From an uncultured Bacteroidota bacterium (lineage in GTDB: Bacteria > Bacteroidota > Bacteroidia > Bacteroidales > WCHB1-69): a stretch of DNA of 57,327 nt. The stretch is taken from the NCBI GenBank assembly GCA_902797625.1, contig CADBTU010000101.1:1-57327 (forward strand). Reading direction: 5' to 3'. The notes below the pieces were generated by a model. That model saw nothing but the letters and a program-made list of their open reading frames with translations. It ran no database searches and was not told the origin of the DNA. This document shows, in pieces, positions 1-57,327 of this stretch; position 1 is the stretch's first letter, and the number at the start of each line of letters is the position of its first letter. The position numbers and the translations under genes were made by a program.

Positions 1-20
1 ACTTTTGGTGTTTACAAGTG

Positions 21-28
21 CAAAAGTA
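21..28 (-). promoter_or_regulatory. Bacteroidota -7 promoter box (TACTTTTG) firing leftwards out of the window
   Basis: Exact TAnnTTTG followed by CAC on the minus strand. Confidence 0.5.
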
Positions 29-35
29 AACAATT

Positions 36-70
36 GGGCTGATTCTCAAACAGAGATCAGCCTTTATTTT
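36..70 (+). terminator. Hairpin with T-rich tail, possible intrinsic terminator
   Basis: GGCTGAT(T)CTC-aaaca-GAGATCAGCC stem with one bulge, followed by TTTATTTT. Confidence 0.45.
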
Positions 71-375
71 TGCCGCCTCGCGCACGCGCACGAAATTTTT
101 AGCGGACAGTAATAGAATTTTATATTCGTGGGTCGGGCAGGCCGACATTGTGGGGCAGAGCGGGAGCGTTTATCTTGAACAGGCAAACCAGAGTTTTCTT
201 TTTTTAATAATAACGTGAATGAGATAAGATATAATTTTTGAAAATGAATAATTTAGTGATTTTATAATAGTATCATAATATTCTTATTATCAAATACATA
301 GTGTTATTGTATTACAAAAACAATGCCAATGTAAATATTTTTTTTCAACAATTGATTTTTGAATAATAAAAAGAT

Positions 376-383
376 TATATTTG
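376..383 (+). promoter_or_regulatory. -7 promoter box (TATATTTG) for the secE-nusG-rpl operon
   Basis: Exact TAnnTTTG, with TTG at 352-354 at a plausible -33 spacing. Confidence 0.6.
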
Positions 384-570
384 CCAACTTGTTTGAAAAT
401 TGTTATTCGGTTGGAGAAAATCCTTTTCTTTAATTTATAACAAGCTGAAAACAAGAATGTTGATGTGTTTTTTCACGTAATAGATGGGCGTATTGTATGG
501 TGTTGATATTGTGCAAAAAAATGTGAAAGATTTTCAAAAAAATGATAAAATAGAAAAAATAAATAAAGAG

Positions 571-759
571 ATGAAAATAGTAAATTATTTGAAAGAATCC
601 TATGAAGAGTTGGTTCACAAAACTTCGTGGCCTACTTGGCAGGAACTTGGGAATAGTGTTGTAGTAGTATCCATTGCTTCCCTAATAATCGCTTTTGTCG
701 TTTTTTTGATGGATGCTGTCTTCAATTTGGGAATGGAATTAATGTTCCCAGCTGTTTAA
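571..759 (+). CDS. secE: Preprotein translocase subunit SecE
   Basis: YLKESYEELVHKTSWPTW motif plus one TM helix, directly upstream of nusG. Start moved from 484 to the ATG at 571, which follows an A-rich tract. Confidence 0.93.
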   Translation: MKIVNYLKESYEELVHKTSWPTWQELGNSVVVVSIASLIIAFVVFLMDAVFNLGMELMFPAV

Positions 760-798
760 TTTCTTTATAACGGACATTATATCCATTATTACTTTAGC

Positions 799-1353
799 AT
801 GGCTGAATTAGAAAGCAAATGGTACGTTATTAAGTCGGTAACTGGAACAGAGAAGAAAGTAAAGCAAAACATCGAAAGAGAGGTTGAGCTTACTGATTTG
901 AAAAATTCAGTTTTCGAGGTACTAATACCTACAGAGAAGGTGTTTCACAGTACAAAGACAGGAAAGAAAGTTGTTAAAGAGCGCAATTATTTTCCGAGTT
1001 ATATATTCGTTGAGGCGATGATGACTCCAGAGGTATGTGCTCGTTTATTGGAGATACCAGGAGTTTTAGGTTTTGTAGGATGTAAGCGGAAGAGTGATCC
1101 TCCAGTAGCTTTGCGTAAAGAGGAGGCTGCTCGTTTATTAGGTAAGGTTGATGAACTCTCAACACAAGATGAGACTTTGATGCAACCATACATAGTAGGC
1201 GAAGAGATTAAAGTAATAGATGGACCTTTCAACACTTTCAATGGTATTATCGAAGAGATAGATACAGAAAAGAAGAAGCTGAAGATTACGGTGAAAATTT
1301 TCGGACGTAAGACCCCATTAGAGTTGGGTTTTATGCAAGTTGAGAAAATATAG
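799..1353 (+). CDS. nusG: Transcription termination/antitermination factor NusG
   Basis: KWYVI start, YFPSYIFV, KOW domain GPFNTFNG...IFGRKTPLEL; synteny. Confidence 0.97.
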   Translation: MAELESKWYVIKSVTGTEKKVKQNIEREVELTDLKNSVFEVLIPTEKVFHSTKTGKKVVKERNYFPSYIFVEAMMTPEVCARLLEIPGVLGFVGCKRKSDPPVALRKEEAARLLGKVDELSTQDETLMQPYIVGEEIKVIDGPFNTFNGIIEEIDTEKKKLKITVKIFGRKTPLELGFMQVEKI

Positions 1354-1392
1354 TGTTCGAAATTAGTTACAAACAATAAAAATTAAAAAAAA

Positions 1393-1842
1393 ATGGCAAA
1401 AGAAGTAGCTGGCTTAATTAAGTTACAGATCAAGGGAGGTGCCGCCAATCCGTCACCGCCGGTAGGTCCCGCATTGGGTTCTAAGGGCGTGAATATCATG
1501 GAATTTTGCAAACAGTTTAATTCTCGTACGCAGGATTTAGCAGGCAAAGTTATTCCAGTAATCATCACAGTTTATAAGGACAAGTCTTTCGACTTTGTAA
1601 CGAAAACGCCCCCGGTAGCTGTACAGATTATGGAGGCAGCCAAACTTCAAAAGGGCTCAGGAGAACCGAACCGAAACAAAGTTGGCACAATCACATGGGA
1701 TCAAGTGCGTAGTATTGCTGAGATTAAGATGAAGGACTTAAACTGTTTCAAGATAGAATCAGCGATGTCTATGGTAGCAGGAACAGCACGTAGCATGGGT
1801 GTCAATGTTAAGGGAGGTCAAAATCCTTTTGAGCAGAATTAA
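1393..1842 (+). CDS. rplK: 50S ribosomal protein L11
   Basis: [31 protein letters not shown]. Confidence 0.99.
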
Positions 1843-1864
1843 TTAATAAGTAAAAAACAAAACA

Positions 1865-2560
1865 ATGGCTAAGATATCAAAAAAACGCAAAGAGGCTTTT
1901 GCTAAATTTGATAAGACCAAAGTTTATGCTTTGCCAGAGGCGATCAAAGTGGTTAAAGACCTAACATATACCAAGTTTGACGCGTCTTTTGATATAGATG
2001 TACGTTTAGGCGTGGATCCGAGAAAGGCTAATCAAATGGTACGCGGTATAGTAACTCTTCCACATGGTACTGGTAAAGAAGTTAGAGTTTTGGTATTATG
2101 TACTCCAGACAAGGAGGATGAAGCGAAAGCAGCGGGCGCAGATTTTGTGGGCTTGGACGAATATGTTGACAAGATCAAGCAAGGATGGACAGACGTTGAC
2201 GTGATTATCACGATGCCAAGCGTTATGCCGAAAATCGGTGCGTTAGGTAGAGTCTTGGGACCTCGAGGTTTGATGCCAAATCCAAAATCTGGCACAGTAA
2301 CTATGGACATAGGCAAGGCCGTGTCAGAAGTGAAAGCTGGTAAAATCGATTTCAAAGTTGATAAATATGGCATTATCCACACATCAATAGGCAAAAACCG
2401 TTTCAGTGTAGAGCAATTAACAGATAATGCACGAGAGATGCTCTCAACAGTGATTAAGTTGAAACCTACGTCTGCAAAAGGTACCTACATAAAGAGTATA
2501 TATTTGTCAACAACGATGAGTCCAGGAGTGCAAGTTGATCCCAAATCAGTTACCTTATAA
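1865..2560 (+). CDS. rplA: 50S ribosomal protein L1
   Basis: [37 protein letters not shown]. Confidence 0.99.
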
Positions 2561-2575
2561 AAATGATTAGTTAGT

Positions 2576-3094
2576 ATGAATAAAGAACAAAAAAGTCAGA
2601 TTATAGAAGAAATTTCGCAAGACTTAGCTAACTATTCTCATGTATATGTAACAGATATTTCTGGGTTTACAGTTAGCACGGTCAACCAATTGCGCAAATT
2701 GTGTTATAGCAAAGACGTTAAGTTAAAAGTGGTTAAAAACACATTGCTTAAGCGCGCTATGGACAAATCAGAGAAAGATTATTCAGAGTTATATGAAACT
2801 TTGAACGGTCCAACAGCAGTAATGTTGTGTAACACGGGAAATGTACCCGCAAAATTGATAAAAGATTTTAGGGTAAAGAATGCAAAGCCAATCATCAAAG
2901 CAGCTTTCATAGAAGAGGCTGTTTATATTGGCGATAACCAATTAGAGGTGCTTTGCAGCATTAAGTCTCGTGAGGAATTGATTGGCGATATTATCACATT
3001 GTTGCAATCACCTGCAAAACAAGTTGTATCTGCATTGCAGTCAGGTGGTGGCAAGTTGGCAGGTATTGTCAAGACTCTTTCCGAAAAAGCGTAA
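2576..3094 (+). CDS. rplJ: 50S ribosomal protein L10
   Basis: VVKNTLLKRA, GPTA, SREELIG; lies between rplA and rplL. Confidence 0.97.
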   Translation: MNKEQKSQIIEEISQDLANYSHVYVTDISGFTVSTVNQLRKLCYSKDVKLKVVKNTLLKRAMDKSEKDYSELYETLNGPTAVMLCNTGNVPAKLIKDFRVKNAKPIIKAAFIEEAVYIGDNQLEVLCSIKSREELIGDIITLLQSPAKQVVSALQSGGGKLAGIVKTLSEKA

Positions 3095-3139
3095 TAAATT
3101 AAATAAAATCAAGTTAAAAACAATTAAAAAGAAAATATT

Positions 3140-3517
3140 ATGGCAGATTTAAAAGCATTTGCAGAACAATTAGTTAATTTAACAGTTAAAGAAGTTAACG
3201 AATTAGCTCAAATTTTAAAAGAAGAATATGGTATTGAACCAGCAGCAGCAGCAGTAGCAGTAGCAGCAGGTCCTGCAGCAGGTGGCGGTGCAGCAGCTGA
3301 AGAAAAAACCGAGTTTGATGTGATTCTCAAATCAGCAGGTGGCAACAAATTACAAGTTGTGAAGTTGGTTAAAGAACTTACAAGTCTTGGTTTGAAAGAG
3401 GCTAAAGAATTAGTTGACGGTGCACCAAAATCACTTAAAGAAGGTATTTCTAAAGAAGAAGCTGAATCTTTGAAGAAATCTCTCGAAGAAGCAGGTGCTG
3501 AAGTAGAAATTAAATAG
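3140..3517 (+). CDS. rplL: 50S ribosomal protein L7/L12
   Basis: Ala-rich hinge, [21 protein letters not shown]. Confidence 0.99.
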
Positions 3518-3536
3518 TTAACCTCATAGTTTACGC

Positions 3537-3580
3537 AATAGAACAACGCTTCCAATAGGTTTGGAAGCCTTGTTCTTATT
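3537..3580 (+). terminator. Long hairpin between rplL and rpoB (attenuator/terminator)
   Basis: AATAGAACAACGCTTCCAA-taggt-TTGGAAGCCTTGTTCTTATT, a near-perfect inverted repeat at the usual rplL-rpoB attenuation position. Confidence 0.65.
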
Positions 3581-3651
3581 GTTATTTATAATACCCGCTG
3601 ATTGGTATTTCGTTAATAATCAGTTTCATTGTCAAATTAAATTATTGAGCC

Positions 3652-6600
3652 TTGTCAACTACAAAAAATAACAGAATAAGTTTTGCAACAACAAGACCTG
3701 TAGATTTTCCTGATTTTTTAGATATTCAGTTAAAATCGTTCCAGGACTTCTTTCAGATAGATACCGATACGGAATCAAGAAAGAAGGAGGGTCTTTATCG
3801 GGCATTTGAGGAAAATTTCCCGATCACTGATGCAAGAAATTGTTTCGTCCTGGAGTTTTTAGATTATTATATCGACGCACCGCGTTATTCTATGGACGAG
3901 TGCCTAGAAAGGGGTTTGACATACAGTGTTCCACTGAAAGCAAAGTTGCAATTAAAGTGCAACGACGAAGAACATGAAGGTTTTGAGGAAGCCCGCGTTC
4001 AAGAGGTCTATTTAGGAATGATTCCGTATATGACCCCTGGCGGAACCTTTATTATTAACGGTGCAGAACGTGTTGTAGTTTCACAACTTCACCGTTCTCC
4101 TGGTGTGTTCTTCGGTTTTTCATATCATTCTAACGGAACTCCGTTATATTCCGCAAGAATTATCCCTTTTAAGGGTTCTTGGATGGAATTTACAACAGAC
4201 ATTAACAATGTTCTTTATGCCTATATCGACAGAAAGAAGAAATTGCCAGTAACAACTCTCCTTCGCGCTATAGGTTATGAAACCGATAAAGACATTTTGA
4301 GCATCTTTGATATAGCTGAAGAAGTAAAGGCTTCCAAGGCTAATCTGAAGAAGTATGTCGGTCAAAAGTTGGCGGCTGCCGTAACCAAAACATGGTATGA
4401 AGATTTTGTAGATGATGAGACAGGTGAGGTAGTGAATATCGAGCGTACAGAAGTTATAATCGATAGAGAAACAATATTTGAAAAAGAACATATCAACTTG
4501 GTGTCTGATGCTAATATTAAGACGGTTCTCTTCCATAAACAAGATGAGCGTCAAGTTGACTATTCTGTGATTTTCAACACTCTCCAAAAAGACCCAACAA
4601 ACTCTGGAAAACAAGCTATCGAGTATATTTATATGCAGCTTAAAAGCACACAGGCTCCAGATGAGGAAACTGCTCGTGCAACATTAGATAAGCTTTTCTT
4701 TTCAGACAAGCGTTATGATCTCGGAGAAGTGGGGCGCTACCGCATCAATAAAAAATTGAATCTTGATATTCCATCTGAAACAGGCGTGCTTACAAATGAA
4801 GATATCATATCAATTATTCGTTATTTGGTTGAACTTATCAACTCAAAAACAGAGGTTGATGATATAGATCACTTGAGCAATCGTCGTGTTCGTACAGTAG
4901 GAGAACAATTATATAATCAGTTTAGTCTTGGTTTGAACCGAATGGCTCGTACTATTCGTGAGAAAATGAATGTTCGCGATCATGAGTCGTTTAATCCTCA
5001 AGATTTGATAAATGCTAAGACTTTATCTTCAGTAGTAAACTCATTCTTTGGAACAAACCAACTATCACAGTTTATGGATCAGACAAATCCATTGTCAGAA
5101 ATAACCCATAAACGTAGAATATCGGCGTTAGGTCCTGGCGGTTTGTCACGTGAGCGCGCAGGTTTTGAGGTTCGAGATGTACACTATACTCACTATGGAC
5201 GTTTATGTACAATTGAAACCCCTGAAGGTCCTAATATCGGTTTGATTTCTTCTTTGTGTGTTTTCGCTCGAATTAACGAGCTTGGTTTCATAGAGACTCC
5301 TTATCGTCGTGTTGTAGATGGTCAAGTTCGTTTCGATGAACCTCCAGTATTTTTGACTGCAGAAGAAGAAGATAATAAACGTATTGCTCAAGCTAATACT
5401 CCAATGGACCAAAATGGTCTGCTTGGGGAAAGAGTGAAAGCACGTCGTCTTGCTGACTATCCGATTTTGTCTCGTGATGAGATAGATTTGATAGATATAG
5501 CACCGAACCAAATTGCTTCAATAGCTGCCTCTTTAATTCCATTCCTTGAAAATGATGATGCTAACCGTGCGTTGATGGGTTCAAACATGATGCGCCAAGC
5601 GGTACCTTTGTTGCGCCCCGAAGCACCGATAGTAGGAACAGGTTTAGAGCATCGTGTTGCAGTGGATTCAAGAGTGGTGTTGTTAGCAGAAGGTAATGGA
5701 GTTGTAAAATCTGTTGATGCTCAACATATCGAAATAGAATATGAACGCACAGAGACAGAAAAACTCGTAAGTTTTGATCCTGATGTAAAGAATTATCAAT
5801 TGCTTAAATTCAGAAGAACAAACCAAAACTCATGCTTTAATCAACGACCAATAGTTGTTAAAGGTCAGAAGGTTAAGAAAGGGGATGTGCTTACAGAAGG
5901 ATATGCTACAGAAAATGGAGAATTGGCACTCGGTCGTAATCTTATGGTGGCATTCATGCCTTGGAAAGGTTACAATTTTGAGGACGCTGTTGTTATATCG
6001 GAAAAAGCAGTTACAGATGATCTTTATACATCAATACATATAGAATCCTTTACATTGGAAGTACGTGACACAAAGCGTGGACAGGAAGTTCTTACAAATG
6101 ATATTCCAAATGTTTCATCTGAAACCACAAAGGATTTGAATGAAGATGGTTTGATTCGTGTGGGTGCAGAGGTAAAAGAAGGTGATATACTTATAGGAAA
6201 AATTACACCTAAGGGAGAGTCTTATCCTACACCAGAAGAGAAATTGTTGCGTGCTATTTTCGGTGATAAAGCTGGTGACGTTAAAGATGCTTCTCTTAAA
6301 GCTCCTCCATCAATGCGTGGCGTTGTAATAGGTGCAAAATCTATGTCTCGCTTAGTGAAAGATAGAAAATCTAAAACTAAAGATAAAGATATAGTTGAAG
6401 AAATAAGAGCTAAATATCAAGTAGAGTTGGATGCGTTGAAAGATATTTTGATAGGCAAGCTTTACAAAATTTTAGAAGGAAAGATTTCACACAACATCTA
6501 TTCAAATACAAAGGATATTGTAGTTCAAAAAGGAGCTAAGTTCTCACAAAAATTACTTAACACTATTGATTTCAAGAACGTGTTGATTTCGAAATGGACA

Positions 6601-7455
6601 AATGATGCGAAGATTAATGGTATGGTATCTGAGATCGTTCACAATTATTTGTCAAAATTACGCGATATTGAATCAAGACGTACTCGTGAGGAATTTGATG
6701 CTACAATAGGCACAGAGTTACCTTCAGGAATTGTACAAATGGCGAAAGTTTATATAGCAAATAAGCGTAAACTCCGTGTTGGAGATAAGATGGCTGGTCG
6801 TCATGGTAACAAGGGTTGTGTGGCAAAGATAGTTCGTCAAGAAGATTTACCATTCTTGGAAGATGGTCGTCCTGTTGATGTAGTTCTAAACCCATTGGGT
6901 GTGCCTTCACGTATGAATTTAGGACAGATTTATGAAACTGTTTTAGCATGGGCAGGTAAGAAAATGGGTGTTAAATATGCTACTCCAATTTTTGATGGTG
7001 CATCAATAGATCAAATAAATGCTCTTATGCGCGAAGCAGGATTACCAGAAAATGGAAGCACTCAATTGTATGATGGTGAAACAGGAGAACCTTTCCATCA
7101 GAAAGCAACAGTAGGCTACATCTACTATCTTAAGTTACATCATATGGTTGATGATAAGATGCACGCTCGTTCAATAGGACCTTATTCACTCATTACCCAA
7201 CAACCATTAGGAGGTAAAGCTCAATTTGGTGGTCAACGTTTCGGAGAAATGGAGGTATGGGCTATTGAGGCGTATGGAGCAGCAAATGTGCTTCAAGAGA
7301 TCCTTACCGTAAAATCAGACGATGTTATGGGAAGAGCAAAAGCATACGAAGCAATCGTTAAGGGCGATAATATGCCAAAATCAGGTATACCAGAGTCTTT
7401 TAACGTGTTGGTAAATGAGCTACGCGGTCTCTGCTTGGATATTAAATTTGAATAA
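3652..7455 (+). CDS. rpoB: RNA polymerase beta subunit (TTG start)
   Basis: [42 protein letters not shown]. Confidence 0.99.
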
Positions 7456-7476
7456 TAAACGAATATAGCTAAAAAA

Positions 7477-10400
7477 ATGGCTGTTAGAAAAGATAATAAT
7501 ACACGGAAGGAATTTCATAAAATAACCATTAGCCTTGCTTCTCCAGAAGCAATCTTGGAGCAATCGCACGGTGAGGTTTTGAAACCTGAAACAATAAACT
7601 ACAGAACATTAAAGCCTGAGCGTGATGGCCTTTTCTGTGAAAAGATTTTCGGTCCTATGAAGGACTGGGAATGTCACTGCGGTAAATATAAAAGAATACG
7701 CTACAAAGGTGTAATTTGCGACCGTTGTGGTGTGGAAGTTACCGAGCGCAAGGTGCGTCGTGAGCGTATGGGCCATATTCAGCTTGTGGTTCCTGTAGCA
7801 CATATTTGGTTTTTTAAATCTTTGCCTAATAAAATTGGTGCCTTATTGGGACTTGCCACAAAAGAGGTGGAGGCAATTGTTTACTACGAAAAATACATAG
7901 TAATACAAGGGGGTATTTTAGAACAAGAAAATCCAGATATAAAGAAAGGCCTTCTTCTTTCAGAGGAAGATTATTTTGAATTGACAGAGAAATTACCTTC
8001 CGATAATCGTTTGTTAGATGATACTGATCCTAACAAGTTCATCGCAAAGATGGGAGCAGAGGCGTTGTATGATCTACTTTCCAAGGTTGACTTAGATGGT
8101 GAATCATACGAATTACGCGATCGCGCAAATCGTGAGACTTCTCAACAAAGAAAAAAAGAACTTCTGAAGAGACTCCATGTTTTTGAAGCTTTTAGAGATA
8201 GTCGTAAACGTGCAGATAACCGTCCTGAGCGTATGATTGTGAAGATAGTTCCAGTTATTCCGCCTGAGTTGCGTCCTCTTGTACCTTTAGATGGTGGACG
8301 TTTCGCGACATCAGACTTAAACGACCTTTATCGTCGTGTTATTATCCGTAATAATCGTCTTAAGAGACTGATGGAAATAAAGGCTCCAGACGTTATTATG
8401 CGTAACGAGAAACGTATGCTTCAAGAAGCGGTTGACTCGCTGTTCGATAACTCTAAGAAGTCAAGTTCTGTAAGGACAGATTCAAATAGAGCACTTAAGT
8501 CTTTATCTGATAGTTTGAAAGGAAAACAAGGACGTTTCCGTCAGAATTTGTTGGCTAAGCGTGTTGACTATTCAGGTCGTTCGGTAATCGTGGTCGGTCC
8601 AGATTTGCATCTTAACGAATGTGGTCTGCCTAAGGATATGGCGGCTGAATTGTTCAAACCGTTTGTGATTCGTAAAATTCTTGAAAGAGGGATAGTAAAG
8701 ACTGTTAAGTCGGCTAAGAAAATAGTTGATAGAAAAGACCCAGTAGTTTGGGAAATCCTTGAGAATATATTGAAGGGTCATCCAGTGTTGCTGAATCGTG
8801 CTCCTACACTTCACAGATTGGGTATTCAGGCATTTCAACCAAGATTAGTAGAAGGAAAGGCAATACGTTTACACCCATTATGCTGTACTGCGTTCAATGC
8901 GGATTTTGATGGCGACCAGATGGCTGTTCATGTTCCGTTAGGAAACGCAGCTATAATGGAGGCTCAAATGTTGATGATGGCATCGCATAACATTCTTAAT
9001 CCTGCCAATGGAGCCCCAGTAACCGTTCCTTCTCAAGATATGGTACTTGGTTTGTATTATATTACTAAGGAACTACTTTCAACACCTGATAATAAGGTGA
9101 AAGGTGAAGGCGGAATTTTCTATGGTCCAGAAGAAGTTATGATTGCATACGATGACAAGAAAGTTCACCTTAATGCGAAAATTAAATGTCGTGTTGATTT
9201 AGATGGCACAGGCAATTACAAAATAGTTGATACTACAGTTGGTCGTGTTATGTTCAATCAAGTAGTTCCAAAAGATTTCGGTTATATCAATATATTGTTA
9301 ACAAAGAAAGCACTTCGAGATATAATCGGTGATGTTTTGGCAAAATGCGGTAATAAAGATTGTACCCAATTCCTTGATGACATTATGACTTTAGGTTATA
9401 GAATGGCTTTTGAAGGAGGTATGTCGTTTAATCTTGGAGATGTGATTGTTCCAACTGAGAAGTCAAACTTAATAGCAGAAGCAAATGCTCAAGTGGATGA
9501 GATAACAATGAATTATAACATGGGTTTCATCACAAATACAGAGCGTTACAACCAAGTTATTGATGTATGGTCGCAGTGTAATGCTCGTTTGTCTAAGATT
9601 CTGATGAAAGAGATAGAGGAGGATCGTCAAGGGTTTAACCCTGTGCACATGATGCGAGATTCTGGAGCCCGTGGTTCAGCAGAGCAGATTCGTCAGCTTT
9701 CGGGTATGCGTGGATTGATGGCAAAGCCAAGTAAGGCAGGCTCGTCGGGCGGCGAGATTATCGAGAATCCAATTCTATCTAACTTTAAGGAAGGATTATC
9801 AGTACAAGAATACTTTATTTCTACTCACGGTGCTCGTAAGGGTTTGGCCGATACCGCTCTTAAGACTGCAGATGCAGGTTACCTAACTCGTCGTTTAGTT
9901 GATGTATCGCACGATGTGATTATCAACGAGGAGGATTGTGGAACTTTACGAGGAATGACTGTAAGTGCGCTTAAAAATAATGAAGAAGTAGTAGAAACTT
10001 TATACGACCGTTTGTTGGGACGTGTAACTCTTCACGATGTTTATCATCCTCAAACAGGCAAACTTATAATCGCTGCAGGTGAAGAACTTACTGAAGAATA
10101 CTGTCAAATTATTGAAGATTCTCCAATAGAAGAGATTGAAATTCGTTCTGTACCTACTTGCGAATCAAAACATGGTATTTGTCAAAAATGTTATGGTAGA
10201 AACCTTGCAACTGGTAAGATGGTTCAAATAGGTGAAGCTGTTGGTGTGATTGCCGCACAATCTATAGGTGAGCCAGGAACACAGCTTACATTGCGTACAT
10301 TCCACGTCGGTGGTGTTGCAGGTAACGTGGCGGCTAATAGCTCTATTCAGGCTACTTACGATGGTCATCTGAGTATCGATGAGTTGCGTGCCCTCGAAAA

Positions 10401-11766
10401 AATTGATGAAACAGGCAAAACATACTATAAAGTTATTGGTCGTACAGCAGAAATTAAGATTATAGATGAAAAAACAGGTGTGGCATTAGCATCTGCTAAT
10501 CTTCCATACGGTTCTAATCTCTATTTTAAGCATAAAGATGTGGTAAAAAAGGGCGATTTGATTGCAGATTGGGATCCATTTAATGCTGTTATTCTCTCAG
10601 ATGTTGCAGGTAGGGTGGTGTTCAATGATATCATTGAAGGTGTAACCTATCGTGTAGAAACTGATGAGCAAACAAATATTCACGATAAAGTTATCGTTGA
10701 GAGTCGTTTAAAGACGAAGAATCCAAGTATCAATATTGTTGATGAAGATGGTGATGTAATCAAGAGTTTTGATGTACCAGTGGGGGCACGTTTGGCTGTT
10801 GAAGAGGGTCAAGTTATAGATTCAGGTGAAATCTTAGTTAAGATTCTACGTTCTTTTGGTAAGTCTGGTGATATTACTGGTGGCTTGCCACGTGTTACAG
10901 AGTTGTTTGAAGCTCGTAACCCATCAGACCCTGCTGTAGTTTCAGAAATTGATGGTGTTGTTTCTTTCGAGAAGAAACTTAAACGCGGTAATCGTGTTGT
11001 TAAGATAACACCTCGTGTAGATTCAGGAGAAGGCGTTAAAACTTATTTAATTCCCACATCAAAACAGATTCTTGCTCAAGAAAATGACTTTGTAAAGGCT
11101 GGTACTCCACTTTCAGAAGGCGCGCTTACACCAGTGGATATTCTTAATATCAAGGGTGCGCAGAAGGTGCAAGAATATATTATCAATGAAATTCAAGAAG
11201 TGTATCGTCTTCAAGGTGTAAAAATTAATGATAAACATTTTGAGGTTATTGTTCGCCAAATGATGCGCAAGATGGAAATTGAGGATCCAGGTGATACAAA
11301 ATTTCTTCAAGGTGAGTTGATTAATAAGATAGATTTCCAAGAAGAAAATGATCAAATTTGGGATAAAAAAGTAGTAGAGGACGCAGGTGATTCAGATACA
11401 TTACGTAAAGGTCAAATAATATCAGCTAAGAAACTTCGCGATGTTAATTCACTATTAAAAAGGAAAGATTTACGTATAGTAGTTACTCGTGATGCTCGTC
11501 CAGCTACAGGAAAGCCGATACTTCAAGGTATTACACGAGCTTCTTTGCAAACGCACAGCTTTATATCTGCTGCATCATTCCAAGAAACCACCAAAGTTCT
11601 CACTGAAGCTGCAATCAATGCAAAATCAGATAATCTTATTGGTATGAAAGAAAATGTTATTGTTGGTCAAAAGATTCCAGCAGGTACAGGTATTCGTGCA
11701 TATCAGAATATTGAAGTGGGTTCTATGGAAGAGTATAATTCATTGTTAGCATCTAAGGAGGAATAA
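7477..11766 (+). CDS. rpoC: RNA polymerase beta' subunit
   Basis: Zn finger CHCGKYK...[32 protein letters not shown]. Confidence 0.99.
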
Positions 11767-11770
11767 TATT

Positions 11771-12076
11771 ATGGCAGAAGAGAAAAAAGATCAAAAAATT
11801 GATTTGAGTATTAGTGAAGAAATTTCGCAAGGAATTTACTCTAATTTAGCAATACTTTCACATTCTGATAATGAATTTTTTGTTGATTTCGCTTCATTAT
11901 CACCAGGTGTTCCTAAAGCTATTGTTCGTTCTCGTATAATAATGAATCCCTTGAACGCAAAAAGACTTCTTCGTGCTTTACAAGACAATGTATCAAGATA
12001 TGAAGAACAGTTTGGAGAAATTGAAGAACGCCAAAGTCCAATGCCGCGATTTATGGGCGGTGGCGGTTTAGCATAA
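11771..12076 (+). CDS. DUF3467 family protein
   Basis: GIYSNLAILSHS.EFFVDF...RSRIIMNP.NAKRLL; usual position after rpoC in Bacteroidota. Confidence 0.88.
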   Translation: MAEEKKDQKIDLSISEEISQGIYSNLAILSHSDNEFFVDFASLSPGVPKAIVRSRIIMNPLNAKRLLRALQDNVSRYEEQFGEIEERQSPMPRFMGGGGLA

Positions 12077-12108
12077 CGACTACGTTCAATGTTTTTTTAT
12101 AAATTTTG

Positions 12109-12140
12109 TGGTGGTGGATTTTGTTTCTACCACCATTTTT
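12109..12140 (+). terminator. Intrinsic terminator of the rpoBC operon
   Basis: TGGTGGTGGA-loop-TCTACCACCA followed by TTTTT. Confidence 0.75.
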
Positions 12141-12150
12141 AGTTTAATAT

Positions 12151-12348
12151 TAAAGGTGTCCGCTAAAAATTAAAAATAAATTTTCAGCGGTTGTAAACCT
12201 TTGTAAATTTGTGTATGCGATTTTTGTTGGCAGTTACAAGCCCCCATTTAAGCTCCTGACTAAACTAGCAATGAGGCAGCTGTAATTCTTATTAGGTTTG
12301 CTCCGCCATTGGTTCTTATGGGTACAATGCTTTTAGCAGACAATAATA
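12151..12348. mobile_element. ~200-bp MITE-like / IS4-like remnant bounded by imperfect inverted repeats
   Basis: Left TGTCCGCTAAAA (12157-12168) and right TTTTAGCAGACA (12331-12342) are inverted, 11/12 identical. The right end (12331-12348) matches 97-114 at 16/18. No ORF and no clear target duplication. Confidence 0.45.
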
Positions 12349-12400
12349 AATTAAAAAGGAAAATACACGCCAATAGATAGTTAACGCGTTCAGTAAATAG

Positions 12401-12473
12401 TCGGGGTGAGAAGACTCGAACTTCCGGCCTCTACGTCCCGAACGTAGCGCGCTACCAACTGCGCCACACCCCG
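12401..12473 (-). tRNA. tRNA-Pro (anticodon CGG)
   Basis: Acceptor stem CGGGGTG/CACCCCG, D-arm GCGC-AGTTGGTA-GCGC, anticodon arm CTACG-TTCGGGA-CGTAG, T-loop TTCGAGT. CCA is not encoded. Confidence 0.97.
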
Positions 12474-12487
12474 CTGCATTTTGGTTG

Positions 12488-12495
12488 CAAAAATA
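12488..12495 (-). promoter_or_regulatory. -7 promoter box (TATTTTTG) for tRNA-Pro
   Basis: Exact TAnnTTTG 14 nt upstream of the tRNA 5' end. Confidence 0.7.
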
Positions 12496-12532
12496 TATTT
12501 TTTTTCAATAAAATGTTGTAAGAGAATTATAA

Positions 12533-13186
12533 TTATTCTTCATATTTTGTGTTGTCAGGGATACCAGCCATCAGAAGAGCTTCGCGACGTTCTCGGCATG
12601 TGGCACATTTGCCGCAATGTAATCTGCCCCCTTTGTAGCAAGAGTAAGTTTCGGAGTAATCGATGCCCAAAAAATTACCTTTTTCGGCTATTTTCTTCTT
12701 ACTGAGATTAGTATAAGGTGCAAAAACCTCAATATTTCTATATGTTCCTAAACTAATAGTTTTTGCGATGGATTCAATAAATTCGGGGCGACAATCAGGG
12801 TAGATTGAGTGGTCGCCAGAGTGATTTGCAATTAAAACTCTATTCAAGTTGTTACTTTCTGCAATTCCGCACGCTATTGAGAGCATAATTCCATTTCTAA
12901 ATGGCACAACAGTAGATTTCATATTCTCTTCATCATAGTTAATAGTGGGAATATCCTCTGGAGACGAGAGCAGAGCACTTTTGAAGTACTTGTGCATAAA
13001 ATCAAGTGGAATTATCAGATGTTGAATAGATAACTTTCTGCAGTGAAGCGATGCAAAGATTTGTTCTTCAGCATTTTGAATAGAACCGTAATCAAAAGTT
13101 ATTGCTAAGGCAATGTTATCTTTGTATTCATAAAGCATAGTTGTGGAGTCCATACCTCCCGACAAAACAATGACAGAATCTTTCAT
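12533..13186 (-). CDS. queC: 7-cyano-7-deazaguanine synthase QueC
   Basis: SGGMDS PP-loop, VPFRNG, YPDCRPEF, SCY...HCGKCATC Zn site. Confidence 0.96.
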   Translation of the reverse strand: MKDSVIVLSGGMDSTTMLYEYKDNIALAITFDYGSIQNAEEQIFASLHCRKLSIQHLIIPLDFMHKYFKSALLSSPEDIPTINYDEENMKSTVVPFRNGIMLSIACGIAESNNLNRVLIANHSGDHSIYPDCRPEFIESIAKTISLGTYRNIEVFAPYTNLSKKKIAEKGNFLGIDYSETYSCYKGGRLHCGKCATCRERREALLMAGIPDNTKYEE

Positions 13187-13190
13187 TAGA

Positions 13191-13664
13191 TTATTTTTTT
13201 AATTTAAAATTATCAAGAATACGCTGATTTACGATATTTTGATGTTCTTCATCACCATAATTAGCAAAAGGAATAATAGAGATACCTCCGCGAGGATTAA
13301 AAATACCTATAACTTCCAGATACTTTGGGTTCATAAGTTTTACTAAGTCTTTCATAATGATATTAACACAATCTTCATGAAAATCACCGTGATTTCTAAA
13401 GCTAAAGAGATAAAGTTTCAAACTTTTACTTTCAACCATCAAATAATTAGGAATATAATTTATGATTATATGTCCGAAATCAGGTTGGCCAGTTTTAGGG
13501 CACAAAGAGGTGAATTCTGGGCAATCTAATGTTACAATATATTCATTTTCAGGATGTTTATTTTCAAAAGTTTCCAATACATCAGGAGTATAATCGTAAT
13601 TATATGATGTATTTTGATTACCTAAAAGAGTTACATTTTTCAATTCATCTTCATTTCTTGACAT
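13191..13664 (-). CDS. queF: NADPH-dependent preQ0 nitrile reductase QueF (unimodular)
   Basis: [28 protein letters not shown] (QueF motif), FHEDC, PRGG. Confidence 0.96.
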
Positions 13665-13681
13665 AGTAATAAATTTTGGTG

Positions 13682-13708
13682 CAAAAGTAAGAAAAATAAG
13701 TATCTTCG
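13682..13708. promoter_or_regulatory. Back-to-back divergent promoters for queF-queC (-) and guaD (+)
   Basis: TACTTTTG on minus (13682-13689) and variant TATCTTCG on plus (13701-13708), within a 68-bp intergenic gap. Confidence 0.6.
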
Positions 13709-13732
13709 CAGCGCAAATAAAAAACTTACAGA

Positions 13733-14203
13733 ATGTATCGTAAAAAATTTATGGAGGAGGCTATCAAATTAGCTAACGAATGTTTTGAAACAGGAAACGG
13801 TGGGCCTTTTGGCGCAGTGATTGTGAAAGACGGTGAGATTGTAGGTCGTGGTAGGAATACGGTTACTGCCGACAATGACCCAACGGCTCATGCTGAGGTT
13901 AACGCTATAAGGGATGCTTGTAAAAACTTGGGAACATTTCAGCTATCAGGGTGCGAAGTTTATGCCAGCAGTGAACCTTGTCCTATGTGCTTCGGTGCAA
14001 TATATTGGGCTCGTCCAGAAAGAATTTTCTACGGCGCATCTTGCGAAGCAGCTGCCGAAGCAGGATTTCAAGATACTTTTATTTACGATGAACTCGGAAA
14101 ACCAATAGAAGAGTATTCTATAAAAACAGAACAACGCGATGGTGAATTAGCTTCTAAGACTTTCCAAAAATGGAAAAATTTTGATAAAAGAATAGATTAT
14201 TAA
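13733..14203 (+). CDS. guaD: Guanine deaminase (CDA-fold, B. subtilis GuaD type)
   Basis: [33 protein letters not shown]; 156 aa ending in Tyr. Confidence 0.85.
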
Positions 14204-14223
14204 TATATTAAATACTACTTTTG

Positions 14224-14955
14224 ATGGATAACTCTAAAAACATAGGTAAGTTATTTCTGATACCTCTACCACTTGCAGAGGGTGATTTTGGACAATTCTT
14301 TCCTGAGTGTAACGCTTCTGTAATAAATGAGATAGATTACTACATTGTTGAAGCTGTGCGAACAGCAAGACGTTTTCTAAAATACTCTAAGATACAAAAA
14401 GCTATTGATGACTTAACTTTTTTCGAGCTTAACGAGCATACTCAAGGAGTTGATCTTAATGAATATTTAAGGCCATGTCTTGAAGGTTATAACGTAGGCT
14501 TGATGTCTGAAGCAGGAGTTCCGTGTGTTGCAGATCCTGGTCATAAGGCTGTTGATAAGGCGCACCAACTTGGAATAGAAATTATTCCGCTTATAGGACC
14601 AAGTTCGATAATGCTTGCCTTGATGGGCAGCGGTATGAATGGACAACAGTTTACATTTCATGGTTATTTACCAGCAGAACAATATGATAGAGAACGTAAA
14701 ATTGTTGATATAGAGAATTATGCCATCAAAACAGGACAAACTCAAATTTTTATAGAAACACCGTACCGAAATAATAGAATGACAGCTTCACTATGTAAAG
14801 TGTGTAAACCTAATACTCGTCTTTGTGTTGCAGCAAATCTTACCTCAAAAAACCAATTTATAAAAACACAATCTATTTCAAAATGGAGAAAATATTTTTC
14901 GATAGAGAGTAATCAGCTGGGGAAAGTCCCATGTATTTATTTGATTAACAGGTGA
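14224..14955 (+). CDS. SAM-dependent methyltransferase, RsmI-like (tetrapyrrole methylase family)
   Basis: GLMSEAGVPCVADPG, IGPSSI, FTFHGYLP, FIETPYRN. Confidence 0.85.
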   Translation: MDNSKNIGKLFLIPLPLAEGDFGQFFPECNASVINEIDYYIVEAVRTARRFLKYSKIQKAIDDLTFFELNEHTQGVDLNEYLRPCLEGYNVGLMSEAGVPCVADPGHKAVDKAHQLGIEIIPLIGPSSIMLALMGSGMNGQQFTFHGYLPAEQYDRERKIVDIENYAIKTGQTQIFIETPYRNNRMTASLCKVCKPNTRLCVAANLTSKNQFIKTQSISKWRKYFSIESNQLGKVPCIYLINR

Positions 14956-15055
14956 TTATTTTGTATTTGTGAATCGTTTTTATCTATAGAAGAAGTGTTT
15001 GTGTAAATTGTTAAAAAATATTTTCAAAAACCGCCGAATATGTTTAAAAAAAAAC

Positions 15056-15063
15056 TATTTTTG
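15056..15063 (+). promoter_or_regulatory. -7 promoter box (TATTTTTG) for rpsT
   Basis: Exact TAnnTTTG 47 nt upstream of the ATG. Confidence 0.65.
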
Positions 15064-15110
15064 CCGTCCGAAAAATTATAACGAAAAAAATAAAAAACAT
15101 TTAAAAAATA

Positions 15111-15362
15111 ATGGCAAATCACAAGTCTTCTGTTAAGAGAATCAGAGCAAACGAAAGAAAAAGATTAGCAAATCGTTACTATTCTAAAACAATGCGTAAT
15201 GCATTGCGCGATATTCGTGCTATCACAGATAAGAATGAAGCTATGCAAAAAGTTTCATCAATGAATTCGATGATTGATAAACTTGCAAAAAGAGGCATGA
15301 TACATAAAAACAAGGCCGCTAACCTTAAGTCTGGCCTTATGAAAAAGATTAATGCTCTCTAA
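15111..15362 (+). CDS. rpsT: 30S ribosomal protein S20
   Basis: [32 protein letters not shown]. Confidence 0.98.
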
Positions 15363-15789
15363 TTTTTTGGATAGTATAGAGTTTAAAGCTTCTGTACCTA
15401 TTCAGGTACGAATGAGTGATTTAGATCCTTTCGTCCATGTTAATAATGGTAACCAATGTCATTATTTTGATTTAGGACGGGGTTCGTATTTAGAAGAAGT
15501 ACTTCAAGACCAGGTTGATTGGAAAACGATTGACTTGGTCTTGGTGCATATTGAACTTGATTTTATTCAACCAATTGAGTTTCATGATAAATTGGTGTGC
15601 GAGTCTAAAATTGTTGAAATTGGAAATAAGAGTCTAAAAATGGTTCAACAGTTGCGTGACACCGAGAAGAATGTAGTGAAAACAAGGTGTTTTAGCGTTT
15701 TGGCTGGTTTCGATCGTAATACACATCTTTCAATACCTATTAACGAACTCTATAAATCCAAAATTCTGGATTTTGAAGGTATTGAATAA
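15352..15789 (+). CDS. Acyl-CoA thioesterase (4HBT hot-dog fold)
   Basis: [14 protein letters not shown] motif, IGNKS; overlaps the rpsT stop. Confidence 0.88.
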
Positions 15790-16538
15790 TGATTAGTAAA
15801 AATAAAATATCAGAGTTAAGAAAACTACACTCTAAAAAATTTAGAGATGAATTTCAACTTTTTATAGTTGAAGGTATTAAGTCTGTCAAGATGCTTTTAG
15901 GGTCAGTTTATGATGTTGTTGATGTTTATGTTACTAATAATTTTTTGCAAGAGAATCAATCGTGGCTTAAAGATTTTAGCAATATAACGGAGGTGTCGCG
16001 TTTGGATATGGAGCGGATTAGCACATTGCAAACGCCACCAGAAATACTCGCTGTCTGTCGCCAGCGAAGTCATAGTTGTCAGATTCCGAAAGATAAGCCT
16101 ATTATAGTTCTTGATGGAATTTCTGACCCAGGAAATTTCGGTACGATAGTGCGCACTGCCGATTGGTTTGGAATTAAAAATATTGTCTGTTCAACAAACA
16201 GTGTCGAATTTTATAATCCGAAGACAATACAAGCAACAATGGGGTCGTTTTTGAATGTTGAGGTTCATAAATTCGATTTAGTTGATTTTCTGACGACCCA
16301 AAAGTCTCATAGAAGAATTTTAGGAACTTTTATGGAGGGTTCAAACATTGATAATTTTAAATTTTTAGATTCCGATATTATAGTTATTGGCAACGAGGCG
16401 AATGGAATTTCAGACGATATTGCAAAATTAGTAACAAACAGGATAACCATTTGTAAGAATCTTCAAGAAAATGTGTGTGCTGAATCTCTTAATGCCAGTA
16501 TAGCTGCAGCTATTGTTATGTTTGCTTGGAGAAAATAA
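15789..16538 (+). CDS. TrmH/SpoU-family RNA methyltransferase
   Basis: LDGISDPGNFGTIVRTADWFG, IGNEANGIS, ESLNASIAA. Confidence 0.93.
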   Translation: MISKNKISELRKLHSKKFRDEFQLFIVEGIKSVKMLLGSVYDVVDVYVTNNFLQENQSWLKDFSNITEVSRLDMERISTLQTPPEILAVCRQRSHSCQIPKDKPIIVLDGISDPGNFGTIVRTADWFGIKNIVCSTNSVEFYNPKTIQATMGSFLNVEVHKFDLVDFLTTQKSHRRILGTFMEGSNIDNFKFLDSDIIVIGNEANGISDDIAKLVTNRITICKNLQENVCAESLNASIAAAIVMFAWRK

Positions 16539-16547
16539 TTTCTAAAC

Positions 16548-17303
16548 TTAGGAAATCTTATTTTCAGTTGATTTTACAATTAAGATACTCGCTTCGTAAA
16601 GAATCCATATAGGTAACGAGACTAAAAACAGAGTGAACGCGTCTCCAGTGGGTGTGATTATGGCTGCAACTATTAGAATGGCAACCACCGTGTGGCGACG
16701 GTATTTTATCATATATATTGAATTAAGTAATCCAATTTTAGCCAAGATTAAACTTAAAATAGGAATTTCAAAAATAATTCCAAAAATAACACTCATCATC
16801 AAAAGAGTCTCCATATATGATTCTAAAGTTAGCATATTAGAAACCTCACAACTAACTTGATATGTTCCTAAGAAACGTACGGTGAGAGGAAAAATCAAAA
16901 GATAATTTAGGCAAACACCGACTAAGAACATAATATATGAAGAAAAGACGATAAATATAGAGTATTTTTTTTCGTTTTTGTAAAGAGCTGGACTAATAAA
17001 ATTAAATAGTACTTTTATAGTATAAGGAGAAGAAAGTAGCACACCAAATGCGAAAGCGGTTTTAAGGTGTATAATAAATTGTTCGGTAAGCCCTATATTC
17101 ATCAAGTTGATAGAAAATTCCTCTCCGCCAAGTATTTGATAGATAAAAAAGGAAGAATCTTTAGGTGCAAGAACAATTTTGAATAGTAAGTCTTTAAAAC
17201 AGAAAGCTAAAACCATAAAGACGAGAGTTGCGGCAAAAATTTTAATAAGACTTGCGCGTAAATCGTCTAAATGTTCCCAGAAGGATTTTTCGGCTTCAGC
17301 CAT
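16548..17303 (-). CDS. tatC: Twin-arginine translocase subunit TatC
   Basis: SFWEHLDDLR, FISPALYKNEK, FEIP, AAIITPTGD, LYE. Confidence 0.96.
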   Translation of the reverse strand: MAEAEKSFWEHLDDLRASLIKIFAATLVFMVLAFCFKDLLFKIVLAPKDSSFFIYQILGGEEFSINLMNIGLTEQFIIHLKTAFAFGVLLSSPYTIKVLFNFISPALYKNEKKYSIFIVFSSYIMFLVGVCLNYLLIFPLTVRFLGTYQVSCEVSNMLTLESYMETLLMMSVIFGIIFEIPILSLILAKIGLLNSIYMIKYRRHTVVAILIVAAIITPTGDAFTLFLVSLPIWILYEASILIVKSTENKIS

Positions 17304-17308
17304 AAAAG

Positions 17309-17500
17309 TTACTCGTTATTTTCAGTTTTTTCAGAATTGCTATCTTGTAGATTATTTTCTTCTTTACCTTCAACACCATCTTTGAAAGAGCGAACACCTT
17401 TGCCTAAACCTTTCATCAAATCTGGTATTTTCTTTCCGCCAAAGAGAAGTAAAATAATAAGAGCAATAACTATAATTTCGGGCATTCTTATTCCCATCAT
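17309..17500 (-). CDS. tatA: Twin-arginine translocase subunit TatA
   Basis: PEII...[24 protein letters not shown]. Confidence 0.96.
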
Positions 17501-17521
17501 AACAGATAATTTTAATTAGAA

Positions 17522-18031
17522 CTATTTTTTTAGAACAAACTTTACAAATAAATAACCTCCAATAATTTGAATCAGCATACCAGGAATGCCTATAACAAAA
17601 TCTGAGAAACCTGCGGCAAAAGAACCTTCTATAAGAGACTCAATCAGACAGCCAATCGTTTGGTAGAGAAGAACAACCAACGTCATCAGTGGGAGAGTAA
17701 TGGTTTTAAAACGGTTAGCAATGAATGCGGCACATAAGGCTAAAAGCGTTGATTTTATTATTATTGACGGTAAAACTGCTGGCATTGGCATCCCAAAAAG
17801 TACTGAATTAACAAGAGGAGAAAGAACTGCCGTTAAAAGTCCAACTTTCCACCCGTATTTATAGGCACTTATCAAAGTGAAAAAATAAATAGGCAGAAAA
17901 ATATGTCCACCGTTAGGAATAATATGGCACAATTGAGGTAAAAGTATATTACCAACGACAAAAAGAGTCGCAAAAATGTAAGTTTTAGCTTCTTTGTAGC
18001 TTAAAGAATAAAGTTTTACTGTTGATTCCAT
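17522..18031 (-). CDS. ECF transporter S-component-like membrane protein
   Basis: LLPQLCH.IPNGG.IFLPIYFF, YG...GLLTAVLSPL.N..LFGMP, GIPG..IQ; 5-6 TM helices. Confidence 0.8.
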   Translation of the reverse strand: MESTVKLYSLSYKEAKTYIFATLFVVGNILLPQLCHIIPNGGHIFLPIYFFTLISAYKYGWKVGLLTAVLSPLVNSVLFGMPMPAVLPSIIIKSTLLALCAAFIANRFKTITLPLMTLVVLLYQTIGCLIESLIEGSFAAGFSDFVIGIPGMLIQIIGGYLFVKFVLKK

Positions 18032-18040
18032 TACTTTGTA

Positions 18041-18472
18041 TTATGTTGTTTTTGTTTGCATTTCGTTAAAATGTTGTCTGAGCATAAGTTCAATTTCTAT
18101 AGGCGAGGTTGCATCTTTAACAATGTCTTCCAACCTACACCTTGAGTCGCCTTCAGGAACAACAATCTTATCTACCAAAGTGTTGAAGCGATAAGTAATA
18201 TTAGCTTTATTTAACACATCTATTGCTGGTTTACTAATAACTACAGCATAAAGGGAGTTAACATTAGCATTAACAATCAAACCAGCAGCAGCCTTTCCAA
18301 CAATTTTATCGGCTATATCAGCACCAATAAGTTGCTCAGGTTCATTATCTAACAACCAGATAAGATCACGAACCCCTCTTTTATTGTAAGTAGAAATCTC
18401 TCCTGATGTATTTCGCACCACGAGGGAGCAATTTTCTTCACTCAAAATGGTTATTATTTTATCAATAGTCAT
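18041..18472 (-). CDS. DUF1893 (TM1506-like) protein
   Basis: RGVRDL, ADKIVGKAAA, YA.VIS.PA, C.LE motifs. Confidence 0.82.
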   Translation of the reverse strand: MTIDKIITILSEENCSLVVRNTSGEISTYNKRGVRDLIWLLDNEPEQLIGADIADKIVGKAAAGLIVNANVNSLYAVVISKPAIDVLNKANITYRFNTLVDKIVVPEGDSRCRLEDIVKDATSPIEIELMLRQHFNEMQTKTT

Positions 18473-18539
18473 ATTAAATGTTCTCCAATAGATGATTTAG
18501 TAGGATCTTAGTGTATTAAAATCCCAAAAGCAAATTCAA

Positions 18540-18830
18540 TTATCTAAAAATAATATCTTTAACAATAGGTCCGAGGTCATTATTAATTCGTTGAATTATT
18601 TTTGATTTATGACCGAAAAGTTCGAATTTAAGAGCAGCGTTATTAACATTTACATACAGAATGCCGTTTTTTAGATCGTTGCATTTAGAGAAATGAGCAC
18701 ACATATCACCTACGTATTCTGGCCAGCGTTCTATCAGGATTTGTTTATCCATAAGATGTTGTTTGCCAGACTGTTTAACAAATTGACTTACAAGGTCTTT
18801 TAGGTTTATTTCGTGATTATCGAATTTCAT
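18540..18830 (-). CDS. DUF721/DciA family protein
   Basis: W.EYVG, GILYVNV.NAALKFEL, I..IN..LG..VKDIIF. Confidence 0.8.
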   Translation of the reverse strand: MKFDNHEINLKDLVSQFVKQSGKQHLMDKQILIERWPEYVGDMCAHFSKCNDLKNGILYVNVNNAALKFELFGHKSKIIQRINNDLGPIVKDIIFR

Positions 18831-18833
18831 AAG

Positions 18834-19448
18834 TTAGAGAATTTGTATATATTTATGAGTTTGAAGAGATAATCTCCATTTAGGATTTATAAGAATATAA
18901 TCGACAATATCTTTAATAATAACATTACATCTATTCCAGTCTGGTTGCAAAAAGAGGATACATTTATCAGACACAAGTTTAGAATTTTTTTCTGCCCATT
19001 CAAAATCTTCTTTGCAGCCGATAATAATTTTTAATTCGTTGGCTTTAGCGAGGGTTTCGTTATTAGGTGCGGCGCCATACTTAGGGGAGAGGCAGATCCA
19101 ATCCCAATCACCTGTAATAGGTTGTGAACCAGAAGTTTCGAGGAAGCATTGGATATTATGTTCGTGAAATTTGTTGCATAGGTTTGTTAAATCATATAAC
19201 ATTGGTTCACCGCCAGTTACAACAACAGCTTTAGCTGGGCAATTGAGGGCATGATTTACAATTTCATCAATTTCAACTTCTGGGTATCGGGAAGCGTCCC
19301 ACGCACGCATTTCATCACAGAAAGAGCAGCCAACCTCGCAGCCACCTAAGCGTACAAACCACGCAGGTTTTCCCATATTGAAACCTTCTCCTTGCAGTGA
19401 GTAAAACTCTTCAACAACTCGTATTTTATCAGTTTTTGTCTTGGCCAT
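18834..19448 (-). CDS. queE: 7-carboxy-7-deazaguanine synthase QueE (radical SAM)
   Basis: EEFYSLQGEG, FVRLGGCEVGCSFCD, VTGGEP, LETSG, SPK, LSLQTHK. Start moved to ATG 19448 because a -7 box lies inside the longer ORF. Confidence 0.93.
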   Translation of the reverse strand: MAKTKTDKIRVVEEFYSLQGEGFNMGKPAWFVRLGGCEVGCSFCDEMRAWDASRYPEVEIDEIVNHALNCPAKAVVVTGGEPMLYDLTNLCNKFHEHNIQCFLETSGSQPITGDWDWICLSPKYGAAPNNETLAKANELKIIIGCKEDFEWAEKNSKLVSDKCILFLQPDWNRCNVIIKDIVDYILINPKWRLSLQTHKYIQIL

Positions 19449-19465
19449 AGTTATAAAAACGGGTG

Positions 19466-19473
19466 CAAATTTA
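19466..19473 (-). promoter_or_regulatory. -7 promoter box (TAAATTTG) for queE
   Basis: Exact TAnnTTTG followed by CAC, 17 nt upstream of the ATG. Confidence 0.65.
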
Positions 19474-19642
19474 CAAAAAATAATCGGAATTACCCTATTA
19501 TACAATATGTGTTACATACATTCGTGTTTATCATCTTTTTTATGAATGTTTAGGATAAACTATAGTCGAATTATCTGTTACTTTTAGATTCTTTTAGTTT
19601 TTAGCATACAATTAAAGACAAAAAGGTCTTTAAATATGGGTG

Positions 19643-20692
19643 TTATTTTTTCCAATCTGGGGCATCACCACGTGACGTATCTACAGTATAGCCAGTAGAT
19701 CTTATGCGGTCGGCAAGATTTTTAACATATTGGGCAGATTCTTCACCAGTGAATATTTTATTGTCGTAAATGTCGTATTTTTTTCTAACATCTACAGGAG
19801 ACAAGTTAGGCATGACAACATTAGCACCAGCAAGCAGACCTTTTTCTCTGCCTTTAGGGTCAATAGTACCGAGTGCGGTAGTGGAAGGTAGTAATGCTTT
19901 GGGCAATATAAGTCGTAAAAGACCGAGCATAAAAAGAGTTTGTTCAACAGTTCCGCTATTTTTTTCAGCAAAAGGGGTTGCGTGATGAGGTATAAAAGGA
20001 CCGATTCCCACCATTTGAGGTTGAAAAACTGCAATAAACAAGAGGTCTTCAGCCAAATTGTTTACAGTTTGAAAAGGAGAGCCAACCATAAAACCTGTTC
20101 CAACTTGAAAACCGATATTTTTAAGATCTTTTAAGCAATTGATCCTGTGTTCATAAGACATCCAATTTGGATGTAATTGTTCATAATGATGTGGATTTGC
20201 TGTTTCGTGGCGTAAAAGGTATCTATCTGCACCAGCATTAAAAAGATTTTGATAGCTTTCGTGCGAGCGTTCACCGAGAGAGAGAGTTACGGCACAATCA
20301 GGATATTTTGATTTTATTTTTTTTATGATGCTAATAAGAACATCATCTTTAAAATAAGCGTCTTCTCCGCCTTGCATAACAAAAGTTCTGAATCCGAGTG
20401 AATATCCTTCATCACAACATATTAGAATGTCTTCTTCAGAAAGTCTGTATCTATCTGTGTTTTTATTACTTCTTCTAATGCCACAATAGAAACAGTCATT
20501 AGAGCAGAAGTTAGAAATCTCAATCAATCCACGCAGAAAAACCGATTTTCCGAAATATTTTTCTCTAACGGAGCGCGCCCTTTGGAATAAAAATTCGGTA
20601 TCATCAGGGGAGTGATTTTCAATAAGATCAACAAACTCCTCTTTATTAAGAATATTATTGTTTTCTAATTTTGTTATAAGTTTTCTCATCAT
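19643..20692 (-). CDS. hydE: [FeFe]-hydrogenase H-cluster radical SAM maturase HydE
   Basis: LRGLIEISNFCSNDCFYCGIR, RYLLRHETA, GIGPFIPHHATP, GANVVMPNLSP, YDIYDNK. Start is ATG 20692 or 20689. Confidence 0.9.
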   Translation of the reverse strand: MMRKLITKLENNNILNKEEFVDLIENHSPDDTEFLFQRARSVREKYFGKSVFLRGLIEISNFCSNDCFYCGIRRSNKNTDRYRLSEEDILICCDEGYSLGFRTFVMQGGEDAYFKDDVLISIIKKIKSKYPDCAVTLSLGERSHESYQNLFNAGADRYLLRHETANPHHYEQLHPNWMSYEHRINCLKDLKNIGFQVGTGFMVGSPFQTVNNLAEDLLFIAVFQPQMVGIGPFIPHHATPFAEKNSGTVEQTLFMLGLLRLILPKALLPSTTALGTIDPKGREKGLLAGANVVMPNLSPVDVRKKYDIYDNKIFTGEESAQYVKNLADRIRSTGYTVDTSRGDAPDWKK

Positions 20693-20708
20693 TAGCAATT
20701 AAGGGGTG

Positions 20709-20716
20709 CAAAAATA
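20709..20716 (-). promoter_or_regulatory. -7 promoter box (TATTTTTG) for hydE
   Basis: Exact TAnnTTTG directly after the gcvT terminator. Confidence 0.6.
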
Positions 20717-20744
20717 AAAAAAGCGATGTAAAAACATCGCTTTT
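20717..20744 (-). terminator. Intrinsic terminator of gcvT
   Basis: AAAAGCGATGT-aaaa-ACATCGCTTTT perfect 11-bp stem with T-runs on both strands. Confidence 0.8.
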
Positions 20745-20762
20745 ACATTATATTGAAAGAGA

Positions 20763-21857
20763 TTATTTAGGTTGATAGAAAGGCATTTTCACGGTAACGG
20801 CCTTGAGGAGTCGGTTACGTACTTTGATAAATATTTCTGTTCCTGATTTAGCAAAATCTTTATTTATCAGAGCAGTTCCGATACCTTTATTTACTGAAGG
20901 GCCGAAAGTGCCAGAACGAACTTCACCTATAACATTGCCTTCAGTATCGCAAACCTCATAACCGCTACGAGGAATACCACGGTCAATGAGTTCAAAACCT
21001 GCAATTTTGCGAGTAAGTCCGTTAGCTTTGAGGTCTTCCATATATTTTCTATCAATAAAATCTTTACCCTCAACAAACTTTGTAATCCAACCTAAACCAG
21101 CTTCGATTGGAGAGATATTATCATCAATTTCGTGGCCATAAAGACAGAATCCCATTTCTAAGCGAAGGGTATCTCGAGCACCTAAGCCGATAGGTTTGAT
21201 GTCGAATTCGGCACCAGCTTCAAAAACTGCGTCCCAAATTTTCATTGCATCCTCGTTTTTAAAGTATATTTCACAACCGCCGCTTCCAGTGTATCCAGTG
21301 GTTGAGAATAGAATATTGTTGATACCAGCAAACTCAATAATTTGGTTAGTATAATATTCCATATCAACAACGTTAGCGTTGGTTAGTTTTTGCATAGCTT
21401 TGAGAGCAAGAGGTCCTTGTACTGCCAATTGTGAAATATTGTCGGAAATATTTTCAATTTCGGCACCGAAAGCTTTGTTTTGTTCTACAACCCAAGCCCA
21501 ATCTTTATCAATATTTGCAGCATTTACTACGAGAAGGTAGTCTTCATCGTGAAGATTGTAAACCAAGAGGTCGTCAACAATACCACCTTTTCCATTAGGG
21601 AAACAAGAGTATTGAACTTTTCCAGGAAAAAGAGAAGCTACGTCGTTAGTGGTGATATGTTGTAATAGAGCTAAAGCTTTTGGCCCTTTTACAGTGAATT
21701 CTCCCATGTGCGAAACATCAAACACACCAACTTTATTTCTTACTTGCAAGTGTTCGTTTGTTATGCTGTCGTATTGAATTGGCATATAAAATCCTGCGAA
21801 TTCTTCCATCTTTGCACCCAATGTTTCGTGTTTTGCTCTATAAACGGTTTCTTTCAT
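20763..21857 (-). CDS. gcvT: Glycine cleavage system aminomethyltransferase T
   Basis: [38 protein letters not shown]. Confidence 0.97.
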
Positions 21858-21892
21858 AATATTTGTAATTTAGAGTTTTATTTTTGAAAGCG

Positions 21893-21900
21893 CAAAGATA
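21893..21900 (-). promoter_or_regulatory. -7 promoter box (TATCTTTG) for gcvT
   Basis: Exact TAnnTTTG 35 nt upstream of the ATG. Confidence 0.7.
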
Positions 21901-21933
21901 CAAAATAACTTGTAATAGTATCTTTATAGTTGA

Positions 21934-22845
21934 TTATTTCCTAACTATGTTTTTTCTTAATTTTAACTGACTTAAAATAACTCCAGCGATAACAATTATT
22001 ATACCTAAGAATTTAACTTTGGAAAAAGTTTCTTGACCTATAGCAGAAGCAACAATCAGTGTTACTATTGGGATTAGATTTGTAAAAACAGAAACTTTGG
22101 TAACAGTTAGTTTTTTTACAGAATAAGAGTAGAGCATATAGGCACCAGCCGAGCATAAAATAGCCAAGCATACTAAGCAGAAAATATTTTGAAAATCCCA
22201 AATCAGAGATGGCCATATTTTTATGTCGAAAATAAACATAAAAGGGATATAGAAAGGAATTGCTATGAAATTCTGATATGTGGTTATTGTCAATGGACGA
22301 TATTTTTTTACCAATCTGCTCAGTAGAACGCTATATCCAACGGCAGAGCCTAAGGCTATGCACAAAAACAGTACCCCTTTGAGGCTAAAATCCATAGTTC
22401 CATCAGGATTTATTGACAAAAGAGAAACGCCTATGAGAGATATTGCAGCTCCGATAATAAATTCCCAACTTATAGGATTTTTTTCAGCAAAAAACATTGT
22501 TATTGATATTAAAATTGGTATCAAAGCAATGATAACAGCTGCAAAACTTGCATCTACAAATTTTAATCCAAAATTCTCACCTATGAAATATAGGAATGGT
22601 TCAAAAAACGATAGAAGAATAAAATCTTTCAAATCTTTTCGTTGAATACTTTCTAAAAGATTTCTCCATTTGAAGAATGAAACAAATACAAATGAGGCTA
22701 TTACAAGCCTAATTGTAACAATTGTAAATACAGGGAAATTATTGGTTAACAGATGTTTAGACCATACAAAACTCAATCCCCAAAAGAGCATAGATACAAG
22801 AATCGCAATGTATCCTGAAAGTTTAGAAGTTGATGATTTTTTCAT
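21934..22845 (-). CDS. DMT/EamA family transporter
   Basis: FWGLSF, ~10 TM helices in two EamA repeats, FTNLIP. Start moved to ATG 22845 (MKKSS). Confidence 0.9.
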   Translation of the reverse strand: MKKSSTSKLSGYIAILVSMLFWGLSFVWSKHLLTNNFPVFTIVTIRLVIASFVFVSFFKWRNLLESIQRKDLKDFILLSFFEPFLYFIGENFGLKFVDASFAAVIIALIPILISITMFFAEKNPISWEFIIGAAISLIGVSLLSINPDGTMDFSLKGVLFLCIALGSAVGYSVLLSRLVKKYRPLTITTYQNFIAIPFYIPFMFIFDIKIWPSLIWDFQNIFCLVCLAILCSAGAYMLYSYSVKKLTVTKVSVFTNLIPIVTLIVASAIGQETFSKVKFLGIIIVIAGVILSQLKLRKNIVRK

Positions 22846-22927
22846 GGCCGCAAAAATCATAAAAATTTTAATACTATGCAATATTTACTGTATAAAAACG
22901 TTAGGTAGAGGAAAAAATAAGTTCGAG

Positions 22928-23857
22928 ATGAAAGTTTTTTTTACATTTTTTTTGGCAATCCTTACCATACTATTCTGTACATCTTGTAATAAAAAAGATT
23001 TAACACCAGCATATATATGTGTAACTCCTGAAGATTTTGAGAATAGCATTGATGTGTCGAATTACAATGAGACACACGGAATGAATTTCGATCAGGAGCA
23101 ATTATTGGCATTAACGAAACATGAGTTTACTCATGTAAATGTGTTTGTTAACAATAAAAATTTGGGCTGCTGGGAATTGCCATGTAAAGTTCCTGTTTTG
23201 GATGTTGATAATACGGATTCATGCACATTGATTTTAGTTCCGTGTTTTAGATTGTCAGGAATGGGAAATACTATATCGGGTTATCCATTTTTTAATATTT
23301 TGCGACAGAGAGTACTTCTTCAGAAGGGAAAAGAGTATCATGCGTCTCAAAATCCACCGAAATATGTTTATAGTGAATATACTCATATTCCGTTTTTTGA
23401 AACGTTCTATAATAGTTCTTCATTTAGACCAACAGATACGATTTCACATACACTAACATTCCAATCAGTTTTTTTTGATGGTAATAATGTTGGAGAGATA
23501 GTTCTCAACGATGTTAATGGATTGAATTTTGATGTGGTCTCATCAAAAATAACAGTTCCGATAGGGAATTATAGAACACTTTTGGAAATTAGGTATTGTA
23601 CGGAATCCAGTATTGATGTTGGGTTGAAGATGTCAACAGGTATAAATCCTCATCAAGTTCATTCGGTAGCAGGTTTTTATGCTTCGCCTAATGAATGGAA
23701 AACAATACATTTTGATTTAACGCAAGTAATCAATACTAACCATAATATGGGAAGTGTTACCGATTTATCTTTAGTGCTGTCTGGAGTAGGGGAAAAAGGG
23801 AAAGATACGCACTTTTACATAGACGATATAAAAGTTATGTATATTAAAACCATGTAA
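22928..23857 (+). CDS. Hypothetical lipoprotein with a beta-sandwich-like C-terminus
   Basis: Signal MKVFF...LFCTSC lipobox from ATG 22928. The longer ORF from 22670 overlaps the DMT gene. C-terminal WKTIHFDL...FYIDDIKV resembles a jelly-roll/CBM fold. Confidence 0.75.
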   Translation: MKVFFTFFLAILTILFCTSCNKKDLTPAYICVTPEDFENSIDVSNYNETHGMNFDQEQLLALTKHEFTHVNVFVNNKNLGCWELPCKVPVLDVDNTDSCTLILVPCFRLSGMGNTISGYPFFNILRQRVLLQKGKEYHASQNPPKYVYSEYTHIPFFETFYNSSSFRPTDTISHTLTFQSVFFDGNNVGEIVLNDVNGLNFDVVSSKITVPIGNYRTLLEIRYCTESSIDVGLKMSTGINPHQVHSVAGFYASPNEWKTIHFDLTQVINTNHNMGSVTDLSLVLSGVGEKGKDTHFYIDDIKVMYIKTM

Positions 23858-23864
23858 ATTTAAA

Positions 23865-25286
23865 ATGCGAAAAGCGAAGTTAACTTTCTTTTATGTTCTT
23901 TTCGACACGTTAGCGGCTATATTAACGTGGGTAGGGCTTTATTGTTATAGAAAATATGTAGGAGAATCATTGTCGTTACAAGAGATTTTTCGAGCAGTGA
24001 GTATAGATAGGAAGTTTTTTGAAGGTTTGATGGTTTATCCTCTATATTGGCTTTTTTTTCATGCTTTTTTTGGATATTACAATAAGGTTTTTGGTAAATC
24101 AAGATTAGATGAATTAGGAACGACGTTAGGTGTTACACTATTTGGAAGTTTACTATTCTTTTTTATTTTTATTTTGGACGATATAGTTAATTCTCCTAAT
24201 GATTACGTGAAATATCTATTGTTTATGTTTTTTGTACAATTTACATTAACGTATTTACCGCGAGTTTTCGTTACATCACATATAAACAAAAAGATTCATA
24301 GAGGAGAGATTGGTTTTAATACAATTATAGTAGGTTGTGATAAGATGGCACTAAAAGCTTACGAAACACTTTTGTCGCATAGCCCGCAATTAAAAAAATA
24401 TATTCTCGGTTATCTAACCGTAGAAGAAAATCAGGAAGATGAGTTGAAGGATAAGTTGAATTGTTTAGGGCATATATCAGATATTGATAATATCGTTAAA
24501 GAGCATGGAGTAGAGGAAGTTGTTGCGGCATTTCATAATGGTCAGCAAAAATACATACAGCAAATTTTTTTATTAACGCGAAATAGTCACGATTTGGTTA
24601 TCAGTTTAGTGCCACAAATTAACGATTTTCTAACCAAATCGGTGAAAACATCATCAATTCTTAATGAACCTCTTATAACCATAAATCCAGAATATCTCCC
24701 AACATGGCAGCGTTTATTAAAGCGATTTTTCGATATAGTAATTTCTATAGTTGCGATGATTTTATTGTTTCCTTTGTATATATTTTTGATAATGGGAGTA
24801 AAAAAATCTTCGCCTGGTCCAGTTTTTTATCTTCAGGAGCGTATTGGCTATAAAGGAAAGCCATTCAATATCATAAAATTCCGTTCTATGAATGTAGATG
24901 CAGAATCATCAGGTCCGCGTTTATCATCAGAAGGGGATAGTAGAATTACGCCATTTGGCAAGTTTATGCGCCAGTATCGTTTAGATGAGACACCTCAGTT
25001 TTTCAATGTTTTGCGAGGCGATATGTCTTTGGTCGGACCGCGACCAGAGAGGCAATATTACATAGACCAAATCACCGAAAGGGCTCCATATTATCAGTTG
25101 CTTCTTGGTATAAAGCCTGGAATAACATCTTGGGGACAGGTGAAATTCGGGTATGCAGAAAACGTAGACGAAATGTTGGAACGCCTACGTTGGGATATAC
25201 TATATATAGAAAATATGTCGATACAGATGGATATAAAGATACTAATTTACACAGTACTGATAATCCTAAAGAAAGAGGGTAAGTAA
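23865..25286 (+). CDS. Polyprenyl-phosphate sugar phosphotransferase (WcaJ/WbaP-like priming transferase)
   Basis: N-terminal TMs, KRFFD, KFRSM, RLDETPQFFNVLRGDMSLVGPRPE, KPGITSWGQV. Confidence 0.93.
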   Translation: MRKAKLTFFYVLFDTLAAILTWVGLYCYRKYVGESLSLQEIFRAVSIDRKFFEGLMVYPLYWLFFHAFFGYYNKVFGKSRLDELGTTLGVTLFGSLLFFFIFILDDIVNSPNDYVKYLLFMFFVQFTLTYLPRVFVTSHINKKIHRGEIGFNTIIVGCDKMALKAYETLLSHSPQLKKYILGYLTVEENQEDELKDKLNCLGHISDIDNIVKEHGVEEVVAAFHNGQQKYIQQIFLLTRNSHDLVISLVPQINDFLTKSVKTSSILNEPLITINPEYLPTWQRLLKRFFDIVISIVAMILLFPLYIFLIMGVKKSSPGPVFYLQERIGYKGKPFNIIKFRSMNVDAESSGPRLSSEGDSRITPFGKFMRQYRLDETPQFFNVLRGDMSLVGPRPERQYYIDQITERAPYYQLLLGIKPGITSWGQVKFGYAENVDEMLERLRWDILYIENMSIQMDIKILIYTVLIILKKEGK

Positions 25287-25299
25287 GAATCTTAAATAC

Positions 25300-26088
25300 T
25301 TATCCGTTAATTCTTCTGTCTAATTCTTGGGCGATATAAGATGCGACGTCATCAGCATAGGTATTAGCACCGAATCCTGCATCATAGCCTAATTCTTTAG
25401 CTAGTTCGTGAGTGATACGTGGGCCGCCGCACACAACAATCATTTTATCGCGTAAACCTTCTGCTTCAAGCATCTCAATAAGTTCTGTTAGATTTTGAAT
25501 GTGTACATCTTTTTGAGTAACAGTTTGAGAAACCAACAGGGCATCAGCATTAAGTTCAACAGCTTTTGCTATAAATTCTTCGTTGGGAATTTGGCTGCCC
25601 ATATTTAGAGCATCAAAATATTCATAGCGTTCTATGCCATAATGTCCAGCGTAGCCTTTCATATTCATAATAGCGTCTATGCCAACAGTGTGAGCGTCAG
25701 TTCCAGTGCTGGCACCAATAACTACAATATGTCGGCCAATATGTTCGCGTATAAAATCGTCGGTTTCTTGCATTGACCATACAGTAGATTCTACTTTAGG
25801 GACATGTATTGAAGAAAAATCTACGGTGTGAGTGCAGGAGCCGTAGCAATTTACGAAAGTGAAACCTTCTGTTAATTCTTTAAAATAAACAACTTGTGGG
25901 TTATCGAGACCCATTTTTTTAAGAAGTTGTTTTGCAGCTTCAACAGCTTCATCACCACAAGGAACAGGCAAGGTGAAACTAAGTTGAATTTTACCATCGT
26001 TCATTGTATCGCCATAAGGCTTTACACGTGTCAAGTCTAAAGTCTGATCAAAGTCCTTTTGATCCATTGAATATAATCCGCCACTCAT
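25300..26088 (-). CDS. kamE: Lysine 5,6-aminomutase beta subunit (B12/PLP)
   Basis: VKPYGDTMNDG, DAHTVG (DxHxxG cobalamin motif), IMNMKG PLP lysine. Confidence 0.95.
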   Translation of the reverse strand: MSGGLYSMDQKDFDQTLDLTRVKPYGDTMNDGKIQLSFTLPVPCGDEAVEAAKQLLKKMGLDNPQVVYFKELTEGFTFVNCYGSCTHTVDFSSIHVPKVESTVWSMQETDDFIREHIGRHIVVIGASTGTDAHTVGIDAIMNMKGYAGHYGIERYEYFDALNMGSQIPNEEFIAKAVELNADALLVSQTVTQKDVHIQNLTELIEMLEAEGLRDKMIVVCGGPRITHELAKELGYDAGFGANTYADDVASYIAQELDRRING

Positions 26089-26136
26089 AATTTTCTGTTT
26101 ATTAAAGTGTTATAAAATGTTGTTAAAGAAAGATAA

Positions 26137-27696
26137 TTATAATCTATCTTTCATCATTTGAATGAATGGGTTGAAATAATATTCACCCTTTGAAACCACG
26201 CCAGATAGACCTTTACCGCCATCTTTTGGACGTTTAACATCACCGAAGATACCTTTTTCAAGAGCGGTAAAAAGACCCTCATTCACAATATCTTGTAGCA
26301 ACTCAATAGCGTTATTTAGCACAGTTTTAGCGCGTTCGCGACAAATACCTCCTTCGCGAAATTCCATTTCTTCGCCGATGCTTCTCATATCGTTGAAAAT
26401 ATAGCGGGCATTTTCAATTGAAAGGTAGCGGTCGCTCATAAAAGGAGTATGAATTGCTTCGGTAGGCATTCCCAGAAGTTGAATACCTTGATTAGTCCAA
26501 ATACCAATGATATTAAAAAGTGCATCTTGAATGTGTCCTCTGAATATATTGCCAGTCATGAATTTTGTTGGAGGCATATATTTAAGGGTGGCTTTTGGAA
26601 AAATTTCTCGAGTCATTTGAGCTTGAGCTAATTCCAGTAGAAATCCATTTTCTAAAGAAGGATCCATTTCAAAGGCGTGTCCTAAGCCCATTTGTTCTTC
26701 TGGAAGCCCAGCCAGCAATGCTAATTGTTCATTGATAAGGTCTGAAGCGAGTACAGTGTGAGCAGCATCTACCGCATCAGCTGTGGTTAGGTAATTATCT
26801 TCGCCAGTGTTGATAATAACACCAGCGTAGCCATTGATAACTCTTGAGAAATATTGGTCGATTAGAGTACGCTGCGGGTTTATATCACGGAAAAGAATGC
26901 CATAAAGAGCATCGTTAAGCATAACATCGAGACGTTCTAATGCACCCATTGCTGCAATTTCTGGCATACAAAGACCAGAACAATAGTTGCAAAGTCTAAT
27001 GTAGCGCCCTACCTCTTCACCAACTTCATCAAGAGCTTTTCTCATTATACGGAAGTTTTCCTGAGTTGCAAAAGTTCCACCGAATCCTTCTGTAGTGGCT
27101 CCGTAAGGAACATAGTCAAGAAGACTCTGTCCCGTTGTGCGTATAACTGCGATAACATCAGCACCCTGACGTGCTCCAGCTTGTGCTTGTATAACATCTT
27201 CATAAATGTTTCCTGTAGCAACAATTATATAGAGATAAGGTTTTGGACCTTCACCGATGGTGTTAAGGTACTCATTACGTTTAGCAACGTTGCCTTTGAT
27301 TCTTGTGAGACATTGTTCTACAAGTGGAATAACAGCAGCTTCAACATCTTTAATAGGGTGAAGAGCCACAGACTTGACGTCGAGATCGTTATTTGCGATA
27401 CGTTGTGCAATATCTTGTGGGTTAGTGCCGAATTCTAATAAGGCGTTTCCCATAAAATAGAGAACACCTTGATTTAGAAGACCAGCTTCTAACAACGCGT
27501 CAACTACGCGGTTTGGCAAAGGTACACCGTTTTCGTCAACATCATCAATGCCTATCAAGCGGCATAAAGTTCGCTCAACCGTTACAGTTGTGTATCCATC
27601 AACAAACTCTTGTACTTGATCTGCAATTTCTTTTGCCAATTGTTTGGCTACTGCAACTTGTGAAAAATCTAATCCGAGTTTGGATTTTTGTGTCAT
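26137..27696 (-). CDS. kamD: Lysine 5,6-aminomutase alpha subunit
   Basis: TTVTVER, VATGNIYED, AVIRTTGQSLLDYVPYG, NYCSGLCMPE, KYMPPTK. Confidence 0.95.
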   Translation of the reverse strand: MTQKSKLGLDFSQVAVAKQLAKEIADQVQEFVDGYTTVTVERTLCRLIGIDDVDENGVPLPNRVVDALLEAGLLNQGVLYFMGNALLEFGTNPQDIAQRIANNDLDVKSVALHPIKDVEAAVIPLVEQCLTRIKGNVAKRNEYLNTIGEGPKPYLYIIVATGNIYEDVIQAQAGARQGADVIAVIRTTGQSLLDYVPYGATTEGFGGTFATQENFRIMRKALDEVGEEVGRYIRLCNYCSGLCMPEIAAMGALERLDVMLNDALYGILFRDINPQRTLIDQYFSRVINGYAGVIINTGEDNYLTTADAVDAAHTVLASDLINEQLALLAGLPEEQMGLGHAFEMDPSLENGFLLELAQAQMTREIFPKATLKYMPPTKFMTGNIFRGHIQDALFNIIGIWTNQGIQLLGMPTEAIHTPFMSDRYLSIENARYIFNDMRSIGEEMEFREGGICRERAKTVLNNAIELLQDIVNEGLFTALEKGIFGDVKRPKDGGKGLSGVVSKGEYYFNPFIQMMKDRL

Positions 27697-27746
27697 AAAT
27701 TCCCTTTTATATTTAATAATTCAATTCTCTAAAAAATAGAGGACTG

Positions 27747-27864
27747 CAAAAGTACAAAAAAAATGTGAAAGTACAATGCTTCATAGTCGTATAAATAATA
27801 TCCATATAAAAAGTGATAAGTTGTTTTTTTTTGGAGCTGATTATATGATTTTTTATTACTTTTG
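27747..27864. promoter_or_regulatory. Divergent promoters for kamDE (-) and the DUF4328-like gene (+)
   Basis: TACTTTTG on minus (27747-27754) and TACTTTTG on plus (27857-27864). Confidence 0.65.
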
Positions 27865-27934
27865 CTACGCTCGTAAGTAGATATACTTTTTAGAGTTAAC
27901 TTATTGATAATTAGTAATATAAAATAGTTTTAAT

Positions 27935-28885
27935 ATGAAGAAATTGACAAATAACACCAAGTTAGGCAAGTTGGTATTGCTTTGTAACGTGTTAGTTTTT
28001 GTACTTTTCGTCATTTCAATGTTGAATTTAATCAAGTTTGATAAGACGAATAATGCAGTGATTGACGAGCGAGCCAACTACAACAAGTTGTATGAGAATT
28101 ACGCTACAGCGCAGCACCCACTTCGCCAAGATAGTGCTGAAGTTGCTTATTACCAATACAAATTGGACACACTTCAACAAAAAACAGCTTTATCAAAGGA
28201 TGAAAAGAATGCTCTTGCTGAAAGTATTGAAGTTACAAAACAAACTCTCGCAGATAAGCAAAAACAACGCGAAGCACACCTTAAAGCAGTTGCAGAATAT
28301 GAAAAAGAATACACCCCAACTCACGAAAATTGGTTAAAATTAAACGCTGATAACACATCTGCAAAAAAGAGTTTTTGGATATGGGCTTGTATCACAATAG
28401 TGTTTTTTCTAATTAAAACTTTATTGTTTGCTAAGTGGGGCGCCGATAATAATAGAAACCTTCGTAATGTTGCTCCTTGGATGAAGAGCGGAATGAAGCC
28501 TTATTCGGCATATATTGCTTGGTTTGTTCCGTTTATAAATCTTATTAGACCACTATCTTTTTACAAAGAGTTGTGGAACGAAACAGACTATGCATTAGAA
28601 AGTGTAGCAGATAAAGAGCGTGATGAAAATAATATAGATAACTCGAATCTTTATATGTCTATTTGGTGGGCATTCCTGCTTTGTAGTGTTTGGCTTATGA
28701 ATTTTGTTCTTTTCGGAACTTTCTTCCGTGAAGGTGCTCTCTTCGTTAAAACTAATCATCTAACTATGATTATTGTAGCTGTGGTAATAATGGTAATCAC
28801 AATGTGTATAGAAACACTTATTATTCTCAACTATAACAAGAAAAATTTGAAACTTATCGAAAATGAAGATAAGTTTAATAAGTAA
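27935..28885 (+). CDS. Membrane protein with a coiled-coil loop and DUF4328-like domain
   Basis: TM helix, ~110-aa helical charged segment, then AWFVPFINLIRP...ELW and IWW motifs typical of DUF4328. Confidence 0.65.
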   Translation: MKKLTNNTKLGKLVLLCNVLVFVLFVISMLNLIKFDKTNNAVIDERANYNKLYENYATAQHPLRQDSAEVAYYQYKLDTLQQKTALSKDEKNALAESIEVTKQTLADKQKQREAHLKAVAEYEKEYTPTHENWLKLNADNTSAKKSFWIWACITIVFFLIKTLLFAKWGADNNRNLRNVAPWMKSGMKPYSAYIAWFVPFINLIRPLSFYKELWNETDYALESVADKERDENNIDNSNLYMSIWWAFLLCSVWLMNFVLFGTFFREGALFVKTNHLTMIIVAVVIMVITMCIETLIILNYNKKNLKLIENEDKFNK

Positions 28886-28905
28886 GTTTTTTGAAACAAT
28901 ATAAC

Positions 28906-28945
28906 AAAAAAGAGGGAGAATTTAAAAATTACTCTCTCTTTTTTT
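28906..28945. terminator. Bidirectional intrinsic terminator between convergent genes
   Basis: AAAAAAGAGGGAG...CTCTCTCTTTTTTT. Confidence 0.7.
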
Positions 28946-28979
28946 ATTGATGTAGATTTATATTTATATTCAGTCCTTT

Positions 28980-30128
28980 TTAATTTAGTTGGTTAGTAAT
29001 AGTTTGCGATAAAACATTTTCTATACTATTCCAAAGGAGATTGGATGTTTTATCCCAAGTAAAGAGATTTTTTCTTTCTATTCCTTTAGTTATTAAATTG
29101 TTGCGCAGAGAACTATCAGAATTTAGTATATACATAGCGTCAGCAATGGAATTGTAATCGAATGGATTTACAAGGAGAGCTGCATCGCCAGCAATTTCTG
29201 GCATAGAAGAAACATTTGAGGTTATAACTGGTACATTAGCATTGAAGGCATCTACTATAGGGAGTCCGAATCCTTCGAAAAAAGAAGGATAAACAACGGC
29301 TTTGGCAGAAGCAGTAAGTTTTACTACAATGTCAGTAGGTTGGTAACCCATCATTAAAATATCATTTTTGAAAGAGAGACTATTATAAGTATCTTCAATT
29401 TCGCCAGTCCACCATTTTTTATTCCCAACAACAACCAACTTTGTTAAAGAGTTGCTTCTTGATTTAAAACTTTCAAAAGCTTTAAAAATGTTAGTTAAAT
29501 TTTTGCGTTTATGAATGAGTCCTACGAACAGAAAAAAGTCGCAATTGTCGGTAAATTCCTTTTTTACAGCGTTTTGTGCTATAGTTGAGAGAGGCATGTA
29601 TAGAGGATTACTACCACCATAAACAACATCAATTTTATCTGGGTTAATATTATATTGCCGGCAAATATCGTATTTAGAAAATTCGGAAACAGTGGCTAAT
29701 CGAGTTGCTTTAGTAGCGAATTTGTGAAAAAATCGTTGGTAATATCTATTAACAACAGAAGGAATAAATTCGGGATAATGCAAAAAATTAAGATCGTGTA
29801 TTACATTAAGGGAGGGTATGTTCAAATTAGTAGGAATCCAACCGTCTGTAGAGATAAATACGTCGGGTTTTATTTTTTTTAGTTGAAAAGGGATACCATA
29901 TTCAAAGAAAAGATACCACAGGTAGGGGTGTCGTGCTTGAGGATAAGCAACGATAGGCGTTATATTATCAGAAAAAATAAAACTTTCATCGAATTTTCTG
30001 TCAAATAGAAAATAAAATTGGTGTTCAGGATGATTATTTGTAATTCTTTTGAGGTTTTCAAAAGTAAATTGTCCAATTCCCTCTAATTTATTTTTGAGGA
30101 GAAGTCGAGTATTAACAGCAATTTTCAT
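28980..30128 (-). CDS. GT4-family glycosyltransferase
   Basis: VIHDL, TVSEFS, RKNL, YPSFFEGFGLP, SSMPEIAGDAA. Confidence 0.92.
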   Translation of the reverse strand: MKIAVNTRLLLKNKLEGIGQFTFENLKRITNNHPEHQFYFLFDRKFDESFIFSDNITPIVAYPQARHPYLWYLFFEYGIPFQLKKIKPDVFISTDGWIPTNLNIPSLNVIHDLNFLHYPEFIPSVVNRYYQRFFHKFATKATRLATVSEFSKYDICRQYNINPDKIDVVYGGSNPLYMPLSTIAQNAVKKEFTDNCDFFLFVGLIHKRKNLTNIFKAFESFKSRSNSLTKLVVVGNKKWWTGEIEDTYNSLSFKNDILMMGYQPTDIVVKLTASAKAVVYPSFFEGFGLPIVDAFNANVPVITSNVSSMPEIAGDAALLVNPFDYNSIADAMYILNSDSSLRNNLITKGIERKNLFTWDKTSNLLWNSIENVLSQTITNQLN

Positions 30129-30152
30129 TAGAGAAAGTCAACTTGATAGTTG

Positions 30153-32021
30153 TTAAAGTTTATTGCTTGTACGATAAGTATAATTATCACTTTCGTCAAC
30201 GATTGTATTGTTATTATTTTCCGTACTTATATCGGTATAAGTAGAGTCTTGAGATTCAACATCTTTAACATTGAGTTGTATAGTAACAATATTATTCCAT
30301 CTATTTTCTTCAACGTGATAGATAATATTGAATGGTTTAGAGTGGCTAACAAGGGACATTTTGTCTTTTTGGTTAAATGCAATGCAGTCGAATGCGTTGC
30401 TTCTTTCGTCAGGTTTATAAATTTTGAGTTTAAGGTGTTTATCACGAATAATTTGAGCATTGCCATCGTCCATAACACCATCAGTTTCAAAAACTGGTTC
30501 CATATTTCCAGGGCCGAATGGTGCGAATTTTTTGAGATTTTTGATAAATTGTGGAGTAATTTCAAAGAGGTTGAGTTGCATATCAACAGAGATTTCTGGC
30601 TCGTATGAAGATTCATCAAGATTTTCTTTAACATATTCTTCGAAGCGTTGCGAAAATTCTTCAAGATTTTCTTGTTTCATAGTAAGTCCTGCTGCATATT
30701 TATGTCCACCGAAGTGTTCAAGCAGATCGGCGCAAGAGTCAATACCGTCATAAATATTAAACTCTTTTACAGAGCGAGCGGAGCCAGTGATAAGTCCATC
30801 TTCAGAGCTCATCAAGACAATAGTAGGTTTATAGAATTCTTCAACGAGTCGAGAGGCCACAATACCAATTATGCCTTTTTCCCAGCGTGGGTTATATAAG
30901 ACAATGCTTTTCCGATTCTCAAATTCGTGAGAGTTTCGGATCATATCCATAGCTTCTTCTGTGGCGTTTTTATCTTTTTGTTTGCGTTCGTTATTCTGTT
31001 TATTTATGCGCGTGCTAATTTCCATAGATTTTCCTTCGTCTTCAACGAGGAAGAGTCTCACAGATTCTTTAGCACTTTTAATTCTTCCAGCTGCGTTAAT
31101 TCGTGGTCCGACGTAAAACACTAAATCAGATATTGAGATAACACGGGTAAAGATAGTATCTTCGCTAAAAGGAGGGTATTTACGAGTTTTAATGCCTGCT
31201 TGTTCTAAGACAGTTCTGATACCCATTCGAGGAATTTTATTAAGCATTTCTAAGCCGAAATACGATAGGATTCTATTTTCGCCAGTGATGGCCACGATGT
31301 CGCAGGCGATACTAATAGCCACGAGGTCCATACGTTTTAGCCATAGTTCATCTGCATCTGTTAGGTAGCGTTGGCAGTAGCCTTGCACTAATTTAAATCC
31401 GACACCGCATCCAGAGAGTTCTTTATATGGATATTCGCAATCTTTGCGTTTAGGGTCTAAAATAGCGTAAGCGTTAGGTAGTGTTTCGCCTTCTAAGTGA
31501 TGGTCAGTAATAATAACATCAATCCCATATTGGTTGGCAAGGTCAACCATATCGTTAGCTTTAATGCCGCAGTCTAAAGATATTAGCAAATTGATACCAT
31601 TTTCTTTGCAGAAGTTAATGCCAGCTTCGGTGATGCCATAGCCTTCAGTGTATCTATCTGGGATATAATATTTTATATAGTCGTGGGCATCTTTACCACC
31701 GCCACGAATTTCACATAGGAAAGAGTATAGTAGGGCCACTGCAGAAGTTCCATCAACGTCATAGTCGCCATAAACCATAATTTTCTCATCGTGGATAATG
31801 GCGTCAGAGAGTCTTTGCACAGCCTTATCCATATCTTTCATAAGGAATGGGTCGTGGAGGCATTCTATTCTAGGAACAAAAAAATCCTCAGCTTGTTCTA
31901 TAGTTTTTATACCTCTTTGCGCCAGCAGAGTTGCAAGCGGGCGTTCCAATTGCAGACCATTGCTAAGTTCAGCTATAGTCGCTTCATCAGGAATATTTTT
32001 TCTAACCCAGTGCTTTTTCAT
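30153..32021 (-). CDS. recJ: ssDNA-specific exonuclease RecJ
   Basis: YGDYDVDG, DCG, ITDHH, PRINAAGR, GSARS, FGGH..AAG, PFGPGN. ATG 32021 preferred over TTG 32030. Confidence 0.96.
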   Translation of the reverse strand: MKKHWVRKNIPDEATIAELSNGLQLERPLATLLAQRGIKTIEQAEDFFVPRIECLHDPFLMKDMDKAVQRLSDAIIHDEKIMVYGDYDVDGTSAVALLYSFLCEIRGGGKDAHDYIKYYIPDRYTEGYGITEAGINFCKENGINLLISLDCGIKANDMVDLANQYGIDVIITDHHLEGETLPNAYAILDPKRKDCEYPYKELSGCGVGFKLVQGYCQRYLTDADELWLKRMDLVAISIACDIVAITGENRILSYFGLEMLNKIPRMGIRTVLEQAGIKTRKYPPFSEDTIFTRVISISDLVFYVGPRINAAGRIKSAKESVRLFLVEDEGKSMEISTRINKQNNERKQKDKNATEEAMDMIRNSHEFENRKSIVLYNPRWEKGIIGIVASRLVEEFYKPTIVLMSSEDGLITGSARSVKEFNIYDGIDSCADLLEHFGGHKYAAGLTMKQENLEEFSQRFEEYVKENLDESSYEPEISVDMQLNLFEITPQFIKNLKKFAPFGPGNMEPVFETDGVMDDGNAQIIRDKHLKLKIYKPDERSNAFDCIAFNQKDKMSLVSHSKPFNIIYHVEENRWNNIVTIQLNVKDVESQDSTYTDISTENNNNTIVDESDNYTYRTSNKL

Positions 32022-32043
32022 TATGCGCAAAATAAGGACGCTG

Positions 32044-32051
32044 CAAATATA
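32044..32051 (-). promoter_or_regulatory. -7 promoter box (TATATTTG) for recJ
   Basis: Exact TAnnTTTG between the dnaA stop and the recJ start. Confidence 0.65.
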
Positions 32052-32067
32052 ATTATTTTTTTTGTTT

Positions 32068-33525
32068 TTAGATGTTTCCGATTTTCATTTTTTTGTCGAT
32101 GTCCGCGATATATTGTTTCATACTTTTATCGGTATCATTCAGGTTGCTGATAGTTCTACAAGCGTGAAGAACTGTAGCATGGTCTTTATTACCGCAGTAT
32201 GCACCTATAACAGAGAGCGGAAGTTGAGTATATTTTTTAGCAAAAAACATACTTATTTGGCGAATTTGGACTATTTCGCGTTTCCGAGTTTTAGCATTAA
32301 TTGCATCAACTGAGACACCAAAATAGTCGCATACAATTTTTTGGATATATTCAATAGAGATTTCTTTAGCAGTAGATTTTACATATTTATCAACCATTTC
32401 TCTGGCGAGGTCGAGGTTTATATCGCGATGATTTAGAGAAGCTTGTGCAAGAATAGCAATCATTGCACCCTCAAGTTCACGAGTATTAGCAGTAATTCTA
32501 AGAGCTAAGTAGTCGATAACTTCTTTAGAAAACTCAATTCCGTTATTTTCTAATTTTTTAGTAATGATAGCTGTACGAGTTTCAAGGTCAGGCACTTGCA
32601 AATCGGTGGCTAAGCCCCATTTAAAACGATTGAGGAGTCGCGGTTCAAACCCAGAAATATCAACAGGAGACTTATCGGAAGTCATAATAATTTGTTTTTT
32701 ATGTTGATGTAAATGGTTGAATATCAAGAAAAATGCTTCCTGTGTTTTGGTTTTAGAGCCAGAAATAAATTGAATATCATCAATAATTAGCATATCTACG
32801 GCTTGGTAAAACCAGAAGAAGTCGTTGAGGTTGTCGCTTTTAACGGCTTCAAGATATTGTTGATAGAAAGTGTCTGCACTGACGTAAAGAACAATTTTAT
32901 CGGGGAAATTGATTTTAGTTTGAATACCTATAGCGTTCACGAGGTGAGTTTTTCCTAATCCTACATCAGAATAGATGAACAGCGGGTTAAAGGCTGTTTG
33001 TCCAGGTGCTTTAGAGATAGCGATGCCAGCAGCACAAGCAAGTCTATTACAATCGCCAATTACGTAGTTGTCGAAGGTTAAAGTTTCAGATAGATTAGAG
33101 GCGATGCGTTGTTTTTTTATTCCAGGAACCACTTGAGGATTAGGAATATCTTTTCTTTCCATAGATATTACATCCATAGGTGGCATCATAAGAGGGTTTT
33201 TAACAGCTTTGCGAGAGGTTGATGGAATGAGCATAGAGGAAGATTTTTCTGGCGATTTACCACGTTCCATAAGAACTTTGTAGCGAAGTTTCGCACCATT
33301 GCCCAACAATTTACGTATCGATGTGCGTAGCAAGGATACATATTGTTCTTCCAATATTTCCTTATACCATAGGCTTGGGAGCTCTAAGGTAAGTTGTTTA
33401 TCATCTAATGATACAGCACTGATAGGTTGAAATATAGTTTCATAAACTTCAGGTGCTACATTATCTCGTATTATATCTAAACATTTGTTCCAAGTCTCAA
33501 TGTGCAAAGGTACTTCTTCTTTCAT
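32068..33525 (-). CDS. dnaA: Chromosomal replication initiator DnaA
   Basis: FNPLFIY..VGLGKTHL, IIDDIQF, RFKWGL, RELEGA, KDHATVLHA. Confidence 0.97.
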   Translation of the reverse strand: MKEEVPLHIETWNKCLDIIRDNVAPEVYETIFQPISAVSLDDKQLTLELPSLWYKEILEEQYVSLLRTSIRKLLGNGAKLRYKVLMERGKSPEKSSSMLIPSTSRKAVKNPLMMPPMDVISMERKDIPNPQVVPGIKKQRIASNLSETLTFDNYVIGDCNRLACAAGIAISKAPGQTAFNPLFIYSDVGLGKTHLVNAIGIQTKINFPDKIVLYVSADTFYQQYLEAVKSDNLNDFFWFYQAVDMLIIDDIQFISGSKTKTQEAFFLIFNHLHQHKKQIIMTSDKSPVDISGFEPRLLNRFKWGLATDLQVPDLETRTAIITKKLENNGIEFSKEVIDYLALRITANTRELEGAMIAILAQASLNHRDINLDLAREMVDKYVKSTAKEISIEYIQKIVCDYFGVSVDAINAKTRKREIVQIRQISMFFAKKYTQLPLSVIGAYCGNKDHATVLHACRTISNLNDTDKSMKQYIADIDKKMKIGNI

Positions 33526-33559
33526 GTTAAATCTCCAATCTGTAAGAAAAATATTAAAA

Positions 33560-33568
33560 TGTTGATAA
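33560..33568 (-). promoter_or_regulatory. DnaA-box-like site (TTATCAACA) in the dnaA leader
   Basis: One mismatch to TTATCCACA, between the dnaA -7 box and the ATG; consistent with autoregulation. Confidence 0.35.
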
Positions 33569-33610
33569 TTAAATTGTTGAATGAGTTTGACTCTTTGAGT
33601 TTTTAGACGG

Positions 33611-33618
33611 CAAAATTA
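33611..33618 (-). promoter_or_regulatory. -7 promoter box (TAATTTTG) for dnaA
   Basis: Exact TAnnTTTG followed by CCG. Confidence 0.6.
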
Positions 33619-33685
33619 ACATAAAAAAAGTTAAAAAAAAAAATATTTTGAACTTGATTTTTTGAAAAAAAAGTATATGGCTTTC

Positions 33686-34396
33686 TTATGATAATCTATC
33701 TTTAAATGTTTCAAATTTTCCTATATCTTCCCATAAATCAAGGTTATGAATGTAGGCACGAATATTTTTATTATGAGCTTTTTCTAAATAATAATTTGTG
33801 ATGGAGGATTTTTCTACAGAATTAATTTCTTTTGCTAAATCCCTATTTATAAGATGTATTCCGCTGAAAGCTAAGTATTTATAAGTAGTTGATTTTCTAA
33901 CTATCTTTTCTTCAGCATCTTGTTTGTTGCACCAACCGCACAATAAGTTATCATCGTTAAAAATAAAATAGCGCGAAGTTTCTCGATTTCTTACAGCAAG
34001 GGTTGCGTCATTTGCGTTATGAAAATGAAAATCAATAAGTTGTCTTAAGTTTATATTAGAGAGTATATCTACATTGTAGAGTAAAATCGCATCGTAATTG
34101 TCCCAAAAAGGAATAGCAAATTTCAGCCCACCAGCAGTTTCTCTCAAATAAGCTCTTTCATCTGAGATGAATATCTTGGCATCATAGTTGTTATTTCTAA
34201 TGTGTTTAATAATTAAATCAGAGAAGTGATGAACATTGACAATTATATTCTTTATACCATTCTCAACAAGTTTGTTTATAGCGTTGTCAATAAGTGTTTT
34301 ACCATCAATTTTTACTAATGCTTTAGGTTTGCTATTTGTATAAGGCTTTAGTCTTGTTCCAAATCCAGCTGCAAAAATAAATCCAATAACTTTCAT
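33686..34396 (-). CDS. Sugar-phosphate nucleotidyltransferase (MurU-like)
   Basis: IFAAGFGTRLKP.T..KPKAL, NVHHF, ETAGGL, NVDI, AFSGIH, W.DIG. Confidence 0.88.
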   Translation of the reverse strand: MKVIGFIFAAGFGTRLKPYTNSKPKALVKIDGKTLIDNAINKLVENGIKNIIVNVHHFSDLIIKHIRNNNYDAKIFISDERAYLRETAGGLKFAIPFWDNYDAILLYNVDILSNINLRQLIDFHFHNANDATLAVRNRETSRYFIFNDDNLLCGWCNKQDAEEKIVRKSTTYKYLAFSGIHLINRDLAKEINSVEKSSITNYYLEKAHNKNIRAYIHNLDLWEDIGKFETFKDRLS

Positions 34397-34409
34397 CAAT
34401 TTTTTTTTG

Positions 34410-34417
34410 CAAATTTA
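34410..34417 (-). promoter_or_regulatory. -7 promoter box (TAAATTTG) for the nucleotidyltransferase
   Basis: Exact TAnnTTTG 13 nt upstream of ATG 34396. Confidence 0.6.
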
Positions 34418-34430
34418 TTTTTTTTTCGGA

Positions 34431-34468
34431 ATAATTGACATTGATTTTCAAAAATCAATGTCAATTAT
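34431..34468. repeat. Perfect 18-bp inverted repeat with a 2-nt spacer
   Basis: ATAATTGACATTGATTTT-CA-AAAATCAATGTCAATTAT. Confidence 0.95.
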
Positions 34469-34579
34469 ATTGTAGCTATGTTTAGTGCAAGAATTTTTGT
34501 AAGTTTTTAGTTTGAAAAAGTAACAAAATGTTGTTAATTAACTATCAAAAATATTGTATTTAATTGTACATTTTATGTT

Positions 34580-34587
34580 TATTTTTG
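34580..34587 (+). promoter_or_regulatory. -7 promoter box (TATTTTTG) for the small lipoprotein
   Basis: Exact TAnnTTTG 27 nt upstream of ATG 34615. Confidence 0.6.
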
Positions 34588-34614
34588 CGCCAAATTCTGA
34601 TATTAAGTTTTTTT

Positions 34615-35022
34615 ATGAAAAAGAAGATTCTTTTAGGTATATTGTCTGTGGTGTTTTTATTAACAGCCTGCAAGGAAGATAAGATGATAGTAACTATTTA
34701 TACCACAGGTTGTATTGGTTACAGTACGAGTGCTGAGTCTCATACGCAGTGGCATGAGATTGATTTATATATGGGTGAGCATATAGACTCCTATAATAAA
34801 GAGATAAATTTTGAAAGTCCGACAGTAGCGGAGAACGATACTAAAGCTATAAAATTTATAGAAGATCAGATGAAAAAGATTGATGAAGGGAAGGTTTGTT
34901 CTTATATAGATACGCCTGATCAGTATATATATGGGATAAAAAAGCGTAAAGCTGATGGTTCATATAAGGTAGTAAAGGCATACAGGTTTGAGAGTGGAGG
35001 AGTTTCAGAATATATAGACTAA
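34615..35022 (+). CDS. Small hypothetical lipoprotein
   Basis: MKKKILLGILSVVFLLTAC lipobox followed by KED; start moved from TTG 34564. Confidence 0.8.
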   Translation: MKKKILLGILSVVFLLTACKEDKMIVTIYTTGCIGYSTSAESHTQWHEIDLYMGEHIDSYNKEINFESPTVAENDTKAIKFIEDQMKKIDEGKVCSYIDTPDQYIYGIKKRKADGSYKVVKAYRFESGGVSEYID

Positions 35023-35026
35023 AGAT

Positions 35027-35677
35027 TCATTTTCTGACTCTATCGTGTAGCATAGGTACAAATAGGAAGTCGCCATAGTCGTCTATCGAGTATTCGGATT
35101 CGCTTATTTTAACAATCTTTTTCATTTTTTGAGATTCAACACCAACGGGAATTACCATAATACCACCTATTTTCAATTGTTCTAATAGTTTTTCTGGGAT
35201 ATTAGGAGCGCCGCAGGTTACTAAAACTCTGTCGTATGGTGCAAATTTTGGATAGCCTTGAAAGCCATCGCCATAGTAAGTGATAATATTTGGAGCTATA
35301 GAGGATAAGAGTTTAGAAGTTTTACGAAACAGAGTTATTTGTCGTTCTACAGAAAAAACGCGAGCACCCATAGCATTTAATATAGCGGCTTGAAATCCAG
35401 AGCCAGTGCCGATTTCTAAAATTTTATGACCTTTTGCAACTTCTAACAGTTGGGTTTGGTAGGCCACTGTTGATGGTTTAGATATAGTTTGTTCAGTAAC
35501 TATTGTTAGGGCGGTATCTTCGTAAGCACTCGGCCAGAGTACACTCTCCATAAAGAGATGTCGGTCAACTTTTTCGAAAGCAGTTAAAACACTTTCGTTA
35601 GTTATTCCTTTTTGGCGGAGCATCTCGATCATTCTTCTTTTTTTTCCGAGAAGTAGGAAATTAACATTACCGTCCAT
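35027..35677 (-). CDS. pcm: Protein-L-isoaspartate O-methyltransferase
   Basis: RHLF, AYED, QTISKP, LEIGTGSGFQAA, GDG..G....APYD, FVPM. Confidence 0.95.
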   Translation of the reverse strand: MDGNVNFLLLGKKRRMIEMLRQKGITNESVLTAFEKVDRHLFMESVLWPSAYEDTALTIVTEQTISKPSTVAYQTQLLEVAKGHKILEIGTGSGFQAAILNAMGARVFSVERQITLFRKTSKLLSSIAPNIITYYGDGFQGYPKFAPYDRVLVTCGAPNIPEKLLEQLKIGGIMVIPVGVESQKMKKIVKISESEYSIDDYGDFLFVPMLHDRVRK

Positions 35678-35698
35678 AATTATTATATGATATGAGTA

Positions 35699-37111
35699 TT
35701 AAAAACCGAAAGAGTTTCCGTCGAAACAATGAGTGCAAATGCGTTCTTTTGAGAGTCCAATTGCAGCGGCAATTACGTCTAAAGTATTGAATTTAAGAGA
35801 GTGAACGCCAAGATGTTTACGAATAATTTCAACCATTTGGGCATATTGTTTAGTGGAGTTATCGAGGTATAGATGTAAATTTTTTTCATTATTGCCTTCA
35901 AGTTCATTTATCACGCGGCGTGTTATAAGTTCCATTTCAGTTTTTGAGGCTGAGAAATTCAAAAAATGGCAACCATAGAGTAGAGGTGGGCAACTAATTC
36001 TGATGTGAACTTCTTTAGCACCGTATTCGTACATTTTTTTTACGTTGTCGCGAAGTTGAGTTCCTCGAACAATAGAGTCGTCGCAGAATACTACGCTTTT
36101 TCCTTGCAGGAGAGCTTTATTAGGTAGGAGTTTCATTTTAGCGACGTGTTCGCGCATATTTTGGTTTGCTGGCATAAAGCTTCTTGACCAAGTAGGAGTA
36201 TATTTTACAATACCTCTTTGGTAAGGAATTCCTTTACCTGTTGCGTAGCCTAAAGCCATTCCGATTCCTGAATCTGGAATAGCTGATACAAAATCAGCCT
36301 CAACATCATCGGTCTTACCCATTTCAAAACCGCATCTATAGCGGGTTTCTTCAACATTGATACCTTCATAGTTAACGGATGGATAGCCGTAGTAAATCCA
36401 CAAAAACGAGCAGGCTTGCATTTTTTCATTAGGCTGGCAGAGTTGTGTGATATTATTGGGCGTAATTTCAAGAATTTCACCTGGTCCGACAAATTTTTCT
36501 GTCTGATAGTCCAAATTTGCAAAACTATGACTTTCAGATACCGCAACGAAACCATCGTTATTTTTCCCAATAACAATAGGAGTTCTTCCGAGAAAATCGC
36601 GGGCAACGATAAGACTATGGTCAGTGAGAATTAAGATTGAGCAAGAACCTTTTATTTTAGCAAAGACATCTTTTATACCATCTGCAAAAGTTTTACCTCG
36701 CGTAATAATGAGGGCAATAAGTTCTGTTTGGTTAGTAGTTCCTGAGCTGAGTTCTGTGAATTGCTGATTATTATCGAGGCACTCCTTTTCTAACTCTTTG
36801 ATGTTGTTTATTTTAGCAACTGTAGATATTGCAAATCTACCAAGATGAGAGTTTACAACAATAGGTTGTGCATCAGTATCGCTAATTACTCCAATGCCAG
36901 AGTTACCTTCAAATTTACCTAAGTCATCTCCAAATTTTGTTCTAAAATAAGAATTCTCAATATTGTGAATTGACCTGCGAAACATATCTTTTTCTTGGTT
37001 GAAAGTTACCAAACCAGCTCTTTTTGTGCCAAGGTGAGAATGATAATCAACACCATAAAACAAGTCTGAAATGCAAGGTTTCTTTGAAATAATACCGAAA
37101 AATCCGCCCAT
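35699..37111 (-). CDS. purF: Amidophosphoribosyltransferase, Fe-S type, lacking the N-terminal Cys
   Basis: IPDSG, KYTPTWSRSF, DDSIVRGTQ PRPP loop; four Fe-S cysteines (ACSF, YGCH, CTHC). Confidence 0.92.
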   Translation of the reverse strand: MGGFFGIISKKPCISDLFYGVDYHSHLGTKRAGLVTFNQEKDMFRRSIHNIENSYFRTKFGDDLGKFEGNSGIGVISDTDAQPIVVNSHLGRFAISTVAKINNIKELEKECLDNNQQFTELSSGTTNQTELIALIITRGKTFADGIKDVFAKIKGSCSILILTDHSLIVARDFLGRTPIVIGKNNDGFVAVSESHSFANLDYQTEKFVGPGEILEITPNNITQLCQPNEKMQACSFLWIYYGYPSVNYEGINVEETRYRCGFEMGKTDDVEADFVSAIPDSGIGMALGYATGKGIPYQRGIVKYTPTWSRSFMPANQNMREHVAKMKLLPNKALLQGKSVVFCDDSIVRGTQLRDNVKKMYEYGAKEVHIRISCPPLLYGCHFLNFSASKTEMELITRRVINELEGNNEKNLHLYLDNSTKQYAQMVEIIRKHLGVHSLKFNTLDVIAAAIGLSKERICTHCFDGNSFGF

Positions 37112-37248
37112 AAAATTTATATTTTTTTGATTTATAGATATTTAAGATAATAGTCTTAAAAATGGAAAGCAACTGCAATTGTAATCTTTTCAGCTCTTTT
37201 TTTCAATATATCATAGATGTTTTTTATTAACCAATGTTAATAAAATGA

Positions 37249-38355
37249 TTAAGATAGTTTTACAATTTCAGAATAGATTAAATCTATAGCATCGGGTTTG
37301 GCGAATTTTTTTATATTTTCAGATAGGATAGACATCAGACTATTGTTATTAGCAAGTTTCAAAAGTTCAGGAATAAGTTTTTCTGGTGCATCTTTATCGT
37401 TTATTAGTAGGGCAGCGTCTTTAGAAGACAGAGCCTTGGCGTTGAAAGTTTGGTGATCTTCAGCTGCGAAAGGGAAAGGAACCAAGATAGTGGGTAAACC
37501 TACAATAGCCAATTCAGACAGGGCAATAGCACCAGCGCGAGAGATTATAATATCAGCAATTCCGTAGGCGTCGTTCATATTTTTGATAAAGGGAACAATT
37601 TTTATATTATCGTCTTGTTCATTGAGAAGTTTTTGGTCAATATTAGAATAGAATTGTTCGCCAGTTTGCCATAATAATTGAAGGTCAGCATCTCTAAATA
37701 CTTGTAGATTAGCGGCCAAAGTGTTATTAAGAGTACGAGCGCCTAAACTACCACCAATAACTAAAACTGTTTTCTTTTCAGGAGATAAGCCGAAGAACTT
37801 GTAAGAGTTTTCAGATTTTCGTTGCAGTTGTAGAATTTCAGAGCGAATAGGATTACCAGTTTTAACTATTTTTTCTTTAGGGAAATATTTTTCCAAGCCA
37901 TCGTAGGCAACGCAAATAACATCAGCATCTTTACAGAGCATTTTATTAGTTACTCCAGGGTAGGAGTTTTGTTCTTGCAGCATAGTAGGAATTTTCAGTT
38001 GAGTGGCGGCTGTCAGGGCAGGACCGCTAACAAAACCGCCCACACCAATTACGAGGTCAGGGTTAAAATTCCGAATGATATTTTTAGCTTTGCGCATAGC
38101 CTTTAGCATAACAAAGGGAAGTCGAAGGTTGCATAGCATACCATTTAATGAAAATTCTCTACTAATGCCGTAAATTTCAAGTCCTTCGATTTTAAATCCT
38201 GCGTCTGGAATACGTTTCATTTCCATCTTGTTTTCAGCACCGATGAATAGTATTTCAGCTTCAGGATTCTCTTTTTTTATTTTGTTAGCGATGGCAAGTG
38301 CTGGAAAAATATGTCCTCCAGTGCCACCGCCGCTGATTATGTACTTTTTTTTCAT
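37249..38355 (-). CDS. murG: Lipid I GlcNAc transferase MurG
   Basis: GGGTGGHIFPA, EQNS.PG.TN, TGNPIR, GGSLGA, SRAGA, DHQ..NA. Confidence 0.97.
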   Translation of the reverse strand: MKKKYIISGGGTGGHIFPALAIANKIKKENPEAEILFIGAENKMEMKRIPDAGFKIEGLEIYGISREFSLNGMLCNLRLPFVMLKAMRKAKNIIRNFNPDLVIGVGGFVSGPALTAATQLKIPTMLQEQNSYPGVTNKMLCKDADVICVAYDGLEKYFPKEKIVKTGNPIRSEILQLQRKSENSYKFFGLSPEKKTVLVIGGSLGARTLNNTLAANLQVFRDADLQLLWQTGEQFYSNIDQKLLNEQDDNIKIVPFIKNMNDAYGIADIIISRAGAIALSELAIVGLPTILVPFPFAAEDHQTFNAKALSSKDAALLINDKDAPEKLIPELLKLANNNSLMSILSENIKKFAKPDAIDLIYSEIVKLS

Positions 38356-38392
38356 TGTTTATTAGTTTTTTTTGAAAAAAATTTTAGAGAAT

Positions 38393-40027
38393 TTATTCAA
38401 AGTTCATTATAGTTCTATTAGAGGGGTTATAGCCCAATTTTTTCACAAGATTTCTTTCAAATTCAACTTTATTAGTAAATTTATTAATGTTTTTATTCTC
38501 TTTTTGCGACCAAACGCATTCAGATAAGGCGAAAAGACGTGGAAGTAACATATATTCTGCTTGTTCTGGGGTATTTATAAATTCTGTCCAGAGGTTACAT
38601 TGTGCACCGAGTATATGTTTTTGTTGAGAGTCGCAGAGGCTATCAGGCATAGGTTCAAAGGAGTAAGCTTTTCCAAGAGAAACGTAGCCCTCCATACATA
38701 GAGGTTCATCAGCATCTTTGCATTGATAATAGTTGTAATAACAATGCGTTGTAGGGCACATAATCACATCATTGCCATGTCTCGCGGCGGTGCGAGCTGC
38801 TTTTGGGCCTTGCCAGCACATCATAGTGGAAGTGTTAACCATATCTTCTGAAACTATGTCATCCCAGATGATAGCTTTTTTGTTAAGAGTGCTGAGGTGT
38901 TTTTCAATTTGGTTCATTAACCATTGTTGAAGTTCAAATTCATCAGCGAGTTTTTTGTCTTCAATACGTTTTTGACATTTAGGACAAACCTGCCAATTGT
39001 CGTTAAAAGCTTCATCTCCTCCGATATGTATATATTCATAGGGAAACAATTCAGCAACTTCATCAAGTACATCTTTATAGAATGTTAAGATGTCGTCGTT
39101 ACCTGCGCACATAATGGCTTTAGGAGGCCAATAAGGACCAACAGCTACTGTATAGGGGTAGTTATCGCACGCAAATTGAGGATATGCTGCAAGGATAGCG
39201 CTACAGTGTCCAGGAATTTCGATTTCAGGAATAATATCAATATTGCGAGCAGCAGCATATTTGATAATATCGCGAACTTGATCTTTTGTGTAAAATCCAC
39301 CATAAGTCATCGGTTCGTCGGACAAAACAGGATGAAGGGTGTCCCAAGAAGTTCGTTCTGGGCGCCATGCACCAATAGATGTAAGACGAGGATATTTGTC
39401 TATTTGGATGCGCCACCCATGATCATCTGTTAGATGCCAATGAAATTTGTTAAGTTTGTAGAAAGCTAAGATATCTATATATTTTTTAACAAAAGCGGTA
39501 TCAAAAAAGTGTCGAGATACATCTAAGTGAGCACCGCGATATGAAAATCTGGGATAATCGGTGATATTAGCACAAGGAATTCGATAAGTGTTAGCACCAG
39601 CAATTTTATCTTCTCCAGCCATCTGCAAAAGTGTTTGAAAACCATATAAACAACCGATTCCTGTGTTCGCTTCTATGATAATTCGTTTTGATTTTACAGT
39701 GATAGTATAGCCCTCATCGCCCAATTCTTTAGATTTTTTCTCTTTAATAGTTAGTAAGATAGAGTTTTTACCCGCACTTTCTTCATCGCCTAAATTAGGA
39801 CGCAAGTTAAAATAGTGTTCATAAGAATCTCTGATAAGTTTTGTTAATTCTGGATTTTCATCATTAATGTTGCCGAAGCATAACAAGGTATTCTCGTCAA
39901 TTTTAAAATATCCACATTTTTGCTCAATTTTTACTGGTTCTGGAACAATTACAATAGGAAGTGTTTTTTGACATCCGCAAAATAAAAGAGCAGTAGCTAA
40001 CAAAATAATTGTAAAAAATTTATTCAT
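38393..40027 (-). CDS. GH20 beta-N-acetylhexosaminidase (lipoprotein)
   Basis: DYPRFSYRG.HLDVSRHF, HWHLTDD, PEIEIPGH, HIGGDE; lipobox LLFCGC. Confidence 0.93.
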   Translation of the reverse strand: MNKFFTIILLATALLFCGCQKTLPIVIVPEPVKIEQKCGYFKIDENTLLCFGNINDENPELTKLIRDSYEHYFNLRPNLGDEESAGKNSILLTIKEKKSKELGDEGYTITVKSKRIIIEANTGIGCLYGFQTLLQMAGEDKIAGANTYRIPCANITDYPRFSYRGAHLDVSRHFFDTAFVKKYIDILAFYKLNKFHWHLTDDHGWRIQIDKYPRLTSIGAWRPERTSWDTLHPVLSDEPMTYGGFYTKDQVRDIIKYAAARNIDIIPEIEIPGHCSAILAAYPQFACDNYPYTVAVGPYWPPKAIMCAGNDDILTFYKDVLDEVAELFPYEYIHIGGDEAFNDNWQVCPKCQKRIEDKKLADEFELQQWLMNQIEKHLSTLNKKAIIWDDIVSEDMVNTSTMMCWQGPKAARTAARHGNDVIMCPTTHCYYNYYQCKDADEPLCMEGYVSLGKAYSFEPMPDSLCDSQQKHILGAQCNLWTEFINTPEQAEYMLLPRLFALSECVWSQKENKNINKFTNKVEFERNLVKKLGYNPSNRTIMNFE

Positions 40028-40046
40028 AATATTATTATTTTATTAT

Positions 40047-41216
40047 TCAATCAGTTAAAAAAATATCAGAAGCTATACCGTCAGCAAACCAAAAACCTTC
40101 TGAAGTTAGATGTATTGTATTATCTATCGTTTTAAAAAAATTATTGCGAACTTTAGTTCTAAAATAATTCTGCAAATATTCAACTTTTTTTGTTTCAAAG
40201 TGCATTTTCATTTCATTTAAATCAATTCCTTTAGAAGTTCTAAGACGCAAGAGAATATATTCATTGAATTTTTCATTAGGAGAAAGTTTCTCAAAATCGT
40301 TAAAAGTGGTGTTATTTTCAATATTTTTGTGATAATCATTCAGAGTTGGGGCATTCCAATATCTTTTATGTCCGTTGAAAGAGTGCGCAGAAACACCAAA
40401 TCCTAAGTAGGGAACACCAAACCAATATGAAGAGTTATGTTTAGATTCAAATCCTAATTTTGCGAAATTAGAGATTTCATAATGCTGAAATCCAGACTGT
40501 TGAGCAAAAGAAACAAGAATATCATATTGCCGTTTTGCAAGTTCTTCATCTAAAGGTTCGAGTTGTTTGTTTTTAACCTTTTTGTATAGTATTGAATTTT
40601 CTTCTAAAGTCAGTGCGTAAGCAGAGAAATGATTGATATCAAGTAATTTAAGTGTGTTAAGTTCTTGTAACCATAAAGTATCGTTTCGCTCATTGATCCC
40701 GTAAATTAAATCTATTGAAATATTTGTAAAACCTGCTTTTTTAGCATTTTTTATGGCATTAGCAGCATCTTTAGAATTGTGTTTTCTACCGAGAAAATTG
40801 AGAATATTATCATCAAAAGATTGTACTCCTATGCTTAATCTGTTTATACCTAATTGTTTCAGTTGTTTACAATATACTTCAGATAGTTGTTCGGGATTAG
40901 CTTCAAATGAAAATTCAATAATATTTTCAGAGTTGTAATTATCCTTAATTGATTTTATAACATGTTCTATTTCATATATTTTCAAAAGAGAAGGAGTGCC
41001 TCCACCAAAGTATATTGTTGAGAAATTTAAATCCTTATTATCGTAGCTTCGTAGGGTTAATTCTTTTGTAAGAGTTTGTAAATATTCCCCTATGATGTTT
41101 TGTTGAGGTGCAGTTTTATGGAGAGAAGAGTGTTTTTTTTTGCATACAATAGAGTAAAAAGCGCAATAAACACACTTTGATCTGCAAAAAGGAATATGTA
41201 TGTAGATACCCGCCAT
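40047..41216 (-). CDS. hemW: Radical SAM heme chaperone HemW (HemN-like)
   Basis: YIHIPFCRSKCVYC, YFGGGTPS, YEISNF, HNSSYW (HNxxYW). Confidence 0.9.
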   Translation of the reverse strand: MAGIYIHIPFCRSKCVYCAFYSIVCKKKHSSLHKTAPQQNIIGEYLQTLTKELTLRSYDNKDLNFSTIYFGGGTPSLLKIYEIEHVIKSIKDNYNSENIIEFSFEANPEQLSEVYCKQLKQLGINRLSIGVQSFDDNILNFLGRKHNSKDAANAIKNAKKAGFTNISIDLIYGINERNDTLWLQELNTLKLLDINHFSAYALTLEENSILYKKVKNKQLEPLDEELAKRQYDILVSFAQQSGFQHYEISNFAKLGFESKHNSSYWFGVPYLGFGVSAHSFNGHKRYWNAPTLNDYHKNIENNTTFNDFEKLSPNEKFNEYILLRLRTSKGIDLNEMKMHFETKKVEYLQNYFRTKVRNNFFKTIDNTIHLTSEGFWFADGIASDIFLTD

Positions 41217-41232
41217 TAAATTTTATTTCTTA

Positions 41233-43026
41233 TCATTTTTCTTGTCCAAATATAAAACTACTAATCGAGTTATCTATGTGAAAATCAACTTTATATAATT
41301 GGAATGTTTTATGTTTAGGAAGATTAGGTAGAACGAAACTGTGCCATAATAGGTGATAGTCTTTATCAGCAATAGAAGGGTTGCTCACGAAAACTTTTTT
41401 ATATTTTGTAGTTTTACCTTTATTGAAAGATTTGTCATTATCGGAAGCTATAGGAGTGATGATAATTTGAAGAGATTTATAGTTTTGAGAGTTAAGGCTG
41501 CCATTAACAAGGAAGTCAATTCTATTTTCCACAACATAAGATCGACTTTTATTCAGCAGTATGATAGAAGAGTCAGCGTTATTATATTTTAAGATATTGT
41601 AGGCTTTCAAGAAGTTAGAAATTCCGTACCCCAATCCATTTTCATTATCAAGAGGCAAATTTATATTTTTGATATTAGGGATATTCACAGGATAGCGGTC
41701 GCCAGCTTTGCGAACAGCTTGCATTATTTGGTAGTTAGATTTATTAGGGAAAGCTTGCCATAGGCAGGCAATCATACCAGCGAGCATTGGGGAAGAAAAA
41801 GAGGTTCCGTTAGCAACTGTAATAATGCCAGCTGGTGTTGAGACAACAGTATTTCGGCCAACGGCGCAGGCATCAGGTTTAGTTCGTCCATCAGCGGTAG
41901 GACCATAAGAGCTAAAGTAGGCGCGTTTTTGTTCAGTGTTGACTGCACCCACAGTGATAATATCTTTAGCATCAGCTGGTGTTCCGATAAATTTCCATTT
42001 TTTACCTCCTTCGTTGCCTGCGCTATTACAAATAATCATTCCTTTAGAGGCTGCGATAGTAGCCGCGCGTGATGCTCTGCTTGTAACACCGTTCAGGTCT
42101 TCATAGCGGCGCTGGTTTACAGTATCGTCGAATGTTGTATAACCTAAAGAAGAGTTAAGAATTTGGCAGCCAAGACTATCTGCATATTCCAACCCAGCCA
42201 CCCAGTTATCCTCTTCAATACGATTTTCACTGCGAGAGTCTTCGGTTTGGCAGATGTTTACCTGTATCATAGGGGCAGTACCCACCAGGATACCAGGGAG
42301 ATAAGATGCAATACACGATAAAACCATCGTTCCGTGTGTGTGTTGGCGCATAGGGTCTTTGTTGGGTTGTACTATGTTGCGTGCTCCCAAAAGCCGATTA
42401 TCTTTACGAAGAATTTTAAAACAAGATATAGTGTCAACATTTTGAAATCCTCCATCTAAAATCATCATCTGCATATTCTCACCGCGATAACCCAAACGAT
42501 GTAGCCAATGCACATTGTTTGCTCTAACTTGAGCGTCAGCTTTTCCATAGTCAAAATCTCCATTTTCTAAAATGTCGGATTGATAAGAAAAGTGTATGTT
42601 GTTTTCAGGATATGGAAACTTATACTCAGGTTCTACAGGTGGTTCAGGTTCTCTCATCAGTATTGTACGTTCAATATGTTTAACAAATTTGAATTTTAAT
42701 ACATTTTCAATAAAATCTTCTCGTTCAGAGTAGATTGTGGCACCGTTCAACCATTTAGAGGTAGTGAAACATCTTGCAGAAGTGTCGAAGGTAAGTATAT
42801 GAGTGATATAATTTGGGTTTACTGGAAGATCTGTTTCGTCTATGCTAATATTGTGAGCATTGCGTAAATCAATAGCGCGTTTTGAAAGAAACTTTTCAGG
42901 TTCTGAGATAGAGTAGGGGGTTCCATACTTGTCGGTAAATTCCACCCAATACTTTGCTGCTGTTTGTCCAAAAGAGTAAGTGAAAGCAGTTATAACAGAA
43001 ATAATTAAAAGAGTCCTTTTTATCAT
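41233..43026 (-). CDS. Secreted S8 (subtilisin-like) serine peptidase
   Basis: Signal peptide; triad ILDGGF, THGT, GTSFSSP; SAGNEG. Confidence 0.93.
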   Translation of the reverse strand: MIKRTLLIISVITAFTYSFGQTAAKYWVEFTDKYGTPYSISEPEKFLSKRAIDLRNAHNISIDETDLPVNPNYITHILTFDTSARCFTTSKWLNGATIYSEREDFIENVLKFKFVKHIERTILMREPEPPVEPEYKFPYPENNIHFSYQSDILENGDFDYGKADAQVRANNVHWLHRLGYRGENMQMMILDGGFQNVDTISCFKILRKDNRLLGARNIVQPNKDPMRQHTHGTMVLSCIASYLPGILVGTAPMIQVNICQTEDSRSENRIEEDNWVAGLEYADSLGCQILNSSLGYTTFDDTVNQRRYEDLNGVTSRASRAATIAASKGMIICNSAGNEGGKKWKFIGTPADAKDIITVGAVNTEQKRAYFSSYGPTADGRTKPDACAVGRNTVVSTPAGIITVANGTSFSSPMLAGMIACLWQAFPNKSNYQIMQAVRKAGDRYPVNIPNIKNINLPLDNENGLGYGISNFLKAYNILKYNNADSSIILLNKSRSYVVENRIDFLVNGSLNSQNYKSLQIIITPIASDNDKSFNKGKTTKYKKVFVSNPSIADKDYHLLWHSFVLPNLPKHKTFQLYKVDFHIDNSISSFIFGQEK

Positions 43027-43047
43027 AGTTTCGATATTTATTACAAT

Positions 43048-44574
43048 TTATTTTTCAGAAAATAATATCAAGGGTGCGAAGATTGTGTACAGCAATCTGC
43101 CTGTTTGAGCGTTTAGAGTATCTTCTACGATCATAGATAGAATAATAGTTAGTATCAATGCAAAATAAACAAAGTTGATTTTGTCAGGTATTCCAACGAA
43201 AGGGTAAATAAGTATAAAAACGAAATAAATAAGAGTAAGTATCCCAGATGTAAGCCAGAAAGTGATAAATTGATTATGGCTTCCGCGATCCTTTTTTTTG
43301 TGGGCAATAGGAGAATTTATTTTTTCCAAACGTTTGTCTAATGCAGCACGTTGATTGCCTATACCCACACCAAAAATATAGTTTTCTTTTATTAAACCCC
43401 AAGAAGCTTTCCAGAGTTCAAAGCGCTGAAGCAGAGAAGATTCTGTGTATATATTGTATTTATTGTATAAAGTAAACCCAAAAAATGTTTGGTAGAGAGC
43501 TTTTTTAGTGCTAAAAAATTTAGTATATTCGATGTTTGCAAACTTTTGTTCAATATTTTTTATATCCTTATCGGTTAGGCTCATTACTGCGGCAGAATCT
43601 TTGTGTAAACCTTTGGAGTTTAAGTATCTTATTAGAGTATTGGAAATATCACTATTATAGGTTGAGTCAGAGCGAAAATTCCAAGCAGTTTTTAATTCTT
43701 CTTCACAAACATAATATCCTATATAATATCCGTTTTCAATTATAGAAGAATTATCGAAATTATAAGTCCTTCCTGCAGCAGTAACTGATGAATAGTTCGG
43801 AACGGCTTCTTTTGGACGAAAGTAACTGATTGTTATTAAGCAAAAATATAGTGAAGAAACTAATAATATTGTAGAGATTGCAGTAATGGAAATAGTTTTA
43901 GTTTTTTTGTTTTTAATTTTGAAAGATAGATAAAATATAAAAGATAATGTTATGAAGAAAAGGATTACAATTCCTGATAAAGTTTGTGAGAATAGTAGAT
44001 AAATTAGAAGTAAAAATGCGCAAAGAGAGTATAAAAGTGAAAGTTTTTTATTGCAGTTTCTGAGTTTTATTGCGTAGAAACAGCAAAAAACAATGGAAAT
44101 GACAACGCATAGACCAAATCTTATATGGTCAATAAATCTTGAAATGGCTCTAAAATCCCAAAAATTATGGGTCAAAGCATATATTGTATTCCAAAGACAA
44201 CCGAAAATTGTAGCTAAGATAAAAACCGTGAGAATTACTTGTAATTCTTTGTTTTTTAGTTGTTTAGATGAGATGATTATAATAGGTGCCAATAAAAATG
44301 TTATCTTAGAAAGCATTTCGTTGCTTGCAGCTTTAAAATCCGTTGCGTTGAAAAGTCCTATTGCAAAAACTATGTAGAAAGCGGAAAATAGTAGAAATTG
44401 GCGATTGTTAACCATTCTTTTCCATTTTTCATTCCAATTCCACTCTGCTATCCAATTTAAGAATATGATAAAGCAAGACAGTCCCATCAAAAAGTGCGAC
44501 AAAGGTAGCGATGCGGCAAGCACAATTGTTGCTAAAAGGTAGAAAGATTGATGAAACTGTTGTCGAGAAATCAT
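43048..44574 (-). CDS. O-antigen ligase / Wzy_C-like membrane protein
   Basis: About 12 TM helices, large periplasmic loop, R..LW...FGVGIG, SHNQF. Confidence 0.82.
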   Translation of the reverse strand: MISRQQFHQSFYLLATIVLAASLPLSHFLMGLSCFIIFLNWIAEWNWNEKWKRMVNNRQFLLFSAFYIVFAIGLFNATDFKAASNEMLSKITFLLAPIIIISSKQLKNKELQVILTVFILATIFGCLWNTIYALTHNFWDFRAISRFIDHIRFGLCVVISIVFCCFYAIKLRNCNKKLSLLYSLCAFLLLIYLLFSQTLSGIVILFFITLSFIFYLSFKIKNKKTKTISITAISTILLVSSLYFCLITISYFRPKEAVPNYSSVTAAGRTYNFDNSSIIENGYYIGYYVCEEELKTAWNFRSDSTYNSDISNTLIRYLNSKGLHKDSAAVMSLTDKDIKNIEQKFANIEYTKFFSTKKALYQTFFGFTLYNKYNIYTESSLLQRFELWKASWGLIKENYIFGVGIGNQRAALDKRLEKINSPIAHKKKDRGSHNQFITFWLTSGILTLIYFVFILIYPFVGIPDKINFVYFALILTIILSMIVEDTLNAQTGRLLYTIFAPLILFSEK

Positions 44575-46226
44575 TATTGTTGCGGCGAGAGAATTTTGTT
44601 GTATCGATTTGAATCAAGAAGAATATTTTTTGCAATCTTGATATACTCGTCGTTATGCAAACTATTGATCAGTTTACCAGTAGAGTAGTAATATCTTGAA
44701 ACAATTTCTTGAGTTAGGTAATGTTTTATCTCATCTTTATTTTTTTTCAGTTCTATGTTTTTCAATAGTTCAATCTGTTTTTTGAGCTCATCAAGTGAAT
44801 TTTTAAGTTCATTGAGTTGGTTTTTCTCTTTAGCTATTTTAACAAGTTGATTATAAATATCTTCCACTGAGGATTCAAATTTAAAATCTCTATTTTCTAA
44901 AAACTGAAGAAATTCGTTATAGGTTGTTTCATCTATAGAGAAATCATTAGGATCACTAATTGAAGAATGTTTTGAGAAATATAGGTTTGCGAAGTCGAAA
45001 ATAGCGTAAGAGTTGATTAGTGAAGCGAGAATTTCAGACATTTCGTTTTCATCTACGAGAATATCAGGTTCTACACCACCTTTATCATAAACAACACGAT
45101 TATTCTTTGTTTTGTAAGCAATAGCCAATGAATCAGGTATATGAAAAGCACCTTTTGTTGTATCAGCACCAAAGTACTCAATATTCTGCACGCATCTGCC
45201 GCTTGGAATGTAGTATTTAGAAACAGTGATTTTCATACTTGTGTTATAATCCATCGGATAAACTTTTTGAACCAAACCTTTACCAAAAGTTTTCTTTCCT
45301 ACTATAACAGCGCGGTCGAGGTCTTGAAGAGCCCCTGAAAGGATTTCGGAGGCGGAAGCACTATTATCATTAACTAAAACCACAATAGGAATGTTTTTGT
45401 CGATAGGCGTGTTTTGAGTTTTGTAAGAGTTATTCATCTCAGAGATTTTACCTTTGGTTTCAACTATTTTAATATTTTGGTCAACAAAAAGATTGACAAT
45501 ATTTACCGCTTCATTGAGAAGTCCGCCGCCGTTGTCGCGAAGGTCAATGATAAGATATTTCATACCTTCGCCTTTTAGTTTGTTGTAAGCTTCAAAAACA
45601 TCTTTGCTTACAGTAGGTTCCATAAAAGTGCTAAGTTTAATATATCCAATATTGTTGTCTAAAATTCCTGAATATGGCACACAAGGAGTTTTGATTTTTT
45701 TACGTTTTATGCTGAAAACGTGTGTGGTTTTGTCGGTTTTGCGAAAAATTTCCACCTTACAAGTGCTGTTAGGTTCTCCTCTAAGCGACATTTTTACCTC
45801 TTCTGGAGTACGATTTTTGGTTGTTTTGCCATTAACGTTGATTACAATATCACCAACTTGCAAACCAGCTTCTAACGAGGGGCTATTTTCAGTTAAGTTA
45901 GTGATTACTAAATCGGTACCAATTTTTTCCATAGAGAGATCTATATCGCCATAGTCGCTTGATTGAAAAATACGCGCATCCTCAACCATTGATTCAGGAT
46001 AAAAAACTGTGTAAGGGTCTAAACTATTTAGCATAGCCTTAATAGCAGTTTGTGTTAAGTTTCCAGGAGATATTTCATCGGCATATTTGTCGTTTAGTTC
46101 ATTGAGAACACTAATAAAAATATCAACGTTTTTTGCTATTTCGAAGTCGTTTTGTGCAATAGTTATCTTAGAATTGCCTAAAAGAAGTGTTAAAAATGTA
46201 ATTGAGAGTATCTTTATTCTATTCAT
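44574..46226 (-). CDS. S41A C-terminal processing peptidase (CtpA/Prc-like)
   Basis: LDPYT, PDZ domain, IDLRDNGGGLL, SASASEI, TFGKGLVQ. ATG 46226 preferred. Confidence 0.94.
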   Translation of the reverse strand: MNRIKILSITFLTLLLGNSKITIAQNDFEIAKNVDIFISVLNELNDKYADEISPGNLTQTAIKAMLNSLDPYTVFYPESMVEDARIFQSSDYGDIDLSMEKIGTDLVITNLTENSPSLEAGLQVGDIVINVNGKTTKNRTPEEVKMSLRGEPNSTCKVEIFRKTDKTTHVFSIKRKKIKTPCVPYSGILDNNIGYIKLSTFMEPTVSKDVFEAYNKLKGEGMKYLIIDLRDNGGGLLNEAVNIVNLFVDQNIKIVETKGKISEMNNSYKTQNTPIDKNIPIVVLVNDNSASASEILSGALQDLDRAVIVGKKTFGKGLVQKVYPMDYNTSMKITVSKYYIPSGRCVQNIEYFGADTTKGAFHIPDSLAIAYKTKNNRVVYDKGGVEPDILVDENEMSEILASLINSYAIFDFANLYFSKHSSISDPNDFSIDETTYNEFLQFLENRDFKFESSVEDIYNQLVKIAKEKNQLNELKNSLDELKKQIELLKNIELKKNKDEIKHYLTQEIVSRYYYSTGKLINSLHNDEYIKIAKNILLDSNRYNKILSPQQ

Positions 46227-46275
46227 ATAAATTGGTATCAAAAAGTTTGATAAAAAACGTAATAAATTCGGACTG

Positions 46276-46311
46276 CAAAAATAATAAAAACAAAGATTTT
46301 TTTTATCTTTG
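46276..46311. promoter_or_regulatory. Divergent promoters for the S41 operon (-) and the nrnA operon (+)
   Basis: TATTTTTG on minus (46276-46283) and TATCTTTG on plus (46304-46311). Confidence 0.7.
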
Positions 46312-46331
46312 CGCTTTCAAAATTCTCTGCA

Positions 46332-47345
46332 TTGGATACTAAAGATATACAACAGTTTAAGAATGCGCTAAAAAAGACAAAAACGATAACTATTGTTTTT
46401 CATTTCAACCCAGATGGAGACGCATTAGGAAGTGCATTGGCACTATATAATTATTTCAAAGATGCGAAATACGAAGTTTCAGTTATTTCGCCAAATCCAT
46501 TTCCAAGTTTTTTAGGATGGATGCCAGGTGCAGACAAGATAGTTGTTGCGCAAGAGAATTTAACCGAAGCGCGCAAACTTATCAAAAATGCTGATATTTT
46601 GTTTGTGGTTGATATGAACTCGCCGCGCCGCGCAGGACAAGATTTACAAAATGCTATTGTAAAAACTAATGCTTTTAAAGTTTTAATAGATCACCATGTT
46701 CAGCCTGAAATAAAGTGTGATATAATGTATTCTACAAATATGACAACTTCAGCATCAGAGCTTGTATTTAACTTTTTGTATAAGTTCTATTCTCCTCGAA
46801 AAAAAATAACCAAAGAGATAGCTGAGTGTTTATATGTTGGAGTAATTACCGACACAGGCTCAATGTCGTATTCATGTGATTATCCAGAATCATATAATGT
46901 CTTGCGAATACTTATATCGTCAGGTATCAATGGAGAGGAAATACACAGAAAAGTTTACGATAATTATACTGAAAGTAGGATGAAATTATTAGGACTTGCT
47001 TTGTCGCAACGTTTGGTGGTGATTCCTGAATTAGGTGTTTCTTATATGTATCTTACAAAGAAAGACCTTAAAGAAAATGGTTTTCAGATTGGCGACACAG
47101 AAGGATTTGTGAACTATGGTTTGTCGTTAGCCTCAGTCCACTATACAGCTTTTTTTACGGAGAGAGATAATAGAATTAGAGTTTCATTTCGTTCTAAGGG
47201 TATAGTTGATGTAAATGTTTTTGCTCGCAAATATTTTGAAGGCGGAGGACACGCTAACGCAGCTGGTGCGTTTTTCCATGGAACTATGGAAGAAGCTATT
47301 GCTCATTTCGAAAAATCAGTTCGTGAAAATGCAGCAATTCTTTAA
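46332..47345 (+). CDS. nrnA: DHH-family oligoribonuclease / pAp phosphatase NrnA (TTG start)
   Basis: H.NPDGDALGS, IDHH, TDTG, SFRS, GGGH..AAG. Confidence 0.9.
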   Translation: MDTKDIQQFKNALKKTKTITIVFHFNPDGDALGSALALYNYFKDAKYEVSVISPNPFPSFLGWMPGADKIVVAQENLTEARKLIKNADILFVVDMNSPRRAGQDLQNAIVKTNAFKVLIDHHVQPEIKCDIMYSTNMTTSASELVFNFLYKFYSPRKKITKEIAECLYVGVITDTGSMSYSCDYPESYNVLRILISSGINGEEIHRKVYDNYTESRMKLLGLALSQRLVVIPELGVSYMYLTKKDLKENGFQIGDTEGFVNYGLSLASVHYTAFFTERDNRIRVSFRSKGIVDVNVFARKYFEGGGHANAAGAFFHGTMEEAIAHFEKSVRENAAIL

Positions 47346-47910
47346 AAAATACTTTGTTATATTTTTGGGATGTGCTTCTATGCTTATTTCGTGTAATAAC
47401 CATCCAACAGGTGTAGTGGTTAAAGACTCCGAAAATGTATCAGAAGATAAAACAGCACCATACGTAGAAGGCAATAAGAACATTATGCGTCGCGAAAACG
47501 AAGAGATGCAGATGTTTATTTCTCGATATGGTTTTCAAATGGAACGTAGCGGAACAGGATTGTATTACAAAATTATTGATGAAGGTGTAGGTAAAACCTT
47601 TGTAGAAGGCGATCGTGTTACTATGAAATATTCTACATTTCTACTTTCTGGTGAAAAAATATATGATTCTGACTCTCTTGGCATAAAATCATTTATCGTT
47701 AATAGATCAGAGGAAATTGATGCTTTGCACGAAATTTCTCATAAGTTAAGAAAAAATGCATCAGCAATTTTGGTTATACCTTCATATCTGGCGTATGGTG
47801 TTGCGGGTGATGGAGATAAAATTGCTGGTTTGCAACCACTTGTGATGACTGTTAGCGTTGTTGATAATTCAAAGTATAATCAGATTTCTCATATAGTTAA
47901 TTTTGATTAA
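47329..47910 (+). CDS. FKBP-type PPIase lipoprotein (GldI-like position)
   Basis: Lipobox LISC from ATG 47329; TGLYY.I..EG.G, IPSYLAYG..GDG.KI. Confidence 0.85.
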   Translation: MQQFFKKYFVIFLGCASMLISCNNHPTGVVVKDSENVSEDKTAPYVEGNKNIMRRENEEMQMFISRYGFQMERSGTGLYYKIIDEGVGKTFVEGDRVTMKYSTFLLSGEKIYDSDSLGIKSFIVNRSEEIDALHEISHKLRKNASAILVIPSYLAYGVAGDGDKIAGLQPLVMTVSVVDNSKYNQISHIVNFD

Positions 47911-47921
47911 TTTTTTTAATA

Positions 47922-48782
47922 ATGTTCAAGTTGTTCAAGTTGTCTCTGTTATCTATAGTGTTAATCTTGGGGTTTACTCAGATTTCATGTAATAAATATG
48001 ATGGTTTTAAGAAAGATTCATCAGGATTCTATTATAAACATTATGAGCAGCATAACGACTTACCTAAGCCTGATATAGGAGATTTTGTTGAGATAAATAT
48101 TGCTTTCTATACTCGAAATCAGGAGCTTTCCCCAATGACTTTAAATAGTATGACTATTGATGAAAGTCTATATAGAGGAGATCTTTATGAAGCTTTGAAG
48201 AAAATGCATCTCGGAGATAGTGCTACATTTATATTCAAGGGGAGAAAATTATATGAAGAGTTTTTGAATATGGGCGATTACCCTTACGGGAATGAACCTA
48301 TCTTTGCAGATGTTAAGATGCGAAAGGTAATGTCTCGGAGTAAGATTGAACTTGCTGAGGAGAATTATAAAGAGAATAAAAAACGAATGCGTCAAATTGA
48401 AGATTCTATTATTTTAGACTATGTTGTAGAGCATAGAATAGAGCTTAAGAAAAATGGAATCTACAGAATTGTAAATAGAAAAACTGATGGAGAAAAACCC
48501 AGTAAGGGTAATACTGTAGAGATTTTATATCATTCATATTTTCTTGATGGTAGAGAATATGAGAGCGTAATAGATCCCAACAATCCTTGTCGTTTTGAAA
48601 TAGGAAAAGGACAAGTAGCATTAGGTGTAGAAGAAGTTATTCAAGAGATAAGATTAGGGGAAGACGTTACGTGTGTAATACCGTCACGCAAGGCCTTTGG
48701 GGAATTGGGTAGCGAACAGTTAAAAATTCCTCCTTATACTCCTATGGTTTATAGAATTGAACTTTTGCGAATCCTCAAATAA
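47922..48782 (+). CDS. Tandem-domain FKBP-type PPIase lipoprotein
   Basis: Lipobox QISC; SGFYY, GDSATF, IPSRKAFG..G....IPPYTP. Confidence 0.85.
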   Translation: MFKLFKLSLLSIVLILGFTQISCNKYDGFKKDSSGFYYKHYEQHNDLPKPDIGDFVEINIAFYTRNQELSPMTLNSMTIDESLYRGDLYEALKKMHLGDSATFIFKGRKLYEEFLNMGDYPYGNEPIFADVKMRKVMSRSKIELAEENYKENKKRMRQIEDSIILDYVVEHRIELKKNGIYRIVNRKTDGEKPSKGNTVEILYHSYFLDGREYESVIDPNNPCRFEIGKGQVALGVEEVIQEIRLGEDVTCVIPSRKAFGELGSEQLKIPPYTPMVYRIELLRILK

Positions 48783-48827
48783 TAGTTTTTTTGTATATTC
48801 GCGCCGTTTTTATATAATCAACATTAA

Positions 48828-50129
<1,302 letters not shown>

Positions 50130-50154
50130 AATATTTTAATACAAAATATTATTT

Positions 50155-50186
50155 GGGCAGTCAAGTGAAATTGGCTGCCTTTTTTT
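50155..50186 (+). terminator. Intrinsic terminator of eno
   Basis: GGCAGTCAA-gtgaaa-TTGGCTGCC followed by T7. Confidence 0.8.
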
Positions 50187-50198
50187 CGTAATAATTTG

Positions 50199-50206
50199 TA
50201 TTTTTG
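50199..50206 (+). promoter_or_regulatory. -7 promoter box (TATTTTTG)
   Basis: Exact TAnnTTTG 20 nt upstream of ATG 50227. Confidence 0.65.
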
Positions 50207-50226
50207 CCGCTGTTTTGTAAAACGTT

Positions 50227-50511
50227 ATGAATGTAAGTGTTTTTGAAATCTTAATGCTGTTGTGTTTTGCCTGTAGTTGGCCAGTGTCAATTGCTAAAGC
50301 TCTTAAAACAAAAGTTGTTATAGGCAAAAGTCCTATCTTTATGGGAATAATTATAGTGGGTTATCTGTTCGGTATTATCCACAAATTGCTATATAGTAAC
50401 GATTGTGTGGTCTATTTGTACCTATTTAATCTTTTGATAGTTTCATTCGATCTTTTTTTGTATTTTAAATATATCGGGCAAAATCGCCGCGATTTGAAAT
50501 CTTCACAATAG
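50227..50511 (+). CDS. Small 3-TM protein, PQ-loop/SemiSWEET-like
   Basis: FE..ML.CF..SWP.SI.K..KTK...GKS pattern and three hydrophobic helices. Confidence 0.65.
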   Translation: MNVSVFEILMLLCFACSWPVSIAKALKTKVVIGKSPIFMGIIIVGYLFGIIHKLLYSNDCVVYLYLFNLLIVSFDLFLYFKYIGQNRRDLKSSQ

Positions 50512-50516
50512 ATACA

Positions 50517-51791
50517 ATGATACGACTTCTCATTATTTTTATCTTGATACTAATCAACGGTTTTTTTTCTATGAGCGAGATTGCTATGGTCTCGTTCAAG
50601 AAAGTTCGTATTGATAAATATGGTGATAAACATAAGAAAGCGGTTGCTATAGCTCATAAATTGCAAGAAAAGCAGGAGGAGTTTTTGGCTTCAATACAAG
50701 TTTGTATTACTTTGGTTGGACTTTTAACTGGTTTTATTGGTGGGTCGGCTATAGCTGTTTATTTGGAACCACTTCTTCTCCTGACAGGAATTGGTGTTGC
50801 CGCCGCTAAATCTGTAGCAATAGTTTTGAGCATATCTGTCATAACATTTTTTGCGATAGTGCTCGGCGAACTTGTTCCTAAAACAATCGGGTTGTCAAAA
50901 CCTGAACGCGTTGCTATTGCTGTTGCACCAGTGATGAATTTTATACGTAAACTTTTTAAACCTATCGTAAAAATTTTGTCATTTACCACATCTCTGATTG
51001 ATAAAATGTTAGGAATTAAAATTATAGATGAACACCTAACAGAAGATGAACTTTTAGATATTATTAAAGAAGCTGGTGAGGCTGAGGTAATAGAAGAAGA
51101 ACAAAGTGAACTTCATGAAAATATTTTCTCTTTTTCCGATAAACGTGCTATACATATTATGACACATCGGTCTGAAATTGAATGGATTGATGTTAATTTA
51201 GATTTTGATAATTTTATACAACAACTTTATGATTTTTCTTTTAGTAAAATATTGGTTTGTGATAAACATGTAGAAAACTATATAGGTGTGCTGAATGTGA
51301 AAGATTATTTCAAAGAGTTGTATCTTAAAAATGATGTGGATTTACGTTCTATGTTAGATATACCTTTAGTCTTCTCTGAAAATACTGATGCTCAAGATAT
51401 TCTCACAGAATTTAGAAAATCACAATACTATTTTGGAATTGTGGTAGATGAGTTTGGTGAGCTGGCGGGAATTGTTACTATGCACGATATTCTTGAAAAT
51501 ATTGTAGGTGATGTTCCTGAAGAGGAAGAAGTTGTTGAACCAGATGTTGTTGAGTCAGATGATGAAACTTTCTTAGTTCGTGGAGATGCTAATATTGACG
51601 TTCTTACAGACGTAATTGAAGATTATGATGTAAATTATGATGAAATTGATTATTCAACAGTTGCAGGTTTTGCTGTAGATCATTTCGAAACTATCCCAAA
51701 AGAGGGAGATTATTTTGAATTTCTGGGTTATACTATCGAAATTGCCAAGATGGATCATAATAGAATAGAACTTGTTAGAGTTAAAAAATAA
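50517..51791 (+). CDS. HlyC/CorC-family (CNNM/DUF21-CBS-CorC) transporter
   Basis: NGFFSMSEIA, GELVPK, IMTHR, VVDEFG...GIVTMHDILE.IVG, STVAG. Confidence 0.93.
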   Translation: MIRLLIIFILILINGFFSMSEIAMVSFKKVRIDKYGDKHKKAVAIAHKLQEKQEEFLASIQVCITLVGLLTGFIGGSAIAVYLEPLLLLTGIGVAAAKSVAIVLSISVITFFAIVLGELVPKTIGLSKPERVAIAVAPVMNFIRKLFKPIVKILSFTTSLIDKMLGIKIIDEHLTEDELLDIIKEAGEAEVIEEEQSELHENIFSFSDKRAIHIMTHRSEIEWIDVNLDFDNFIQQLYDFSFSKILVCDKHVENYIGVLNVKDYFKELYLKNDVDLRSMLDIPLVFSENTDAQDILTEFRKSQYYFGIVVDEFGELAGIVTMHDILENIVGDVPEEEEVVEPDVVESDDETFLVRGDANIDVLTDVIEDYDVNYDEIDYSTVAGFAVDHFETIPKEGDYFEFLGYTIEIAKMDHNRIELVRVKK

Positions 51792-51848
51792 CAAACGATT
51801 GTTGAAAAAATAGTTAAATTTATTACTGCTTTAAGATGATTATTATAT

Positions 51849-51856
51849 TATCTTTG
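51849..51856 (+). promoter_or_regulatory. -7 promoter box (TATCTTTG) 4 nt before an ATG
   Basis: TATCTTTG-CAGA-ATG. Confidence 0.65.
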
Positions 51857-51860
51857 CAGA

Positions 51861-52529
51861 ATGAAAACAAAATTAAGATTTACTCGAGGAGAATTGATGG
51901 CGGTTCTTTTTATGCTTGTGATAATATTGTCAAGCAATATTGTCTATTATTTTTACAAGCCGAATCCAAAAATTGGAGTTAAAATGGATGAATATGCTTT
52001 GATTTTTGAGGAGATAGTTAAAACTCAAAAATTCATTGAGGACTCGATTGCAGATAGCAGGTTAAAGGGTAGATTTTTTACTGATTCTGTGCCAAAATTA
52101 GAGAGGAAATCAAAGCAAAAAATGTACGAAATAGTAAAGTTAGATGTTAATACTTGTGATACAAACGATTTGGTTGTCGTTCCCCAGTTTGGTTCAAAAC
52201 GAGCTTTAAAATTGGTTGAATATAGAGATCGACTTGGAGGATTCTATTCTCTATCTCAACTTCAAGAAATTTATATATTACAAAATATTGATACAAATCG
52301 ACTGAAAGAGTTTTTGTATTGTAAGAGTGAAAAAATTAGGAAAATAAACATTAACACAGCATCATATAAAGAGATGGTAGCTCATCCTTATCTTGACAGT
52401 TACCTTACGAAGATGATATTAAAGCACCGAGAAACGAAAGGAATAATAAAAGATTTAGATGAGTTACAAGAGATAACTCATGCATATCCTGAGCTTATCA
52501 ATAGATTAAGTTACTATGTTTGTTTTTGA
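51861..52529 (+). CDS. ComEA-like helix-hairpin-helix DNA-binding protein
   Basis: N-terminal TM, LDVNT.D...L..VP.FG...A...V.YR.RLGGF, second ININTAS...HPY repeat. Confidence 0.85.
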   Translation: MKTKLRFTRGELMAVLFMLVIILSSNIVYYFYKPNPKIGVKMDEYALIFEEIVKTQKFIEDSIADSRLKGRFFTDSVPKLERKSKQKMYEIVKLDVNTCDTNDLVVVPQFGSKRALKLVEYRDRLGGFYSLSQLQEIYILQNIDTNRLKEFLYCKSEKIRKININTASYKEMVAHPYLDSYLTKMILKHRETKGIIKDLDELQEITHAYPELINRLSYYVCF

Positions 52530-52554
52530 TTATTTTTGTTTATTAAGATGACAA

Positions 52555-54480
52555 CTATTCGTCGCTCAAATTGAGCCATTCAGTCTCTTTTTCTTCAATC
52601 TTATTTTTAACAGATTGATATTCTTGATATAATAATCCAGAAGCAATATCGTCAGCATTATTTTCAGGGTCGGCAAGACGAGCTTCTAATGTGTTTAATT
52701 TTTCCTGAAGAATTAAAATCTCATCTTCTATTTTTTTTAGTTTGTTTTTTCTTTTTCTATCTTCAGCGTCGCGTTGTTTTTTCTCTTCCCATTGTTCTTT
52801 ATTAGAATTTTTAATTGTAGTTTGTTTTTTTTCTGCAATATTTCTACCAGAAAGAACGTTAAGAGATTCAATTTTTCTTTGATTAAGAAAGTTATAAACA
52901 TCACCTGAGAAAGGATTTATCTTATGTTCTTTAAATTCATAGACTTTAGAGGTCAATCCTTGCAGGAAATCACGATCATGTGAAACCAAAATCAAGCTTC
53001 CTTCATATTGTAGAAGTGCGTTTTTTAGAACATCTTTTGAGGGCATATCGAGGTGATTTGTAGGCTCATCAAGAATCAGAAGATTAAAAGGAGATAGTAG
53101 AAGTTTAGCAATAGCAAGACGCGCTTTTTCACCGCCCGAAAGAACTTTCACTTTCTTTTCAGTGTCTTCCGTATCAAATAAAAAGCTTCCCAACATAGTT
53201 CTAATCTTAGGTCGAATATCGCCTACAGCGACGTCATCAATAGTTTCAAAGACAGTTTTTTCTGGGTTTAGTAATTGGGCTTGATTTTGGGCGTAGTAGC
53301 CAGACACAACGTTGTGTCCCAATGAAATATAACCATTTTCAGGTATTAGGGAGCCTACAATTGCTTTAACCATCGTTGATTTTCCCTCTCCGTTGCGTCC
53401 CACAAAAGCAACGCGCTCACCTCTTTCTAATCGAAACTCTATATTATTTAGCACGTTGGGTTTAGATTCATACCCCAAAGAGAGCTCTTTAGCTTCAACC
53501 ACAACTAAGCCAGAATGTGGTGCGGGAGGAAATTTAAAAGAGATTGCGGAGTTATCATAATCATCAACTTCAACACGGTCCATCTTTTCGAGCATCTTTA
53601 TTCTACTTTGAACCTGAGCAGATTTTGTAGCTTTATATCTAAATCTTTCAATAAAACGTTCTATACGTGCGATTTCTTTTTGTTGGTTTGCGTATGCAGA
53701 TTGTTGGTTTTCAATACGTTCGAGTCGTTGTTCTACGTATTGAGAATAACTACATTTGTAATCCTGAATACTTCCTAAAGTTATTTCAATAGTTCTGTTT
53801 GTAACTTTGTCTAAGAAAGCTCTGTCGTGAGATACTAAAATAACACATCCGTCGTAAGTTGCCAAATAATCTTCTAACCATTGAATAGATTCAATATCCA
53901 AGTGGTTTGTTGGTTCGTCGAGTAAAATGATTTCTGGTTTTTGAAGAAGGATTTTAGCAAGGCAGACGCGCATTTGCCAACCGTTGCTAAATTCAGACAT
54001 ATTCTTGAAAAATTCATCTCTAAGAAACCCCATACCAAGTAAAACTTTCTCAGTATCAGCCTCTTTTGAACTGCCTCCTAAATTCACGTAATTATCATTC
54101 AAGTCTGATATTTTTTGAGTCAGTTTAGAGTATTCTTCAGAATGATAATCGTCTCTATTAGAGAGTTCGGTGGTTAATTTTGATATTTCAGTTTCAATAC
54201 TATTAAGTTCTTTGAAGGCCGACAAAGCCTCGTCCCAAACAGTAAGTTGTGATGTGCCAGCAAGCTCCTGAGGTAGGTATCCGATACGGTACCCCGAAGT
54301 AATTACCATAGAGCCAGAAGCTGGTTCAAGATCGCGATTTATAATTTTCAACAAAGTTGATTTTCCCGCCCCATTATGCCCTACAAGTCCAATTCTATCT
54401 CTATCTCCGACCGTAAAAGAGACATCTTTAAATAGAAAATCTCCAGTAAAATTGACTGAAAGTTTGTTGATTTGAATCAT
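52555..54480 (-). CDS. ABC-F family ATPase
   Basis: Two NBDs (GHNGAGKST; GRNGEGKST), LLDEPTNHLD twice, inter-NBD linker, C-terminal coiled coil, no TM helices. Confidence 0.95.
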   Translation of the reverse strand: MIQINKLSVNFTGDFLFKDVSFTVGDRDRIGLVGHNGAGKSTLLKIINRDLEPASGSMVITSGYRIGYLPQELAGTSQLTVWDEALSAFKELNSIETEISKLTTELSNRDDYHSEEYSKLTQKISDLNDNYVNLGGSSKEADTEKVLLGMGFLRDEFFKNMSEFSNGWQMRVCLAKILLQKPEIILLDEPTNHLDIESIQWLEDYLATYDGCVILVSHDRAFLDKVTNRTIEITLGSIQDYKCSYSQYVEQRLERIENQQSAYANQQKEIARIERFIERFRYKATKSAQVQSRIKMLEKMDRVEVDDYDNSAISFKFPPAPHSGLVVVEAKELSLGYESKPNVLNNIEFRLERGERVAFVGRNGEGKSTMVKAIVGSLIPENGYISLGHNVVSGYYAQNQAQLLNPEKTVFETIDDVAVGDIRPKIRTMLGSFLFDTEDTEKKVKVLSGGEKARLAIAKLLLSPFNLLILDEPTNHLDMPSKDVLKNALLQYEGSLILVSHDRDFLQGLTSKVYEFKEHKINPFSGDVYNFLNQRKIESLNVLSGRNIAEKKQTTIKNSNKEQWEEKKQRDAEDRKRKNKLKKIEDEILILQEKLNTLEARLADPENNADDIASGLLYQEYQSVKNKIEEKETEWLNLSDE

Positions 54481-54495
54481 AGAAGAAGAGAGAAA

Positions 54496-55692
54496 TTATA
54501 TAGTAGTTTTCATTATATTTATTGGTTTTTCAGATAATTCATCACTTTTAGATATTTTAGCGATATTAAGGAGTATTCCCATAGCGCATCCTGATACAAA
54601 AAGGGATGAACCTCCGCTGCTTATGAATGGTAATGTTTGTCCTGTTGCGGGTAGTAATTCGCAATTCACCCCAATATGTACAAAAGCTTGAGCGGTAAAC
54701 CAAAAACCTATTCCAAAAGCTAAAAGTCTTCCATAAAACCCCTTAGAGTTTTTTGCTATATTCCATGCACGGTAGAAGATGATCAAGTATGAAAATATTA
54801 TCAAAACGCCTACAACTATACCTGTTTCTTCAAACATAGAGGCGAAAGCATAGTCTGTTTCTTTTTCAGGGAGTCTGTTTTTAATAACTCCATTGCCAGG
54901 TCCAGCGGGGTGTAATCCAGAGCGGGCGATGGCGGTTCGCGCCAGAATCATCTGATCTCCATATCCATCTGTATTATCGTTAGTTATGAAATACTCCCAT
55001 CTGTTTATGAATGTTGCTATTCGTCCAATATTAGCTTTTTTGTTTTCGCTCATATTAGCCACAATAATTACAACAATAAGTAGTAAACCAACCACAATTG
55101 AGACCATCTTACACACCTCTTTTAATTTTGTTCCTCCTATAAATAGGATAGCTATTCCTGTTATAAAAAGAATAATTGATGTTGACATGTTAAGCAATGC
55201 TATGCAGAGGCAAAATAGACATAGAACGCCATACATTATCCAAGCTGTTCTATTGTCAAGTTCAAAATCAAAGTCCTCACACATATAGTTTAACGGTCGT
55301 TCTTCTCTCTTCTTTTTCTCATATTTTCTTCCGATGAAGTAAGACATAAACATAATGAGAATAAAACCTATAAGGTAGAAAGTTTGAACATCTCTTCCCA
55401 TAAGAGAGATACCGCGTGTTGTTTGAGAAGTAAGGGTTGTTATCAGCAGAAATCCCGCCACTAATATAAGTACAGGAGAAAATCCGCCAATAAATTTGTA
55501 ATTTATTTGATAGCATATAAACATCCCTATATATGCGAAAAGAAGATGTTTAAGATGTTGTAGTACCACGGTGCCGCGCATACTATAAACCATCAAAATC
55601 GACAATCCTGTTAGAAACAAAACAACTATTGGGATTATCTTATCAGACTTAAAAAATATTTTTCGTGTTGTGATATTATTATCGTTGTCCAT
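54496..55692 (-). CDS. ftsW: FtsW/RodA/SpoVE (SEDS) protein in the ftsW position, divergent
   Basis: GPG.G, LPE..TDYAF...EE.G, QAFVH..V, P.TGQTLPFIS.GGSS; dcw position. N-terminal SEDS motifs are degenerate. Confidence 0.85.
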   Translation of the reverse strand: MDNDNNITTRKIFFKSDKIIPIVVLFLTGLSILMVYSMRGTVVLQHLKHLLFAYIGMFICYQINYKFIGGFSPVLILVAGFLLITTLTSQTTRGISLMGRDVQTFYLIGFILIMFMSYFIGRKYEKKKREERPLNYMCEDFDFELDNRTAWIMYGVLCLFCLCIALLNMSTSIILFITGIAILFIGGTKLKEVCKMVSIVVGLLLIVVIIVANMSENKKANIGRIATFINRWEYFITNDNTDGYGDQMILARTAIARSGLHPAGPGNGVIKNRLPEKETDYAFASMFEETGIVVGVLIIFSYLIIFYRAWNIAKNSKGFYGRLLAFGIGFWFTAQAFVHIGVNCELLPATGQTLPFISSGGSSLFVSGCAMGILLNIAKISKSDELSEKPINIMKTTI

Positions 55693-55695
55693 AAA

Positions 55696-56253
55696 CTATA
55701 ATTGTGCAACGGCAGCCTTGAACATATTGCCACGTTCTCTGTATGTTATGTTGCTATCTCCGTGTACGCCAGGGGTATAGAGAACAACGTCATCTTTTTT
55801 ACAAGCATAGAAAGCATAATTTACAGCATCTTCCATACTCATTTGCATAACAACAGGAATTTCTTTAATAGCCAATTTCTGGAATACATCTAAATTGTAA
55901 ACACCTTGAAGTACTACAGCCTTAACTTTTTTTGCAACTTCAGCCATAATGTCGTCGGTGAGTGTTTCAGGGTTGTCAATATTAGTAATCCAGATGGTTG
56001 GTTTATTCATTGTTTGCAAAGAATACCATACTGCATTGGCATTTGTAGAACGGGCATCGTTAATGAAAGTTACACCTGAAAAAGTTTTCACAACCTCCAA
56101 TTTATGAGCACTTCCTTCAAAGTCGGAGAGTGATTCTGCAATGTTTTTTTGACGAAGTTTAATAAGTGATTCTGAAAGGGTACCAACGCGTGGACCTGAT
56201 ACTTCTTTCTCTTGTTCAAACAATCTGAAACTATTGGTTTTTTTAATAGGCAT
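55696..56253 (-). CDS. Truncated MurD-like protein (C-terminal domain only, degenerate)
   Basis: SLSDFEG.AHKLE.V, FINDARSTN.N.VWY.L, MEDAV, VLYTP, Y.ERG..FK..V align by eye to the MurD C-terminal part; lies between mraY and ftsW. Confidence 0.8.
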   Translation of the reverse strand: MPIKKTNSFRLFEQEKEVSGPRVGTLSESLIKLRQKNIAESLSDFEGSAHKLEVVKTFSGVTFINDARSTNANAVWYSLQTMNKPTIWITNIDNPETLTDDIMAEVAKKVKAVVLQGVYNLDVFQKLAIKEIPVVMQMSMEDAVNYAFYACKKDDVVLYTPGVHGDSNITYRERGNMFKAAVAQL

Positions 56254-56293
56254 AATGGTTTTGGTTTTAATTTTAATTTATAATAGGTTTTGG

Positions 56294-57327
56294 TTATCTG
56301 ATTTTTAATGTAACAAGTGTTAATACAGCTAAAAGCATACTAACAATTATGAATCTTTGTACTATTGTAGATTCGTGATGTCCTTTCTTTTGGAAATGAT
56401 GATGTAGAGGAGACATAAGTAATACGCGTTTTCCTTCGCCATATTTTTTCTTAGTAAATTTGAAATATGAAACTTGTACAATCACTGATAATGATTGAGC
56501 TAAATATACGCCACATAGAATAGGAATAAGAAGTTCTTTTCGTATAATAATGCAAGATACAGCAATTATTCCACCGAGTGTGAGACTACCAGTATCGCCC
56601 ATAAACACTTTTGCTGGATAGCAATTCCACCAGTAAAAACCTATACAGGCGCCGATTACAGCAGATATGAAAATAGCTAATTCTCCAGAATTTGGTATAT
56701 ACATGATATTCAGGTAATCAGCAAAAACAACGTTACCAGACACATAAGCCAACAATGCAATTCCAACTGCCATAGGAGCGGTTGTTCCAGTTGCCAAACC
56801 ATCTAATCCATCAGTTAGATTTGCACCATTAGAAACTGCTGCGATAATGAATACAATCAAAGGTATGAATAGTAAGAATGACCATTTTCCTGTTTTATCA
56901 CCAAAATAACGAGTAAGGAAAGAGTAATCTAGTTCATGATTTTTAACAAACGGAATAGTCGTTTTTGAAGAATGGTGAGGTTTATCAAATATTTTAGGTG
57001 CATTAGAATTTTCTTGATTTCCAAATTGCAGGAGATCGTTAGACGAAGCTGTAGAATATACAGTAGGATGTTTGCTAACTTTTTCGCAGATGACAACATT
57101 TGGATGAAAATACATTGCACTTCCCACAACGAGTCCAAGAACAATCTGTCCAATCAATTTTTTCTTGGGAGAGAGTCCTTCTTTATTTTTCTTAAAGATT
57201 TTGATGTAATCGTCGATGAATCCCAAGATACCCAACCATATAGTAGTAAACAGCATCAAAAGAACATAAATATTGCGCATATCGCAAAGCAAGAGTGCAG
57301 GGATTAAAATAGATGCTATTATAATAA
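56294..57327 (-). CDS. mraY: Phospho-MurNAc-pentapeptide transferase MraY (5' end beyond the window)
   Basis: GFIDDY, NGANLTDGLDGL, FMGDTGSL, PLHHHF; frame stays open to the window edge (IIIASILIPALL). Confidence 0.97.
   Translation of the reverse strand, partial: IIIASILIPALLLCDMRNIYVLLMLFTTIWLGILGFIDDYIKIFKKNKEGLSPKKKLIGQIVLGLVVGSAMYFHPNVVICEKVSKHPTVYSTASSNDLLQFGNQENSNAPKIFDKPHHSSKTTIPFVKNHELDYSFLTRYFGDKTGKWSFLLFIPLIVFIIAAVSNGANLTDGLDGLATGTTAPMAVGIALLAYVSGNVVFADYLNIMYIPNSGELAIFISAVIGACIGFYWWNCYPAKVFMGDTGSLTLGGIIAVSCIIIRKELLIPILCGVYLAQSLSVIVQVSYFKFTKKKYGEGKRVLLMSPLHHHFQKKGHHESTIVQRFIIVSMLLAVLTLVTLKIR

Follow-up and report, generated by a model that had tools for sequence, protein, structure and literature searches.

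The window analysed here (the whole 57,327-nt stretch of contig CADBTU010000101.1, from an uncultured Bacteroidales bacterium) ends within a dcw cluster, of which it holds mraY, a stand-alone ORF for the C-terminal domain of MurD, and ftsW, which encodes a variant SEDS protein (Table 1). The stop codon of the MurD-derived ORF is separated from the start of ftsW by 3 nt, and the cluster ends after ftsW. An ORF of 641–649 aa follows ftsW directly in 11/11 same-clade loci, the ABC-F match having been scanned in one of them (L035), and the order ftsI-murE-mraY-murDc-ftsW was found in all 11 same-clade loci with enough flank. In the window assembly, neither ftsI nor murE was found by tblastn, PF00905 matched PBP2 and the class A PBP only, and tblastn with the MraY of a relative covered residues 92–420 only. 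Because the contig stops inside mraY and relatives carry both ftsI and murE, a true absence of FtsI was rejected and the missing genes were read as an assembly gap; the FtsI partner is accordingly known from relatives only.

Table 1. Features of the ftsW locus (positions in the window)
Feature	Position	Strand	Evidence or remark
ABC-F ATPase gene, directly downstream of ftsW	52555..54480	-	ORF and profile match
ftsW, variant SEDS protein, 398 aa	54496..55692	-	Intact ORF; PF01098, AF2/Foldseek
ECL5 motif, P348 to G361 (PATGQTLPFISSGG)	54610..54651	-	Shared invariants
D280 codon, putative catalytic Asp (E. coli D297)	54853..54855	-	Alignment
ECL4 arginines R224 and R231	55000..55023	-	Aligned to the donor pyrophosphate site of E. 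coli (R243-R246), the exact register differing between two alignments
TM4-TM5 cytoplasmic loop, residues 121-149, lineage-specific charged insert	55246..55332	-	Loop lengths, pLDDT, dN/dS
ECL2 and start of TM4, residues 89-109 (SQTTRGISLMGRDVQTFYLIG)	55366..55428	-	Alignments
Shortened extracellular loop 1 (ECL1), residues 38-45	55558..55581	-	Some 12 residues missing relative to canonical FtsW
Stand-alone MurD C-terminal-domain ORF, 185 aa	55696..56253	-	TIGR01087, 88.8 bits, positions 287-440 of 441
mraY, 5' end cut by contig end	56294..57327	-	TIGR00445, 285 bits

Assignment of the window protein to the SEDS family is clear, with PF01098 (FtsW/RodA/SpoVE) matching residues 23–381 at 147.3 bits (cut-off 26.4). 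The FtsW equivalog TIGR02614 gave 181.2 bits, under its cut-off of 337.5; because a canonical Bacteroidales FtsW (L056) also falls short, at 283.6 bits, this cut-off is strict for the whole order. NCBIfam models favour FtsW (181 bits) over RodA (136 bits) for the protein. In phmmer searches against solved FtsW and RodA chains, only residues 165–378 aligned, in agreement with a preliminary description of this DNA that had recorded an intact ORF with a canonical C-terminal half. The AF2 model covers the whole SEDS fold (pLDDT 85.8, pTM 0.86), and Foldseek placed it at TM-scores of 0.69–0.82 to 8p1u_A, 8bh1_A, 8tj3_B, and 6pl6_A, with seven SEDS chains at E ≤ 2e-6 and target-normalised TM-scores of 0.77–0.82; a ten-helix GT-C type fold resembling solved RodA and FtsW is thus predicted. 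The genome (1.81 Mb, 35% GC, 99.6% complete) contains two SEDS genes, the window ftsW and a rodA (C41) beside PBP2. The window gene is the organism's sole FtsW-type gene and sits in the dcw position, which does not support the paralogous regulatory module that had been proposed, and orthologs at 52%–71% identity occur in 22 of 24 same-genus genomes of 1.9–3.8 Mb.

Residues regarded as SEDS hallmarks are replaced in this protein. In an alignment with E. coli FtsW, 11 canonical Bacteroidales FtsW proteins, and the genome's own RodA, G94 stands in place of the ECL2 Trp (E. coli W138), and Y106 and G109 in place of the TM4 residues E150 and K153, with R93 (E. coli R137) and Q103 (E. coli Q147) kept. 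This bears out the absence of W, E, and K in the preliminary description, whose span of 55366–55416 for R93 to G109 agrees with arithmetic from the ORF start. No Trp was found across residues 1–151, and there is therefore no shifted equivalent of the ECL2 Trp. The three replacements are fixed in 27/27 same-genus rows, and triple loss of Trp, E, and K recurs in 12/80 Bacteroidota loci, which together rule out chance. Across the variant clade, the Trp position is occupied by G, S, T, or A, the E150 position by Y, and the K153 position by G, A, or T. More widely, the Trp is missing from 47 of 139 complete nearest SEDS representatives, and as 28 of the 139 lack the Trp alone and keep everything else, its loss has been tolerated repeatedly.

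The extracellular loop after the VYS motif is reduced, as first described: the segment between S37 and H46 comprises 7–9 residues in all 33 variant rows versus 16–21 in 55/56 canonical rows, and the position of E. coli R84 is occupied by Q45. The charged insert that had been reported belongs to the cytoplasmic loop between TM4 and TM5, where 28–29 residues are found in only 4 of the 33 variant rows (the window, L034, L035, and its duplicate L077) and 14–18 in the other 29. This loop was modelled at a pLDDT of approximately 60 and has the highest dN/dS of the gene (0.09–0.17). Further changes fixed in variant rows were found in ECL4, TM2, TM9, and TM10.

The putative catalytic Asp is retained, as had been noted: D280 aligns with the SEDS catalytic Asp, the residue that opens the third amphipathic helix of ECL4 (E. 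coli D297, B. subtilis RodA D280), and is invariant in 27/27 same-genus rows, 11/11 outgroup rows, and all complete rows of wider alignments. Invariants common to the 33 variant and 56 canonical rows comprise R93, Q103, R224, R231, D280, E288, E289, P348, T350 to P355, S358, and G360, and the equivalents of E. coli G371, G380, and G381 are also retained.

The replacements and the ECL1 deletion have gone to fixation in a single monophyletic clade, made up of uncultured MAGs of Bacteroidales from rumen, horse, termite, and human gut. The tree unites all 31 variant rows with an SH-aLRT support of 99, and the stem of this group measures 0.83 changes per site. Synonymous sites are saturated between the window gene and its closest relative, and dN/dS was consequently estimated from closer pairs within the clade, giving 0.037–0.062 for the whole gene and 0–0.056 for the ECL2/TM4 stretch (three close pairs). 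Relative to MraY, variant FtsW evolves at about the rate of canonical FtsW: in the MraY-identity bin of 0.85–0.9, FtsW identity was 0.795 for variant–variant and 0.766 for canonical–canonical pairs. Mixed pairs had lower values of 0.27–0.29, and the pattern fits a putative burst of change followed by ordinary constraint. We rejected a reduced endosymbiont losing its wall as an account of the small, low-GC genome: murG, murC, murF, an mpl-like gene, ftsZ, the RodA-PBP2 pair, and a class A PBP are present, and same-genus genomes range from 1.4 Mb (59% complete) to 3.8 Mb.

The FtsI of the variant clade retains SxxK, SxN, and KTG in 15/15 genomes. It carries an insert of 15–18 residues immediately after the membrane helix, at a juxtamembrane position, and more inserts in its N-terminal non-catalytic region. 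A Trp in the juxtamembrane insert was considered as a clamp acting in trans and dropped, since a Trp occupies this alignment column in canonical FtsI as well.

Mutant data from E. coli FtsW allow the replaced positions to be weighed individually. According to Tables 2 and 3 of PMC8765783, the W138A protein has a strong dominant-negative effect, fails to complement, and yields no septal peptidoglycan, with localization and binding of FtsI and substrate maintained; E150A complements (Table 2), and K153A is cited there as dominant-negative. Passages of a preprint (10.64898/2026.02.13.705525) place W138, ECL1, and R84 among the elements that bind the acceptor, each of which is altered in the window protein; together with the W138A and K153A phenotypes, this counts against retained activity. 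FtsW of Flavobacterium also lacks equivalents of E150 and K153 (QTSTxx[S/A/F/T/L]) in 80/80 loci, including cultured type strains. Because of this absence and the tabulated complementation by E150A, the TM4 pair was not counted as SEDS-defining, and the premises drawn from these motifs were too strong. Unlike the window protein, Flavobacterium FtsW retains the ECL2 Trp, and a full-length murD lies upstream in L122 and L142, the two loci labelled Flavobacterium whose flanks are long enough.

Compared with the solved FtsW of E. coli and P. aeruginosa (8bh1, 8p1u), the window protein shares the ten-helix SEDS fold (as modelled), the ECL4 catalytic Asp and arginines, the ECL2 Arg and Gln, the ECL5 motif PxxGxxLP...S-x-GG, and the dcw position, and its relatives match the class B PBP pairing; however, it has no ECL2 Trp or TM4 E..K, its ECL1 is about 12 residues shorter, and its gene cluster stops after ftsW. 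Canonical Bacteroidales FtsW (L056 of genome G027 and L053 of G029) come from the same order and gene position, share S170, T350, and other Bacteroidota-specific residues, and in several cases are also preceded by a C-terminal-only MurD ORF. They nevertheless keep RW...Q(T/P)S(D/E)xxK and an ECL1 of 16–21 residues, and the window protein is only 27%–37% identical to them. RodA (T. thermophilus 6bar, E. coli 8tj3_B, and the genome's own) belongs to the same family and fold but is the elongation paralogue; the organism's own copy keeps W, E, and K. Among the matches listed in a literature search on FtsW and SEDS, Bacteroidales were unmentioned.

The MurD fragment upstream of ftsW appears to have a history of its own. 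Its AF2 model superposes on the MurD C-domain with an rmsd of 2.6 over 145 columns, and it is 87% identical to the L035 ortholog, 33% identical to the C-domain of a dcw MurD, and 19.5% identical to the genome's own full MurD (C68). murI (TIGR00067) was found in 0/25 same-genus genomes, the window genome included, versus 9/16 outgroup genomes over the cut-off. The full MurD has E and R at the positions of E. coli D182 and K348 and I at that of K319, where dcw-type MurDs have D, K, and K; the positions D182 and K348, named in section 5 of PMC8788868 (with a +1 offset applied between its numbering and our translation), set L-Glu specificity. A putative MurL-like epimerase (C36) matched NF041275 over positions 7–420 of 447 (234.6 bits, E = 1.5e-69). 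Putative MurL homologs were found in 29/41 genomes, none of which has murI. One Aminotran_4 gene (C77) is also present in the window genome.

This arrangement resembles the MurD2/MurL route of Xanthomonas oryzae in lacking murI, in having a MurD-type ligase that carries E and R at the two specificity positions, and in a putative MurL homolog, but differs in that murD2 and murL are unlinked, the MurL score lies below the Xanthomonadales equivalog cut-off of 700, and the old murD remnant is kept as a conserved ORF. A Xanthomonas-like placement of the off-cluster MurD beside MurL was rejected for the genus, its neighbours being BamA-like and thioredoxin genes; the MurL-like gene was located on another contig via an upstream gene conserved in six other families. 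The dcw murD appears to have shrunk to a conserved C-terminal-domain ORF, with a predicted MurD2-type ligase and MurL-like epimerase standing in. C-terminal-only MurD ORFs also lie upstream of canonical FtsW in 13/80 loci and in G027 and G029, contrary to the earlier proposal that the variant FtsW co-evolved with the fragment, which would instead follow the MurD2/MurL bypass without murI.

We consider it reasonably likely that the window FtsW still works as a septal polymerase, its acceptor side having been rebuilt. A single FtsW, paired with the class B PBP FtsI, would carry out the septal polymerisation of lipid II, and in this one uncultured gut Bacteroidales clade the acceptor side would have been rebuilt through loss of the ECL2 Trp (the proposed acceptor clamp), replacement of the E150/K153 pair, and loss of about 12 ECL1 residues including the R84 position, with the donor side and catalytic core kept. 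FtsI would have changed in parallel through its juxtamembrane and N-terminal inserts, with its catalytic motifs kept, and the pair would still be an active septal synthase of different acceptor-site architecture. Low dN/dS (0.04–0.06) and the invariance of D280, R93, Q103, R224, R231, and the ECL5 motif argue for retained catalysis, and it is from sequence, conservation, selection, and phylogeny that we infer both activity and the mechanism of compensation. Of the preliminary interpretation, residue loss and non-standard septal synthesis stand, the latter because FtsW and FtsI are both remodelled clade-wide; inactivity, a paralogue, and co-evolution with MurD find no support. The variant also proved common among Bacteroidales of one clade whose genomes have one ftsW and, outside the cluster, a functional MurD-type ligase, which by the terms of the preliminary description largely refutes that interpretation.

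The invariant residues could alternatively be kept for lipid II binding alone, and the one GT51 class A PBP of the window genome could be an alternative source of glycan strands. On this basis a glycosyltransferase-dead FtsW, which would bind lipid II and act on FtsI as scaffold, recruiter, or activator while the class A PBP makes septal glycan, would account for the loss of K153, ECL1, the R84 position, and the Trp whose change to Ala abolishes septal peptidoglycan synthesis in the E. coli tables. We regard it as unlikely, because the catalytic Asp and pyrophosphate-binding arginines are invariant in a clade whose members are only 33%–54% identical in FtsW, even the altered stretch has a very low dN/dS, and the 28 other representatives without the Trp keep the rest. 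More improbable is an active FtsW of changed specificity, with an acceptor site for an altered lipid II (stem peptide or sugar) or with another mode of divisome activation. Clustering of the changes on the proposed acceptor side (ECL1, ECL2, and TM4), the further fixed changes in ECL4, TM2, TM9, and TM10, the parallel change in FtsI, and the putative MurD2/MurL-type route to precursor D-Glu are in its favour; however, G027 and G029 share this MurD2/MurL arrangement and yet have a canonical FtsW. Decay of ftsW to a remnant in a shrinking genome would suit the small genome, the truncated murD next to it, and the break in the dcw cluster, but is refuted by the intact ORF, the orthologs across most of the genus, the low dN/dS, and a normal rate relative to MraY, and has hardly any probability left. 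A further, doubtful reading is a re-wired septal synthase whose FtsW has lost its own means of binding the acceptor (the Trp clamp, the TM4 charge pair, and ECL1), partners supplying or bypassing these elements; its extreme form is an FtsW that no longer polymerises. Candidate compensating partners would be the FtsI juxtamembrane insert and, possibly, the MurD C-domain protein encoded just upstream, which is conserved but catalytically degenerate.

Present views of SEDS polymerases derive from a few model organisms and count the ECL2 Trp, the TM4 Lys, and ECL1 as parts of the acceptor site. A review gives the MurD2/MurL route for some Proteobacteria and actinobacteria only, and a literature search did not find MurD2 and Bacteroid* together; the replacement of murI by a MurD2/MurL-type route in several families of Bacteroidales, as predicted from sequence, would widen the reach of this pathway. 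Inferring SEDS inactivity from motif loss alone is unsafe, given Flavobacterium without E..K and a third of the nearest representatives without the Trp. Here, an abundant gut clade without the ECL2 Trp, the TM4 Lys, or a canonical ECL1 has its sole FtsW under strong purifying selection and an FtsI that was altered in parallel, and this clade offers a natural experiment on which elements of the acceptor site can be dispensed with and how their loss can be compensated.

The genome carrying the variant FtsW (1.81 Mb in 139 contigs, 99.6% complete), of which the window is the entire contig C101, has four consecutive minus-strand genes at the contig end, namely mraY, a MurD C-domain ORF, ftsW, and an ABC-F gene. 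The FtsW is a SEDS protein based on its PF01098 score (147 bits), and it reached 181 bits with the FtsW and 136 bits with the RodA model of NCBIfam, each below its equivalog cut-off; a canonical Bacteroidales FtsW (locus L056, 283.6 bits) is likewise under the FtsW cut-off. Counting SEDS genes gave two in the genome, the window FtsW and a canonical RodA adjoining PBP2 on contig C41, and one class A PBP is encoded on C71. This RodA has GAKSW at the usual SEDS Arg-Trp site, with Ser aligned to the E. coli FtsW R137 position, and keeps W, E, and K. Among same-clade loci having a 6 kb upstream flank, the order ftsI-like (751–777 aa), murE, mraY, 185-aa murD C-domain ORF, and ftsW was found in 11/11, and these loci have a 641–649-aa ORF directly after ftsW, identified as ABC-F by a scan of a close relative's locus (L035). 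Neither ftsI, murE, nor the first 91 codons of mraY were found in this assembly; we read the missing ftsI and murE as an assembly gap, because the contig stops inside mraY.

Positions of the genes discussed, by contig of the assembly (C101 is the window)
Feature	Contig	Position	Strand	Evidence or remark
mraY	C101	56294-57327	-	5' part cut by contig end
MurD C-terminal-domain ORF, 185 aa	C101	55696-56253	-	TIGR01087 positions 287-440 of 441 only
ftsW (SEDS), 398 aa	C101	54496-55692	-	PF01098, NCBIfam
ABC-F ATPase	C101	52555-54480	-	profile match
murG	C101	37282-37770	-	369-aa frame, PF04101 132.9 bits; ~17 kb off ftsW, outside dcw remnant
rodA	C41	13438-14712	-	
Full-length murD	C68	19234-20646	-	TIGR01087 332.6 bits
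MurL homolog	C36	10254-11567	+	NF041275 234.6 bits, positions 7-420 of 447

All elements of the preliminary description were recovered in an alignment with E. coli FtsW (used for numbering), 27 same-genus orthologs, 11 canonical Bacteroidales FtsW, and the genome's own RodA. R137, Q147, and D297 are kept (R93, Q103, and D280 in the window protein), and W138, E150, and K153 are replaced by G94, Y106, and G109, which 27/27 same-genus rows carry; in the outgroup, 10 of 11 rows have W, and all 11 have D/E and K. The whole of residues 1–151 contains no Trp, and a displaced equivalent is therefore ruled out. ECL1 measures 7–9 residues in 33/33 variant rows vs 16–21 in 55/56 canonical rows. The charged insert said to follow this shortened loop is present in the cytoplasmic TM4–TM5 loop, where only the window and the two relatives closest to it carry it (four rows, of which two are duplicates). 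The model is of low confidence in this insert, and dN/dS is the highest within the gene. Invariant in the window protein's alignment are R93, Q103, R224, R231, D280, G351, G360, and G361. E. coli positions P196, L198, G199, Y242, and Y379 differ already in canonical Bacteroidales FtsW; clade-specific losses comprise the Trp, the TM4 pair, and ECL1 including the R84 position, with additional fixed clade differences in TM2 (Y61 for H), TM4 (F105, I108), ECL4, TM9 (H339, I340, N343), and TM10. A phmmer search against solved structures aligned residues 165–378 only, which confirms the N-terminal half as the divergent part, and the predicted model has the full SEDS fold (TM-scores 0.69–0.82 vs FtsW and RodA structures).

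Orthologs with 52–71% identity were detected in 22/24 same-genus genomes; G011 (59% complete) gave a RodA-like match only, and the SEDS ortholog search of G024 (94% complete) gave no match. Named ortholog records stem from uncultured Bacteroidales MAGs of the rumen, other ruminant gut sites, and one human gut sample. An 84-row tree, built with motif columns included, placed 31 variant rows in one group (SH-aLRT 99, stem 0.83 changes per site), whose neighbor is the FtsW of genome G026, in which S replaces Trp and E, K, and a long ECL1 are retained. When FtsW identity was compared with MraY identity across 71 loci, variant-variant pairs had 0.795 vs 0.766 for canonical-canonical pairs in the MraY bin 0.85–0.9, and 0.41 vs 0.43 in the bin 0.65–0.7, with variant-canonical pairs lower at equal MraY identity (0.27–0.29). 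In three close within-clade pairs, dN/dS was 0.037–0.062 gene-wide and 0–0.056 in the changed ECL2/TM4 stretch; for the window and its nearest relative, the comparison is saturated at synonymous sites (pN 0.115). The picture is one of a single burst of change, then ordinary constraint. None of the genomes searched yielded an additional FtsW of canonical type, and the earlier suggestion of a paralogous module is not supported: the window FtsW is neither decaying nor a paralogue. Genome G008 (7% contamination) has on contig C23 another murE-mraY-murDc-ftsW set (locus L052), which belongs to a deeper variant lineage and is nearly identical in the tree to locus L110; this contig probably represents contamination.

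When 1.84 billion representatives were searched, 17,560 matched at E ≤ 0.001. Motifs were counted in the 139 of the best 150 matches that cover the motif region, which are the query's nearest relatives and not a random SEDS sample. Canonical motifs occurred in 80 of these 139, Trp alone was missing (E and K kept) in 28, both E/D and K/R were missing with Trp kept in 10, all three were missing in 18 (15 being of the Y/F type seen in the window, with identities as low as 33%), and three had other combinations. Representatives P0147, P0154, and P0217 form a further SEDS type, with Ser for Trp and QTIHxxE or QTVQxxE (His or Gln plus Glu) replacing E..K. Using a profile of distant variants, the variant type was found in 12/80 Bacteroidota loci, hosted by Bacteroidales MAGs from termite gut, horse, and ruminants. 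Flavobacterium FtsW differs in having T/A at E150 and S/A/F/T/L at K153 in 80/80 loci, type strains and one complete genome among them. Because of this absence, and because E150A complements in E. coli according to the accessible text of PMC8765783, FtsW cannot in general require the E..K pair, contrary to the initial premise of a conserved ExxK; the premise of a required Trp was likewise too strong, given the 28 nearest representatives that miss Trp alone.

FtsI was compared in 10 same-genus and five deeper variant-clade genomes, relatives having to stand in for the assembly's missing ftsI. SxxK, SxN, and KTG are intact in 15/15 clade FtsI, all of which also carry a 15–18-residue insert right behind the membrane helix, with more inserts farther along the N-terminal non-catalytic region, whereas four canonical FtsI and the N-terminal part of the G026 FtsI are without these inserts. 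That FtsW and FtsI changed in parallel as one evolutionary event is a matter of co-occurrence and not of a statistical test. What is unusual in the window FtsW is the combination of losses, plus the ECL1 deletion and the parallel FtsI change.

The MurD C-domain ORF of the window, which stops 3 nt ahead of ftsW, shares 87% identity with its L035 counterpart, while the FtsW of that relative is 70% identical. The predicted fold of the ORF matches that of the MurD C-terminal domain, with an rmsd of 2.6 across 145 columns and low confidence in the first 50 residues. It derives from dcw murD, because its identity is 33% to a dcw MurD C-domain vs 19.5% to the full MurD of this genome. It is no random remnant, and its C-domain is retained under selection. 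Such an ORF lies upstream of variant FtsW in each of the 8 variant loci (of 12) where this could be determined. Co-evolution of the variant FtsW with the MurD fragment, as first proposed, was not borne out, since a 174–195-aa C-domain ORF also precedes canonical FtsW in 13/80 loci and in genomes G027 and G029. The ORF of G027 retains the MurD motifs GGxDKGNDY and LLSPACASFD; in the variant clade, the substrate-binding motifs are degenerate (TNIDNPE, VLYTPGVHG).

The full-length MurD on C68 is a MurD2-type ligase, with Glu/Arg at the E. coli D182/K348 positions and Ile at K319; the corresponding residues of dcw-type MurDs are D, K, and K. In the accessible text of PMC8788868, the D182 and K348 positions set L-Glu specificity in MurD2, and the MurD2/MurL route is listed for some Gamma-/Alphaproteobacteria and actinobacteria only; our literature search found no paper naming MurD2 together with Bacteroid*. 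We found murI (TIGR00067) in 0/25 same-genus genomes, this one included, and above the cut-off in 9/16 outgroup genomes. A MurL epimerase homolog is present in this genome (scoring under the Xanthomonadales cut-off of 700), in 22/24 same-genus genomes (the two misses being 59% and 63% complete), in G026, G027, G029, G033, G035, and G037, and in 0/9 murI-positive genomes; across 41 Bacteroidales genomes, MurL occurred in 29, murI in 9, and both in none. The second MurD type occurs in the same genomes as the MurL homolog, with murL immediately upstream of it in six other families and unlinked in the window's genus. Truncation of dcw murD is confined to MurL-positive genomes, and the gene is still full-length in G033, G035, and G037. 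In our reading, this distribution explains the truncation, a MurD2/MurL-type route having made the dcw D-Glu ligase redundant. In G038, a 2.1 Mb genome from the same order that is 98% complete, murI, a MurL-like gene, and an above-cut-off MurD were not found (best TIGR01087 E 7.8e-28), and its FtsW-like match spans the C-terminal part only.

Published E. coli mutants bear on whether such an FtsW can polymerize. W138A is strongly dominant-negative and non-complementing, with septal PG absent, and the protein still localizes and retains binding to both FtsI and substrate (Li et al. 2022; PMC8765783, accessible text). That the window FtsW, which lacks this Trp, is a polymerase-dead scaffold nonetheless seems unlikely to us. 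The same text gives R137H, Q147E/K, R243 and R246 variants, D297A, G371S, Y379A, G380A, and G381 variants as dominant-negative, and cites K153A as an earlier dominant-negative; R137, Q147, and D297 are all kept in the window protein, and the changed stretch is under constraint. According to the accessible part of a 2026 preprint (10.64898/2026.02.13.705525), simulations suggest that W138 and Y379 clamp the acceptor, that ECL1 closes over it, that the acceptor site includes R84 and R145 and the donor site R243 and R246, and that R137 is an activation switch. Because Trp, the TM4 pair, and ECL1 including R84 are lost, and R224, R231, and D280 are kept, the proposed acceptor side has been rebuilt, with the donor side and catalytic Asp untouched. 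An active enzyme with changed specificity would fit an altered acceptor side as well, and we hold it to be improbable. On balance, we favor the view that the window gene encodes a septal polymerase that is still active, whose acceptor side has been rebuilt, and which has adapted together with its FtsI.

Follow-up and report, generated by a model that had tools for sequence, protein, structure and literature searches.

The locus described here raises a concrete question: which gene adds D-glutamate in bacteria whose murD slot no longer holds a complete MurD, and what is the protein found there instead? MurD, an essential and near-universal enzyme encoded in single copy, is also a drug target. 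In the window (the whole stretch of DNA that was analysed, 57,327 nucleotides from an uncultured Bacteroidota bacterium; GCA_902797625.1 CADBTU010000101.1:1-57327), the slot is occupied by a short murD (55696..56253, minus strand) with an ATG start and an uninterrupted reading frame of 185 aa, covering the end of the central domain and the whole C-terminal domain (domain 3). The mraY gene lies directly upstream (56294..57327, minus strand; TIGR00445, 285 bits against a cut-off of 192), its 5′ end cut by the window edge, and is separated from short murD by an A-rich spacer of 40 bp (56254..56293, minus strand; 22 A and no G in 40) that holds no murD remnant. Downstream, the short murD stop is followed after 3 bp by the ATG (55692) of an ftsW-like SEDS gene (54496..55692, minus strand; PF01098, 147 bits; TIGR02614, 181 bits against a cut-off of 337.5), and then by an ABC-F ATPase gene (52555..54480, minus strand). 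The position between mraY and ftsW is thus the one expected of murD.

Several features of this arrangement had been noted in a sequence-only reading of the same DNA: the uninterrupted 185-aa ORF with its ATG, the 40 bp with an A-rich initiation region between the mraY stop and that ATG, the 3 bp before ftsW, and the lack of any remnant of the N-terminal and central ATPase domains. The first three agree with the ORF listing, the translation, the base counts, and the coordinates; the fourth is borne out by a tblastn search of the 57-kb window with N-terminal or central MurD sequence, which returned no matches, and by a six-frame HMM scan of the window. No other Mur ligase was found in the rest of the 57 kb, where murG is present (37249..38355; 309 bits against a cut-off of 250). 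No terminator was detected between mraY, short murD, ftsW, and the ABC-F gene, in a promoter and terminator scan whose counts equalled the shuffle expectation and which is uninformative for Bacteroidota promoters.

Comparison with family models places the window protein at the end of MurD and nowhere else. Residues 31–183 match positions 287–440 of the 441 in the NCBIfam murD model TIGR01087 (E 4e-25, 88.8 bits), and no other part of the three-domain architecture is covered. The curated cut-off of this model, 211.95 bits, is missed by the window protein as well as by its relatives L001 (86.1) and L024 (115.6). The P-loop is also missing, the short ORF beginning about 150 residues past that motif; the roles of the P-loop and of the three MurD domains are described in the part of the published account drawn on here (PMC4816537). 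The Pfam domain Mur_ligase_C (PF02875) scores 24.6 bits on the window protein, just short of the gathering threshold of 28.4. A precomputed Mur_ligase_C domain is present on a few family members (P0071, P0077, P0092, P0095), and its frequency among members of the nearest ESM Atlas clusters is 97%, 24%, and 82%. When PDB sequences were compared with a profile built from the short family, 3lk7 matched at E 9e-18, with homology over the last ~165 residues.

The sequence-only reading had also assigned the protein a new N-terminus of about 39 aa. This is refuted by a colinear alignment with canonical MurD, obtained by running an HMM built from 28 full-length Bacteroidota MurD sequences (447 positions) on 48 short sequences. 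Residues 25–185 of the window protein correspond to profile positions 286–447 of 447, and all 48 short sequences align to the profile end, starting between profile positions 257 and 286 at residues 4 to 25 (medians 280 and 18), with relatives of the window protein starting at residues 4–23. Canonical MurD has a conserved internal methionine at position 266 of 447, and residue 1 of the short forms falls a few positions away; the canonical pattern MSI..L.L.G.HN.YNSMAA is colinear with M.T.K.N.F.LFE...NPMVATL in the short forms. Because the offset is constant across the short forms, residue 1 lies near the internal methionine and the ORF is colinear throughout, without a foreign N-terminus. Only the N-terminal ~12–24 residues are too diverged to align; they stand where canonical MurD has the final strand and helix of its central domain. 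Codons 1–22 (56188..56253, minus strand) would accordingly be the diverged counterpart of the last central-domain beta-strand and the GxHNxYN adenine motif. The structure prediction for these codons is of low confidence (pLDDT 42–48), their mean entropy is 1.84 bits, and the G, H, N, and Y of the motif are lost, each being kept in at most 15% of 45 short forms.

Structural modeling supports the assignment of the remainder. An AF2 model based on a 112-row alignment reached a mean pLDDT of 82, with values above 90 in most 10-residue blocks of residues 51–185 (one block at 77) and low confidence for residues 1–48. Foldseek ranks 1–33 in the PDB were all MurD chains (E 1e-9 to 2e-6), the best matches being 7ti7 and 7sy9 (E ~1e-9, TMq 0.61–0.66). 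The short murD product is therefore predicted to fold still as Mur-ligase domain 3. A complex prediction of MraY, FtsW, and the short protein, using the L001 versions, gave scores of 0.00 and 0.00 against a mark of 0.32 and bears neither way on binding.

The short form is not peculiar to the window genome. In the protein database, 154 clusters are related to the window protein at E<=1e-3; among the 120 relatives listed, 112 are of 181–187 aa and 119 have a Met start, with identity to the window protein down to 45%. A genome scan restricted to one genome per species, from which 80 loci were kept, gives a lower bound of at least 47 species with the short form in addition to the window genome. 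Loci L001–L047 contain a homologous ORF of 175–192 aa in 46 cases, the exception (L020) being cut by a contig end; from L048 onward the loci mostly carry an ordinary murD of 445–521 aa with 35–40% identity. The short-form genomes are Bacteroidales and Lentimicrobiaceae MAGs, many of them from the rumen, omasum, or abomasum of goat, yak, sheep, and water buffalo, and from reindeer.

Gene order is equally consistent. The mraY gene is directly upstream in all 47 loci with upstream sequence (46 plus L074, a related truncated form discussed below), at a gap of 1–246 bp (median 27), and of the 43 loci in which ftsW was detected, 39 have it no more than 100 bp downstream. Since the same junction occurs in 47 independent assemblies, misassembly is ruled out. 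The sequence-only reading had proposed looking for recurrence of the short form between mraY and ftsW, and had held that full-length murD at this position in close relatives would count against it; 46 further species and L074 carry the short form there. Two loci, L024 and L025, have no ftsW within 10 kb downstream and retain short murD all the same. In nearly all canonical loci that extend far enough, and in L074, ftsW is followed by murG, murC, ftsQ, ftsA, and ftsZ; these five genes are absent from the 10 kb downstream in L001–L047. In L048, murG and murC are displaced by ~4 kb.

The motifs of 45 short forms were compared with those of 30 full-length Bacteroidota MurD sequences, with E. coli residue numbers transferred to alignment columns by a mapping partly inferred from the motifs. 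The window motifs had previously been given as HKLE, DARSTN, TNIDNP, and TPGVHGDS, and the translation reads the same. The hinge, canonically HRLE, is HKLE (56095..56106, minus strand), with the arginine “handle” changed to lysine; HKLE or HKLQ occurs in 41 of 45 short forms versus HRLE or HRME in 30 of 30 full-length sequences, and at the residue itself lysine is found in 43 of 45 versus arginine in 30 of 30, such that the hinge arginine typical of MurD is lost. In the material consulted from PMC4816537, this residue (Arg302) is the “handle” that contacts the ADP alpha-phosphate. The canonical loop DSKATN reads DARSTN (56041..56058, minus strand), with the aspartate kept and lysine changed to arginine; across the short family NDSKATN becomes (N/D)D(S/A)RSTN, D66 is present in 45 of 45 sequences, and the lysine column holds R in 40, S in 4, and C in 1. 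Further out in the family, several members have A, G, or H at this lysine position. A compensatory swap between the two sites (Arg to Lys at the hinge, Lys to Arg in DSKATN), which would have implied a live nucleotide site, was considered and dropped on account of these A, G, or H residues at the second position.

Further departures lie on the D-glutamate side of the site. The loop TNIDNPETLT (55957..55986, minus strand) replaces the invariant GG.DKGNDY loop, which holds the Lys348 equivalent: GG occurs in none of the 45 short forms, K or R at the aligned lysine column in 4 of 45, and the entropy of this loop is 1.81 bits in the short family versus 0.23 in canonical MurD. Similarly, the loop TPGVHGDSNITYRERG (55729..55776, minus strand) replaces the invariant SPACASFDLF.NYEDRG, which becomes SPG....…TYRERG in the short family; ACASFDLF is lost and Y171, R174, and G175 are kept, with an entropy over residues 160–170 of 1.76 bits in short forms versus 0.06 in canonical MurD. 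These two loops are invariant in 26–30 of 30 canonical MurD sequences and among the most variable regions of the short family. In those portions of PMC8788868 used here, Lys348, Ala414, and Leu416 are placed near D-Glu and Lys319 near ADP; the D-Glu-site residues expected of a MurD (the Lys348 equivalent and the Ala414/Leu416 region) are lost from the short family.

Conservation in the short family is instead concentrated elsewhere. The loop LQGVYN (55894..55911, minus strand; canonical CLG.DN) is (L/I)QGVYN across the family, and its Tyr119 is present in 45 of 45 short forms versus Asp in 26 of 30 canonical sequences; the entropy of residues 117–120 is 0.39 bits in the short family versus 0.73 in canonical MurD, and that of helix 140–150 is 0.71 versus 1.28. 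The surfaces fixed in the family comprise the loop D-x-R-S-T-N..N, the QGVYN loop, helix 140–150, and a C-terminal helix ending in AQL. Across 45 short sequences 22 columns are invariant, and the core that is kept includes R34, F45, H50, L52, E53, F63, D66, N73, W76, M82, P85, and I89, followed by KVK109–111, G117, A143, V144, L158, P161, Y171, R174, G175, F178, and L185. Of the results, this entropy profile says the most: with constraint gone from the D-Glu site and taken up by other surfaces, it marks a domain whose function has changed to a binding type, rather than an amino-acid-binding ligase subunit. Whether conservation peaks over the entire face of the former active site was also considered, and the idea was abandoned, since by entropy two of the four loops on that face rank with the most variable regions. 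The core family does keep Asp66, Asn73, and a basic residue at positions 51 and 68, so that a site of an anion- or nucleotide-related kind may have survived.

Estimates of selection are in keeping with a maintained protein. For ten pairs with dS<1, Nei–Gojobori dN/dS values for short murD ranged from 0.016 to 0.097, compared with 0.032–0.104 for murE, 0.014–0.075 for mraY, 0.027–0.156 for ftsW, and 0.026–0.080 for ftsI in the same pairs; short murD is as constrained as murE, mraY, and ftsW. Relative to MurE in the same genomes, however, the short protein evolves at 1.6x versus 0.72x for the equivalent part of canonical MurD, so that constraint is partly relaxed, though still strong. The short forms are pseudoenzymes in the operational sense of the word, homologs that lack catalytic residues or domains and are under purifying selection, with the loss of activity itself presumed from the residues and domains that are missing.

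The truncation can also be placed historically. A concatenated MurE and MraY tree of 69 loci, independent of the short protein, unites the 42 short-form genomes in one clade (SH-aLRT 100), with L074 as sister and a split from the full-length genomes at 99. Grouping of the short forms with L074 on this tree means that one change explains the truncation, and we conclude that a single ancient 5′ deletion took place in the ancestor of this Bacteroidales clade. The domain's own tree agrees, with 53 short rows forming one clade at 99 and the L074 type as sister at 91; its stems, at 0.78 and 0.92 changes per site, are long enough to make long-branch effects possible. The proposal in the sequence-only reading that the slot holds a maintained, degenerate C-terminal domain rather than a product of random decay is upheld by the fixed length, by the single clade on the MurE and MraY tree, and by the dN/dS values, which are below one as that reading had anticipated and far from the neutral evolution that would have spoken against it.

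If the remnant does not add D-glutamate, some other enzyme must be sought. The loci encode MraY, FtsW, and FtsI, the window encodes MurG, and the MurE of the relatives scores as a normal meso-DAP-adding enzyme (601–608 bits against a cut-off of 373), a result that speaks against a changed residue at position 2 of the stem peptide. With MurE, MraY, MurG, FtsW, and FtsI intact, the pathway needs D-Glu addition. Six-frame HMM scanning of the window together with 48 loci (878,006 bases) identified no N-terminal or central MurD sequence, nor did tblastn; the 18 weak matches of the scan all fell inside murE. At E<=1e-3, none of 769 candidates of 325–2000 aa in the protein database proved to be a fused or longer version of the short protein, which is weak evidence. 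Querying the protein database for stand-alone N-terminal MurD with residues 1–230 of the L065 MurD returned 5498 matches, of which the 120 listed were mostly fragments; match end positions were roughly flat between 225 and 400, with an approximately two-fold excess at 235–249. Among the stand-alone N-terminal candidates is P0328, of 242 aa, whose cluster has 99 members on 19 contigs. In the ESM Atlas, the N-terminal 285 residues of canonical MurD retrieved clusters of 260–287 aa without Mur_ligase_C, possibly gene fragments, including a Bacteroidota cluster of 197 members (representative 276 aa) with MurD_N and Mur_ligase_M and without Mur_ligase_C.

On balance, we favor the reading that the short protein is a maintained, non-catalytic derivative of MurD domain 3 that acts by binding, and that D-Glu ligation is carried out by an enzyme encoded elsewhere. 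The 5′ deletion dates to the ancestor of a Bacteroidales clade with Lentimicrobiaceae and numerous rumen lineages among its members. It removed murD codons 1 to ~262, which specify the domain that binds UDP-MurNAc, the ATPase domain with its P-loop, and the larger part of the central domain, and it left a reading frame that opens, just past mraY, at or near the internal Met conserved in canonical MurD. Also gone are the hinge Arg, the adenine motif, the SPACASFD loop, and the GG.DKGNDY loop, whose Lys pairs with D-Glu; the sequence in place of both loops now drifts freely. The resulting protein, presumably made from the mraY–ftsW transcription unit, would be unable to add D-glutamate alone and most likely stands outside catalysis altogether. 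It may bind a protein of precursor synthesis or of the division machinery, or a small ligand, and so serve as an adaptor or regulator; the candidate binding surface consists of loop 66–73, QGVYN, helix 140–150, and the C-terminal helix. The sequence-only reading had put forward a ligand sensor or a scaffold partner of MraY/FtsW as candidate roles. Mur ligase contacts with MurG and MreB have been reported in other bacteria, according to the part of PMC4816537 referred to here, which by analogy makes a retained docking role conceivable. D-Glu addition would then fall to another gene of the same genome, a second full-length murD being the simplest candidate. Some observations count against this explanation. 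HR(L/M)E, NDSK, and GG survive in the sister form, which is just as truncated; a domain wholly without catalysis would hardly be expected to keep them, and there is a hint here that the fragment, at least initially, went on working with a nucleotide or substrate. The residues kept at positions 51, 66, 68, and 73 in the core family and the faster evolution of the short form relative to MurE are further points of this kind.

The alternative that survives best, though we think it unlikely, is a split MurD: a D-Glu ligase encoded by two genes, with the 185-aa protein as its C-terminal subunit. The break falls inside the central domain at a conserved Met, and the short protein carries that domain's last strand and helix; its diverged N-terminal strand might complete the central-domain sheet. 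The motifs kept by the sister form hold this idea alive at a modest level, as do Asp66 and the basic residues 51 and 68 in the core family, and a D-Glu ligase is needed by the pathway when none is visible near the cluster. Split genes usually remain neighbors, however, and neither the 57-kb window nor any of 48 loci, searched to 10 kb on each side, yielded an N-terminal or central piece. The Atlas cluster of 197 members, with MurD_N and Mur_ligase_M and no Mur_ligase_C, has the architecture of the required partner, but may equally consist of gene fragments, and the stand-alone N-terminal matches in the protein database are likewise mostly fragments, with roughly flat end positions and a weak excess at 235–249. 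On the short piece itself, moreover, the adenine motif GxHNxYN is degenerate, the Lys319 position is A, G, or H in more distant members, and both D-Glu-site loops now rank with the least conserved stretches of the family.

Less likely still is the possibility that the clade is without the canonical D-glutamate-adding enzyme and that the 185-aa remnant is an obligatory non-catalytic subunit or adaptor at the MraY/FtsW step. The premise by itself, that canonical MurD is altogether absent from the clade, also strikes us as improbable, and slightly more so. The short form is the sole MurD-like sequence in the 878 kb around the cluster, the selection acting on it is strong and comparable to that on essential enzymes, and a literature search of listings and abstracts, with subscription journals outside its scope, gave no description of the short form. 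Against this, a second murD copy elsewhere is the simpler assumption, and the substrate-side loops are unconstrained and thus unsuited to a specificity subunit.

A decaying remnant without protein function, whose frame is preserved only by DNA-level effects (translational coupling or ftsW signals, for instance), is very improbable. Its end 3 bp before ftsW and a rate ~2.2x that of the same part of canonical MurD relative to MurE are the features such a remnant might have, but dN/dS values of 0.016–0.097 contradict it, as do the length of 181–187 aa in 112 of the 120 relatives listed, the 22 invariant columns across 45 sequences, and the retention of short murD in the two loci without ftsW within 10 kb downstream. 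An assembly or gene-calling artefact, that is, a frameshifted or chimeric murD, is scarcely credible: such cases do exist, both in L050, where a normal murD is frameshifted into two ORFs of which the second has 182 aa, and in many 181–182-aa database proteins with fully canonical motifs that begin at the same internal Met, but in the window and 47 assemblies mraY ends 1–246 bp before the start, which leaves no room for the ~780 bp of murD, and the short family is set apart by motifs of its own and by its grouping in a single clade.

Set beside canonical MurD, the short form shares the domain-3 fold, the core residues, and the dcw place between mraY and ftsW; it differs in lacking the hinge Arg, the adenine motif, and the GG.DKGNDY and SPACASFD loops, whose positions are unconstrained. 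By architecture, P-loop, model score, hinge Arg, and D-Glu residues it falls outside MurD, though its descent from MurD domain 3 is unmistakable, and from its sequence it would be a clade-wide, MurD-derived pseudoenzyme. One source annotates the 185-aa proteins as “UDP-N-acetylmuramoylalanine--D-glutamate ligase”; this name is an annotation trap, as pathway reconstructions would score the step as present. A close relative is the L074 type of short MurD (L074, P0145, and P0196; 181–202 aa), which has the same truncation point, the same slot after mraY, and the C-terminal IAQL, and is sister to the core short family on both trees. Unlike the core family, it keeps HR(L/M)E, NDSK, and GG and passes Pfam Mur_ligase_C (37.7–39.6 bits), and in L074 the dcw cluster is still complete, with murG, murC, ftsQ, ftsA, and ftsZ downstream. 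Gene-call fragments of ordinary murD resemble the short form in their internal-Met start and their 181–182 aa, but keep every canonical motif, begin past a frameshift or contig end, and have the missing part just upstream, as in L050.

Among other Mur-ligase relatives, MurT, of the MurT/GatD lipid II isoglutaminyl synthase, docks its partner enzyme through its C-terminal domain; it lacks the N-terminal domain, keeps the ATPase central domain, and is catalytic. As a Mur-ligase derivative that likewise lacks the N-terminal domain, it may offer a precedent by analogy for a binding role, but short murD has no ATPase central domain, and the ORF had no MurT/DUF1727 match at E<=1 in NCBIfam or Pfam. 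MurD2 is a known departure from the textbook D-Glu step and, unlike short murD, a full-length three-domain ligase; its distribution as listed in the portion of PMC8788868 drawn on here covers Gamma- and Alphaproteobacteria and rare actinobacteria, not Bacteroidota. A search of literature listings and abstracts, with subscription journals outside its scope, found no description of a truncated, split, or pseudo-enzyme MurD. Relative to these systems, the short form would represent a natural and ancient example of a Mur-ligase domain turned non-catalytic, and possibly a new accessory factor of precursor synthesis or division in Bacteroidota: where other bacteria encode the three-domain ligase, this clade carries only the last MurD domain in the canonical dcw slot, kept as strictly as its essential neighbors.

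Across the clade that carries the short murD, the dcw cluster breaks off after ftsW, both in the window and in the downstream regions of the clade loci L001-L047, where no murC, ftsQ, ftsA or ftsZ lies within 10 kb. In the window, murG (37249..38355, minus strand) lies 18 kb away and is adjoined by a GH20 hexosaminidase gene (38393..40027) and a purF-like glutamine amidotransferase gene (35699..37111). The complete dcw cluster is still present in L074, the locus with the equally truncated sister form. Elsewhere in the window, at 19643..20698, 25300..27696 and 32068..33525, all on the minus strand, are hydE, encoding an [FeFe]-hydrogenase maturase, both lysine 5,6-aminomutase subunits and dnaA; this gene content fits an anaerobic, amino-acid-fermenting Bacteroidales genome.

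Many of the 185-186-aa proteins of the short family bear the jgi name "UDP-N-acetylmuramoylalanine--D-glutamate ligase", and automatic pathway reconstructions would therefore count the MurD step as present; one is a "hypothetical protein" in an NCBI record. The true short family can also be confused with C-terminal pieces of ordinary murD, which make up many of the 181-182-aa database "proteins" among P0130-P0268 (e.g., P0131, P0133, P0150, P0156, and P0183). These pieces keep every canonical motif and start at the same conserved internal Met; they have the appearance of gene calls made on murD copies that were frameshifted or cut. The 242-aa protein P0328, whose cluster gathers 99 sequences from 19 contigs of up to 65 kb, has the MurD N-terminal and central domains and stops just past a "YPFA" stretch, near position 239 in the canonical enzyme. 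P0328 might represent a genuine truncated or split MurD, or else a frameshift that recurs; nothing connected it with the short-murD clade.

The records of two further loci, L050 (CAVXOV010000031.1) and L058 (CAJCJB010000144.1), are titled Candidatus Saccharibacteria. Both are probably mis-binned contigs, because they group closely with L048, a locus from a Bacteroidetes MAG, on the trees, and because murD of L050, which a frameshift divides into two ORFs, shares 98.8% identity with the L048 gene over its N-terminal part.

The ftsW-like gene adjoining the short murD (54496..55692, minus strand; counterparts at L001:10571-11728 and in other loci) is atypical, with the window copy scoring 181 bits with TIGR02614 against a cut-off of 337.5. 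The aspartate of the FtsW "TDYAFAS" stretch is invariant throughout the short-murD clade. FtsW of this clade lacks three stretches, of 12, 5, and 8 aa, through deletion and is altered at 17 residues that 29 canonical Bacteroidota FtsW hold invariant; by comparison, MraY of the same clade shows 0 indels and 10 changes of invariant residues.
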